A DNA stretch of 64,000 nt from Octopus sinensis (Eukaryota): the NCBI RefSeq assembly GCF_006345805.1, contig NC_043011.1, positions 22,208,464-22,272,463 of the forward strand, written 5' to 3'. Every line of letters begins with the position of its first letter. Position 1 is the first letter of the stretch. The notes under the pieces were generated by a model. That model saw nothing but the letters and a program-made list of their open reading frames with translations, had not been told where the DNA came from and searched no databases. Below are positions 1-64,000 of the stretch, piece after piece. Both the position numbers and the translations under genes were made by a program.

Positions 1-301
1 GTTTGGTAGCCTTCAGCTAACACTATCTCCTCCGAGACCCTGCAGCACAAGTTGACCCAAGAAGAAGGCTTGCTCTTCATTCCCTAGAGGATAAAATTCA
101 AATTGGACCATGTTAAGACCAAAAATTATTTACATCAAAAAGATGCTTTTTTTTCTATGAAAATCTCTATTTTTTTGACTGCTGTGTCGCCATTTTTCGG
201 TGTATTTCAACCAGAAAAATGTTCACTTAAAGAGAATAACAAGCTACATAGTGCAAAATTTTTACTTTTCAAAAATTCCAATTCTAAAGGGTCGAAAGAA
301 A

Positions 302-329
302 TCTGAGCAATGCTGGGCGATACTGCTAG
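302..329 (+). mobile_element. Helitron 3' terminus fragment
   Basis: TCTGAGCAATGCTGGGCGATACTGCTAG|T matches the 3' end of the Helitron copies at 31266 and 39619. Confidence 0.65.
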
Positions 330-2731
330 TTGTTGATAAATGTTTGTCTTCGATTAAAACTACATCTTCTCAGTATTATTTGTTTGTAAATTTAGATTTG
401 AAATAAAGAAACCCATAAGTAGTATGTTTTAGTTTTGGTGATGGATGTTAGGTCTTTTTCCATCATTCTATACAAGATATTTATAAATTAGTAACAATTT
501 TAACCGTTTATGGATTATGACTGCTGTGATAAAGATTATAATCAATCAAACAAGAATGATGTGATGTAAGTTATTGAAGGCTAATAAGTTCTTTGAATGT
601 GTTTCTTAGTAGATTGTAAATTTTTCAGATAATTAATTGCATCATGAGATGATAGATGCTTTGATATTGATATCTTATTGTCAGGTGTCCTATTTGTGGA
701 TGCTTACATAGTGCCAGGCAGAATTTGAACTTTGAATCCTTATTTTATACTAAGGGTATTAATGTCATTCACGTGGATGACTTTACAATAGAAATAACTC
801 TTTGGGATGAACGGTGTTTAAAATGAAATATAGTTGTAATCAGATCATTTTCCATACTGGATGACAAGGGTTATAATAAAAAAAAAATTAAAACCGCATT
901 TTTTTTCCCTTTGAGTGACAGCTGCTGGAGTGTATATTTCAGAGGCATATTAATATGAATGTTAGGTTATTGATGTTGCGACTAAATAGAATCTTTACTG
1001 GGCAAACCTAGCAATGGGCTTGTTTTTGCCTCCGACTTGAGCAGGTAGTAAAGTAGTACTGGACTGATTACATGGTCATGAGGTTTCTATCATCCTGAAG
1101 TAATATTGGTCCTGAAAAGCCGAACTCGACTGATTTATCAACTAGATGTCAAAATTTATTTATAAACGTAATCCTAATATTTTTTTGTTTTAGTTTAGGT
1201 CTATGATCAATAGCATTCCAGCTATGACCACCCCGTATTTTTTTCTGGCATGAAATGTCACCGATAATGTAAAATAGCATGTAGGGCAGTACGATGAAAT
1301 TTGGCTATTATCTCTAGCAGTTTAAATACCACAGTGAGATACGCTTCTCAATCAATGTTCGTTTTTATTCATCCAAGTACCAGTAAAATTATTGGGTCTG
1401 AGATAATTTGACGAAATCTTTATCTGGAAAAAAAAAAATTGCAAAATTTAATCGAGTTGAAAGAGAGAGAGAAAGGGATACGTTAAGGCGAATAAGAGAT
1501 TAAGGCAAAAACCGTTATCTTTTCAATAGCAGGTCAACTGATGTCGATATCTATCTTCCCAGCTGACCAAATTATACCTGCATGCACAGGTTTGGTGGGA
1601 AACCGAGTTTTAATATTCGAAAATTTGATTATAAAATCCGATTTGTTTCAATTCCACTAATGCATATTACCTTCCATAACAACTTTTCAAAGTAATACTA
1701 CTAAAACATATTTAGTTCCTTCGAAGGAAGATGGAAAGATAAATGAAAACAACTTTTTAATTTCTCTGTCGTACTTTCTCTCTCTTTCCCCCCTCTCTAT
1801 GCACGGACATACAAAGGTATGCGCAGATATATAGCAAGCACTGGACGACAACGATTGATTGATTTGATCGAAATAATTTTCTTTCATAACTTAGAAAATG
1901 AGCTTTATGTAATATAATACATATATAACTGGTTACAACATTTTTAGTTACATACATGTGAAATCGATCCCCGCTTCTCCATGCTTTCTGTCAATCAAAC
2001 GGTTATTTTACTTAACTCTAGCAGAAAATAGATCAAAGAACTTTTAGCAAATGAATAATTGTCAAATTGATTAAAAACCAATTTACTAATACCATTTTAT
2101 TATTTTATATGATTAAAAATTTTTTTATTAAAAGCGCGTAACATGATTAACTGTCAGAACATGGCGAATGAATTAATCTCTGAAGGTTTCTTTTAATGTT
2201 TGTTTTGATAAACATTAAGATGGAGGAACGACGGTGGTTGTAATAAGAATTACCAGTATTATTATTGATATATCTGGCACATGTTCATGATTTCCGAAAG
2301 GAAAATATAAAAATGGTGTTGGACGCAACAGCTTAGGATGTGATGTTATATAAAAACATAACGCATTTATTTTTCATGGCAAAGTTTCGAAGAAGTCATT
2401 TTGAAAACCAATGTTTTCATAAATAAAACAAATATTAATCGAGATTTAGTCAAAAAAAAAAAAAAATAAGCATCCAAACGATTGGAAATATTCTTCGTAG
2501 GAATTTTCGAAATCCTTAACGAATAATTCGGCATATATAAGATTGGAAATTATTTAAGATTTTTCTAATAATTTGTTTTTAGCATCGGTGACCAGAGCAT
2601 TTGGGCGACTTTTGTAATTGACAAGTTAAAATACCTAAGTCAGCTTATTAAAAGCTCAACACACAGTTTTCAAACCTGCAGAGACCGGTTGTCGCCTCGT
2701 TCTGACAGTGGTGGCCATTTTAGTGTCAGAA

Positions 2732-2879
2732 ATGCCGCTGGTTATTCTATGTGGTTTGCCTTGTTCGGGCAAATCGACCGTTTCCCAGTCACTGGCTTCA
2801 TACTTCCAAGAACAGTCTAAGAATGTGGACATTATCAGTATCCATTCCGTTGGGTTGGATAGGAATTCATTATTTGCTG
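2732..2879 (+). CDS. KTI12: KTI12 coding exon 1 (start codon, P-loop GLPCSGKS)
   Basis: Translates MPLVILCGLPCSGKSTVSQSLASYFQEQSKNVDIISIHSVGLDRNSLFA, matching the Kti12 N-terminus (MPLxxxCGxPxSGKS). Ends at donor G|gtcagt, phase 1, completed by exon 2 (G+AT = Asp). Confidence 0.95.
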
Positions 2880-4923
2880 GTCAGTAAAATAACATACTCA
2901 TCATAACTTATTTATTTATTTATTTATTCATCCACCTCGTCGCCCCATTCTGCCATGGCGGCTGATGTAACGTGCTACATTTAATTTGTTTAGATATAGT
3001 CGCTTTATTTAATGAAAAAGAACGTTAGTTTCCTTAAATAGGTATGATAACAGCTAATTTAGCTTAGGAAAATTTGATAATTAATGAAAAGTTTAAAGAA
3101 TAAACTACTCTTCTCTTTGTACTATTTTCTGTTGGATAACATACTACGCAGAACGTCATGGGTTTCCTCGGATTCTGTTTTACTGATATATATATATATA
3201 TTATATATGTATATACGAGGAAATTGAACCATCTCTATTTTTGTGAACATTTTCAAAACGTGTTTTCATTTTATTAATGTTGGTGATTGCTGTTAATAAG
3301 AATTTTAATTTTAGTGTTTACCAACGAGTTAGAAAATAGAGCATTGTGTAAATTTTTTTTCGACACGAGCTGACGTGTATTAGTGGGCGAAGTATTTATG
3401 GTGTCCCATACTTGATAAAACTTAAATCATAAAAAAAAAAAGGTTTACACTTTTTTTCCTTGATTGTTTTTTAATTAAACTATACAGAGGTGATTATTTT
3501 TAACTTTTAGTTTATACTTCAATAGTTAACAAATGAAAATTGTTTCATCCGTATTTAAACTGAGAAAATAGGGTGGAGATGTAAGTTTTATGGATCAAGT
3601 GTACTTGCCTATCGGTAATTTTTTTTTTGTTTATAAAAGTCATATCTTTCAAAAATTTGAAAAACTAAAATGCAGTAAAACTATCTTTAGTGGTCTCATT
3701 TTGTTACTTCTGTGCTTCCATAGTTGATTAAATTATTCACGCGCAAGTTTTGTTTTTACGGCTGAAAGGCTTAACCCAATCAAAAACCCGGGAAAGGACG
3801 ACTCTGTAGCTTTCATGAATGGATATTGGATATTAATTTGTAATTTTGAGATTTCTAACGAATGCCTAACGTTATTAACAAGTCGTCATAAGAAATTCTT
3901 AAAATTAATTTCCAATTTATCCTTCTAATTATTGACAGTATAAAATGTAAGACAGCTATCTAATCCAAAATATTTCACTGGGTTACTCTTATGCTGACAT
4001 TAAGTTCAGGAATGTTATATTTTTCTTCAAAACGTATGACATGCAAACCTCATGAATATCTTCTTGATTGATTGTGTGATTAATGTTTGAATTTTTTTGT
4101 TACCGCTTGGTAAAAAATATCTTAGATTGACTAGAAGGAAGCTCATGAGTCTTGGTAGACGGATGAGAGCTTTTATTGTGTACTTTTGGTAGATCCTCTA
4201 CAAGAAACTGCTCCATCCTCATCTTTCTCGTACTTTAATCCCTTGTCCCCTAAAATAAAGCTGATTTCCCTCAGGATTTTTTGTCCTTTGAGCTGCACAG
4301 TAATCTCAATAATATTGGTGGTATGAAAAAAAAAAGCATCCTGTACACGCTGTAAAGTGGTTGGCATTTAGAAGGGCATCCAACTATAGGAACCATGCCA
4401 AAGCAATCACTGGAGCATGATGCAGTCCTTGGATCCTGTAAAACCATGCAGCCCATGCTAGCATGGAAATGGATGTTAAATGATGATATGCATCTAGGTT
4501 TTCTACAATTTTGCAATAATCATTGTGTAATTGGTTTATAGCTCTAACTTGTCTTTCTAAATCTCAGTAGATCTTAGTAGTTCCATAAGGGTTGTCCTTT
4601 GAGAAAAAAATAGACAAAAACCATTCTCAGTAATTTTATTACTTGAGATAGTTATTTCAAGATTGTGACCAAAATTGGATGCTGATCTGTATAGTAAAGA
4701 TGTTTCATGAAAACTTGAAGAAAACCCTTTGACGTCAGTCAAGGAAAATGAAGCAGGGTTACATAATTCCACAGTGTTTCATGAAAACAAACAGAACTGT
4801 TGTGTATTTATTCCTTTGTATGAAAACTGTGACATCAGTTGGAGCATAAAGTAGGATTGTATGCCTATCCAAAGTTAGATGAAAATTTTACAATCTCTTG
4901 AATTTCAGGATAAAGGTTCTGAT

Positions 4924-5378
4924 ACGTGTGCCGGTGGCACATAAAAAGCACCATCCGAACGTGGCCGTTGGCAGCGCCGCCTCGACTGGCTTCTATGCCG
5001 GTGTCACATAAAAAGCACCATCCGAACGTGGCCGTTGCCAGCGCTGCCTTGACTGGCTCCAGTGCTGGTGGCACATAAAAAGCACCATCCGAATGTGGCC
5101 GATGCCAGCTCCGCCTTGGTTGGCTTCCGTGCCGGCGGCACGTTTAAAGCACCAACCGATTGTGGCCGATGCCGGACTCCCCTGGCACCTGTGCAGGTGG
5201 CACATAAAAAGCACCCATTACACTCGCGGAGTGGTTGGCGTTAGGAAGGGCATCCAGCTGTAGAAACTCTGCCAGATCAGACTGGAGCCTGGTGCAGCCC
5301 CTGGCTTCCTAGACCCCGGTCGAACCGTCCAACCCGTGCTATCGCGGAAAACGGACGTTAAACAATGATGATGATGAT
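4924..5378 (+). mobile_element. RTE LINE 3'-end copy with about 5 tandem 63-66 bp units
   Basis: Units start near 4932, 4998, 5064, 5130 and 5193 (core GGTGGCACATAAAAAGCACCATCCGAAYGTGGCC), then the conserved tail ...AGGAAGGGCATCCAGCTGTAGAAAC...GGACGTTAAAC(GAT)n. Confidence 0.75.
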
Positions 5379-7619
5379 AATCCACACAGTGTTTTGAGGA
5401 TCTATTTCTTGCAGATAATGCAGCAATCACTAGTCATTTAACTGAAGATCTGCAGTGATTTCTGATCTCGTTTAGAAAGTTCTGCAACATCTTAGTGCTC
5501 ATCAATATCATCATTTTAAGATCCACTCTTTCCTTGGTTGGTTGGAGTCTATTGAGGCAAATTTTCTATGACTGGATGCCCTTCCTGTAGCCAACCCTCA
5601 CCTGTTTCCAAGCAAAGTAATATTTTCTCATAGTCAGACATATTTTCACATCGTCGTCGTCATCAGAGTATTGGAGATGAATGACAGTAACAATCATTTA
5701 CAGCTAGCATGAAATGTCAAAACAAGGGGACAGAAACATACACATACTCTCACACACATACACATATATGTATATATACAAAAGGCTTCTTTTAGTTTCC
5801 TGCTTACCAAATCCACTCACAAGGCTTTGGTTGGCTTAGGGCTGTAGTAGAAAACATTTGCCCAAGGCACCTGGAACCATGTTGGAAAGCAAACATCTTA
5901 GCTACATAATCACAACCTCAACAAACAGATGATGTAATAGTATGTCAATGAAACACAAGTATCTTAGCATCTCCACAATTACAACTTTCTATATCTCATT
6001 CCAAGTCCTGTCCTGTATTTTTTTCCGGAAGACACTTGTGGATGTCCAAGACTGGTGAGAAGGAAGTAATTTATCAAGAAACTGGAAACTTGACATGAAA
6101 GCTTTCAACTGAGTGGACTTCATCTAAAGGTATCCAAGGGCCAGGTATAAACTGGGCATCAGGCTAAGTCTACCTTACTCAAGACAGGCTGGTTTATTTT
6201 GCATTTTGATGATGATTTCGTTGTAAGAAATATTTTTATATAGCAGAGTGTTAACTCAATACCCATTTCACAACTTGGTAGACTATGTCTGCGTTATATA
6301 ACTTTTTACTGTCATGCAGTGTTATTCTTTGTGTCTCCTGAAAGAAGCCTGAATCTATGTGGGAGGTACTGTATTTTCCAGCATACAAGTCACTGTAGTA
6401 TATAGTGTAAACATGTATTATAAACATTCAAACATTGTTACTGTCTTTCCAAATCCTGTTGCATTTTGCATGGAAGTTTTGTTTTGGTCCGCCAATGTCT
6501 TGGTTGACCTCTGTTGTTTTTGGTTGTAAATTTTGCAATGAAAAATTTAACTTGTGTACTGGAAAATATGGCATGGTGAGCTAGAAATGTAAAATGGATT
6601 AATTGGAAGACTACAGTTGCATGACAAGTGTGACTTGAGTATGCTTTCCATCAACACAAACACTTAGAAAACATTTAATATGGTTAAATGTGATTGTAGT
6701 CAGGAAATGAATGCAATTTTGGGACCCTAATTCATTTAGAGAAATTACAGTAGAGGCTATCATTCTTGCTGTGAACTTATCAATAATATCAGACATCCTA
6801 ACTGTATCCAACCACTCAGAATCCAGTCAGAATAATACATTTTTGTGTGTGTGTGAGTTGCTGACGTATATTGAGGGTGAGTTTTAATATGTTGAGTATA
6901 GAGGCTTAGGTGTAGTGTGGAGATTAATGGATAGAACGACATTGATTTCAGGGAATTTATTCTGAGAAAGTGGATTAAATTATACATATTTTATGACTCT
7001 ACAAGTAGATCATTAAAAGTTTTAATTAGTATGTTATGAAAGTGAAGGAGTATTTTTTTGCCTTTGATTTAAGTAATGATTTTTAAAAATATTTGTTTTG
7101 TTTGACTATGGCTTTCACAGATCAATGTGAGTAATTCTTCTCTTGAATAGTTGCAAGTCAATAGCTGCAGGGAAGGAATTTAAGAGAGTTGACATTCTGG
7201 AGATTACTGATTGGATGTGGTGGACACAATGAAAGTCATATAAGATCAGCCATTTCTATGGAGCAGAGTCTACTTCAGTTGTCATACAAAAGGTAGAAAG
7301 AGGAGACAGCATGTCTGTGTGGCAGAGGTTGGTGTGTATGTTGGAGAGTGACCCTATGCAATTGGTCTCGAGTGGCCTTTGGATTTGGTAGATGGAAAGT
7401 GAAAGAAGCCTGCTGTAGATATATATGTATGTGTGTGTATGTATATCCTTGTCTTGACATCATGTGATAATTGTAAATGAAAACTATGTCTAGTCAAGGA
7501 GAAATATTATCTTGCTGGGAAACAGGTAAGGATTGGCATCAGGAATTGCATCTGACCATAGAAAATATGTCTCAGCAAATTCTGTCTGACCAATGCAAAC
7601 ATGGAAAAGTGGTTGTCAA

Positions 7620-8530
7620 ATGATGATGGTGATTGAGTCTAAGATGTCTGCATGTGTAGCAGCAGCACTATCTCCAATTTTGGAGCAATACTCCTTTGTG
7701 GGTCTCATCTAAGTTTTATAAAGGATAAGTAATTAAGGACTGAAGTATTTTCTGATCCTGAAAAGAAGACTCGCCTTTGTGGTGTTGAGGATGTGTGGGT
7801 TCTAGTAGTGTGTTATTCATGTTTAAGGGAAGGCAGGGGTGATTCTTTTTACCTGATGTGTAGTGATTGTATCTGCTTTTGGAGGGGCTAAGGTTCGCAT
7901 AAGTCTTCTCTGTTGCATCTGGATAATGTTTGGGTTTGGAAGATTAAGGAGGAATGAAGAGTGGTTTCATCATTTGAGTAGGACTGGGCATTGCTAGATG
8001 GAGAAGCAAGTAGGTTGTTGATATATAAAAGTTTAGGGACAAAACTGGACTTAAGGCACACCAGAGTTGATATCATGTGGGTCAGAGAGAGCTCAACCAG
8101 TACATGCCATGATGATGTTATCTTTTAGGAAAGCTGTTGATCCAAAAAATGATCTTGGTTTGAACTGACTAGAGGTACTTGGGGTAAGGTTGGTAGAATG
8201 GATAGGGAACTTACCTAGTGTCTACAGGATGAAGTTGGATACAAAAGAAGCAGTAAATGAGAAAGCTTTCTCTGTGGGAATGCTGCTTACTGGAACCATT
8301 GTGGTAGAGAAGTGAAAGGAAGGAGCATTCTGTGAAATTATTACATTCTCTTGACAAGGGACCTAAAGAGTCAACTGTAGTTTGGGAGTTTGGAAAATTA
8401 GTGGATGTACTGAGGTGTCTTTTGCATTTTACATAATAGTTTTGTGGGACTTGTACTGGGTAAAAGTTGTCCAGGCTAGTAGCAGTGGGTTAAATTATTT
8501 TTTCCCTAAATGTTGTTGACCAAGCTCTTT
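7620..8530 (-). mobile_element. Degenerate CR1/L2-like LINE reverse-transcriptase fragment
   Basis: Minus-strand remnants INSGVP..PKLLYINNLL..SYSNDETTLH (GVPQG and YADD regions) and LILYKT*MRPTKEYCSKI (LYKxxxRPxxEY); many stops and frameshifts; boundaries approximate. Confidence 0.6.
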
Positions 8531-11500
8531 TAACTGTTACAGCAAGGTTATGGTGAGTGAACTTCTTGGATGATTTAGAGCGATGAGCTTTTGGTTGTGT
8601 ATGGGATGGAGAGGGATAGGTGCCGTGTAGTGGGATTGAAACCAGAACTATGTGATTAGGAAACAAACATGGTTCTGGGTTCATGCAGTGGGTTTCAATC
8701 CCAGAACTAAGTTTGCTTCCCAATCACATGGTTTTGGGTTCAGTCCAACTGCATAGCATCATCAAGTGTCTCTCATTATAGTCCTGGGCTGACCAAAGCT
8801 TTATGAGTGGATTTGGTAGATGGAAACTGAAAGCATACACATATATATATATACACACTTCATTTTTGTATTTGGTTTGCAAGATTCTTGTGAAATTGTG
8901 TGCCAACAATAATAATCACACACTGGTTCAATATCACTTTATTGTTTAGTCAATTGGTTAAATATCTAACCGGTTAACTAATTGATCATTTGTCTAATGT
9001 GTTGGTTAAAAAAAAACGATTGATTGTTTAAACTACACATTAAACAAATGATTGATTAATTAGTTGGTTAGATAAGTAACCAATTCACTAACATTAATGA
9101 AGTGATATTGAACCAGTGTGTGTGTCTATTATTGGCATTATGACCTTCCCAAGATATTGAAATATATATATATATATAAGCAATTATGGGGATAAACAAA
9201 TTAGATATTAAATATATTAAATACATCAAATACAAAATATGTACATATGTATACATATGTACATATGTACAACAAGAAGTGGAAACTTTCAGATGATTAA
9301 TTTACATGTATAATTATATATAGTTTTGTACTCTGTGTAATGTTATTGCACAAAGTATGAATGGCAGAGAAAATTAAAGTGGCGGAAAAAAAAGGTATTA
9401 TATATATATATATATATATATATATTTCGGAGATGTACTTGCATAGCGAGTGACTTGATCTGAGATCGTGTGCTGGAACAAAAACAATTGCAGCACAATA
9501 TATATATATTATTTAACGTTTGTTTTCCATTATGGCATGGGTTGGATGGTTTGTCAGGAACTGGAAAGCTGGAGAGCTGTACCAGCCTCCAATTGGTTGT
9601 TTTTCATGCCCTTCCTAACGACAACCACTTTACAGAATGTACTGGGTGCTTTTTATGTGTCACCAGCTCAGTGGTGTTGTTGAGTAGTGTAGCTTACAAG
9701 CTGAGAGGGGAAGTGCAACGAAGGAAGGTGACTATGTATAAATATAAATATATATATATATATATGTGTGTGTATACATAAATATATATACTTGCATACA
9801 TAAAGAAGTGCTGATCACTTAAAGTGGATGGAACTTGTGGAAGAGGGAGACCCAAGAAGACATAGGATCAAGGCTGATCTCAAAGCACTAATACTCACAA
9901 AAGACTGAGATACCAGGCAACTTTCTATATTCATGGAGACCTGCCCACTACAGCATAATTGATATCCTAAAAGCACCTTGGTAATGCATGTCCATGAGGG
10001 GCTCTGCCCTGTCAACCTATTCCCCAACTCGCATTTCCTCCCCTAACACCCATCACTTCCTCTATTACCTGAGAGCAGAATAGCTACATACTACACCCCT
10101 TGCTTTCTTAGTTACCTTTCTTCCCCTACCTACTGTCTCTACCAATCACTTCCTTTCTGCATCTTTTCTCTCCTCCCTGTGCTGCACTCCATCATCAACT
10201 CTCCACTTACCTGCTATCATCCTCAGTGCCATCACATATCTACTGCAATCCCCACCCCTGAACCTCTCCTACATTTCTCTCCAACGTTTGCTACCTCATC
10301 CTGCTCACTCATCCAACCCAAGCCTCTCTATCACTTCACCAATTCTCACCACTCCCAATGTCCCTTGTGGGCATATTCCAACACATCTCCACCATCATCT
10401 CTCTCACTATCACTCTCTGTATCTTACTCTCCTTTCTACTCCACAGCAAGACACTTATATTTACCCCTCTATACCTTAACTCAACTGGCACAAACCCACA
10501 CCCACTAAATACTACTCCTCATTCGTAGTCAAGGCGTTTTGTCTTGCAAGGTCCCTGATGACTCTGTCAGTACTGGTGCTGGTGCCATATAAAAAGCACT
10601 GATGGTGGTTGGCATTAAGAAGTACATCCAGCAAGTAGAAACCATGCCAAAACAGACAATGGAACTCGGTATGTCTCCTGGCCTTGCCAGCTCCTGTCAA
10701 ACTGTGCAGTCCATGCTAGCATGGAAAATGGACGTTAAATGGTGATCACACTTGTTTGTGTGCTTGATTATGTCACTTTGTCTTGACATTGCATGATAGT
10801 TTTAAAATAATTGTCATTGCTAGACAAGCTGTGTCACTTGTTTCCAGTACTCTGTGAGAACATGGGAAAATATTAGCTTACATGGAAACAGGTGAGGCAA
10901 TTCATTGGTTAAAATTCGAAAAATTAAACTACGTTAAACAAACAAATTACAATTTTCTCAAGAAAGCCAAGAGAAAAAAATGTTTTATTTTGACACATTC
11001 TACCAGTATACGAAGTTTCAAAGTGTTTAGTTAACTAGAAATTGTGTTGACATGTGCCATTCAAAAGGAAAAGATCCAAATATTCTTATTAAAACAGCAC
11101 ACTATAAGTTTGTTGATGTGCATAAAGCTTGGTTAAGCTAGAATTAAATTATGCTTCACAAAGCAACATTGAATAGAATATGTTCATATAAAATCTTATT
11201 TAACATAATTCAAGTGCATTTGGACTTGAGAAGGCCTGCTGCTATGGAAATAGTACTAAGAGAAAATTTGTAGCTGGTGAAGCAAAAAGACACAGAAACA
11301 CATGCATTGTACAATCCAGTGATGCCATTCACAGCTGAAAATGTGTTGTTACATATGTTTAAGAGAAGTTTCTCTTACTCTTGAATTCCTCTTCAAGATA
11401 TTCCCACTACCATCATTGCTTTAATACTGTAATCAAATATTATCAGAACTGCACATTTTAGCATTTCACTGTTATCTGTCATTTTATGACATGGTCTTCA

Positions 11501-12252
11501 CCCACATTTTATATTGATCACCCTCCCCTATTCACTATATCTGCCCCCTCCCCCTTATGATTTACCTAATCAAATGTTTCCCTCTCTCCTTTCCACCCAT
11601 CTCTTTCTTCCTTTGTCTACTCTATTATTATTATTAGTAGTAGTATCATTCTCTACTCTCTTTTCTCATTCCTCCTCCTTACCCCCTCAACTCTACCTAA
11701 TTTCTTCAGTTGTCAGTTACACTTCACTCTTCCCCACCTCCATCTACTTATCACTCAATTCATGTTCTTGATAATATTCACTCACACCCATTTCCTATTT
11801 CTCACTTTCCTATACACTCTTCAATCTCTACTCACCCACACATTTTGTTTGTTCCCATGCCCTACTCAACTTCTACACACTTCGCCTTGAGGATCCATCA
11901 TGACACCCATCACCACCATCTTTCTCTCTTTCCAGTTTCACCCCAACCACTCCTGACTTTGTTCTATAATATTTGCAGCTGTGTAGCTTCCCTACAGCAA
12001 GAAACATATTGTGTTCTGGCCCTTCCTCTCTCCCTTTAACCCTTCCACACATAGCATAGAGTCACTTCCCTCTCTATTGTGGCTCCACTCAGTCAAACAG
12101 GATCTTGAACTTGCAGCGTACATGGTGACCTCACTAGCATTAGTAACATGAAAAAGCACCCAAGTAGTTAGCATTTGAAAGGACATCCAACACTAGAAAC
12201 TATGCCAAAGCAGAAATTGATACACAATGCAATCTTCAGGCCTGACTCAGCC

Positions 12253-12310
12253 TGTCAAACTGTCCAGCCTATGCCAGCATGGAACATGGATATTAAATGA
12301 TGATGATATG

Positions 12311-12361
<51 letters not shown>

Positions 12362-12595
12362 TATATGTATAATATGTATGTGTATACACATTCATCTATA
12401 TACATATGTTTGTGTATGTGTATATATATATATATATACATACATACACAAACATATGTATATAGATGAATGTGTATGGTGTGTGTGTATACACATACAT
12501 ATTATACATATATGTATATATTATATATATATATATACATATCATCATCATTTAATATCCATGTTCCATGCTGGCATAGGTTGGACAGTTTGACA
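12253..12595. repeat. Near-perfect 343-bp palindrome (inverted duplication of an RTE tail plus microsatellite)
   Basis: Left arm TGTCAAACTGTCCAGCCTATGCCAGCATGG... is the reverse complement of the right arm ending ...GGTTGGACAGTTTGACA; the centre is a (TA)n run. Confidence 0.9.
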
Positions 12596-13169
12596 TACAT
12601 ACATATATATATATACACACACACACTCACATGTATCTGTATATTTGTATATATATGTGTGTGTGTGTGTACACACACACACATATTTTTGGGGTCAGTT
12701 TGTCTTCATGACATGTTCTGTCGATCTCTCATGATGAACCTGCCTGTGGCCTCAATGATAACCTCTAGGCGACCTCAGAACTGGCTACCATCACTTCACT
12801 AACAATTCTGCTAGCTTGCTGCCTTTCCAATAATAATAATTGCTTCTGATTCCAGTTCAAGGCCAGCAGTATTACTACTGTTGATGTCCTCCATCAAGGT
12901 ATTGTCTATGGTTTTGCACACCATTGATTCTCTTATGTGTCAGTTCCCAGGTGATGGCTTAGCTAATGAGCAGCTCTGGGTGTCTTAGGCAATGCTTGAC
13001 AGTTTAAACCATCTTCCTTTTGATATCAACATGCCTGAGACCGCCCTATATCTGTAATACAAACTTCTTGTTCTAAAGTAATCTAAATTAAGGTCTTCCA
13101 TTAAGATTTCATGCTAATTTATGGATCTTCCAAACACCAGCTTAATAATTATAGTTCTTTTACTAAATA

Positions 13170-13576
13170 GGCGTAGGAGTGGCTGTTTGGTAAATAGTTT
13201 GCTTGCCAACCACATGGTTCCGGGTTCAGTCCCACTGCGTGGCACCTTGGGCAATTATCTTCTACTATGGCCTCGGGCCGACCAAAGCCTTGTGAGTGGA
13301 TTTGATAGACGGAAACTGAAAGAAGCCTGTCGTGTATATGTATATATATGTGTATGTTTGTGTGTCTGTATTTGACCCCCCCCCCCAACATCGCTTGACA
13401 ACCGATGCTGGTGTGTTTACGTTCCCGTAACTTAGCGGTTCGGCAAAAGAGACCAATAGAATAAGTACTAGGCTTATAAAGAATAAATCCTGGGGTCGAT
13501 TTTCTCAACTAAAGGCAGTGCCCCAGCATGGCCACAGTAAAAAATGACTGAAACAATTAAAAGAGTAAAGAGTAAA
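13170..13576 (+). mobile_element. tRNA-derived SINE (family A), full length
   Basis: Head GGCGTAGGAGTGGCTGTTTGG with B-box-like GGTTCAGTCCC, body GTGAGTGGATTT..AGACGGAAACTGAAAGAAGCC, internal (TA/TG)n and tail GACTGAAACAA..AAAAG; about 15 full or partial copies in the window. Confidence 0.85.
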
Positions 13577-13641
13577 TTCTTCAAAATTTATTGAAACAGA
13601 AGTAGTGTGTTTAATCAGAAATATGATATAGAAAAAGTCAA

Positions 13642-14030
13642 GGCGCAGGAGTGGCTGTGTGGTAAGTAGCTTGTTTACCAACCACATGGTTCCGGGTTCA
13701 GTCCCACTGCATGGCACCTTGGGCAAGTGTCTTCTACTGTAGCCTCGGGCCGACCAATGCCTTGTGAGTGGATTTGGTAGACGGAAACTGAAAGAAGCCC
13801 GTCATATATATGTATATATATATATGTGTGTTTGTCCCCCTAGCATTGCTTGACAACTGATGCTGGTGTGTTTATGTCCCCGTTACTTAGCAGTTTGGCA
13901 AAAGAGACCGATAGAATAAGTACTGGGCTTACAAAAGAATAAGTCCCGGGGTCGATTTGCTCGATTAAAGGCAGTGCCTCAGCATGGCCACAGTCAAATG
14001 ACTGAAACAATTAAAAGAGTAAAGAGTAAA
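13642..14030 (+). mobile_element. tRNA-derived SINE (family A), full length, in tandem with the previous copy
   Basis: Same architecture; flanked by a direct duplication of at least 68 bp of non-SINE sequence. Confidence 0.85.
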
Positions 14031-14623
14031 TTCTTCAAAATTAATTGAAGCAGAAGTAGTGTGTTTAATCAGAAATATGATATAGAAAAAGTCAAGGCAC
14101 TAAAATGTTGGAATGTTTGTGGTTGTGCTCAATGCGTACAAGTTATTAATGGAGGATGATGATGATAATGGAAATGACGACTGTTTAGCTCTCTGATCAT
14201 CTGACCAGCAATGATTGAAGAGATCTATGATGAAAGGACTTCAGGCTGTACTATTCTGGCATATTATCAGCCGTGTGCATCTAGGTGTATCTTTCCTTTT
14301 AAGATAATGGGTTGTGATTAGAAAATTTGGGTGTTATTTCCAGTGGGTTAAGTAACCAATTAGAAGTTAACCTTGGCTCATTCTTCATTTAGATGTTAGA
14401 TGATGTTCCCAGGTTCATTCAGTCATAGGTATTTAGGACTACAGTATTCCTATGCATGCATCCTATTTTTAGGCATAGGATGTGGTTTGAGGGAAATTTG
14501 GCTTGTGGGATTGCTTAATGTGTGGTGGAATGCTGCATGTAGTGTGTTAGGGAAAGCTTAACTAAATAATTTTCTATATAAAAACATGCGTTTTAAATAT
14601 AATTATGTACTCAAAACATTTAA

Positions 14624-14844
14624 CCCTTTAGCATTTAAACCGGCCATATCCAGCCAAAAGTATTCTACCTGTTTTATGTTCATACTGGCCAGATCTGGTC
14701 TCTCACACTAACCCTACAATATCATTTTAAAAATTAACAGCTACCTCATTAAAATCTCATAGCTACAAGATAATGCATGATTAGTTCAAGACAATGTGGA
14801 TGAAGAAGCACTAATTTTGTCAGAATAATGCGAACACTAAAGGG
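14624..14844 (+). mobile_element. piggyBac-type MITE (221 bp)
   Basis: TTAA|CCCTTTAG ... CTAAAGGG|TTAA. Related copies at 19668-19888, about 25684-25894, 27848-28070, 38476-38696 and 54985-55203. Confidence 0.85.
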
Positions 14845-16208
14845 TTAAACTTGATGTAGAATAAAATTAGTTTATAGCATGGAATTTTCTACAAGTCATG
14901 CCACTGGAAGTGAATTGACTGGTTTTCAACAGTCAGTCATGTGGCTTGCTGCAAGTAGTTTAGAATTTTTAAAAAGGCAAACTGGACTTAATTACAGAAA
15001 AACTAATCTTTCTTAAATAACTTCAGTTACTGTTTGGTTAAAACGTTAAAAAATGTCTAAATTAGTAAAATACAAGAATACGTGCTTTTATTGTATGTTT
15101 ACTCATGATACTGATAATCTCACCACTTGTTGCAGTCATCTCTTTCATGAGGTTTAAGCCTTTTACTGCTTTCCATGTCTTCTTCGGGTTCCTTTCACAT
15201 GGATTTCTTGGTACTTCTTTATAAAAACTCTACTTTCATAGATATCACATCTGTGCCAGTGCAGTCTTCTCTCTTGCACAATACAGCTGATTCCTCTTAT
15301 ACTCAGCTTCTCTCTCATTTCATTTGTGCACCATTTTTTTATTCTCACATTTTAGGTGTAGGTGTGACTGTGGTAAGAAATTTGTTTCCCAATCACATGG
15401 TCTTGGGTTCAGTCTCACTCCATAGTACCTTAGGTGTCTTCTGCTATAGCCCTAGGCCGACCAAAATCTTGTGAGTGGATTTAGTAGACGGACACTGAAA
15501 GGAGCCTGTTATATGTATACGTGTGTGTGTGTGTGTGTATTACTGTCTCCTTTTCTTGACTTCATGTGATAGTTGTAAATAAATGTCACCATCATATCCT
15601 TTGTTTCCAGTCTTCTGTGAAAGTATGTCTGTTCATGGGGAATATTACTTTACTTGGAAACAGGTGAGGGTTGGTGATAGGAAGGGCATCTGGCCAGAGA
15701 AGATCTGCCTCAACTAATAGTGTCTGACCTATGTAAGCATGGAAAAGAGGGCATTAAAAAATAATGAATTATGCATTTATTACAGTGTGCTTGTCTCATT
15801 TCTTTCTAGCCTTCATATATCCTGACTGGCTCTCGTGCCGGTAGCACATAAAAAGCACCATTCAAGCGTGATCGATGGTAGTACTGCCTGACTGGCCCCT
15901 CATGCCGGTGGCATGTAAAAAGCACCCACTACACTTTCGGAGTGGTTGGTGTTAGGAAAGGCATCCAGCTGTAGAAACCTTGCCTGATCAGATTGGAGCC
16001 TGGTACAGCCTTCCGGCTTGTCAGTCCTTAGTCAAACCATCCAACCTATGCCAGCATGGAAAGCGAACATTAAACAACGATGATGATGATGATTCAGTGT
16101 CATGTTTTGCTACCATGGAATGTCACACTTCTATAAACATAATTATAAACAAATATACAAACACTAGACTATATATTTTTGCTAATATTTATTTATTTTA
16201 TTTTATAG

Positions 16209-16260
16209 ATTCCATGAAAGAAAGAGAAGCCAGAGGTTTACTCAAATCTGCTGTCCAAAG
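16209..16260 (+). CDS. KTI12: KTI12 coding exon 2
   Basis: Acceptor ttttatag|, translates (D)SMKEREARGLLKSAVQ(R), matching the Kti12 DSxxEKxxRGxLxSxVxR helix; donor AG|gtaata; phase 1 in, phase 2 out. Confidence 0.95.
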
Positions 16261-16941
16261 GTAATATTCCTTTTATCAAGTTAATTTTTTGGTTACCTTT
16301 ATTTTAATTGCAGGGCTTCTATTTTGAACTCTTTTTTCATTCACTTGCTCACTCATATAGTTTACTCTTGTAAAATATATGGGCAAATATAAAGAGCTTA
16401 TTAAAGAGCTTAAACACTTCTTTATGAAATTGTAATAGGTTTAAATTATGTAAATATATAATACAAAAATTTGTTGCAGACATGGCTGTGTGGTTAAGAA
16501 GCTTGCTTTGCTACTATGTGATTTTTTAGTTCAGTCCCACTACTACAGCCTCAGATTGACCAATACTTAGAGTGAATTTGGTAGACAGAAACTGTGTGGA
16601 AGCCTGGCGTTTGTGTGTGCGTGTGTGTGTGCACGTGTTCATCTCTCCCTCCACCACCACCACTTGACAACTGGTATTGATTTGCTTTCATTCCCATAAC
16701 TTTGCTGTTTGGCCAAAGGAGACTGATAGAATATGTACCAAACTTGAAACAAATAAGTCCTGTGGTCAGTTTGTTCAATTAAACCCTTCAGAGTGGTGTC
16801 CCAGTCTGGTCGCAGTTCAATGACTGAGACAAGTGAAAGGTAAAAGAAATGACCACATTTTCTTTTATCGTTGAACCTTTTTGTTGAGGCAGCGTCTTGT
16901 TCAAAAGCACTGACATGCAAGCAATTCATAGAAGGCAAACC

Positions 16942-17353
16942 GGATCTTTTCGGTTTGAACGGCAGTTTTTTCTAGCAGTGTCATATGAAATTGTCACCCA
17001 TAATTATGACCCTAGTATCAATCTATTGCATTTCAATCTGTTTTAGGGTTAGGGTTAGGGGTGAAGGGTATCTTTTTTTCTTCACAAATGTAAATAAACC
17101 CAATCTGTTTCTTAAACGAGGGCCATATTCATACAGCACAGAATGTTGTTTACCTCAATAGACGTCATTGATTGGTTGAAATTGCAGAAATTGAAGAAAA
17201 AAACCAACAAATATCTTACAAACTATAGAATTTTCTCAATAAAGCCAAGAGAAAAAGATGTTTTATAAACACATTCTACCAGTATACGAAGTTTAAAATT
17301 TTTTAGTTACCTAGAAATTATGTTAAAAACTGCCGTTCAAACCGAAAAGATCC
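16942..17353. mobile_element. MITE with perfect 29-bp TIRs and 8-bp TSD (Merlin-like)
   Basis: TIR GGATCTTTTCGGTTTGAACGGCAGTTTTT at both ends; TSD GGCAAACC at 16934-16941 and 17354-17361; older partial relatives near 10960-11075 and 50228-50443. Confidence 0.8.
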
Positions 17354-18179
17354 GGCAAACCTACAACACTGAATCATCATTATTAATGAATGATATATAG
17401 CCTTAACAAATGCTGCTAGCTCTAAAATTGCTGATAATCTTTTGTGATGAACACTGAATAATTTTCATGTAACTAAGGTTGCATCACATGAAACTGGGGT
17501 TCTCTAACAACGAGAGAAATGTTTCATCCTTGAACAGCTGCTAGTTTTAAAAACAAAACTAGAATACACTCCATGCTAGAGTACTGTGTATAGATATTAG
17601 GATGGTTCATTCATCATGCACATACATTCTGGACTCCATCCAAACAGGCCATCTTGTAAGTAAACCTACCCCATTCACCAATGCTGTAACCTTTGGCCCA
17701 CTTCCAAAGCCAAACAGTGCTCTCACTCTATCTTAGATATATTACATGTACTTCTCTGAATTTTCTAGCTTCAGTCTATATATTGCTGTATCTGAATGCA
17801 TTTGATTTACCAATTTCTTCTCATTTCACTTTTGTTGTTCCCCATCCTCTTTGCAAGCCCTTACCTTTACTTTTAGATTTAATCACCATCTCCTGGTCTT
17901 TGAGTTTCCTTAGTAGAGCTCACTCTGTTGCAAGCATTTGAATTAAATCTCTGGTCTATGAATTCATTCATTCTTGCTTGCGAATCTCTGAGGCCCAAAT
18001 AAGAATTACGGATGATACCCTCCCTCCTTGTGATTAAGCATCATCATCATTTAACTGTCCACTTTTCCATGCTTGTATAGGTCAAATGGAATTTTATTGA
18101 GGTAGATTTTCTACAACTGGATGCCCTTCCTGTTAACACCCTTTACCTACTTCAAAGCAAGGTGATATTATATGTTGAT

Positions 18180-18400
18180 GTGTGGTTTAGTGGGTAGGGC
18201 ATTGGACTCATGATTGTAGGATTGTGGCTTCGATTCCTGGACCGGGTGACGCTTTGTGTTCTTGAGCAAAACACTTCATTTCATTTTCCTCCAGTCCATT
18301 CAGCTGGCGAAAGTGAATAATCCTGTGATGGACTATATATGCCATGGAAACCAGGAAGTCGCCTCTTTGAGTCTATATGACTAGGGAAGGACCTTTATTC
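18180..18400 (+). mobile_element. tRNA-derived SINE fragment (family C)
   Basis: TGGTTTAGTGG A box, CTTCGATTCC B-box-like motif, then TTGAGCAAAACACTT..CTCCAGTCCATTCAGCTGG shared with 43889-44218. Confidence 0.65.
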
Positions 18401-18413
18401 TTTATATATATAA

Positions 18414-18465
<52 letters not shown>

Positions 18466-19667
18466 TATATGTGTGTGTGTGTGTATATATGCACACATAT
18501 AAACACACATGACAGGCTTCTTTCAGTTTCCTTCTGCTGATTCCACTTACAAGACCTTGGTCAGCCCAAGACTATAATAGAAGACATTTGTCCAATGTGC
18601 AGCACACTGGAACTGAATCCAAGACCACATGCTTAGAAAGCAAGCTTCTTAGCACCATAGCCATGTCTGCACCTAGCAAACAAGAAAAAAAAAATCATAT
18701 TACATTACTCACTTCTGCCTTCCGTAACTATATTCTCTTTTGTTCCAAATGTTCAGTTGGAACAGTTGTATATTAAATGGAGTGTGTGGGAAATCAAGAA
18801 GACGGCTGTGTGGTTAAGAAGCTTGCATGGCGCCTTGGGCAAGTGTTATCTACTATAGTTCTGGGACAACCAATGCTTTGTGAGTAAATTTGGTTGATGG
18901 AAATTCAGTGGAAGCCTGTTGCACATGTGTGTATATATGTGTATATGTCTTTGTGTTGTTTTGTTTACATCCTTGCTACTTAATGGTTCTGTAAAAGAGA
19001 CTGATAGAATAAGTATCAGACTTTAAAAAAAACAAAAACTCCTGGGGTTAAATTCCTCCAAGTTAGTGCCCTAGCATGGTTACATTCCAATGACTAAAGC
19101 AAGTAAAAGATAATTCTAGGAAGCAAAAATTGGGTGAAGTGAATTGAAAAAGCCTTTCTTTTATATTTTAATGATTTGCTGTAGCAGGAATGGAGAAATT
19201 TGAAATTAGACACTGTTGCAATGGCAAGAGAAGATGAGATATAAACATTGAATGAATTGTTGTGCCATCCCAGTTCAGCCTTGATTTAGTAGCCCCATGT
19301 TTAAGCTGAGATCAGCTCAGAGATCAAACAGACCCACATTGCAAGCAGAACTATGATTAAATGTTTTACAGTTGTGATTATTAATCAATTTTCCTCACAC
19401 AATATTATTCAATGTGCTCTATTATTAAGATAGTAAAGAGCATGATTTGAAGATTTGGTAACTATTTCTAGAGGGTATGATTGGTTTCATATATTGAATG
19501 TGTTAAGATGGAGGTTGGCATTAGGTCAGTAAGTCTAGGCATCAGGGTCATACAGGAATACCCCACTTTAGAGAACTAATGTGTTACTGAAAAACTTGAG
19601 GTAACATAAAATTAATTTTCCTTTTGATTTTCATGTTACAAAGTGATTATGTGTTCTGATGGATTAA

Positions 19668-19888
19668 CCCTTTAGTGTTCACATTATTCTGCCAAAATTA
19701 ATGCTTCTTTATCTGCATTGTTTTGAACTAATCCTGCATTATCTTGTAGCTATTAGATTTTAATGAGGTAGCTGTTAATTTTTAAAACGATATTGTAGGG
19801 TTGGTGTGAGAGACCAGATCTGGCCAGTTTGAACATAAAACAGGCAGAATACTTTTGGCCGGATATGGCCGGTTTAAATGCTAAAGGG
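19668..19888 (-). mobile_element. piggyBac-type MITE, inverted relative to the 14624 copy
   Basis: TTAA-flanked CCCTTTAG..CTAAAGGG; about 14 mismatches in 221 bp against the reverse complement of 14624-14844. Confidence 0.85.
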
Positions 19889-19977
19889 TTAAAAAAAATA
19901 TCTCATAAAAACAATCAACATGACTACTTTTTATGTTTGAAAATAGCAACTTTGAAATTTACCCAGTACAATATGTA

Positions 19978-20195
19978 TGAGTGGGGTGCTGAAAAGTTCC
20001 TGGCTTTTGATAAAAGAAAATACTGGAGGATCAATTAATTATGATTTTATTCAACATATTCCACTCTCAGATTCACACACTTACTGCAGCAGTCTTTCAG
20101 TTTTTCTAAACTCTGTGAATGAACTCGGAAGGTTGGGCCTCCAACCATGCCTTTTGCACTACCCTTAAAGCCAGGAACTTTTCAGCTGCCCCTTG
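19978..20195. mobile_element. mariner-derived MITE
   Basis: TA-flanked; imperfect TIRs share GCTGAAAAGTTCCTGGCTTT. Confidence 0.7.
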
Positions 20196-21350
20196 TATAC
20201 ATAAAACATTTGTAAAGAAATAAGGAATAAAAGAGAATAATAATACTGCAATATAGTATGTTCTTACCACATAAGATGCTAACTACTCTGTGAGGTGTGG
20301 TAGTGGTGGAATTAAGAGTATTACAAGAATGAAGGACACTGCCTTCTATTTTAGAGTTCCTCATCATCAATACCTACTTGAGGGACGCAGAACTGATCCA
20401 AAATTGTTTAATATTTGTGGCACATCATTTCTTTTTGTATAGCTCAGAGTAAGAACTAAACTCATTGCTAACTCCTTGTGATTTTTATATTACATTCATG
20501 ATTAGGGGTTGCTAGCAAAAAATTGCAGACCTTCCTTCATAAGTGTGAACCCTTTTGCAATATGTTTTGCAGTCAATTTAAGTGGAGTTGGTGGAATTAC
20601 CATATGTTTCGTAGCAGAAAGTCTGCATCAGATTCAGAAGGGTTATGTTGATGATTGTAAATGATGTTGGGGTTAAAGTCATAGAGGATGATGTGGTGGT
20701 ATTGCTTGTGTCTCATAAAATAAAAAAATTATCTAATGATGAGCAAATACTGTAGGAACAAGAGCAAGCTGAAAATAGATGAATATATGAAAACTCTACC
20801 AACTCTGTTTAATTTGACTGCAAACAATATTGCTAAAGGGTTGGTGCTTATAGAAGACAATAATGACTAACGACTAACTTATAGATGAGGATAATGACTA
20901 ATTCCTCATCTTCCCAGTAACTCTCATACCCCACCCCTTACATGATAGCCAATGTCTTTTGTAGTTAGAGCTTATTCTATTACAATATTGCGAATCATAT
21001 TTATTTCCTAATGCATTTCTCTTCAAATGCCTTGTGTATACAAACTATATTGTGTGTCTAAAAATTGTTATTGTTATGCATAAAAGCAACCAAATTGCTT
21101 CTTCTTTTCTTTCTGCAAAAAGTCTTTACAACATGAAAATCTGGGAGAAAATTTCTTGATATTGGATTTTGCATTATGGCAACATTTTCAGGAATGCACT
21201 ACTTCCATAAGACGTGGGATTCTTGTACTTTATTCCACAACTTCACATGAACTGCTGAGAAGCTTGTGAATTTCTTTTGCTTATGTGGGGCATGAACAAT
21301 ACCACTGCTACCAGTGTCAAAGCAAAAACTGATGAAGGTATTGGGATGGG

Positions 21351-21370
21351 GAGAGAGAGAGAGAGAGAGA

Positions 21371-21448
<78 letters not shown>

Positions 21449-21462
21449 CTCTCTCTCTCTCT
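21351..21462. repeat. Compound microsatellite (GA)10-(CA)36-(TC)8
   Basis: Read directly from the sequence; one of many (CA)n, (TA)n and (ATT)n arrays in the window. Confidence 0.95.
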
Positions 21463-21961
21463 GTCTTCTGTACAGTTTCTTATAGCAAATTTGAATGCAT
21501 TCTTCAATGTGAATCTGTAGTAGGAGACATTTGCCCAAGGTGGAACCCTGCAGGATTAAACCATGTATTGTGAAGCAAACTCCCTAACCACACAGGCATG
21601 TGTGTGTCTGTGTGTGTGTGATTGTTTCTGCTTCATATTGTCAGTATTTGTGCTTGATATTAACCAAAGCAAATTTCTTCTGGTAGTAACTCCCTAAACT
21701 CCATAAATGATCTCAGTCATTCAATAAAGGTTGATAGAATAACTAGCAGGCTTGTCCTACTATCACCATATTTATTTGTTATTGTTGTCATTTAGAGTCT
21801 AGTCAGCACTGACTGGGTAGATCTATTACGAAAAGTATCTTAGCCAAGGCTATACTTTCTCTAGTGCATATGTAGAGGTTGTATTATCCTTATCCTATCT
21901 AAAACTACATTATCCTGTGTGTTCCTCCCTTTTCAAGACTGTGACCTGTCACCTACTAGAC

Positions 21962-22505
21962 CATTGATTTCCAACGCGGGGCTTGGGAAAATTGTGGTGG
22001 AGCATAGGATCCATTATTTAATACAAAAAAATTAGCGAATATTTTGTTTAAAATAAAAGGTACTAAGATGTGGCTATGTAGTGAGGTTGAAAGGAAATAC
22101 CCTAGTACTGCCATTTCAGCAAAGGATATTTTGAATCATTTCCCTATGCCTTATTTGGTTGAGTGTGTCTTTAATGCTGATGACAATTTGCTTGAAGCCA
22201 AGAGAAGCAGTCTTGAAATTACAAAACATAGTGATTTACAGCTGAAGCTAACAAAATTGTCTCCTCAAATCAAGGAAATTGACCTTGTGCCTGGTGACTA
22301 CAACAGTAGTCACCAGGCACAAGGTCAATAATGTACTTTTTTTTTTATTCAGTACTTTATAAAAGAGTTAGCAGTATATTCTTTTGTATTAAATAATTGT
22401 GATAAAGTATTAAAAATAAATTTGTTTTTTCCAACTATGGTGGGGCATTCATTTTTTCTGGAATGCTATAGTGGGACCTAGGGGAAAATAGGTTGGGAAA
22501 CATTG
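21962..22505 (+). mobile_element. Internally deleted hAT (Charlie/Buster-type) element
   Basis: Imperfect TIRs CATTGATTTCCAAC and GTTGGGAAACATTG; 8-bp TSD TACTAGAC/TACAAGAC; ORF 22044-22331 resembles the Buster transposase C-terminus (KYP..FPMPYLVECVF..LL..R..LEI...DL.LKLT.L.P). Reverse partial copy from 26938. Confidence 0.8.
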
Positions 22506-23235
22506 TACAAGACACTACAGTGTAGCTAAGCATTACTTTGCATGACTCTATAGATGTGAAATCCTTTATTTTTTTTTTAATAACTACCTTTATTCTTTGG
22601 ATAATTACTACAACAATAAAAGTTAGCAGTTTTCAGACTTTTGGCATAATGCTATTTCATTTGCTGGTTTATCACTGAGAAACAAGACATTTTTTTTTAT
22701 TGATTTAAAAGTCCTTTTGATTTTGTATAAATAGGGACAGGTATGGCTATGTGATTAAGAAGTTTAATTTGCAAGCACATGGTTTCAAGTTGTCCCACTG
22801 TTCTGCACCTTAGGTTAGTGTCTGCTACTATAGCTTTGGTTGAATTTGGTAGATTGGAAACTATGTGGGGGCCCATATGTGTGTGTGTGTGTACTTGTGT
22901 GTGTGTGTGTATTTTAAATTTGTTCCTCACCACTTAACAACTGGTCTTGGTTGTTTACATTCCTGTGGCTTAGTGGTTAGCAAAAGACACTAACAGAATA
23001 TAGTACCAGACTTTAAAAAAAAAAAAAAGTACTAGGGTCAATTTGTTTTACTAAAGCTTTCAAAGTTGCACCCCAGCATAGCTGCAGTCCAGTGACAGAA
23101 ACATTTAAATAATAAAAGATAAAAAGATTAAAATTGCTATTTTGATATATTTTACTGAATCATGAAATAATTATTCTGAGTAGTTGCAAAATTATTAGCT
23201 GAAATATCACTATTTTTTATCTGTTTCTGTTTCTA

Positions 23236-24470
23236 TCAGGTCATTAAAAATGAAATGTCCGATTTTGAACAGAAAGTTTATTTTACTTTATCTCAACAAA
23301 AAGCAAAAGTTAATCAAAGTATGCACTTAAATTAAACAACACAGTTTTGCCATTTTATCGGTAGCTTACAAAAGGCTGTTTTTGCATCTTCTTCAGATTT
23401 GAAGTTTTTTCCTTGCTCAAAGTTGACTAATGACTGGAAATCATGACAGTCAGTTGGTACAAGGTCTGATGAATATGGTGAATGACAGTACTTCCAAGTC
23501 CACTTCCTGTAACTTGAGTAGCGTTCTTTGTGCAACATGTGGTCAAGCATTGTCTTGCAAGAGAATTGGCCTGTCTCTATTGACCAATCTCAGTTGTTTA
23601 ATTGCAAGTTCACTTATCATTTCATCCAATTGATTGATATATACATCCGTTGTAGTTGGCTTATCAGGTTTCATGAAGCTGTAGCGGATGATACCAGTGC
23701 TGGATCACCAAACACACCCTTAGCTTTTTTTGATGAATATTCTTTTTTAGATTGTGTTTTGGCATTTCATCTCTATCCAACCACTGTGCAGAACACTTGC
23801 TATTGTTGAAAAGAATCCATTTTTCACCACACACAACAATACGATGCAAAAATGGTTTGCTTTTATGCCGTGACAGCAAAGAACAGCAAGTTTCAAGATG
23901 ACATGTCATTTGATGCTCATTCAGTTTGTTTGGTACCCACTTATCCAGCTTCTTTACCTTGCCGATTTGTTTCAGATGGTCCAATACAGTTGGAATGGAA
24001 ACATCAACCCTTGCTGCTAACTCATACCTAGTTTGAGACATATATGAGATAATGGTGAGTTTCCAGCTCATCATTATCCACCTTAGTCTCAGGTCTACCA
24101 CAGGGCTGATTTTCAAGAGTGTAAAGTCACCAGACCGGAACTTCTCGAACCATCAACATACAGTGCACTCATTCACCACATCATCGTCAAACACCTCATT
24201 GATGTTTTGAGCTGTCTGGGATATATTGGTTCCATGACAGAACTTATATTCATAGACAATGTGAATTTTTGATCAATCTATCGGTTCACAAAAATTGATT
24301 TACAAGAGAAAACTCACACTATAATCAGACACCATGAATTGCATTTCAAAAAGTGATGATGTAACCTTTCAATGTTGCAAGACAAAGAATTATCGGGATA
24401 AAACATTAGAGTTAACAACTGTCAAACTTGGTGCATAAGAAAATCAGACATTTTATTCTTAATGACCTGA
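23236..24470 (-). mobile_element. Near full-length inactive mariner transposon (1235 bp)
   Basis: TA-flanked TIRs TCAGGTCATTAA(A/G)AAT(G/A)AAATGTC(C/T)GATTTT; broken ORFs 23664-24116 (WVPNKL, RIVVCGEKWI) and 23332-23550 (PYSSDLVPTD) correspond to the mariner WVPHEL, DEKW and YSPDLAPSD motifs. Confidence 0.9.
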
Positions 24471-24540
24471 TAACATTTTTCTGTAACCCTTTCTTATTGT
24501 CCTGAACTAAAATTGCTCTTATTTTTATATTTTTATTTAG

Positions 24541-24593
24541 ATCTATTTCTAAGGAATATGTTACCATACTTGATGCTATGAACTACACTAAAG
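24541..24593 (+). CDS. KTI12: KTI12 coding exon 3 (ILDxxNYxKG motif)
   Basis: Acceptor ttttatttag|, translates (R)SISKEYVTILDAMNYTK(G); donor AAG|gtgagt; phases compatible with both neighbours. Confidence 0.95.
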
Positions 24594-26639
24594 GTGAGTA
24601 GTGTATTTCTTTTTAACTCCTGTTGGTTAGCAAAATAGTTCACTTAAAGTACAAATTTTAATTTTTGTGGTTCCATGTAAAAAAATTAATAGCAAGAACA
24701 AAGATGCGGATTGCTTCAATCAAACAAGTTTTTGAAACTGGAAAAAATACATATATCCCAGTAATAAGTTATCAATATCTTTAGTTTCAGTCACTGTGGC
24801 CATGCTGAAGCACCTCATTGAAGGGTTTATAGATGAGTAAATTGACCCCAGTACTTATTTCTAAGCCTGGTACTTATTCTGTCGGTCTCTTTTGCTGAAT
24901 CATTAGCTTACAAGGATGTAAACAAACCAGTATCAGTTGTGAAGTGGGGTGGGTAGACTCAAACAGAGATGAAAAGACACACACTCATATGATGGTCTTT
25001 CACAAAGTTTCTGTCTATCAAATTCACTCATAAGGCATTGGTTGGCCTAGAAGACACTTGTCCATAGTGCTGTGCAGTGAGCTCAAACACAGAACATTTA
25101 CTTTTTAATAGTATTTCACATCTGTTTTTCCATGCTAGTATGGGATGGATGAGAGTTTTGAGGCAGCATTTTACAACTGGATGCCCTTCCTGTTGCCTAC
25201 CCATACCTGTTTTCAAGTAAGCTATTATATCATGAAAAATGTGACATTTTGTGCATGTATCATCTATTATAGCCTTGCGTTGAGCATTCTTCTCTGTGAA
25301 ATTTGGGCTGATGGCAACTGTATGGAGGCCTTTGGTAATATGCATGTGTTTCTATGTGCTTATATCTGTCTCTTAGCATTGACATCATTCAGCTAGCTGC
25401 AATAATGTTTATGCCTGATAATAAGTCTGACAACTCATTTGGCAGTTCGTTTGATATCATGAAATAAAATACCTTACTTGAAAGGCAAGAGTTAGTATCA
25501 GGAAAGGCATCTGGCCATTGAATACTGTCACAATTGAGTCTTGCCCAGTCAATATCAGTATGGGAAAAGTAGATGTAAAAGTAATGATGGTGATGGTAAT
25601 GATAGTGGTGGCAGTGGTTGTGATGATTGTGATGACAATGATGATTTTAGTTAAAGAAAATAGCAGCTCTTGTGGAAAAAATACTCTTTAGCATTCAGAT
25701 TACACTGTAAAATATAATACATATTTATCTAGATTGTTTTCAATTGATCATGTACTATCTTGCAGTTTCAAGATTTTGATCGTGTGATTGTTTATTTTGA
25801 GAATGACATTGTGTGAGAGGCCAGATCTGGCTAGTTTAAACATAAAACAAGTAGAATATTTGGGCCAGAATTAGCTGGTTTAAATGCTAAAGGGTTAACT
25901 TAAAAGTTGACTTTTATGGCTTGGAGAACAATTGAGTTGACTGGGTTAGTGGTATGTTAGTTGGACTGAATGCTTTACATCATTATACCTCTGTATTTCA
26001 TCTTTCTAAGATCAGATATTGCTGGAGTTAATTTCCTCTTTATCACTCTAGACTTAATAAAATGTGAACCAACAATAATATACTTTATTTGAGTAAATTG
26101 ACTATAACTTTTCCACTAAAGACTAACCATATGCCTGATCAAAAGAAATCAGTTTGTAGGTTGAACTAAATAGCTAAAAACTAAGCTGTTGGTAATTGTA
26201 ATCTCTCCAATTGCTGAACTAATTGGAAAATAAATTTTGTTGTTTGACATAAAAAAGAAAGTAAAAGTTTTTTACTGTACAGACAGTGCAGTGCAACAGA
26301 TACAAGCATAAGAAATATCATAACATTTAAATTACTTGTTTAACTCCAGGTCAGGTTTAATCATGCTCACCTATCATCAGCCACATTGTATTTTAGACAA
26401 CATTATTCAATTAGCTCTTTTTCTTTATAATAGTAGGGAGATCTGACTGCTATTTTTAGCAAGTAGAGAATGATTGAAAAGAGGCTCTCTCTTTGGCTCA
26501 TTTGAATTACCTTATCAGGAAATAAGGACTTCAGGTAGATTGCATCAATATTAGACTATCCATTCATCTTCTCTGTTCACTATTTCTATGAGGGGTCATG
26601 GCGGTAGAATCTTCAGGCATGTCCTCCATGGGGTCCTAT

Positions 26640-26900
26640 CAGAAGCAACTGTCATTTCTGGCTGGATTCTCGAGTGTGATCAACTGAGACTATGGATATT
26701 ATCCAACCATCTCATTCTTGGTCTACCCTTAGGTTTCCTGCCAGTTAGCTCAGCTTGAAGAATCCATCTCGCGATTCTTTCCTGTGACATTCTAATCACA
26801 TGTCTATAGTACTGGAACTGTGACCTTTCAGTGCAGAGAAGCAGTGGCTCAACCTGGAAATTCCAAGCTGTGCACCTTGTCGATTAATCTGATTCCAGAA
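26640..26900 (-). mobile_element. RTE LINE C-terminal fragment
   Basis: Minus frame reads ERSQFQYYRHVIRMSQERIARWILQAELTGRKPKGRPRMRWLDNI, an RTE-type C-terminus. Confidence 0.6.
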
Positions 26901-27425
26901 TCTTAATCCAAACCTGTAAAAAGAGTTCCATTAGATCAGTGTTTCCCAACATATTTTCCTCTAGACCCCACTATAACTTTCCAGAAAAATGTAAGCCCCA
27001 CTGGCGTTTGGGAAAAAACAACTTTATTTTAAATATTTTATCACAATTATTTAATACAAAAGAATCTACCAGTAACTCTTTTATTAAATACTGAGTACAA
27101 AAAAAGTACACTATTGACTAATGAAAAAGTGAATCACTTTAATGAAAACCTTGCACTTGATGAGTGCATGACACTACACTCCACCTCAATTTTCGTGGGC
27201 TCTGCCGGTGGGGCTTATGCCCCATGTTGGGAATCTCTGTATTACATAATATAATTAATATAATTATTACTGGCAACATTCATTCATGTGAATCAGCTGA
27301 GATGGGGAAAAAATATGAGTTGTATATTGATTTCCATAATGTGAGGAAGTGTTGAAGGTAACTATTTCAGTGAGATATTCTACATCAGATTTTTCCTCTT
27401 GAGATCAAAGTGGGGTATATTTATA

Positions 27426-27456
<31 letters not shown>

Positions 27457-27789
27457 AGTTTAACAATTAAGGATAATCTCTTAATAAGGGATCTTAACAA
27501 GAAATTATCGGGTAGCTAGCGTGAAAACCTCATAAAAGAAAAGAATTCGAAAATAATTTTTTTCTTTTGAACAAATTAATTATATCTATATTGTATAGAG
27601 GGCATTATTACACATAAATGCCTCACACTAGGAGGGACAAAGTCATTACTACCAAAATTATACTAATCATACCCAAATGCAGTTTTTCAAAGCAAGACAT
27701 TTAAAAAAATGAATTTAGTTCTGTATCACCGTGATTTCACATTCAACTTACGTCTAATGATCGTCAGCAGAACTGATTCTGAACACATC

Positions 27790-27830
<41 letters not shown>

Positions 27831-29464
27831 TCAGAATTCTGGTTTAACTTTTTAGTGTTTATAAAACTGGCTATATCTGGCTTAATATTCCAATTGTTTT
27901 ATGTTCAAACTGGCAAGATTCAGCTCCTTACAGCTTACCCTACAATGTCATTCTAAGACTAAGCAAAGACACCATTGAAATCTCGAAGCTATAAGATAAT
28001 GTATGGTTAATTCAAAGTAATATGAAGAAATAAGCATTATATTTGACAGAGTAATCTGAATGCTAAAGGGTTAAGCACCCCATATAACCCCTTGTAACTT
28101 TTCTATTATTTGGAATTTTCAGAAAATTTTGTGAATCTATGTTTTACTCACAGGAATTCATATTATGGAAAAAAAAAATTTTTTTGTACTTTCTAACATC
28201 CTCTTCCATAAATTCCACTCTTGAAATTTTTTTTTATAAATCAGTTTAAAATGCAGAGTCTGAACTTTTTGCTTAAATCCCAGCAATGGACCACCTTTGG
28301 GTGCATTATTATTACACTAAATGTGTTTATGGGGAGAAAAATTTTGAAAAACATTAATTCATGTCAGAGTAACAAAGAAATGAGGAAAGTATCAGGTGGT
28401 CATGAGATGTGCTAAAAATGACAGCTAAATTGCCCCTAAATCACACACACACACAAAATTTTTTTTTTTTTTTGCATAATCATGGATTCCTGTCTGTATA
28501 ACATAAATTCGACAAAAGCATTTTGAAAATTTCAAAAAATAAAAAAGCTATGGCAGGGTTATATGGAGTGCTTAAACCAGAATTCCACTATATATTGATC
28601 AGAGAAAAATAGCCAACTAGTGTATCATATATATCCCTGCCTCTAAGTTGTATTCTGCTTAGTACGGAAGTTGTGCTGAATAGGAACAGCTATCTATTGT
28701 TTATTTTGAATTTAACATTGCAAATTAAAGGTCTCTGTGAAGAGCAGTCAGATCTTCAAAATTCACCTTACTCTCTTAACCTATTTATTACCATATTTCT
28801 GTTGAAATATACTTCCATTGTTTTAATTAATTTGAAAATAACGAAGAATTTAGTGAAATGACTGTCATTATTAAGCTGATATTTGGAACAAATTAATGTG
28901 ACATTTTGATTGTCTCAGGAGATTGGTATAAATAGAGTTAAATATGGATGATGGATATATTCTTTTTCTTTTACATGTTTCAGTTATTGGATTATAATCA
29001 TGCAGGGATATTGCCTTTAAGAGTTTTAGTCAATCATAGTATCTCAGTACTTATTTTCAAGTCCAATTGCTGTACCCTTTAAGTTTAGCACATAAACACA
29101 GACACTCTATACATGTATATAATGGGTTTCTGTGCAGTTTCTGTCTTGCAATTTTACTTAAAATGTATTAGTTACACTGATGATGTTGTAGAAAACACTT
29201 GCCCATGAGTGGGATTGAACCTGAGAACATGTAGTTGCAAAGCAAAAACAGACTTCTTAATGGCACATTCCTGCTGGATAAGTTGGTCCTAAATATATCA
29301 GAAAACAAAACAGCTATGCTTGCATTCTTTGGATAAGTTAACTCTGAATATGCCAGAGAAGACACTGAGAGTGGTTATCCTTGAGTGCTAGTCAAATGGT
29401 GAAAACAAAACCTAGCCTGTTTTGTGTTTTTGTGAGTATGTGTTTGTGTTGGCAAAAAATTGCC

Positions 29465-29615
29465 CGTAGCAGACATGAAAGTGGAGCATTTTGGACGAGC
29501 TCAGCACCACTGGCCTGACATGGGAAGCAGCCAAGAAACACGCCAATGACCAAAAAAAGTGGAAAACAACTGTTGAGGCCCTATGCTCCACAAAGTACAA
29601 AAAGGATTAAGAAGA
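29465..29615 (+). mobile_element. RTE-type LINE 3' end (same family as 61020-61315)
   Basis: Shares GCAGACATG(A/G)AAGTGGAGCATTTTGGACGAG..GGGAAGCAGCCAAGAAAC..GGATTAAGAAGAA with the 61 kb copy. Confidence 0.7.
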
Positions 29616-29619
29616 ATGT

Positions 29620-29650
<31 letters not shown>

Positions 29651-29792
29651 GTATATTATGTAAATGTATATACATCTATATACTTTGATAAGTGTCAGTC
29701 AGTATTGGCCCAGGCCATGTCTACATCAAGTGCCTGGAGGAGGTAGTACCTCTCTGGGTGAAGTGGGTGTCTGCTTAAGAGCCTTTGTCTAG

Positions 29793-30213
29793 CAACAGGA
29801 CTCTGCACTATGCCACAGAAGCAGAAGAACCCAGTCATGGCTGTCAAACAATTTCTGTGACCACATCACTCCTAACATCTGGCCACCTAATTCCCCAGAC
29901 TGCAACCCCCTTGATTATTATGTGTGGGGTACAGTTGAGCGAGAGACCATCAAAACTCCTTGTAACATGAAAGATTAACTGAAGGCAAGGATTACGGCAG
30001 CATTCACCAACTTAAACAAGGAGACCATCCAGAAGAGTTGCAGGAGATTCTGAAGTCATCTGAAGGCCATGGTTGAAGTCAATGGCAATTTTATTTACTC
30101 TTTAGTATTTCAAGATATTTATATGTAATTTTGGTATATGCATTAAAACGATATGTCAGTGTTACTTTCATTTTTGATAATTTAGACAAGAGTTTATTCA
30201 CTGCACCCTCTGT
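29793..30213 (+). mobile_element. DD37D (maT-type) Tc1/mariner transposase 3' remnant
   Basis: Translates QQDSALCH...WPPNSPDCNPLDYYVWG; 37 residues lie between the second and third Asp; in-frame stops follow. Confidence 0.75.
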
Positions 30214-30326
30214 GTGTGTGTGTGTGTAAACCCATGCCAGCATGGAAAGCAATGCTAAATGACAATGATGGTGATATATGTATATTTGTGTATTTATATA
30301 TATGTGTATATGTATGTGTATGTGTT

Positions 30327-30359
<33 letters not shown>

Positions 30360-30393
30360 ATATATATATATATGTATATATGTATATTTATGT

Positions 30394-30441
<48 letters not shown>

Positions 30442-31265
30442 GTATGTGTGTGTATGTGCAAGTATATATGTGAATATACACTAGATGTACGCATGACCCA
30501 TTGGGTCACAACCACTCCAAGTTCAAAATGTCAATGTGTGGTGGCAAATGAAAAAATAGTATTTCGAACTTCATGTTATAAAATTCTTAAATAATAGTTC
30601 TGTCTTTAGTGCAACAACATAAACACACGCCCACGTGTTTATTCTTTGAAAACATGCAAATGGCCTTCAAATTTTTTTCCTTGCTTTGTTCTTTGCTATT
30701 CTTTGTTACTATTGCAAGTGAAATACACGGGTACTTCAGCATTAAGTAATGTTTTTGCAAAGTCATCATTGGTGCACAATGAAAAGAATTCTGTCAGTGT
30801 TGTTCTCATATGTCATTCATTGACAGCTCTGTATATCCTCACTATTTCTGAGCAATATCCTTTGTTCATCTGGAACTTGCAGTTTCACTATTGCAGGTGC
30901 TCTTTCATGAATTGAAATGAATTGAAATGGATGCAACTGCTTTGGATGGTCCAATATACCTACCCATTAGATATTGACTAATTTTGTTATCATTGTTTAT
31001 TTGTTTAGCAGCTTGGTCATTACCTTTCAGTGTGTACTTGATGATGTACTTAATTGACCTCACCGAGGCAATGATTTCAACGTTGCAGTGGCATTTGAAT
31101 GCTCTTCAAAGAGTTTCATTATGAGCTACAACCCATTTGCTGCTTGTTTTTCCATTCTTATGAGATTCAACTCCTCCCATTGCAACTGATCTTTGTCTAT
31201 AAAGTGATAATCTCTCTGTCTGTTTTTCTACCTTTTTGATTAAGATGATAAAGATTAATGTTTTA

Positions 31266-31778
31266 TCTATATATATAAAACTGTAGTTGTGTGAGTGTCT
31301 GTCCCCTTCGATTTAGATTCCTAACTACTCCCACATTTTGCGGTGCAGTTTAACCAAATTCGGGTATCTTATAGTCGTGATTCATATCAAGCTCGTCTGG
31401 CTATTAGCGCGCGTCTACGATGAGTCTACGATTTAAAAAATAATTTAACATCATTTTTTATTCCATTTTAATGCATAATTTTTCGTGTGTCGATGGCGGC
31501 GGAGTTGGCGTCCATGGTCACACCTGCACCTGTTTGCTTCTCCCCCTTCTTCCCTCCCTCGTGAAGCTGTGGGGAAGGGAGTGTAAGGAAATCAACGTCG
31601 TAAAGCGTTGTCAAGGAGACCAGCGTTCTTTTAGAACAACGACTTCATGGCTTGAAGACACCAAAACAGAAATGGCTAAGAAAGCCCGAATTGGCATCCA
31701 TAAGGGAAGTAACTCTCTAAAAATGCTTATATAGTTATTTCCCTTACAAACCCGAGCAACGCCGGGCGATACTGCTAG
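31266..31778 (+). mobile_element. Non-autonomous Helitron (513 bp)
   Basis: A|TC start, subterminal hairpin CCCG-AGCAACGC-CGGG, CTAG|T end, no TSD. Confidence 0.9.
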
Positions 31779-32193
31779 TTTTAAATAAAATAGTAATTTT
31801 CCCCTTTAAGAAAAAAAAAAAGAAAGAAAAACAATCAAGTATATATGATTCAAAAACTATCTCATAAAAATATAGAGAGAATTTCTATCTTTCAGTCCAA
31901 AAAGTTGTGTAAATGATTAAGTAAAGGGAAAAAAAGTAAGAAAAAAGGACAGATAGCTGTAGCTGTGATGACTCTTTGAAGTGTCGCTGTTGCAGACTGA
32001 CATTTTCAACTTGATTTTTTTCTTAAAGGGGGAAATGACTATTTTATTTGTAATCCTTATAATCTTAATCAAAGGGCAAGAAAATATGCAATATCCCTAC
32101 ATATCTCACATCTATATTCTTTTATTTCCTCCACCTCACTCTCTATTTTATATCTTATCTAAATTAACTATTTCTTAACCATCCTCTCACACT

Positions 32194-32241
32194 GTCTCTG
32201 ATGAAGGGATATAATAAATATCCTGGAAACAGCTGTAAGAC
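32194..32241 (+). ncRNA. Minimal type-I hammerhead ribozyme motif in a Penelope-like repeat fragment
   Basis: GUCU-CUGAUGA-AGGGAUAU/AAUAA/AUAUCCUG-GAAAC-AGCU-GUA^AGAC: stem I GUCU/AGAC, intact core, palindromic loop 3; A-G mismatch at the base of stem II. Confidence 0.65.
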
Positions 32242-32307
32242 CTTCCATCTATAAATGTTCTAAAATCTACATAGCCTTGGTTTTTTTTTATCTCATTACG
32301 AAATAAA

Positions 32308-32360
<53 letters not shown>

Positions 32361-33119
32361 CACATACTCACACGCTTCCACATAGTTTTCAGAAACTTAA
32401 TCCCAAGTTGCTCTGCAGTGTAACTGAACTGAAAACTATGTAGTAGCAAACCTCACACCCATACCTAAGTTGTTTAGTCACTGATCATCCTGTCTATTAT
32501 TCAGTCATAGTATATCTTTTGTTAAAGATTGTAGGATGTGGTCTGAGGGAGATATGATGGCTATATCTTGGAGGTCAAATGACTGTGTAGAGGCTCTTGT
32601 TGGCTTGTAACTTACGGCAACACATTATGTGTGGTGTAGCTTATTTTAATTTGTACTCATTTTAAATTAATTTTTTCATTATTATTATCATTTATCTCCA
32701 TTTTGATGGCATGAATGAAATCATGTGAAATTGTTTTTAAATTACTATAATTACACCAGTATAATATCTAATAAAAATAGATTTGGTTTTGTTTGATTAA
32801 ATTGCTAGAAAATTCTGACTATTCATGCCATAGACTCTACTATTAACCACATTCTCTCAATAAACACTTTGCACATGTTAACCTCATTAAATGATTTGCA
32901 GCTAGTCACAGTGACAAACATTCTCTTTTCTATACATTCAACACTAGAAGTCAATAGTTACATAAATTTATTATTTTGGAGAGGGGGGAGAATCCAACCT
33001 TGTAAGTCTTTAGCAATATTATTTTATTTATTTATTTTTTTTTTGTTGTGCTTTTATGAATAAAGCTATTACTGGTTATAAGTTTCTAATGTGTCTGTTG
33101 TTGGTTTAGTGCAGTTTTG

Positions 33120-33670
33120 ATAATGAGGGTAACAGAAAGTGTTCATGAACACAGAAACAATACAATGCATGGTGGGACAACTTTTTACAAAGATTGTATT
33201 AGCTTAACGCTTAAAAGGAAAGAAGAGAGTCTTGACATTTTTGACACTAGTCCTTCATCAGAAGATAAGTGTAGAGGTTTTGGAAAAGTGGTTAGAGGTG
33301 GAGGAATGGGTGGGGGATGTGAGGAGTTAGTGGCAGGTGGGAATGCAATTTTATGGAGTGCAGGGTTAAGAAAGAAAGAGGGGCAGGAGATGCATGCGTG
33401 GGAGTGTACCTGTGCAATAAAATAGACATAGGTGGCAGGTGTGAATGTGGATTTCTTTTGTTCGAAAACAGTATGTGTGTAGAGGTATGCAGGTGTGTAA
33501 GTGTAGTGGCATAAGACAGTGGGGTGTTGGTGTGCATGTGTAAGTGTATTGTGTATGAGGAAAGTGTAGAAATGAAGAAGTGGCATCAGGTGCAAGTATA
33601 AGGTGAAAGGGAAGGCAAGACATGTAGAAGTGTGTGTGTGTGTGTAGAGGTATGGATTGGATATGCTGTT
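33120..33670 (-). mobile_element. Penelope-like terminal-repeat remnant with decayed hammerhead core
   Basis: Minus strand 33230-33265 reads UCUU-CUGAUGA-AGGACUAGUGUC-AAAAAU-GUC-AAGA, next to a pyrimidine-rich (minus-strand) tract; boundaries approximate. Confidence 0.45.
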
Positions 33671-35684
33671 GGGAACCATATTATTTTCTTAGGTCTGTTT
33701 TAAAAATACACCTAGGAAAATGATATGGTTTGCCCCCCCCCCTTTTTTTTTCTCCCTAAATGTTCAAACTAACATAGGTGAGAAATTGTCTCTTTTATAT
33801 AAGCATTTCCTAGTAAACCACAAATACAGGAAGATTTTTGACAGATGTTTGATTGAAATATCACATGTCTGGCCCAATATGAAGAACATTATCACTTGCA
33901 AGCATCACAGAGAGGCCACTCCCAGTTGTAACATTTGAGACCTTGAAGCTTGCCCACTTGACTAAGCATGTATGATAAACTCCATCGTCTATGAGGTAGT
34001 TACAGCAACACTTCAAGATAACCATACTGAAAAGAAAGATTACATTGGTTTATGTGAAGGTAATTTCAAAAGACATGCAAACCTCCTATCTTCTTTTTGG
34101 CACCTCTCAACAAAAGTAAAGTCACTAAGTTGACTAGCCATGTATGGGGTTTGAAAACCAACGACACACCACATACAATCAAGTGGAGAATTTTAGAGAA
34201 ATCCATGCCATGTGTAAATTGATCTAAGAAATGCAGCTTATGCATAACTCAAAGATCGCACATTATTGTTAGATCTAAGAATTCTGCTGCACTACTTAAT
34301 TACAGATCTGAAATTTTCAGAAAATGCAAGCATATGGACAAATTTCTGAAAGACACCACTCTCCCTGGATTGAGTAGCTGTCTCAAAGATTTTGGATCCC
34401 TCTCCTTTGAATTATTCTACAACTAGTTTAGTTATGGTTTTTCCAGTCAAAGGGAATGTAACTCTTTTTTTCTTTTCTTTTCTCTTTCTGTTTTTATTCA
34501 CCTTGCCACTTTTTGCATCAGTATTTTTTTTCTCATTATTTCTCATGCACCAGCATCTTGATTTCCTTGGGACTTGGAATTGTATAATAGTTGAAATGTT
34601 GTCAGATGGAGTGTGCAAAAAGTCAAGAATATGCAACCAGTAGTGGATGCATGCAAACATCATAAATCCGATTTTTAACTTCAGAGTGGAGAGTTTCCTG
34701 TATCTTTTGTACTTCATGTAAATCTGTTCTGTAAATATATAATATGCTTGTACATGACAAATATTTTCAGCTTTTGTTTCTCTCTATGTTTGCATGCATG
34801 TATGCATGCATGCATACTGATGGCATATGATCCAGTGCAAATATTGACCAAGTCAGTTACAGTGATTAGTATACTTAACTAATACCTACATAGAGCAGCC
34901 AGAGATGAGGTGGTCAATTGTATCTCTGGTTCTATCACACAAGCAGCAGGAAGGATCAGCATCATCTTTGAGAATGCTGGTAAGTTTTAATTTGTGCACT
35001 CTGATTCTGAGCTGCAAAATGAAACTTACTGTTTCTGATGTAAGTCCAAATTCAGACAACCACCAATGGATTGTATATGTACCAACATCAGAGTTGTTGG
35101 CTCTTGCTGGGTATTAAGCATATAATGTCTATTACTCAGCTCTGAGATTCCATTTGGTTTGGCTTGAGCTTTTATTTGTTTTGCTTTCACAGTAGGTTCT
35201 TCTGTTTCATCCAGTTATGCCCCAGTCTCTGATTTTTAAAAGTTCCTTTGCATATTTCTTTGCTCCTTCTGATATTGAGTGTAGTTTCTTGGTGCTGTTA
35301 TTTTTGCAGACAAGTTCAGGCATCCAGTCATTAGTGTTCTTCAGATAAATCTAGTCCTATAGTTGCAGTCTTTGAAGACAGTTGCAGCTGCATCAGTCCA
35401 CATCCTCCATCCCTTCATGGGATGTTTAGTCTGTTCACATCAGTCTTTTGGTGATGCATGTGGTGCATTGTGAGAAACTCATGTATTATTATTATTATTA
35501 TTATTGAGTGAGAGAGCAGTTCATGCCATCAAAGTGACACTGGGGTAAAATATACGAAGCCCAATATACCCATCATGACTACCTGTCTGATAAAGGTACA
35601 CCAGGCACATGCATCACAACCATATGTGCGCGACATGGTGATCTCATATCAAGATAAACAGCACATGACCTTGCAGGTGGGGCC

Positions 35685-35729
<45 letters not shown>

Positions 35730-35775
35730 AAAAAAATTTTTAGAAAAAGGATTGATATAACTCCTCACAAAGGTA

Positions 35776-36030
35776 AATAGTTAATACGAAGAGCGCGACG
35801 CGATTGCAATAAATATTTTATTGGTTTGAACAGTATTTTGACAGCTTGCTTGTCTTTGTCATGTTCAAAATAAAAAGTGATACATAGAAATTCAAAATTA
35901 TAGAAATTCAAATTTTGAATTTCTGTGTATCACTTTTCATTTTAAACTCGATGAAGACAGGCAGGCTGTCGAAATACTGTTCAAACCAATAAAATATCTA
36001 TTGCAATTGCATTGCACTCTTCGTATTGTC

Positions 36031-36034
<4 letters not shown>
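35776..36034. repeat. About 260-bp imperfect palindrome (arms about 120 bp)
   Basis: AATACGAAGAG..TATTTTATTGGTTTGAACAGTATTT..AGTGATACATAGAAATTCAAAATT pairs with the right arm at roughly 85% identity. Confidence 0.85.
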
Positions 36035-36064
<30 letters not shown>

Positions 36065-36338
36065 ATTATTATTATTATCATTATTATCATTATCGTTGTT
36101 GTTATTTATTGCTTGTGCACTTTCCCTACAGCAAACCAGTCAACTGGAAGATTGAGGTAAACAGAAATAAGTGCCTTGTAGGGATTGTATGGGAAGAAAA
36201 CATCTGTAACAATAGAGTTGGAACTCATAAACATTATGGCTGGTATTGCAGCACCTTATCATCACATCCAGTATGTTTGACATTAAAAAAAACACACAAC
36301 AAACTATTTAAAAATGAAGGTAGGGAATTTCTACTTAA

Positions 36339-37411
36339 CCCTTTCGTTACTATATTTCTGACCAAAATACACCCCTTATGTGTTTCAATTAATTTCTAAC
36401 ATAATCATAAATTTAGTCTGGTTTCATTAAACAACTATAACTTTTTTATTTATCAATATATTAATGAGATTTTTGGAAGATAATTTAATGAAATGTTCTC
36501 AACCAATTCTATACTATAATTTTTGTCACAAAGTGACTCTAATTGCAGGTAGATACAGGTAAATTCAACAAAATATAAAATTATTAAAATTTTGTTCAAA
36601 CATCGCTATAGAAAATGGGTTATTAGCTAATATTCAATTGGGTATACAACAAAATTTTACGATAGAATTTGTTATTCTGGGTAACTTTCTGATACCCATA
36701 ATAATATTTATGGCAAAATAGTCTTAATTTCATTTAAGGCTGTGGGAAACCACTAACTATCCTTTCTTTCGCTTTGTTTACATTTAGCGTAACGGTTCGT
36801 TTCCACCATAATGATTTCAAATAGGCTCATTCGAAAAAGTAAAAAGAAATAGTCTAAGGCTTTACTCTCCTGGGATGGTCCAGTTTCTTCTGAAAAATCA
36901 CTGAAAGAAACAGTTTTTAAATTTTCACTCCATTCAGGTGCCAATTCATTTTCTTTATCGCTGTCGGAGATCTCGGATTCACTGTTTTCACTTTCGGAAA
37001 ATGAAACATCAGATTCATTATCAAATACCACATGCTTTTTTTTTTCAGTCATAGAGTTAGATTTATTAAGTCTTCAGTAGAAAATCCTTTGAATTCTGAC
37101 TCGCTGCTTGATATAATGAAATTTGTATCCATTTTTTGTCAGAATTACAAATTTTAAAAACACAATAGGAACAAATTTCAGAAAAAAATCTCCCAAAATT
37201 CACGGAATTAAAATTACACTTTGATTCTTGTACAAAACTGTAGTTGAACTGTTTACGAAGTATAATACGTGTTTTCACGAATGTACAAAAGAGATTTGCT
37301 CTGATATTCTCATTTAAATATGAATAGGTAAATACGGGCAGGTTTGGGCGGTTTGGTCACATTAACCAAAATTTTTTTCGGGCGGCTTTGGGCGGTTTGG
37401 TAACAAAAGGG
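36339..37411 (-). mobile_element. Internally deleted piggyBac element with transposase N-terminal remnant
   Basis: TTAA|CCCTTTCGTTACTA ... TGGTAACAAAAGGG|TTAA; ORF 36753-37052 has an acidic Ser-rich N-terminus then W..FS..ETGP..LDYFFLLF..IIMVETNRYA; GGGCGGTTTGG-like subterminal repeats. Confidence 0.85.
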
Positions 37412-39618
37412 TTAATGTGATATAATTTGAAAGAAGAAATATGTTGAGTTTTTGCTCTCTACATGTTTCTTAGTTTATCTGATTTTTTGTAGGGTTAATA
37501 ATACAGTCAACGATTTTGTTGAGTTGTGGAAAGAAAACTCTTGACACATGACTAGATAATGAGAGTTGATTTGGTGGGGCAGCTGAAATTTCCATCACAT
37601 ATTATCCATCTCCATTAGGACCAAGTTTATTTTTGGTTTCTGCAGCCTCTAGAAAGCTCCAATAAAATGAGTTAAATGTGCTTTGAGAGGTGAGGGTAGA
37701 TGAGTTGCAACAGAAGAAGACGGCAAAGTACAGGAGTTGGTTGAAGACTGCTGCAGAAATAAGTGGAGAGCTGCCAGTGGAGGTGGGCAGTCAAGAGTTC
37801 ATAGATTGTTACCTTACAAAGGCCTATGGAATCCTGTGTATTATAGGAGCCATCAAGAACAATGTGGAGCTGCAGAGAAACTACCTAGATGCTTCTGACT
37901 AAAAAGAGGTGGGTGACCATTAGGGTCAGTTGACATGAGCACAAGTTGTGGCTTGATTGATCAAAGGTTGCCTGGATTGACAGTATGTGTTGCAAGACCC
38001 AAAACACTGAATGAAATCAGGAGACAAACACCAACAATGTATCCAGCTCAGGGCTGGCCAGTCTGAGGCCCATGGGCTGCATGCAGCCCATAGACTTTTA
38101 TCTTATGGCCTGCTTGATACTTTCTTGAAGTATTGTGTTTAATTTCAAAATAAAATTGTTTGTGTAAAACATTTGTTTCAAAATAAATTTAAAATTTATA
38201 AGTGGCAATAAAGCAGTTGCCTACAATTTTATAATTTAAACAAAGGAAAAGTATGAAGAATTCTTGATTCTGTAATTTGATTATTTGACTATTAGTAGTG
38301 CATAAAGTATACAAGTGGCCCTCAAAAAACTTTCTGTGATTAAAATGGACTGCGATGTAATTTGAGTTTACCAGGCCAGATCTAGCTATTGCCGGGACAA
38401 CTGACAAACCATAATTATGATTATTACAAGAAATCATTCTGCAGTTAGCTATGCCTGTTCATTGTACTGATTTAACCCATTATCATTTAAACCAGCCATA
38501 TCTGGCTCAAATATTCTACCTGTTTTATGTTCAAACTAGTCAGATCCAGCCTCTCATACCTACTCTACAATGTCATTTAAAAAAATAATTAGTCACATCA
38601 TTGAAACCACAAAGGTGTGAAATAATGCATTGTTAATTCAAAACAATGTGAATAAAAAAGCACTACATTTGACAGAGTAATCTTAATGCTAAAGGGTTAA
38701 TGCTATGAGGACTTGCTCAATAAGAGAATTAAGTATTTTGATAATGAAGACAGTGCTGTGTGTGTGATGTAATATGATCTGTTGACCACTTTGAGTGGTA
38801 GTTTGAAACACTCAGGTGTGGCTTTTTAAAGTTTTTAATCCAGACCTCTAAAATATGTTGCTAATGATTATTAGATTTTGATTGTAATAGCATAGCAAAA
38901 TAGATTCATCTTAAAGGCTTTAAAACAACTGTACTTATAGTATTTATTTTTTTGCATTACAAATTGCTGAATAGCTCTCTCTAATAAACATTTTTTTTTC
39001 CTCTCTGTTTTGTTGCGTGCATTATATTTGTAACTCCTGGTGCTTGTCTGTGTCTCTTTCCCCTCATATTGAAAAATAAGTATGCTATATAAAACTTCTG
39101 AATAAAAATAGGCACAGGTGTGGCTGTGTGATAAGAAGTTTACCTCTCAACCACATGGCACCTTGGACAAGTGCCTTCTACTGTAGCCTCAGGCTGACTA
39201 AGCCCTTGTGAGTGGATTTGGTAGGTGGAAACAGAAAGAAGCACATTGTGTGTGTGTGTGTCTTTGTGTTTGTCTTTGTCCCTCACCACCACTTGACAAT
39301 CGGTGTTGGTGTATGAATGCCGCTGTAACTTAGTGGTTTGTCAAAAGAGACCAAGAGAATAAGTACTAGACTTAAAAAGAAAATAATAAGTACTGGGGTC
39401 GATTAGTTCAGCTAAAATTCCTTGAGGCAGTGCCCCAGCATGGCCGCAGTCTAAAGACTGAAATAAGTAAAAGATAAATATTAATAATCTCATTTTAACC
39501 AAAAGTTATATTGTTGCGCAAATAAATTATAGAATCTGCTAATGTATATATGTCCTGATTTTCCTTACTTAACCTCTGTACTGAGTTTTAAAATTATTGT
39601 CTCATTTGTATTATGAGA

Positions 39619-40131
39619 CTAGCAGTATCGCCCGGCGTTGCTCGGGTTAGTAAGGGAAATAACTATATAAGCATTTTTAGAGAGTTACTTCCCTTATAGA
39701 TGCCAATTTGGGCTTTCTTAGCCATTTCTGTTTTGGTGTCTTCAAGCCATGAAGTCGTTGTTCTAAAAGAACGCTGGTCTCCTTGACAACGCTTTACGAC
39801 GTTGATTTCCTTACACTCCCTTCCCCACAGCTTCACGAGGGAGGGAAGAAGGGGGAGAAGCAAACAGGTGCAGGTGTGACCATGGACGCCAACTCCGCCG
39901 CCATCGACACACGAAAAATTATGCATTAAAATGGAATAAAAAATGATGTTAAATTATTTTTTAAATCGTAGACTCATCGTAGACGCGTGCTAATACTCAG
40001 ACGGGCTCGATATGAATCACGACTATAAGATACCTGAATTTGGTTAAACTGCACCGCAAAATGTGGGAGTAGTTAGGAATCTAAATCGAAGGGGACAGAC
40101 ACTCACACAACTACAGTTTTATATATATAGA
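39619..40131 (-). mobile_element. Non-autonomous Helitron (513 bp), inverted copy of 31266-31778
   Basis: Same A|TC and CTAG|T termini and the same length; about 98% identical; the two 87-aa ORFs differ at only 2 residues. Confidence 0.9.
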
Positions 40132-43100
40132 TATGACACCATCTAAAAATAATTATATTTCTGTGGGTTTCTTTTTGCCAACATACTATGACAGGATGTG
40201 TAGGGAGCAATGAATATGGTAGTTGAATTGACTTAGTTGTCTGCTACATTAGTTATTTCTACTATCTTCCTACTTGTGCAATTCGGAATGTATAAAATCT
40301 ATGCTACACTGTCAGATTGTTTTTCATTATCTAAGTACAGGTGATTTTGTTTCTAGCAGAAATTAAAAATGCAGAAACTGGTGTAATTATACAGGCAAGC
40401 TGTTATAATCAGATTAAAACTAGAATAATGATCTTCATTCATAATTGGTATAAACATGAATATATTCTTGGATGTTTACTTATAAATGTACATGTTTATG
40501 TTTGAATGATCCGGCTTTATTAATAAACTAGTTTAAAAATCTACACTCAGTACAGACTTTTAAGCTAGTTTGTGCTGAGGGCTGATTGGGTCGGTGGCCC
40601 AAAACTAAACAGAGCTAAATAGCATGATTATAATATGACTATATGCCCCAGTGATGTTTGATCAGAGGCTAAGAATAGATGAGAATTAATTCTGTAATGC
40701 AATCACTCTATTGTTCCAGTCCCAAGTTGAATTCCAACTGTTGGCCAATTTGTCCCAAAGTTCTTATCTTGACGTAAAATTAATGAAGCAAATGTCATTT
40801 ATCTCCTCCTCAATCTCTGATGTCATCTGACAAACACCAACCAAGATGGCGTGAATCAGCGAAGCTTTACCTGTTAGAAATAGCAACCCAAATGCTTTTA
40901 AATCAGATCCCAATGCTGGATGTTCTAAAATCAAATGAAGGGCAGATTTTCAATCCCAGTATCATCCTGATTCCAAAAAAATATAATATGTTTATGTACA
41001 GCAGATGTAGACTGAGATACAGGGGTCCCAGACAGACAGAATTTTGTGTTTATTATTATAGATTGTTTATTAGTGCGAGTGGGACTGTGTGGTTTATAAA
41101 GCTATGTCTGTTATATGAGGGGTGTACCCAAAAGAAACTGGAATTTTGCATGCAATATTATTTTATTCACTTAGTTTTACATGTTTACACTTTAATTGCT
41201 TTCAAAGTATTCTCCATTTGAAGCAATGGATCAGTCCAGGCATGTTTTCCACTGTTGGAAGCAGTGCTGGAACTCTTGTGGATTTATGCCTTTTAATACC
41301 TCTGTCATTTTATTTGTTTCAATCAAGTCTGGTACTTATTCTATTGAGTTTTTTTTGCCAAACCACTAAATTATGTGGATATAGACACAGCAGCACCAGT
41401 TGTTGAGCATTGGTGAGGGAGACACAAAGACACACACACACACACACACACAGCGGGCTTCTTTCAGTTTCTATCTCCCAAATCCACTCACAAGGTTTTG
41501 GTCAGTTCAAGACTATAGTAGAAGACACTTGCCCAAGGTGTCACTCAGTGGGACTGAACTCAGAACCATGTGGTTGAGAAGCAAACTTCTTGCCACACGG
41601 CCATCCTACACCTATATAAATTATTAAAAAAAATATTGTTTGTAATAATTTCATAAAATTAATCGATGATTGTTCTGTGAGAGTCAACTCACGACCACCA
41701 GTCAATTTACACAAGTTGTAAGAGTTTCAAATCGAGATTATAAATAGTAAGGATACTAGGATAATGAAAAAGGATATGACTTTCACTGAGATTGCATTTA
41801 CTCTAAAAGTATTCTCTGAAAATTAATTATGCACACGCGTGTGTGTGTGTGTGTGTGTGTATAGGTGCAGGCATAGCCATGTAGTTAAGAAGCTCACTTT
41901 GCAACCATGTGCTTTTGGGTTCAGTCAGCATCTTGGACAAGTGTCTTCAACTACAGATGTAGGTCAACTAATGCTTGGGAGGAAATTTGATAGAAGCTAT
42001 GTGAAAGCCCATTCTGTGTGTGTGTGTATGTTTGTCTATATCTGGGAACAGCTACCTTACCAGGTGAGGGTTGGCAACAGAAAGGGCATCAGGCTGTAAA
42101 AATTACATGTGCATGTATGTGTGTCTCTTTGTGTTTGTCCCCCCTCCCCCCATCCATTGCTTGATAACTGGCATTCCTTTGTTTATATCTCTGAAACTTA
42201 GCTGAAGAGACCAGAAAGACCAAACTTTATGAAAATAGGTACTGGGGTTGATTTGTTTGACTAAACCCATAGGCAGTGTGCCAGCTTGGATGCAGTTGTC
42301 TGATAGCTGAAACAAATAATAAATAAATAAAGATAGATAGAGTATCAATTTGGCAAAACCATTAGAGCATCAGATAAAATGCCTTGCAATGTTTGTTTTG
42401 GGTCTCTGTGCTCTGAATTTGAATTCTACATAAGTTAACTTTGCTTTTCTTTCTTTCAGTGGACCAATGCATTTGATAAAAAAATGTACTGGCCCATTGT
42501 GATGGATTGGTAGACAGCTAAAGTGCCGAACAAGATTCCTTGTATCTATTTCACCTTTGTGCATTCTAAGTTCAAATCCTGCTTCCTGTCACTGGTAAAA
42601 GAACCATGCTTTTGCTATCTGACAAGAATAGCGATATGCTTGGAAAATTTTTAAGCAAGTGCTCAGGTCTTGCAGCTGATCACTGTATATATCAGCTCAC
42701 CAGCTGTCATGAGAGAAGATAAGGGGACTTTAATTTCTGTCTACCCGAAGAAGAAGGAAAATTCTATATTTTTATATTTAATATATTATATATAAACATG
42801 GAGCAGTCTTATACAGTACTTGAAGTTTCCTGGCAAGTCACAACTATGATGTTATCTGATTTCTGATTGGTAATCAATGCACAAGCCACCATTCATGAAA
42901 TTGGTTATTTTACTGTAATGGCTTCACACAATAACTGATGAACAGTAGCATGTGCATTGATTATTGATTGGAAATTGGATAACTTCATATTTGTGGCTTG
43001 TTGGGGAAACTCTGAGTACTGTATGAGTGTTTGCATAGTAATTAAATATAGTCCTCTATTTCAACGATACTGAGGTCTATTTATTTTGTTGTTACATACA

Positions 43101-43292
43101 TGGTTAATTGTTATATATGTGAGACCAACATCTACATCTGTTTAGAAATGCTAGTCTACCACTGTTGGATTTCTTACGTTGTGTGAGAGAGCTATATGTC
43201 AGTTAAATTTAAATACAAGTAATTTTTCTTTCAGAGAGAGAGAGAGAGAAAGAATTTTTTAATACTAACTGTTATTTTTTTCCTTTTCATAG

Positions 43293-43348
43293 GATTCCGC
43301 TATGAGCTGTATTGTGTTGCTAAGTCAAGTTCCACACCTCACTGTGTG
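43293..43348 (+). CDS. KTI12: KTI12 coding exon 4
   Basis: Acceptor ttttcatag|, translates (G)FRYELYCVAKSSSTPHCV, the canonical GFRYELYC motif; donor GTG|gtgagt. Confidence 0.96.
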
Positions 43349-43888
43349 GTGAGTATTTTAAATTATTATTTTCCTTTATGCTAGAGAATTGAAGGGTGTT
43401 GTCAGATTATTGTAATAATTGGAAGGATTGCAGAATAAATTTAGTTATTTTAATGTAAGTTAGTCATTTGTGGATTCATGTTGTACAGGATGTTAAGAGT
43501 AGAATTTCTTGTTGGAACCACTTCAGTGTAAGTTATTGTCTCTGTATTTTAATAACTACATCATAAAGTACATTTTGTGAAAAAAATACCATGCCTGTGT
43601 AGTTGTTAATTAATCAATTAGCAATAAGTAAAATACAGATACACTCAAGAAAAAAAGATGATAGGAAGAAAGATGTTGGTAATAAATTGAAGGCAATTAG
43701 TGATAAACATGGACATACAAACATCATAAGGTAAAATACATGTGTTTCTATGATTATTTTGCTGCTTAGTTATTATGAAATTTAATGGTAAACTGAGTTA
43801 CTTCTTTCAGAAGCAATATACCCAGTTATGCACAAATTTCATCTAACACATGTAGGAACAAAGTTGACTACTCCCTTTTGTTCTGCAT

Positions 43889-44218
43889 AAAAAAAAAGAC
43901 TCCGCCGGTTACGACGACGAGGGTCCCAGCTGATACGATCAACGGAACAGCTTGCTCGTGAAATTAACGTGCAAATGGCTGAGCATTCCACAGACACGTG
44001 TACCCTTAACGTAGTTCTCGGGGATAATCAGCGTGACACAGAGAGTGACAAAGCTGACCCTTTGAAATACAAGTACAACTCATTTTTGCCAGCTGAGTGG
44101 ACTGGAGCAACGTGAAATAAAGTGTCTTGCTCAAGGACACAACGCGTCGCTGGGAATCGAACTCACAACCTTACTATCATGAGCCGAATGCCCTAACCAC
44201 TAAGCCACGCGCCCTCAC
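43889..44218 (-). mobile_element. tRNA-derived SINE (family C), young full-length copy
   Basis: Head GTGAGGGCGCGTGGCTTAGTGGTTAGGGC..GAGTTCGATTCCC (A and B boxes), CpG-rich, T-run tail; 3' half shared with 51900-52225. Confidence 0.85.
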
Positions 44219-44920
44219 TTTGTTCTGCATACAAATTAGATTATTGAGTGATTATATCAATCGAAACTCAAGGGAAAAAGTTGAAAAAATACTCAACAGG
44301 TTTCACATCAAATCTTAAATGTATTTGGGGGTCAATCACACCTGCAAAAGGTTTAGTGTCTGACCATTCTTGGGATAGTATTTTGTTCAATTCACAATGA
44401 TGAAAAATTTGAACTGATCAAAGTCAAACAGATCACTTGTGTGCATATAAGAAATAGATAACCACTCTGATTATCATATCCAAAGCCTTATCTGCCATTA
44501 ATTCATCAATTAAGTCATCAAACATGCTATCACTCTAAGAATTATTAGCGGTCATTTTGCAAAAAAAAAAAAAAAAAACTCTGTAAAAATGGCAACATGT
44601 AAAAATGGCAACATTCAGCAACATGTAGCTTAATGTTAATAATGAACATTACAGAATGTAATAAATGATAATGGAATGGGTTAAAGTTAAAAAAAAATTT
44701 TTTTTTAAAGGCAGGTATAATTCATGCACTTCACTCCATCAGTATTGCAGAACACTTCAGTGAGTTAACTTGGGAAATCCAAGTGACACTATAACCATTA
44801 TATAAGTTGAGTGCCCCTTGTTGAGTAATTATTACATCAGAGGATCAGCTAGCTTAGAAACATATGTAGCCTGGGTTTTACCTGTTTCACTTCCTCAATT
44901 TGGATATATATATATATATA

Positions 44921-45578
44921 TCATCATCATCATTTAACGTCCGCTTTCCATGCTAGCATGGGTTGGACGGTTCAACTGGGGTCTGGCAAGCCCGAAGGCT
45001 GCACCAGGCCAGTCAGATCTGGCAGTGTTTCTACAGCTGGATGCCCTTCCTAACGCCAACCACTCCGAGAGTGTAGTGGGTGATTTTATGTGCCACCGAC
45101 ACAGGTGCCAGACGAGGCTGGCAGACGGCCACGCTCGGATGGTGTTTTTTATGTGCCACCGACACAGGTGCCAGACGAGGCTGGCTGACGGCCACGCTCG
45201 GATGGTGTTTTCTTATGTGTCACCGACACAGGTGCCAGACGGGGCTGGCGGACGGCCACGCTCGGATGGTGTTTGTTATGTGCCCTCAGCACGGAGGCCA
45301 GTCGTTGCGGTACTGGCTACGATCACGTTCGGATGGTTTTCTTATGTGCCACCGGCACTGGTACCACAAGGATACAAATTCCATTGATGTTCATCTATTT
45401 TGATTTGGTTCGATTTGATTTGATTTGATTCGATTCGATTCTCACTTGCCTCAACAGGTCTTCACAAGTGTCACAAGAAGGAAGGTATGCACAGGTGGAC
45501 TGACTACGTCCCAGGTAGGGGCCACGGATTATGGCTTCACTAGTCTTGCCGGGTCTTCTCACGTACAGCATACTTCCA
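44921..45578 (-). mobile_element. RTE LINE 3' end: ORF terminus plus 3'UTR with pentamer microsatellite, about 63-bp tandem units and (GAT)n tail
   Basis: Minus strand begins (W)KYAVREKTRQD*, homologous to the ORF end of the RTE at about 58150, followed by (GAATC/CAAAT)n, about 5 units and the conserved tail. Confidence 0.8.
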
Positions 45579-46859
45579 TATATATATATATACATACAGA
45601 GAGAGAGAGAGAGAGAGAGAGAAGCAAAATACTCATTTTTGTCTAGTTTCTAACACAGTCTGTTGCTTTTAAAAAAAATTATGTTACTTTTAGTAAAATA
45701 GATTTAGCAATCCTGATTTCTAGCAGGTTATGTAGCGATGTAGTGGACCCTCTCTGCTATCATACCAGCCATTGTTTCATATAGTAGCCATTTCTTTCAG
45801 GCAGGTACATTTTTTTTACCTTCTCAACACTACATTTCATTTGCTCAATTACCATATACCAATGAAATACTTTTGAACTCCAGGCTGCTATTTGATGCAA
45901 TGTGTAATGAAATTACCTGTTTGACTGACTCAGGTTTACTATAGTTACTTATTTTATTGACCTAAAATGAAAGACTAATTCATTTAGTATCAGCAAGATG
46001 TGAATTTGGATCCGTTACAAGTATCAACTCCATTGCTTTGCATCTCAGAGCTCAACCATACAACTCCTTTATTGTAATTTGCGATTCCAAAAATAGAAAA
46101 GCTTAAGATGTGCTGTCACTTGCCTGCATTGAACTCAAATGAAAATTGGTTTACTTTTACCTGATTGTAGCTAATGATAACAACAGTATTGTATTATTTA
46201 CTGGTAATTTGGTACTGAAATGATACTACACATTTGTGTATCTGTGCCTGGGATGAGGACAGATGAATCTAGTTAAAGTCAATACCCATAGCTCATGAAA
46301 CCATGTTAAAACAAGTATGAATGAAAATGCTAATGGGTGGGGGTGGTGATGGCTATTTCTATAATTTATAATATTCATAATTACCTGTCAGTCGGGACAA
46401 AAGTGTCATCTTCCTTATAAGCAGAATAATTCATATCTAATGTTAGCCATTGAACCTATGATATGTACATGCATGTGTTATGCTTATGATTTTAATGTAT
46501 ATTTTTTCCATGTTGGTATGGGTCAGGTAAAACTTGTTGAGGCAGTTTTCTGTAGTTTGATGCTCTTCCTGTCACTAGCCCTTTGTGTTTTTTTTTTCAA
46601 GATGAACCTACAATAGCTGGGCATATTTTTTGTCACTGTCATAAACATTGATGCCCTGTATATAGTGTTGCTGGTTTATGCATTTAGCATGTAAACAGTG
46701 AAAAGGGTTACGTGTGCATGCACACACACACATTACTTATATGTGTATATATATGTATATATATGATAGGCTTTTGTGCAGTTTGCATCTACCAGTTCCA
46801 TCACAAAGCATTAGTCAGTCTATGTAATAGAATTCACTTGCCTGAGGTTTCAGTGCATG

Positions 46860-47240
46860 GTACCTTGGGCAAATAGTTGGGTTGGATTGGGTAGGGGTGG
46901 GGTTATGAGGGAGGGGTTACAATGAAGGGAGAGGGTTAAGGGAGGTGGGTAGGAGTGAAGAGAAGTGAGAAGGAAAGTAGGACTGAAGAGTTGGAGCAAG
47001 AGAGGAGAGGTGGGTGGGAGGAAGTAAGTGTGAGAGGAGAGGGGAGGGGAGCGAAGAGAGAAGATTAATCCTTGTTCATGGTGAAAACGGGAGTCTGGAT
47101 GGCCCCTGTGCAAGGACAATCTGAACACAGGTAGAGCAGAAATGGCGTGAGACCGGGGTGTCATTGCCGAGTCGGATGTCTCGGAGGTATTCCGCGAACT
47201 GGTCAGCCAAGGAGCGTCCCTTTTGCCCGATGTTTTAATT
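46860..47240 (-). mobile_element. Penelope-like element, GIY-YIG endonuclease remnant
   Basis: Minus frame IGQKGRSLADQFAEYLRDIRLGNDTPVSRHF, then shifted frame SRFHHEQGLIFSL, matching the PLE motif YIGxTxRxLxxRxxEH..PVAxHF..EQxLIF. Confidence 0.75.
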
Positions 47241-48329
47241 AAGCTTAAATGATAGAGGAATTTCATGGTATCAATCTCATGCAATAAAGTTTTAGAAGAA
47301 AAAGTTATCAGTGTTTGTTTCTCATATTTGATGATGTTAATATAGTTCTATACTGTTTTATGAATATAGTTCTATAAGGGGACTTTTAATATATGTCACC
47401 GGCATCATTGAGGTAAGGAAAAAATTATCAATGACACCACTAATTTGCAATTAGTTTAATTACGTCATCATTATTAATTAATTAATGCAATTATATCATA
47501 AAAATGAAAAGAATAAAAATATTTAGAAATTTTGGCAATAGCCTAGCCATTTTGACAATCTTTTGTTTTAGCTTGAAGATGTGTGTGCACAGCTCAGCTG
47601 TTACCTTATGGCGTTTGGTAAATTCTGTAAAAAATTTGTATTTATTTATTTTTGTGAGTGGAAATTTACATTTTGTTTGAAGTTAGCATAAAGTGAAAGA
47701 GAGAGGAAATGGATATGTGTATATGTTGATTGGGGGTGTGAGACAGAAAGTGTCTATATGTGAGAGAGAGTGACAGCTTACATCTTTTGTTTATTTTTTC
47801 TTACATCTTTTTTCAGTGAATGTGAGAGTGATTGACTGAGAGAGAGAGAGAAGGTCTGTGAGAAAGATAGAGAGAGAGAGAGAGAGAGATAGCATAAACT
47901 TTACTTAGCTACTTATACATACATGCAAAAAAAAATTGCCATGAGAACACACGCTTTCACTCAGTGACTGACTTTTTCTCTCCCTCACATGCACACATAT
48001 AAAAACATGTATGCATATCTATTTATGCATGTAGGTGTATATGATAGATAATGGGTGTACGTATGTGTATGTGTTTGTGTTTGTGTGTGTGTGTGTGTAC
48101 GTGACTGACCCTAGCCATTTTACACATACATGACAACACCTCTCTTTCTCTCTTTCAGTCAATCTAAAAAAAAGATGCAAGAAAAATTGAATAAATAAAA
48201 AATTTACACTCTCACTCTCATTCACACACACGGAGCAAGACACACCTCTCTCAGTCAAACATGTACTAAAAAACATATGAGTAAAAGTAAATAAAATTTA
48301 TGCTATCACTATCTCTCTCTCTCTATCTG

Positions 48330-48363
<34 letters not shown>

Positions 48364-48517
48364 CAACATACTTTCTCTTTCTCTCTCTCTGACAACACAC
48401 CTCTCTCTCAGTCAATCACTCACACACTTAACTCAAAAAAGATGCGAGGAGAAATAAATAAAAAATGCATGCTGTCACTCTCTCCCTCTTACACGCACAC
48501 ACAACAACAACACACAC

Positions 48518-48606
<89 letters not shown>

Positions 48607-48700
48607 AAATTTATTATTTAATTTTCAATAAGGTAAAATCTTAAATTATTAATTGACACATTATTATGTAGCATTATAGTATAGCCTAGAAAAACCATGG

Positions 48701-49430
48701 ATTTACATGGAAAAATGTGAGCAAGAGAAATAATATTCCTAAGATTATAAATCTGGAAAAGTACAGGAAAAGTTATTACACTTGGAAAAGTTCAGGACAA
48801 ATTATTATATCTGGTAAAGTACAGAACAAGAAAACTTTTGCTTAAAATTTTGCAGCAAAGGATAAAATTTGAATATTAAAAATGATTTGATTTAAATTAA
48901 CAAAGTAACATTGTAATTAAAAAAGGTACCATCATTTTATTAAAATATTGACACACTAATATACTTAAAAAATGAGAGCCAGAAGTACCAATATGGTTAA
49001 AGTTTTATGCAAAGTAGAATAGTATATATGGTAGGCAAATTCATTATGTAAAAAATAAGCATTGGGTCAAGACTAAAAATGTGAAGACTTGGCAATAACT
49101 TAGGCAATAACTCAAGCAAATTAAGTGCAAAAAATATTTTGAGTTATTTTAAATTTTTAATAGAAGTAACAAGTAATAACAAATAAAAGTAATAACTTGT
49201 AATAAAATTTTTAGCTTTAATAAAAGCTAATATTTTCTAAATCTAAATATTTAATTTAAAATTTTATCCTCAGCTGCAATATTTTAAGTAAAAATTTTCT
49301 TCTTCGTGTACTTTACCAGATGTAATAACTTGTCCTGAACTTTACCAAGTGTAATAACTTGTCTTGTACTTTTCCAGGTTTATAATATTAAGGATATTAT
49401 TTCTCTTGTTTGCATTTTTCTATGTAATAT
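48701..49430. mobile_element. Foldback-type element with about 170-bp TIRs containing 29-bp subrepeats
   Basis: 48701-48870 is the reverse complement of 49261-49430 at roughly 80-85% identity; subrepeats start at 48753, 48782 and 48811. Confidence 0.7.
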
Positions 49431-49546
49431 ATATATATGTGTAAATGTGCATGTGTCTGTAATTCTATTTTCTATGTCTCTTTCTAAATAAACATACACA
49501 AATACATATACACTCACTCAAATATATAAATATATTTTACTCAAAT

Positions 49547-49587
<41 letters not shown>

Positions 49588-50045
49588 TTCACATTTCTCC
49601 CTTTTACATGCACACACTGAGCTGAAGTGCTGTTTGATTTTTGTTTCACCGTTGACTTTTTACCATCCCACTTCCATCAGTGGATCACCCCTTCCTTTCT
49701 CTTTCATATGCTGTGATGGAGAAATATACAAGAGTATTATTATAGTAGATGCTCTCTTTGCCACTTCCTCTCTCCCATTGCTATTACTTTCTCTCACTCT
49801 CTTTCAGTCATCGCTGTTACTCTCACTACTTTTCCTTCACTGAATTACTATTTTCTCTCCTCTCCCTTCACCAGTCACTCCTACTGTGTGATTTGGACAA
49901 ATATATATATATATATAAACACTATGGTCATTATTATATTAGGAGATTAAAGACTAATATGAAATTTCCTGGTTGTTAGTTTGATTTAACAGTTTCCATT
50001 TGTACTGTGGACTCATTTCTTAATTATTGATATTTTTTAATGTAG

Positions 50046-50125
50046 GTGTACTGTGCAGCTAACCTGCAACAGTGCAGTGAATGGAACAAGAATAGGCTAG
50101 AATCGGAACAGTATTCTGAAGATAT
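50046..50125 (+). CDS. KTI12: KTI12 coding exon 5
   Basis: Acceptor ttttttaatgtag|, translates VYCAANLQQCSEWNKNRLESEQYSED(I) with the WNxxR motif; donor AT|gtaagt. Confidence 0.93.
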
Positions 50126-50459
50126 GTAAGTGATGTGATTAATATTCTTAGTAATTTGTTGAGAAATATACTGGCATTATGTCCTAATGGTTGATAAGGC
50201 ACAAATGTTAATTGCTATCATAAATTATGGAATCTTTTCACTTTGACCAGCAGATTTTTATAATAATTTCTTTGTAACTAAGCACTTTTAAACTTCATAT
50301 ACTGGTAGAATGTGTTACATAAAACATTTTTTTCTCTTGGCTTTCTTGAGAAAATTCTGTAGTTTGTAAGCTATTTCTTGTTAAATTTCTTGCATTTCGG
50401 CAATTTCAACCAATCAATGACATTTATTGAGGTGAATACAATTTCTGCGGTTCTTTGTC

Positions 50460-50880
50460 AACAACAATTTATTGCGATGTCCACCATTGCTAATTTGGTC
50501 ACGTAGGTAACAGAAATTATCTACAACCTCAAGAGAGCCTCCTGGGCATTTGAGAGAATCTAAGTCCCACGTGCTCTTAGTGCTTATTGTTCTTGCACAT
50601 CTTCCACATACGAAGACGACTTTATCTGTTAATTTACTTGTGATTCCACTGCACCTCTTATGTGTCCATAGCTTACACTGGGTGCAGCGAATGGACTTAC
50701 TTCCAACTCCTTTCCTACATATTGAGCATAGCCATTTATCTGATGGAAAGAGAGTCTTATCTTCTTTCTTACTAACAACAACTTTGGTCTTTGTTAGGTT
50801 AACTTAAGGCCTTTTGATTCCAGGTTTTGCTTCCATACCTGGAATTTCTTCTCCAATTCTGCTAAAGTTTCAGATAGATT
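50460..50880 (-). mobile_element. Degenerate RTE LINE internal fragment
   Basis: Minus-strand remnants DKVVFVCGRCARTISTK and DQISNGG resemble the RTE segment after the RT domain. Confidence 0.5.
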
Positions 50881-51899
50881 TACAAATAGTTCACAGACTA
50901 AGCTTCTCTAAATGTTGATTATTTTCATAGATAGTGTATATATGTCTAGAAATAGTTTACTGTTTATGTGTTTGTGGCAAAATGAATGCACTATTCACAG
51001 TGTGGTGACTGATGTAAGTTAATAAGATATGTAGTAGTTATAGTTGCTGAGGGCTACTGCTAAATCTCGGTTGACAACAGGAGGGGCATCTGGCCATTAA
51101 AGCAATGATGATGGTGGTGGTGATGATGATGGTGCCAATGTCAATGATGATATATATCAACGAAGCCTATTGAATTCATCCACTCATGTCCTGTCTCTGC
51201 TGTCGAACTGGCAAAGCATGATTCTCAGTCTCAGCTTATCTGCCTGGGAATAGATATGATGAGCCAGTATAATTCTCTGGTGGGAGTTAATATGATAACG
51301 ACTAACTTGATTAATATTTTATTTGTAATCTGAGTGACCTGAGAAAGTATTTCATTGTATCCTCGCTGAAATCACTTCATAGAAGACATAATATTTACTG
51401 ATTTCACAATGATCCTGTTGGCTACAGGACATAATTATCTTGATTGTATGTATTCTTTTTATTAACTAATAATTAATATGTAGTTGGAGTGATGACTTGA
51501 TGGCAGTATATATGGTGTTATTTTATAGACCCTGGATGGATAAATAACAAAACCGATGCTTGCATTATTTGTGTTCTGTATGTAGAAGGACATGACTAAA
51601 TACTCTTAGACCTTTACATCAATCTACCTCCCTTCCTTCTCATAGGGTGCCAACAAGAGCTCCCATCTGCCAGTGCTTCTCCCTTTCAACTTTCAGTTCG
51701 TTGCTTCATATGCAGTCTCTGAGACCTCTCCCTTACCAGGACCAGTCTCAGGCTTCTTTGTTGATGTTTCAATAGTTGTTGTGACGGCATTGCACCTAGA
51801 GAGTTAGCCTCCAAGGCACAAGTCTGGGCAAGGTTGTTTATGGAGGACCAGCAGTCGCCCACGCATACCAGCCTCCCCAATACAGTTTGGCACCAGTGA

Positions 51900-52225
51900 C
51901 GCTGCAGCTCATTTATTAACGTGCAAGTGGCTGAGCACTCCACAGACACGTGTACCCTTAATGTAGTTCTCGGGGAGATTCAGCGTGACACAGAGTGTGG
52001 CAAGGCTGGCCCTTTGAAATACAGGTACAACAGAAACAGGAAGAAAGAGTGAGAGAAAGTTGTGTTGAAAGAGTACAGCAGGGTTCACCACCACCCCCTG
52101 CTGGAGCCTCGTGGAGCTTTAGGTGTTTTCGCTCAATAAACACTCACAATGCCCGGTCTGGGAATTGAAACCATGATCGTACGACTGCGAGTTCACTGCC
52201 TAACCACTGGGCCATTGCGCCTCCA
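51900..52225 (-). mobile_element. tRNA-derived SINE sharing its 3' half with family C
   Basis: Head GTGGAGGCGCAATGGCCCAGTGGTTAGG; 3' block GTATTTCAAAGGGCCAGCCTTG..GAGAACTACATTAAGGGTACACGTGTCTGTGG shared with 43889-44218; the central region differs. Confidence 0.75.
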
Positions 52226-52426
52226 CGCAATAGTGATGTAGAATATTGATAGTGCAGGGCTGTTAACTTTACTCCTATTACTCTCTTCCTTTCTCAACTA
52301 GGCTTGGGACCAGCTATGGCAGAGTTCCTCATCTAATCTATTATCTAGAAAATATTACTGTTAGAATGTTAATAATTATATATACACACATATACATACA
52401 ACATCTTTTATGTAACATAATTTCAG

Positions 52427-52586
52427 ACTTGAACAACTTGCTCAATGTTTGGAAATGCCCAGTTCTCAGACTCGATGGGATAGTCCTTTATTTGTGATTC
52501 AAAAAGGAGATGAATTACCAAAGCAGAAAATTGCAGATGCTCTATTTTCTCGAAAGGCTCCACCTCCAAATATGTCAACACAATCA
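52427..52586 (+). CDS. KTI12: KTI12 coding exon 6 (RWDSPLF, APPPNMSTQS)
   Basis: Acceptor aatttcag|, translates (I)LEQLAQCLEMPSSQTRWDSPLFVIQKGDELPKQKIADALFSRKAPPPNMSTQS; donor TCA|gtaagt; partly seen as ORF 52449-52682. Confidence 0.96.
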
Positions 52587-53000
52587 GTAAGTCTTGATTC
52601 ATTGAAGAATTTGTTCAATCCTCTTCTTTGTTCCAAACCTATTGCATTAAATTTGTTTTGTTCTGCATTTTCCTGTCTGTAGTTGTATTTTGTGTTTATT
52701 TATTTCAACTCAACAGACATGTGACTGTTATAAGTCAATCATGATAAGCTTTTACATATTCTGTGTCCTTACATTTGCACCATTTACTACTAGTTCTTCT
52801 TCTCATACTAATTTAACTCTTCGGCTACCAAACGACCTGATGCTGCTCTTGCTTGAATGAGGTACACTTTCCATCGAAATTTTATGTTAATTTATAGTCC
52901 AAGCACCAGCTTAATAATAACAGTTATTTTACTAACCTCTTCAAAGGTAATAATTTTCAACAGAAATGTGGTAGCAAAAGAGTTAAATCTTTCTTTTTAA

Positions 53001-53032
<32 letters not shown>

Positions 53033-53283
53033 TTTTTTTTTTATTAAAGATCTTATTGAAGTATGTTAATTTTTAATCTAATAATGTGGTTATACTGTCT
53101 AGATCTAATAAGAATTTTTGATGTTGAAATCAAATTTCTCATTTACTGAAAATATTTTATACTATATCAGTTATAAATATTAGTTTTTCTATCTTTGCTT
53201 CCCATTTCTATATAGTGAAAAATACTTTTTTCCCCTCAGTTTGTTTATTAATATTTTCATTGTCACTTTTCATTTCTTTTCAG

Positions 53284-53346
53284 CAACCTTTGTCATCAAC
53301 AAATTTTCTCTATGATCTTGATTGTGTGACAAATACTACAATAAAA
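53284..53346 (+). CDS. KTI12: KTI12 coding exon 7
   Basis: Acceptor ttctttttcag|, translates QPLSSTNFLYDLDCVTNTTIK (Kti12 QPLxxxxFLxxLD motif); donor AAA|gtaagt; phase 0/0. Confidence 0.95.
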
Positions 53347-53404
53347 GTAAGTAGAAATTTTACTTTTTAATGTTCATAATTTGTGGTATATATAATTTTA
53401 TTTG

Positions 53405-54375
53405 TGGTGCTGGTGGCACGTAAAAAGCATCAACCGAACATGGCCAATGCCAGTACTCACTGACTGGCTCCCATACTGGTGTCACATAAAAGGCACTATC
53501 CAAATGTGATTAGTGCCAGGACTGCCTGACTGGCCCCCATGCTGGTGGCACATAAAAAGCACCATCTGAACGTGGCCAATGCCAGTACCCTCTAACTAGC
53601 TCCCGTGCCAGTGGCACATAAAAAGCACCATCTGAACGTGGCCAATGCCAGTACCCTCTAACTAGCTCCCGTGCCAGTGGCACATAAAAAGCACCATCTG
53701 AATGTGGCCAATGCCAGTACCCTCTAACTAGCTCCCGTGCCAGTGGCACATAAAAAGCACCATCTGAACGTGGCCAATGCCAGTACCCTCTAACTAGCTC
53801 CCGTGCCAGTGGCACATAAAAAGCACCATCTGAATGTGGCCAATGCCAGTACCCTCTAACTAGCTCCCGTGCCAGTGGCACATAAAAAGCACCATCTGAA
53901 CGTGGCCAATGCCAGTACCCTCTAACTAGCTCCCGTGCCAGTGGCACATAAAAAGCACCATCTGAATGTGGCCAATGCCAGTACCCTCTAACTAGCTCCC
54001 GTGCCAGTGGCACATAAAAAGCACCATCTGAACGTGGCCAATGCCAGTACCCTCTAACTAGCTCTCATGCCAAGGGCACATAAAAAGCACCATCTGAACG
54101 TGGCCAATGCCAGTACCCTCTAACTAGCTCCCGTGCCAGTGGCACAAAAGAGCACCATCTGAATGTTGCCGATGCCGGTACTCCCTGACTTGCTCCTGTG
54201 CTGGTGGTACGTAAAAAGCACCCACTATACTCTCAGGATGGTTCGCGTTAGGAAGAGCATGCAGCTGTAGAAACATTGCCAGATCAAATTGGAGCCGGGT
54301 GCAGCTGCTGGCTCTCCAGACCTCAGTCAAACTGTCCAACCCATGCCAGCATGGAAAACGGACGTTAAACAATGG
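53405..54375 (+). mobile_element. RTE LINE 3'-end copy with an expanded 66-bp minisatellite, filling most of KTI12 intron 7
   Basis: About 10 homogeneous 66-bp units from 53545 (period exactly 66) plus 2 older units, then the conserved tail to GGACGTTAAACAATGGTGATG. Confidence 0.85.
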
Positions 54376-54451
54376 TGATGTATGTCATTTTAATTGTAGT
54401 ATATATCATTGCATTCAATCTAAGCAGTTCTCTTTTTATTTTTTCCATCAG

Positions 54452-54520
54452 ACAATTATGCAAGCTCAGAGTTCGAGTGTCCCAGGAGATCAATTTACTA
54501 TTCCAGGAGTGGAAGAGAAA
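54452..54520 (+). CDS. KTI12: KTI12 coding exon 8
   Basis: Acceptor ttttttccatcag|, translates TIMQAQSSSVPGDQFTIPGVEEK (AQxxxVPGD motif); followed by the U12-type donor GTATCCTTTT. Confidence 0.94.
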
Positions 54521-56848
54521 GTATCCTTTTTCTGTTTTAATCATTTTTTGTTGGTTTCAGTCAGTGGACTGTGGCCAAGCTGGAGCATGACCTCAAGAGT
54601 TTTGAAGTTAGTGCGCCTGCATGGCCACATGGTAATATTGATCACAGTACTTAGATACTCGTTTATTAAATGGCCGTGTTTACTTATTGAGCTATTCTCT
54701 TTTAGAGAGTTACCTTCTTTTAAAGATTAAATAACACAAGGAGTTTATACAAGTATATTCACATCACTATATACATTATATACACATTACTAGTATACAT
54801 ACATACACTCTTTGGAGGGAGTAAATACCAGGAGTTTATGCTAGTATAGACACACTTGCATATACAAATGTATATGATAGTTGTTTTTTGCCTGCTTTTT
54901 CCATAGTGGCATGTGTTGGATGAGACTTATCAAGATAATATACACCAAGCTGTCCTTGTCAACAACCATTATCAATTTATTTAATCCTTTAGCATTTAAA
55001 CAGGCCATATCTGGCCCCAAAATTCTACCTGTTTTATGTTCAAACTGGCCAGATCCTGCCTCTCACACCTATCCTACAATATCATTCTAATAATATATAC
55101 AACCAGATCTTCAAAAAAAAGTTGTGGGATAATAGATTATTAATTAAAAACAATGTGATTAATTAAGCATTACAGTTGATAAAGCAATCTGAATGCTAAA
55201 GGGTTAAAATATTTTTATTCTGCTGAACTTCATTATGCTGTAATCATTGAGCTACAAAATGTATCATTTACTGGAAACGTAAACCCAGTATTCTTGTTAC
55301 AAGGTGTCAGTATGAAGATGCAGAAATAGTCATGTCAGCACATCCATGGACAAAGACATGTACACACAGTGTCTGTGTGTGTGCATATCTCTTTCTCTCT
55401 TTCTCTTGTTTCAGTCATTTGACTGCGGCCATGCTGGAGCACCGCCTTTAGTCGAGCAAATCAACCCCGGGACTTATTCTTTGTAAGCCCAGTACTTATT
55501 CTATCAGTCTCTTTTGCCGAACCGCTAAGTGACGGGGACATAAACACACCAGCATCGGTTGTCAAGCAATGCTAGGGGGACAAACACAGACACACAAACA
55601 TATACACACATACATACACATGTATACATATATACGACAGGCTTCTTTCAGTTTCCGTCTACCAAATCCACTCACAAGGCATTGGTCGGCCCGAGGCTAT
55701 AGCAGAAGACACTTGCCCAAGATGCCACGCAGCAGGACTGAACCCGGAACCATGTGGTTGGTAAGCAAGCTACTTACCACACAGCCACTCCTGCGCCTAT
55801 ATATATATATCTGATAGACTTTTATACTGTTTTTTATTTACCAGTTTCACTCACAAGACATTGGTAGGCTTAAAGCTACATTAGAAGAATCTTGACACAT
55901 GGCCAAAGTTCCATGCAGTGGGATGGAACTTGAACCCACATGGTTATAAAGGGAACTGCAATACCACACAGCCATGCCTGTACCATGTGCACACACACAC
56001 ACACACACATACATGCATGTACATGATGGATTTGTGGGAAGAAACTTATCCATCCATTTGTTTTAGTAAAAAAATGGAATCTGACTGAACCAGCATCCTC
56101 TATGGGAAGAACACATTGTGTAGTTGTTTACCATTGCAGACTATTTAGAAGGTAAATTATATAAAGATGGGATGTATGTTTATGTGTTTTCAACTTGTGT
56201 TGAAGATTATTCTGAAAAATCATGTTATTGGACTAAAATCTTCCTTTTGTTGAACCTCATAGTGCTTTCTCTACTACAGTTGCTAAAAAGTCAGTATTAG
56301 ATTTGATGACATGAAAGATACATAAGCAAAAAAGATGCACCCCAATATCAGCTGTACATATCCAGTGTTGGGGACAAAATTAATTTGTGGGACTCAGGGT
56401 GTTTTTTTTTTTTTTGAAGACATTATTTTAGAAAAGATGTATATCTTAGACACTATTACGTAAATATAGTGTTTCACTTCCCATCACCTGTGTTGCAAAA
56501 AGACATGACTAGTTTATGTATCTGTAAATAAGCACCTTATGCAGAAGTATTTTATAATTGATGACTTGCAGAGCTTCGATTTTTCCTCGTGATTGGACAA
56601 AGTAATAGAAAACCACTCTAGTATATTCAAAAGAGCCTTAAATTACACTGAGATGAATTCTTTAGTTGGTCCCTTTTTAAAATTTTTATCTGGAACATAT
56701 TAATCAGAATTTATTTACTTCCTAGTCTCTCTCTCTCTACATAATTTGATTGTTTTCTTGCAATTATCATATTCTTTTGATCTGTGTGTTATTGCTATTT
56801 ACTGAAGATTAAATATTATAGTGATTATTAAATTCCTTAACAATCCAG
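54521..56848 (+). other. U12-type (minor spliceosome) GT-AG intron, KTI12 intron 8
   Basis: 5' site GTATCCTTTT; branch site TTCCTTAAC at 56833-56841; 7 nt AATCCAG to the acceptor with no polypyrimidine tract; the join keeps the reading frame. Confidence 0.93.
55404..55797 (-). mobile_element. tRNA-derived SINE (family A), full length, inside the U12 intron
   Basis: Reverse complement of the family A sequence GGCGCAGGAGTGGCTGTGTGG...GACTGAAACAAG. Confidence 0.85.
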
Positions 56849-56992
56849 ATAGTATTTAATCGTCACCTACCATTATCAGAACTACAGCGGTACAGACGAC
56901 AGTTTATTACTTACACAAAAATGCATCCTGTTGAAGATACGAAGAAACTTTCTTGTATGTTTGTATCATATCTTAATAGTTATATTAGTTGA
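56849..56992 (+). CDS. KTI12: KTI12 coding exon 9 (terminal, C-terminal tRNA-binding domain)
   Basis: Translates IVFNRHLPLSELQRYRRQFITYTKMHPVEDTKKLSCMFVSYLNSYIS*, matching Kti12 ELxRxRRQFIxYTKMHP...MFxxYL; TGA at 56990-56992. Confidence 0.96.
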   Translation: MVFNRHLPLSELQRYRRQFITYTKMHPVEDTKKLSCMFVSYLNSYIS

Positions 56993-57031
56993 CAATAATA
57001 TATTTATATTTTTAAAATTTATTATTTTTTG

Positions 57032-57037
57032 AATAAA
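57032..57037 (+). promoter_or_regulatory. Candidate polyadenylation signal of KTI12
   Basis: AATAAA 40 nt after the stop codon in a U-rich context; actual use not shown. Confidence 0.5.
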
Positions 57038-57739
57038 GATATGGAAAATAATTTTGATTTTGAGTCTAACGTATTTATGAGTGTTTGTTTCTGGACATGT
57101 ATTGTCATAGCTTTTACATCTACTTTTACCTCACTGGCTTGTTTTGGATGAGATTTCTTACAGCAGTATTTTACAGCTAGATACCACCAATAATTACTTG
57201 TTTACATGTAAGTTACTATATTCGATTATCCTCTATGTTGAACTGACTGCTGAGTTGTGGGTTCTATTGTTTATGTAGGACCTAAACAAACAACATCAAA
57301 TAGTGTCAACACAAAAATGTGAGCACAAACACATACATACATTTTCCTGAAGTGCCACAAGCTTCAAATCTCTTGCTTGTGAAGAGAATTTTTTAACTAC
57401 ATAACCACTAAATTCTATTCACAAAGCAGCCTGAGGTTGTAGTAGAAGTTATAAGGATGTAATGCAGTGGGATGGGACCCACAACTACACAGCCCTGCAT
57501 GTGCCTACTATCTTTAAAATAGGGATCACATGTTTTAAGACTAAGATCTCTCCCAACACACAATATACTTTACAATATAAGTAGGAAACTCTAACTATAA
57601 ACTCAATTTGATGCATTGAACAGCTGATGATGCTCCCAAACTTATAACATAGGAAAGGAGTGTTTCTTAAGACTATTTGTGAAGTACAAGCAAAACTTGT
57701 GAATGGAAAAAAGTGACACATGGAAATGGAATGGTACTC

Positions 57740-58170
57740 TGCTGGTAACAAAGGGCCTTTCACTCAGAGTGTATGATGCATGTGTGCGAACAGCCATGCT
57801 ACATAGCAGTGAAACATGGGCTGTGACTGCTGAGGACAGGAAGAAATGAAGCTAGTGTGGCCCACTGGATGTGTAATATCAATGTGCATATACGACAGAG
57901 TGTAAGTGCCCTGAGAGAAAAGTTGAAGATAAGAAGCATCAGATGTGGTGTGCAAGAGGGACGACTGTGCTGGTATGGTCATGTGCTGCATATGGATGAG
58001 TACAGCTGTGTGAAGTAGTGTCACACTCTAACAGTGGAAGGAATTTGTGGAAGAGGTAGACTCAGGAAGACATGGGATGAGGTGGTGAAGCATGACCTTC
58101 GAATGTTGGGCCTCACAGAGGCAATGACAAAGACCGAGACCTTTGGAGATATGCTATGATTGAGAAGACC
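57740..58170 (+). mobile_element. RTE LINE ORF C-terminal fragment
   Basis: Translates YDACVRTAMLHSSETW..LREKL..RLCWYGHVLHM..EGICGRGRLRKTWDEVVKHDLRMLGL with stops and frameshifts. Confidence 0.85.
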
Positions 58171-59629
58171 TAGCAAGTCAAGATAGTTCCTTCTGGGATA
58201 GTAGGTTTGATGTCATCATCATTCAATGTCTATTTTCCATGCTGGCATAGGTTGGATGATTTGACTGAAAACTGGTAAGTTGCACCAGGTTTCTACAGTT
58301 GAATGCCCTTCCTAATGCCAACTACTCCAATAGTATAATGAGTGCTTTTTACATGTCAGTTACGAAACACTGGCATCGGCCATGACTATGATCTCACCTG
58401 GCTCGACAGGTCTTCTACAAGCACAGTATATTGTCAAAGGTCTCAGTCATTTGTCACTGCCTCTGTGGGGCCCAAAGTTTGAATGGTGCTTTTTACATGC
58501 CACTGGCATGGTAACCAGGTATGCGATACTGGCATCAGCCTCAACTACGATTTCACTTGGCTTGATGGGTCTTCTCAAGCACAGCATATCCAACATTCAA
58601 ATGGTGCCTTTTACATGCCACCAGCATGAGTGCCTGTTACACAACACTGGCATTAGCCATGATTGCGATTTCACTTGATTTGTCTCATATGTAGCTGGGT
58701 ATTAATAGGCATAAGGGTTTAAGGAGTATATCTAAAAGATGACTTAGTTGTGTCGTGGCCTCACAATTTTTGATCTCAATTTGAGATCAGTGGGTCTTAA
58801 TATTTTTATATACTGGTTCTTCTGTTCACTTACAGCTCTCTGTATTTTTGAGCTTTTATGGATCTTGTATAAACTGTAGAAATTGTCTTTAATTTCAGAG
58901 TTACATTAGTAGTCCATTTCTTAATCTGTAAAGGAGGCTTTAAAAAAATTTGTACCAAACTTGTAAAAATATATATTTATAAAAAATGAAAAATTCTTTC
59001 TAAAAGATGAAACTAAAACATATTACCACGGGATATTATCATTAATTATGTTCTCATTACTGTTACTAAAATAACTGGAAAAATCCACTTAAACAACCAA
59101 CACTACAATCTGTCATATGCATATGCTTAAATACACACACACATTAAAAGCTTTCTCAAATGATTCCATAGATTCTATTTTCTACAGCTAGGCAACATGA
59201 CAAGTGACCAAAAAAATTTGTCAGTCATACAATAACTAAAAGAAATTTATTGCAATTGATAAAAAAAATATTTGACCTCTTTGACTTGTCATCAATTTCA
59301 GCCATCCCAGATAAACACCCCTTCCTTTCTTTCTTTTGTTTAAAAACTCAACACACAGGTGCTTACCCACATGCTCATACATTCCCAAAACATCCTCTTT
59401 CCAAAACTCAAGAAAAGAGATTCAACTCTAGATTTTTTTTTCCAGCTCACTCACACATATATAAATGGTATGAATTTTCTATAAGAAATCATTCATGGTA
59501 AATCCCTGAAAGGGATGAAAGCACTAAATAAATAGCTTTTATCCAAATCCTGACTACTTTTGTTTTCTCAATATATAAAATGTATAAAAATATGTATACC
59601 ACTTCAAATAATTTATACACATCATCATG

Positions 59630-59965
59630 ATCATGATCATTTAGCACCTGTTTTCCATGTTGGCATGAGTTAGACAGTTTGATTGGAACTGATAAGCCAG
59701 AGAGCCAGACCAGGCTGCAGTCTGATTCAACTTGGTTTCTACAGCTGTATACCCTTCCTAACATTAACCACTCCAAGAGTGTAGTGGGTGCCTTTTACAT
59801 GTCACCAGCACTAGTCATGACTATGATTTCACTTGGCTTGACATATCATCTCAAGCACAGCAACTTGTCAAAGATCTCGATCACTTGTCATTGCCTCCTC
59901 AAGACTCAGCATCTGAAGATCATGTTTTACCACCTTGTCCCATGCCTTCCTGGGTTTACCTCTTC
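59630..59965 (-). mobile_element. RTE LINE 3' end (ORF terminus joined to 3'UTR)
   Basis: GRGKPRKAWDKVVKHDLQMLSLEEAMTSDRDL runs directly into the same 3'UTR and tail seen in the minisatellite-bearing copies. Confidence 0.8.
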
Positions 59966-60049
59966 CAAAGGTTTTCTCCACAGAGATCAGCATTTCTTTA
60001 TGCAGTTGTCCTTGTCCATAAATGCATATATATATATGTGTGACCTCGT

Positions 60050-60240
60050 CTGTATCACTAGCGATTTTCTTCCCATCTTCCCTTCTCGGGATCTTTCCTT
60101 CTCCTATGTTTCCGACGAAGAGCTGCGCTTGAAACGTCAAACCCTCCTTCTTCCCTTCTTTCCTGAGCGTCCAATAATACTTTATTTGTTCCACGTCCTT
60201 GCGTTGTTGTTTTTTTGTTTTTGTTTTCTTGTTTGGATTA
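60050..60240 (+). mobile_element. Penelope-like terminal repeat with hammerhead-like core
   Basis: 60108-60142 GUUU-CCGACGA-AGAGCUGCGCUU-GAAAC-GUC^AAAC; stem I GUUU/AAAC is intact, core position U4 is C. Confidence 0.5.
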
Positions 60241-60276
<36 letters not shown>

Positions 60277-61019
60277 TATATCAATGTGTGTATGTGTTTG
60301 TCCCCAATCACTACTTGAAAACTGGTGTTAGAAGTATTGGAGTTGATTTGCTCAACTAGACCTTTCATGGTGGTGCCACAACATGGATGCAGTCCAATGA
60401 CTGAAACAAATATAAGAAATCTACTGGCCTCTGGAAAGCAATCATACTCAACATTCAGTGAAGGAGTTTGTGGGAATTCTATATTCTATACATGATGTAA
60501 ACCATAGCTACACATCAGATGCAATTTGATCAATTCTCTCTTACACACTACATCTTATTCTTCTTATATCCAGTTTATCTTTCAGCTCAGCTGTGCTGCA
60601 TCATCCGTGCATACTGGCATCAGCTGCAAACCCAGGTGTCACCACCTTGAAATGTGGAGCTGAGAAAAATCAATAAATACAGGGGCCTGACTGGCCACTA
60701 TCAGATTCTGTGCCACTGATTTCCTTTGCAAAATAGGGATAATGGCAGCATGTCGGAAAAATGAGCCCTGCATGGTGAAGTGGCTGCTGCAGTGAGTGTT
60801 ACTGGCTATTCTCTGTGGCAATGCCATTACAGTCATTACCACGAGGTGCAGTTGAGCATACCATTTGTTCTGGGGTATGTGGCCCATTACCCCTCCCCCA
60901 CTCCATCTTCTGCTGCTTTACCCACTCCCTTTTTTCTTTTCTTTCTTTCCATTTCTTATCTCTTTTTTCTTCCTTATTTCTTTGTACTTAAATGTTATAA
61001 ATAACATTTTAATAATACT

Positions 61020-61315
61020 GGCCAACGAGGAGCCCATACATGTTCAGATTAGACGAAGGAAATGGGGATGGATTGGGCACACACTGTGGAAAGAGCCCTC
61101 AAATGTGACCATGACAAGCACTTGACTGGAACCCGTAGGGGAAAAGGAAGCGAGGACATCCTAAGCAGACATGGAAGTGGAGCATTTTGGACGAGTTCAG
61201 GAACACTGGCCTGACATGGGAAGCAGCCAAGAAACATGCCAATGACCGCAAAAAGTGGAAGACAACTGTTGAGGCCCTGTGCTCCACAAGGGGTAAAAAG
61301 GATTAAGAAGAAGAT
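61020..61315 (+). mobile_element. RTE-type LINE 3' end
   Basis: IRRRKWGWIGHTL..(shifted frame) DWNP.GKRKRGHPKQTWKWSILDE..KKWKTTVEALCS, ending in a GAA-rich tail. Confidence 0.8.
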
Positions 61316-64000
61316 GAAGCATTACACATCCAGCAAAATTGGATGCTAGTTTCATTTCTCTCCAACCTTTGCACATCATCTGCATTCAGAGGCATGAAAC
61401 GTTTTTGCATCACTGATTTAATGTTTAACTCATCCCCTCCTCTCTCTGATTGTGTGTATAAGCATATTTCCCTTTTATGTCTGAAGAGAGGGGGAAGTCA
61501 TTTGCTAACATCAGTTTCCACTTATATTTCAGAGTTGAGAAATAGAAAGAATAATTAGCTGTAAAAATTAATGCTCAAAAGAAAGGGAAAAAAAAAATGC
61601 TCAGAGCAAACAATGGAAATGAATGTGATATAACACAAAAACAAACAAAGACAAGAATTACCTTGCAACTTTAGATTTATTGAAGCCATAGTGATGATGC
61701 TTATCTTGATCCCAATGCACAAAGTTAATTTTGAAATGTTTTAGTTAGCTTTAGTAGATTATTTAATATAACTAAAGATTATCAGCTTAAATTTTATTTA
61801 GCTATTTCAGAAAAAAAGTTAAAAGAAAAAAATGTACAATGTGTATTTAAATTATTCTAAGCCTTATTCAAATTCAAAATGATATTTTTAATATAAATTA
61901 TAAATCATATATAATTTATTCCAAATCTATATAAAATAATGTTTCTATATATCACAGTTTTTTTTTAATGAGTTAGAACAGCGATGTACAATATGGTCCA
62001 AAGGAACCACAAGTGGTCCAACCCAAAGTCTTGGTGGTCCACAGTGAGTTTTACGTCCAGCTGTATAGCATGATGCAATTAAAAGGAAATTTATATCTGG
62101 TGGTCCATGATATTTATTTCATGAATTCTGTGAACCACCTTCGGAAAAAGCTTGTGCATCATTCAGTTAAAAAATAGCAGCTTCGGGAACATAAAGAAGA
62201 AAGCAAATTCAATTTAATTTCTAAATTATTGTTTTTGATAGCCCTATCTGTGATAAAATTATGAAAGTGTAAGTTACCGCAGGAGACAGATAGCTTAAAA
62301 AATAATAATAAAGAGGCAACAATGGGAGATGAGACTGCGTTCAGAGCTGAGCACCAAAACCAAAGTTAAGCTTCAGAATAAAAGTTTTCTGATTTAGAAT
62401 TTAACAAAAAGTTATATTAAAGAAGTAATCAGTATGTTAGAAATAAATCCAACACATGCTTTGTTAAGTATACAGACTGTAAGAAAAGTACAATCTGTTG
62501 TATTGCCCAGGTCATGTCCAGTAGCCAGAAAGATATCCTGTTTGGAATCCTGTAATAATCTCAAATCTGCATGTATCAAGGTTGTTCTAAGTTTTCATAT
62601 TGAGAATCTGTTAAAAAGAAGAAAGAAAAAACAGCATAAACAAAAAAATATATATTCAAAAAACAATAATATAAGGTAGTTAGTAGGGTAATGGAATTAA
62701 TTAATGGGAATTGGTTCTAATTTACTTGACATAACTGTTTTAATAGAAGGATGGATAATGGTCTATATGGAGTTTGTAATGGATGAGATGTTAAATCTCC
62801 CCTTTGGGTGCAGCCTCAATGTACTTAACAATTCCTAAGATATGGTAGTTATCTTCAACAGTTACATGAATTGAGGATCGTAGAATTAAATAAACAATTA
62901 AACTCCTGCAGCTGATAATAACTCACAATTTTTTAACTAGTAGTCCAAGAACTTATTCACATAACTAACTTATCTCTTATTTTTGAGTCTTCAAAGTGCT
63001 AAGTTGAGCAGGTTTTCAGAAATATTGTGTTGTCTAAGAACCAGAGTGTTTCCCTCTCACCCAAAAAAGAAAACAAAATATAATTGGCTGCAGGTTGGCT
63101 ATAGGAATACATTGAATATCAAATAAACAGTGTGGAAGTATTTTGATTTAACTTACAATGACATTTATTTAGAAAGAAAAGTAACTTGGTTCAAGTAACA
63201 ATATACAGCATCTATAAATAGGATATGAACTTGTGTCTTATGAATAGGGCACCAATCCAAGTAGTAATCTTCAGCTCTGATATTTTCTTCACAATGAAAC
63301 TTTTACTTTATATTTTGGTCAAGGAAAATACTCAAATATTGCAGCCAATTCCTGGATCAGTTTCGTGTGAGAAAGAAATTTTCTTGGGCATGGTTTTGCT
63401 CAAGAAAGTGTGCACAAAATAAAACTGTTCTACTTTGTTGCATTGTTACGAGTAAGAGTTTAATGAATATGAAGCAGGTTGTTTTCTGGATTCTTAGTCA
63501 GGAATTGAAACCTTAGCCTGGATTTTTCTGTTAGCTCCTTTCTATTGTTCTTGGCTTTAGTGCTTAGAAATTTATGAGAGCCAACTGTCATACTTAGATA
63601 AATCTTATTGTTTAACTTAAAATCTTAGATTAAATTCTGTTCAACAGAGATAAGCCCATTCACTTTCTTTTGTTCTCTGACTTACATCTTGATTTCTAAC
63701 ATATATAAATATAGAACTCCTCTTCTTTCACTTGGCATCTTTGCCAAAGGTGTATCCTCTCTTTCATTCAGTACCTCTTCTGAGGGAGCATGTTCTCTGA
63801 AAATTTTAGGGCAGTTTGTTTTTGTTTTTAGTCACATCACATCATTCTCTTTCTAGCATGCCTATATCTTCTTAGCCTCTACAAATGACTCAAATACTAC
63901 CAAAAGTGTGCAAGCTGTGTCATTACTAGCATCCTCTATCACTTCAAAACAGCAAAATGTTACAGCTTTGGTGTACTGTTCCTAACAACAAACTCAAAAA

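Follow-up and report, generated by a model that had tools for sequence, protein, structure and literature searches.

The last intron of the KTI12 gene of Octopus sinensis (intron 8) is very probably a genuine U12-type GT-AG intron that was inherited from an AT-AC U12 intron already present at this codon boundary in the plant-animal ancestor. The intron lies within a 64,000-nt stretch of genomic DNA (the window), in which the original prediction had placed a minor-spliceosome intron in front of the terminal exon of KTI12. Because other animals as well as a plant have an intron at the same site, we regard it as an ordinary inherited U12 intron with no octopus peculiarity. The shared alignment column and phase, together with the intron types listed in Table 2, indicate that the intron predates the split between plants and animals and that its termini were altered in molluscs; the ancestral state was inferred from one plant and one cnidarian genome.

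Gene model and splice signals of intron 8

The KTI12 gene, made up of nine exons with eight introns between them, lies on the + strand at positions 2732-56992 of the window (Table 1). Exons were searched for with a P-loop scan and tblastn leads, followed by database proteins of Octopus bimaculoides and Argonauta hians, and the exon boundaries were set by exact spliced mapping of proteins onto the DNA. A human KTI12 query provided exon leads only and was superseded by the database proteins. The spliced product of 274 amino acids does not differ at any residue from XP_029646112.1 (O. sinensis) or CAI9736215.1 (O. vulgaris); because of this identity, the 54520->56849 junction is the publicly annotated one. 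The product matched the Pfam KTI12 profile (PF08433) at 301 bits vs. a cut-off of 22, with residues 1-270 aligned to profile positions 1-271 of 271. The P-loop ATPase motif GxPxxGK[ST] is present as GLPCSGKS at residues 8-15, and no second one was found in the six frames of the window.

Like the KTI12/DRL1 family (PSTK-like Elongator cofactor), the octopus protein carries the P-loop, a full-length profile match and a conserved C-terminal RRQFITYTKMHP segment, and it resembles the Chaetomium Kti12 NTD (6QP0) and PSTK (3A4L/3ADB). It shares about 50% identity with other metazoan KTI12 proteins and is itself ordinary. What distinguishes the octopus gene from the family is that it has been drawn out over 54 kb by introns rich in repeats. 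Three retrotransposon-looking ORF pieces downstream of KTI12 gave no match in Pfam.

Table 1. Positions of KTI12 exons, intron 8 signals and other features in the window
Feature	Positions	Strand	Basis or remark
KTI12 exon 1 (start codon, P-loop GLPCSGKS)	2732..2879	+	P-loop scan, spliced mapping
KTI12 exon 2	16209..16260	+	tblastn lead, spliced mapping
KTI12 exon 3	24541..24593	+	tblastn lead, spliced mapping
KTI12 exon 4	43293..43348	+	tblastn lead, spliced mapping
KTI12 exon 5	50046..50125	+	tblastn with O. bimaculoides and Argonauta proteins; boundary mapping
KTI12 exon 6	52427..52586	+	spliced mapping
KTI12 exon 7	53284..53346	+	spliced mapping
KTI12 exon 8, ending ...GVEEK	54452..54520	+	spliced mapping
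Intron 8, U12-type GT-AG subtype, 2328 nt, phase 0	54521..56848	+	signals, mapping, homology
U12-type 5' splice site GTATCCTTT	54521..54529	+	fits /[AG]TATCCTT
First in-frame stop upon intron 8 retention	54728..54730	+	after 69 unrelated codons, exon 9 missing
MITE-like insert, 230-bp, 17-nt terminal inverted repeats (54980-54996 / 55192-55208)	54976..55208		inverted-repeat search, repeat copies
SINE-like interspersed repeat, ∼410 bp	55389..55803		window copies
Partial second copy, 3' part of the ∼410-bp repeat	55839..55980		window copies
U12-type branch-site motif TTCCTTAAC	56833..56841	+	fits TCCTTRAY
3' splice-site AG	56847..56848	+	direct reading
KTI12 exon 9 coding part, 47 codons + TGA (56990-56992)	56849..56992	+	spliced mapping, Pfam
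Possible alternative acceptor AG, 4 nt into exon 9 and 11-12 nt past the branch adenosine	56851..56852	+	frame-shifting if used

Intron 8 follows the codons ...GAA GAG AAA, opens with GTATCCTTTT and ends with ...AAATTCCTTAACAATCCAG; exon 9 then opens with ATA GTA TTT at 56849. Seven nucleotides (AATCCAG) separate the branch-site motif from exon 9, and the acceptor is CAG. The donor, the branch site 7 nt before the exon, phase 0 and the absence of a polypyrimidine tract, all named in the original prediction, were confirmed by direct reading and spliced mapping. The candidate branch adenosines (56839/56840) are located 8-9 nt before the last intron base. The usual branch-to-acceptor spacing of U12 introns has its optimum at about 11-13 nt, and the spacing of intron 8 is at the short edge of the U12 range. 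The short spacing evidently works, since the Argonauta intron has an identical one. The branch motif of intron 8 also falls within the region of -55 to -5 in which intronIC searches for branch sites (PMC7367187).

The donor of intron 8 matched the U1-complementary consensus at 4/9 positions, compared with 6-7/9 for introns 1-7. The latter, whose donors are GT[ACG]AGT-like and whose acceptor regions are T-rich, are U2-type as had been proposed. The branch motif is itself the longest run of pyrimidines near the intron 8 acceptor, and there is no separate tract. Since the pyrimidine fraction in this region (0.59) is equal to that of intron 4, the missing polypyrimidine tract is a true yet weak discriminator.

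Motif counts were rejected as evidence, because each motif by itself is about as frequent in the window as expected by chance: RTATCCTTT gave 5 matches vs. 2.0 expected, and TTCCTTRAY gave 5 vs. 3.9. The joint chance of finding both motifs at the ends of any of the 8 introns was estimated from these window expectations at ∼6e-8. With the counts alone near chance, the significance comes from the placement of the motifs on a junction that is fixed by homology.

Intron 8 shares with U12-type GT-AG introns the /GTATCCTT donor, the TTCCTTAAC branch site near the 3' end and the lack of a polypyrimidine tract, and like U12-type introns it stands single among U2-type neighbours. Unlike typical introns of the class, it is in phase 0, has a short branch spacing and is the last intron of its gene. 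Phase 0 had been described as under-represented among U12 introns; it is the minority phase but is not rare, accounting for about 22% of minor introns on average (PMC10639083).

The KTI12 terminal intron in other animals and a plant

To compare the site among species, we collected the genomic loci of 12 other KTI12 genes and placed the annotated protein of each on the corresponding DNA by exact spliced mapping. The Limulus junction was set by hand from tblastn and the sequence (AT-AA termini). Plant proteins were retrieved from the database with an Arabidopsis DRL1 query, which was used as a lead only. Introns are present within the KTI12 coding sequence of 11 of the 12 genes, the exception being the crucifer Cochlearia. 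MAFFT alignment placed the last intron at column 246 in phase 0 in all 11 intron-bearing relatives as well as in the window gene. It is U12-type in 9 of the 11 other intron-bearing genomes, six of these having AT-AC or AT-AA termini (Table 2).

Table 2. Signals and class of the last KTI12 intron in the other intron-bearing genomes
Genus	Donor	Branch site or tract	Termini	Class
Argonauta (octopod)	GTATCCTTTT	TTCCTTAAT	GT-AG	U12
Haliotis (gastropod)	GTATCCTTCC	TTCCTTATT	GT-AG	U12
Mytilus (bivalve)	GTATCCTTTT	TTCCTTAAC	GT-AG	U12
Limulus (chelicerate)	ATATCCTTTA	TTCCTTAAC	AT-AA	U12
Diadema (sea urchin)	ATATCCTTGC	ATCCTTAAC	AT-AC	U12
Ptychodera (hemichordate)	ATATCCTTTT	TTCCTTGAT	AT-AC	U12
Lepisosteus (gar)	ATATCCTTTG	TGCCTTAAC	AT-AC	U12
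Porites (coral)	ATATCCTTTG	TTCCTTGAC	AT-AC	U12
Ananas (pineapple)	ATATCCTTTT	ATCCTTGAC	AT-AC	U12
Liolophura (chiton)	GTAAGT	Y-tract	GT-AG	U2
Lingula (brachiopod)	GTAACA	Y-tract	GT-AG	U2

The donor GTATCCTTT is identical in Argonauta and Mytilus, and GTATCCTT is found in Haliotis too. The introns of Ptychodera, Lepisosteus and Diadema have ATATCCTT and CCTTRAY in common, and the gar gene has the complete nine-exon structure together with its AT-AC intron. In pineapple and animals alike, the conserved EL(Q/R)R.RR.F segment is located exactly ten codons downstream of the last intron. Four further intron positions are common to pineapple and animals in the same phase, and one more is at the same column with a one-nucleotide offset. 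The window and Argonauta introns are similar only over their first ∼10 and last ∼21 nt, and these stretches correspond to the two signal blocks. The U12 donor and branch consensus is, judging from these alignments, held by selection.

Conservation of the intron's position and class in other invertebrates had been put forward as a check, and the same column and phase were indeed found in all intron-bearing species sampled. The proposal that KTI12 depends on the minor spliceosome "in this lineage" did not hold, as the intron is also U12-type in a gar, an echinoderm, a hemichordate, a chelicerate, a coral and a monocot. From its distribution, the dependence of KTI12 on the minor spliceosome appears to be an old default state and no cephalopod feature.

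A U12-to-U2 class-conversion model has been described, in which phase-0 U12 introns are said to convert most readily (PMC7367187). All three states of this model, AT-AC, U12 GT-AG and U2 GT-AG, are seen at the KTI12 site, in the order that the model predicts. The switch from AT-AC to GT-AG would have taken place on the branch to gastropods, bivalves and cephalopods, and the chiton and the brachiopod would represent the U2-type end state. In humans (retrogene) and in a crucifer (intronless coding sequence) the U12 intron would have been lost outright. Octopus sinensis is among the species in a comparison of minor-intron conservation, in which molluscs are relatively enriched in minor introns (PMC10639083). 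Seen against the class as a whole, we rate a U12 intron in octopus as routine on its own.

Splicing of intron 8 and its significance for the KTI12 protein

In splicing of the U12 class, U11 and then U6atac pair with the donor and U12 pairs with the branch site, and the acceptor is chosen by proximity. At the intron 8 donor, U11 and later U6atac would pair with GTATCCTT, and U12 would pair with TTCCTTAAC with the branch adenosine bulged. The nearby CAG would be picked by proximity, a polypyrimidine tract not being needed for this step, and splicing would join ...GVEEK to IVFNRH..., by which the protein gains its last 47 residues. The ATAG at the start of exon 9, which contains the alternative AG listed in Table 1, is also found in Argonauta and Haliotis.

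Exon 9 alone matched positions 234-271 of the Pfam KTI12 profile, and it includes ELQRYRRQFITYTKMHP with R241/R243/R244/K251. The yeast residues R281, K283, R284 and K291 are located in helix alpha-10; when they are substituted together, tRNA binding, interaction with Elongator and U34 modification are all abolished (PMC11995267; see also PMC6511879). The octopus residues have the same spacing as the four yeast residues (0, +2, +3, +10), and the conserved basic patch of exon 9 probably corresponds to the tRNA-binding residues of alpha-10, a correspondence drawn from residue spacing (PMC11995267). The description of exon 9 as the C-terminal tRNA-binding exon is overstated: the exon supplies only the last 47 residues of a domain that, by our own estimate, seems to extend across about exons 6-9.

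A protein made from an intron-retaining transcript would be without the exon 9 segment and is probably inactive. Since splicing by the minor spliceosome would supply the last 47 residues and the retention product is probably inactive, octopus is expected to need the minor spliceosome for productive KTI12 expression; the same is expected of most animals and of at least one plant.

A further-reaching reading, which we consider unlikely, is that intron 8 acts as a regulatory gate: slow or conditional minor splicing would limit the amount of full-length KTI12 and thereby tune Elongator-dependent U34 modification. Retained transcripts would then be held in the nucleus or give rise to a truncated protein. 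The persistence of a U12-type intron at one site from plant to vertebrate, despite a phase said to convert most easily (PMC7367187), is in favor of such a gate, as is the position of intron 8 before a segment likely essential for tRNA binding. Retention of a last intron also leaves no downstream exon junction, and the transcript may therefore escape nonsense-mediated decay. On the other hand, the site has turned U2-type in the chiton and Lingula and has been erased in human and crucifer with the gene kept; because conversion or erasure took place without loss of KTI12, the coupling is dispensable. In addition, much of the retention of minor introns is ascribed to neutral processes in a survey of over 3000 genomes (PMC10639083). 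It is improbable that the terminal intron is one of few minor introns to have been kept at a single codon boundary since the plant-animal ancestor because minor-spliceosome activity sets the level of full-length, tRNA-binding KTI12 and thereby of Elongator-dependent wobble-uridine modification. If this were true, the link would have been broken only by retrocopy replacement (mammals, crucifers) or U2 conversion (chiton, brachiopod).

It is very unlikely that the major (U2) spliceosome, or either of the two machineries, removes intron 8 and that the U12-like motifs are relics. The GT-AG termini of the intron would be compatible with such removal, two lophotrochozoans have a U2-type intron at the site, and some introns with U12-like motifs are reported to be spliced by both machineries (PMC10853781). 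However, the donor agrees poorly with the U1 consensus, and a pyrimidine tract other than the branch motif is missing. The full U12 motifs are conserved in a gastropod, a bivalve and two octopods and the remainder of the intron is not; relics would have decayed. An artefact of the gene model, with the true junction elsewhere and the motifs coinciding by chance, is hardly conceivable and effectively refuted: each motif taken singly is as frequent in the window as chance would have it, but splicing at the junction yields exactly the proteins annotated in two Octopus species, the Pfam profile fits without a gap, the column is that of the last intron in 11 other genomes, and the estimated joint chance of both motifs is minute (∼6e-8).

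Intron loss in human and crucifer genes and inserts within intron 8

Human and Arabidopsis, the latter a crucifer, are the usual reference species for minor introns. As both the human gene and the coding sequence of the sampled crucifer are intronless, KTI12 would be expected to drop from human-Arabidopsis minor-intron comparisons. The human gene had been described as intronless, and the literature agrees: it is a single-exon orphan retrogene nested in a TXNDC12 intron (PMC3548309, PMC5408686). Human and octopus KTI12 share the orthologous protein function but differ in gene structure, and because the human gene has a single exon, all eight ancestral introns are gone from it, the U12 one included.

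In a literature search we found no paper naming KTI12 together with U12 or "minor intron", and no relevant paper linking DRL1 with U12 or minor introns with Elongator. Kti12 is not in the searched supplements of PMC7367187 and PMC10639083. Octopus intron 8 has almost certainly been scored already and passed over without comment, since O. sinensis is part of a genome-wide intronIC analysis (PMC10639083). The course of a KTI12 minor intron from AT-AC U12 to GT-AG U12, then to U2-type and finally to loss may be read at this single site. KTI12, and by way of it tRNA wobble modification, is a candidate downstream target of minor-spliceosome defects in fish, echinoderms, molluscs and non-crucifer plants, and one that human-based gene lists would miss.

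Intron 8 is 2328 nt long in the window vs. 321 nt in Argonauta. The MITE that had been proposed within it is supported by the 17-nt terminal inverted repeats, which show 94% complementarity, and by five more copies in the window (72-81% identity, both orientations). SINEs had been proposed as well. A SINE is a short interspersed repeat with a pol III head (tRNA-, 5S- or 7SL-derived). The ∼410-bp element is clearly an interspersed repeat, with >10 copies or fragments in the window, the best at 13641-14026 (87%) and 13164-13572 (85%), but a tRNA-like head was not detected: ARAGORN gave 0 hits in the intron, and an Rfam gathering scan gave 0 hits in the whole window. Because no such head was detected, SINE is a plausible label only. 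The inserts identified cover only part of the length difference from Argonauta, and the size of the octopus intron is due at least partly to transposable-element insertions away from the splice signals. Such inserts are routine, since repeats reportedly make up about 66% of the O. vulgaris genome (PMC13282606).

Acceptor region of the U12-type intron and its termini elsewhere

Exon 9 of KTI12 begins with ATAG (window 56849-56852), which places a second AG 4 nt past the annotated acceptor of intron 8. This second AG lies 11-12 nt from the branch adenosine of the intron vs. 8-9 nt for the annotated acceptor, and the longer spacing is nearer the U12 optimum. Use of the exon 9 AG (56851-56852) as acceptor would shift the reading frame. 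The ATAG is also found right after the acceptor in Argonauta and Haliotis KTI12.

The orthologous U12 intron of Limulus polyphemus (positions 10900-12418 of its KTI12 locus, L006) has AT-AA ends (ATATCCTTTAC...TTCCTTAACTTCTCTTAA), and no shift of the junction yields canonical ends. An error in the assembly could explain the AT-AA ends, as could a non-canonical U12 boundary of a rare kind. Matches to the donor-like motif ATATCCTTT were also detected in U2-type introns of the window KTI12 (see table), in numbers compatible with chance.

Intron positions and gene size

The intron preceding GYRYEL is in phase 0 in pineapple (Ananas comosus, locus L011) and in phase 1 in 10/10 animals; its position is otherwise common to pineapple and animals, with an offset of one nucleotide. 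Ananas comosus KTI12 is without animal introns 2 and 7 and carries two introns of its own, and Porites KTI12 has one additional intron.

The same nine-exon gene spans ∼54 kb in the window (2732-56992), 12.9 kb in Argonauta hians (locus L001) and ∼3 kb in Lingula (locus L004). Introns 1 and 3 of the window gene reach 13.3 and 18.7 kb, respectively. The tandem repeat in intron 7 was first seen through recurrent spurious tblastn matches on the minus strand. The 5' exons seem to be absent from the Octopus bimaculoides KTI12 models, probably because of very long introns: in XP_014780799.1 exons 1-3 are replaced by an unrelated N-terminus of 78 residues, and the X2 isoform has just 135 residues.

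Sequence features within and downstream of KTI12
Feature	Sequence	Position	Strand	Location
ATATCCTTT match	window	15594-15602	+ (coding)	intron 1 (U2-type)
ATATCCTTT match	window	30855-30863	+ (coding)	intron 3 (U2-type)
Tandem repeat (66-bp unit, 12.3 copies, 90% identity)	window	53413-54222		intron 7
Three adjoining ORF pieces	window	57703-58156	+	∼0.7-1.2 kb 3' of the stop codon
HBS1-like translational GTPase gene	Argonauta, L001	16162-16883	minus	downstream of KTI12

Sequences downstream of KTI12

The three ORF pieces downstream of the window gene (e.g., ...GRGRLRKTWDEVVKHDL...) gave no match in a Pfam search; their resemblance to a non-LTR retrotransposon, in the C-terminal tail of ORF2, is putative. 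At the Argonauta locus, the HBS1-like gene is convergent with KTI12.
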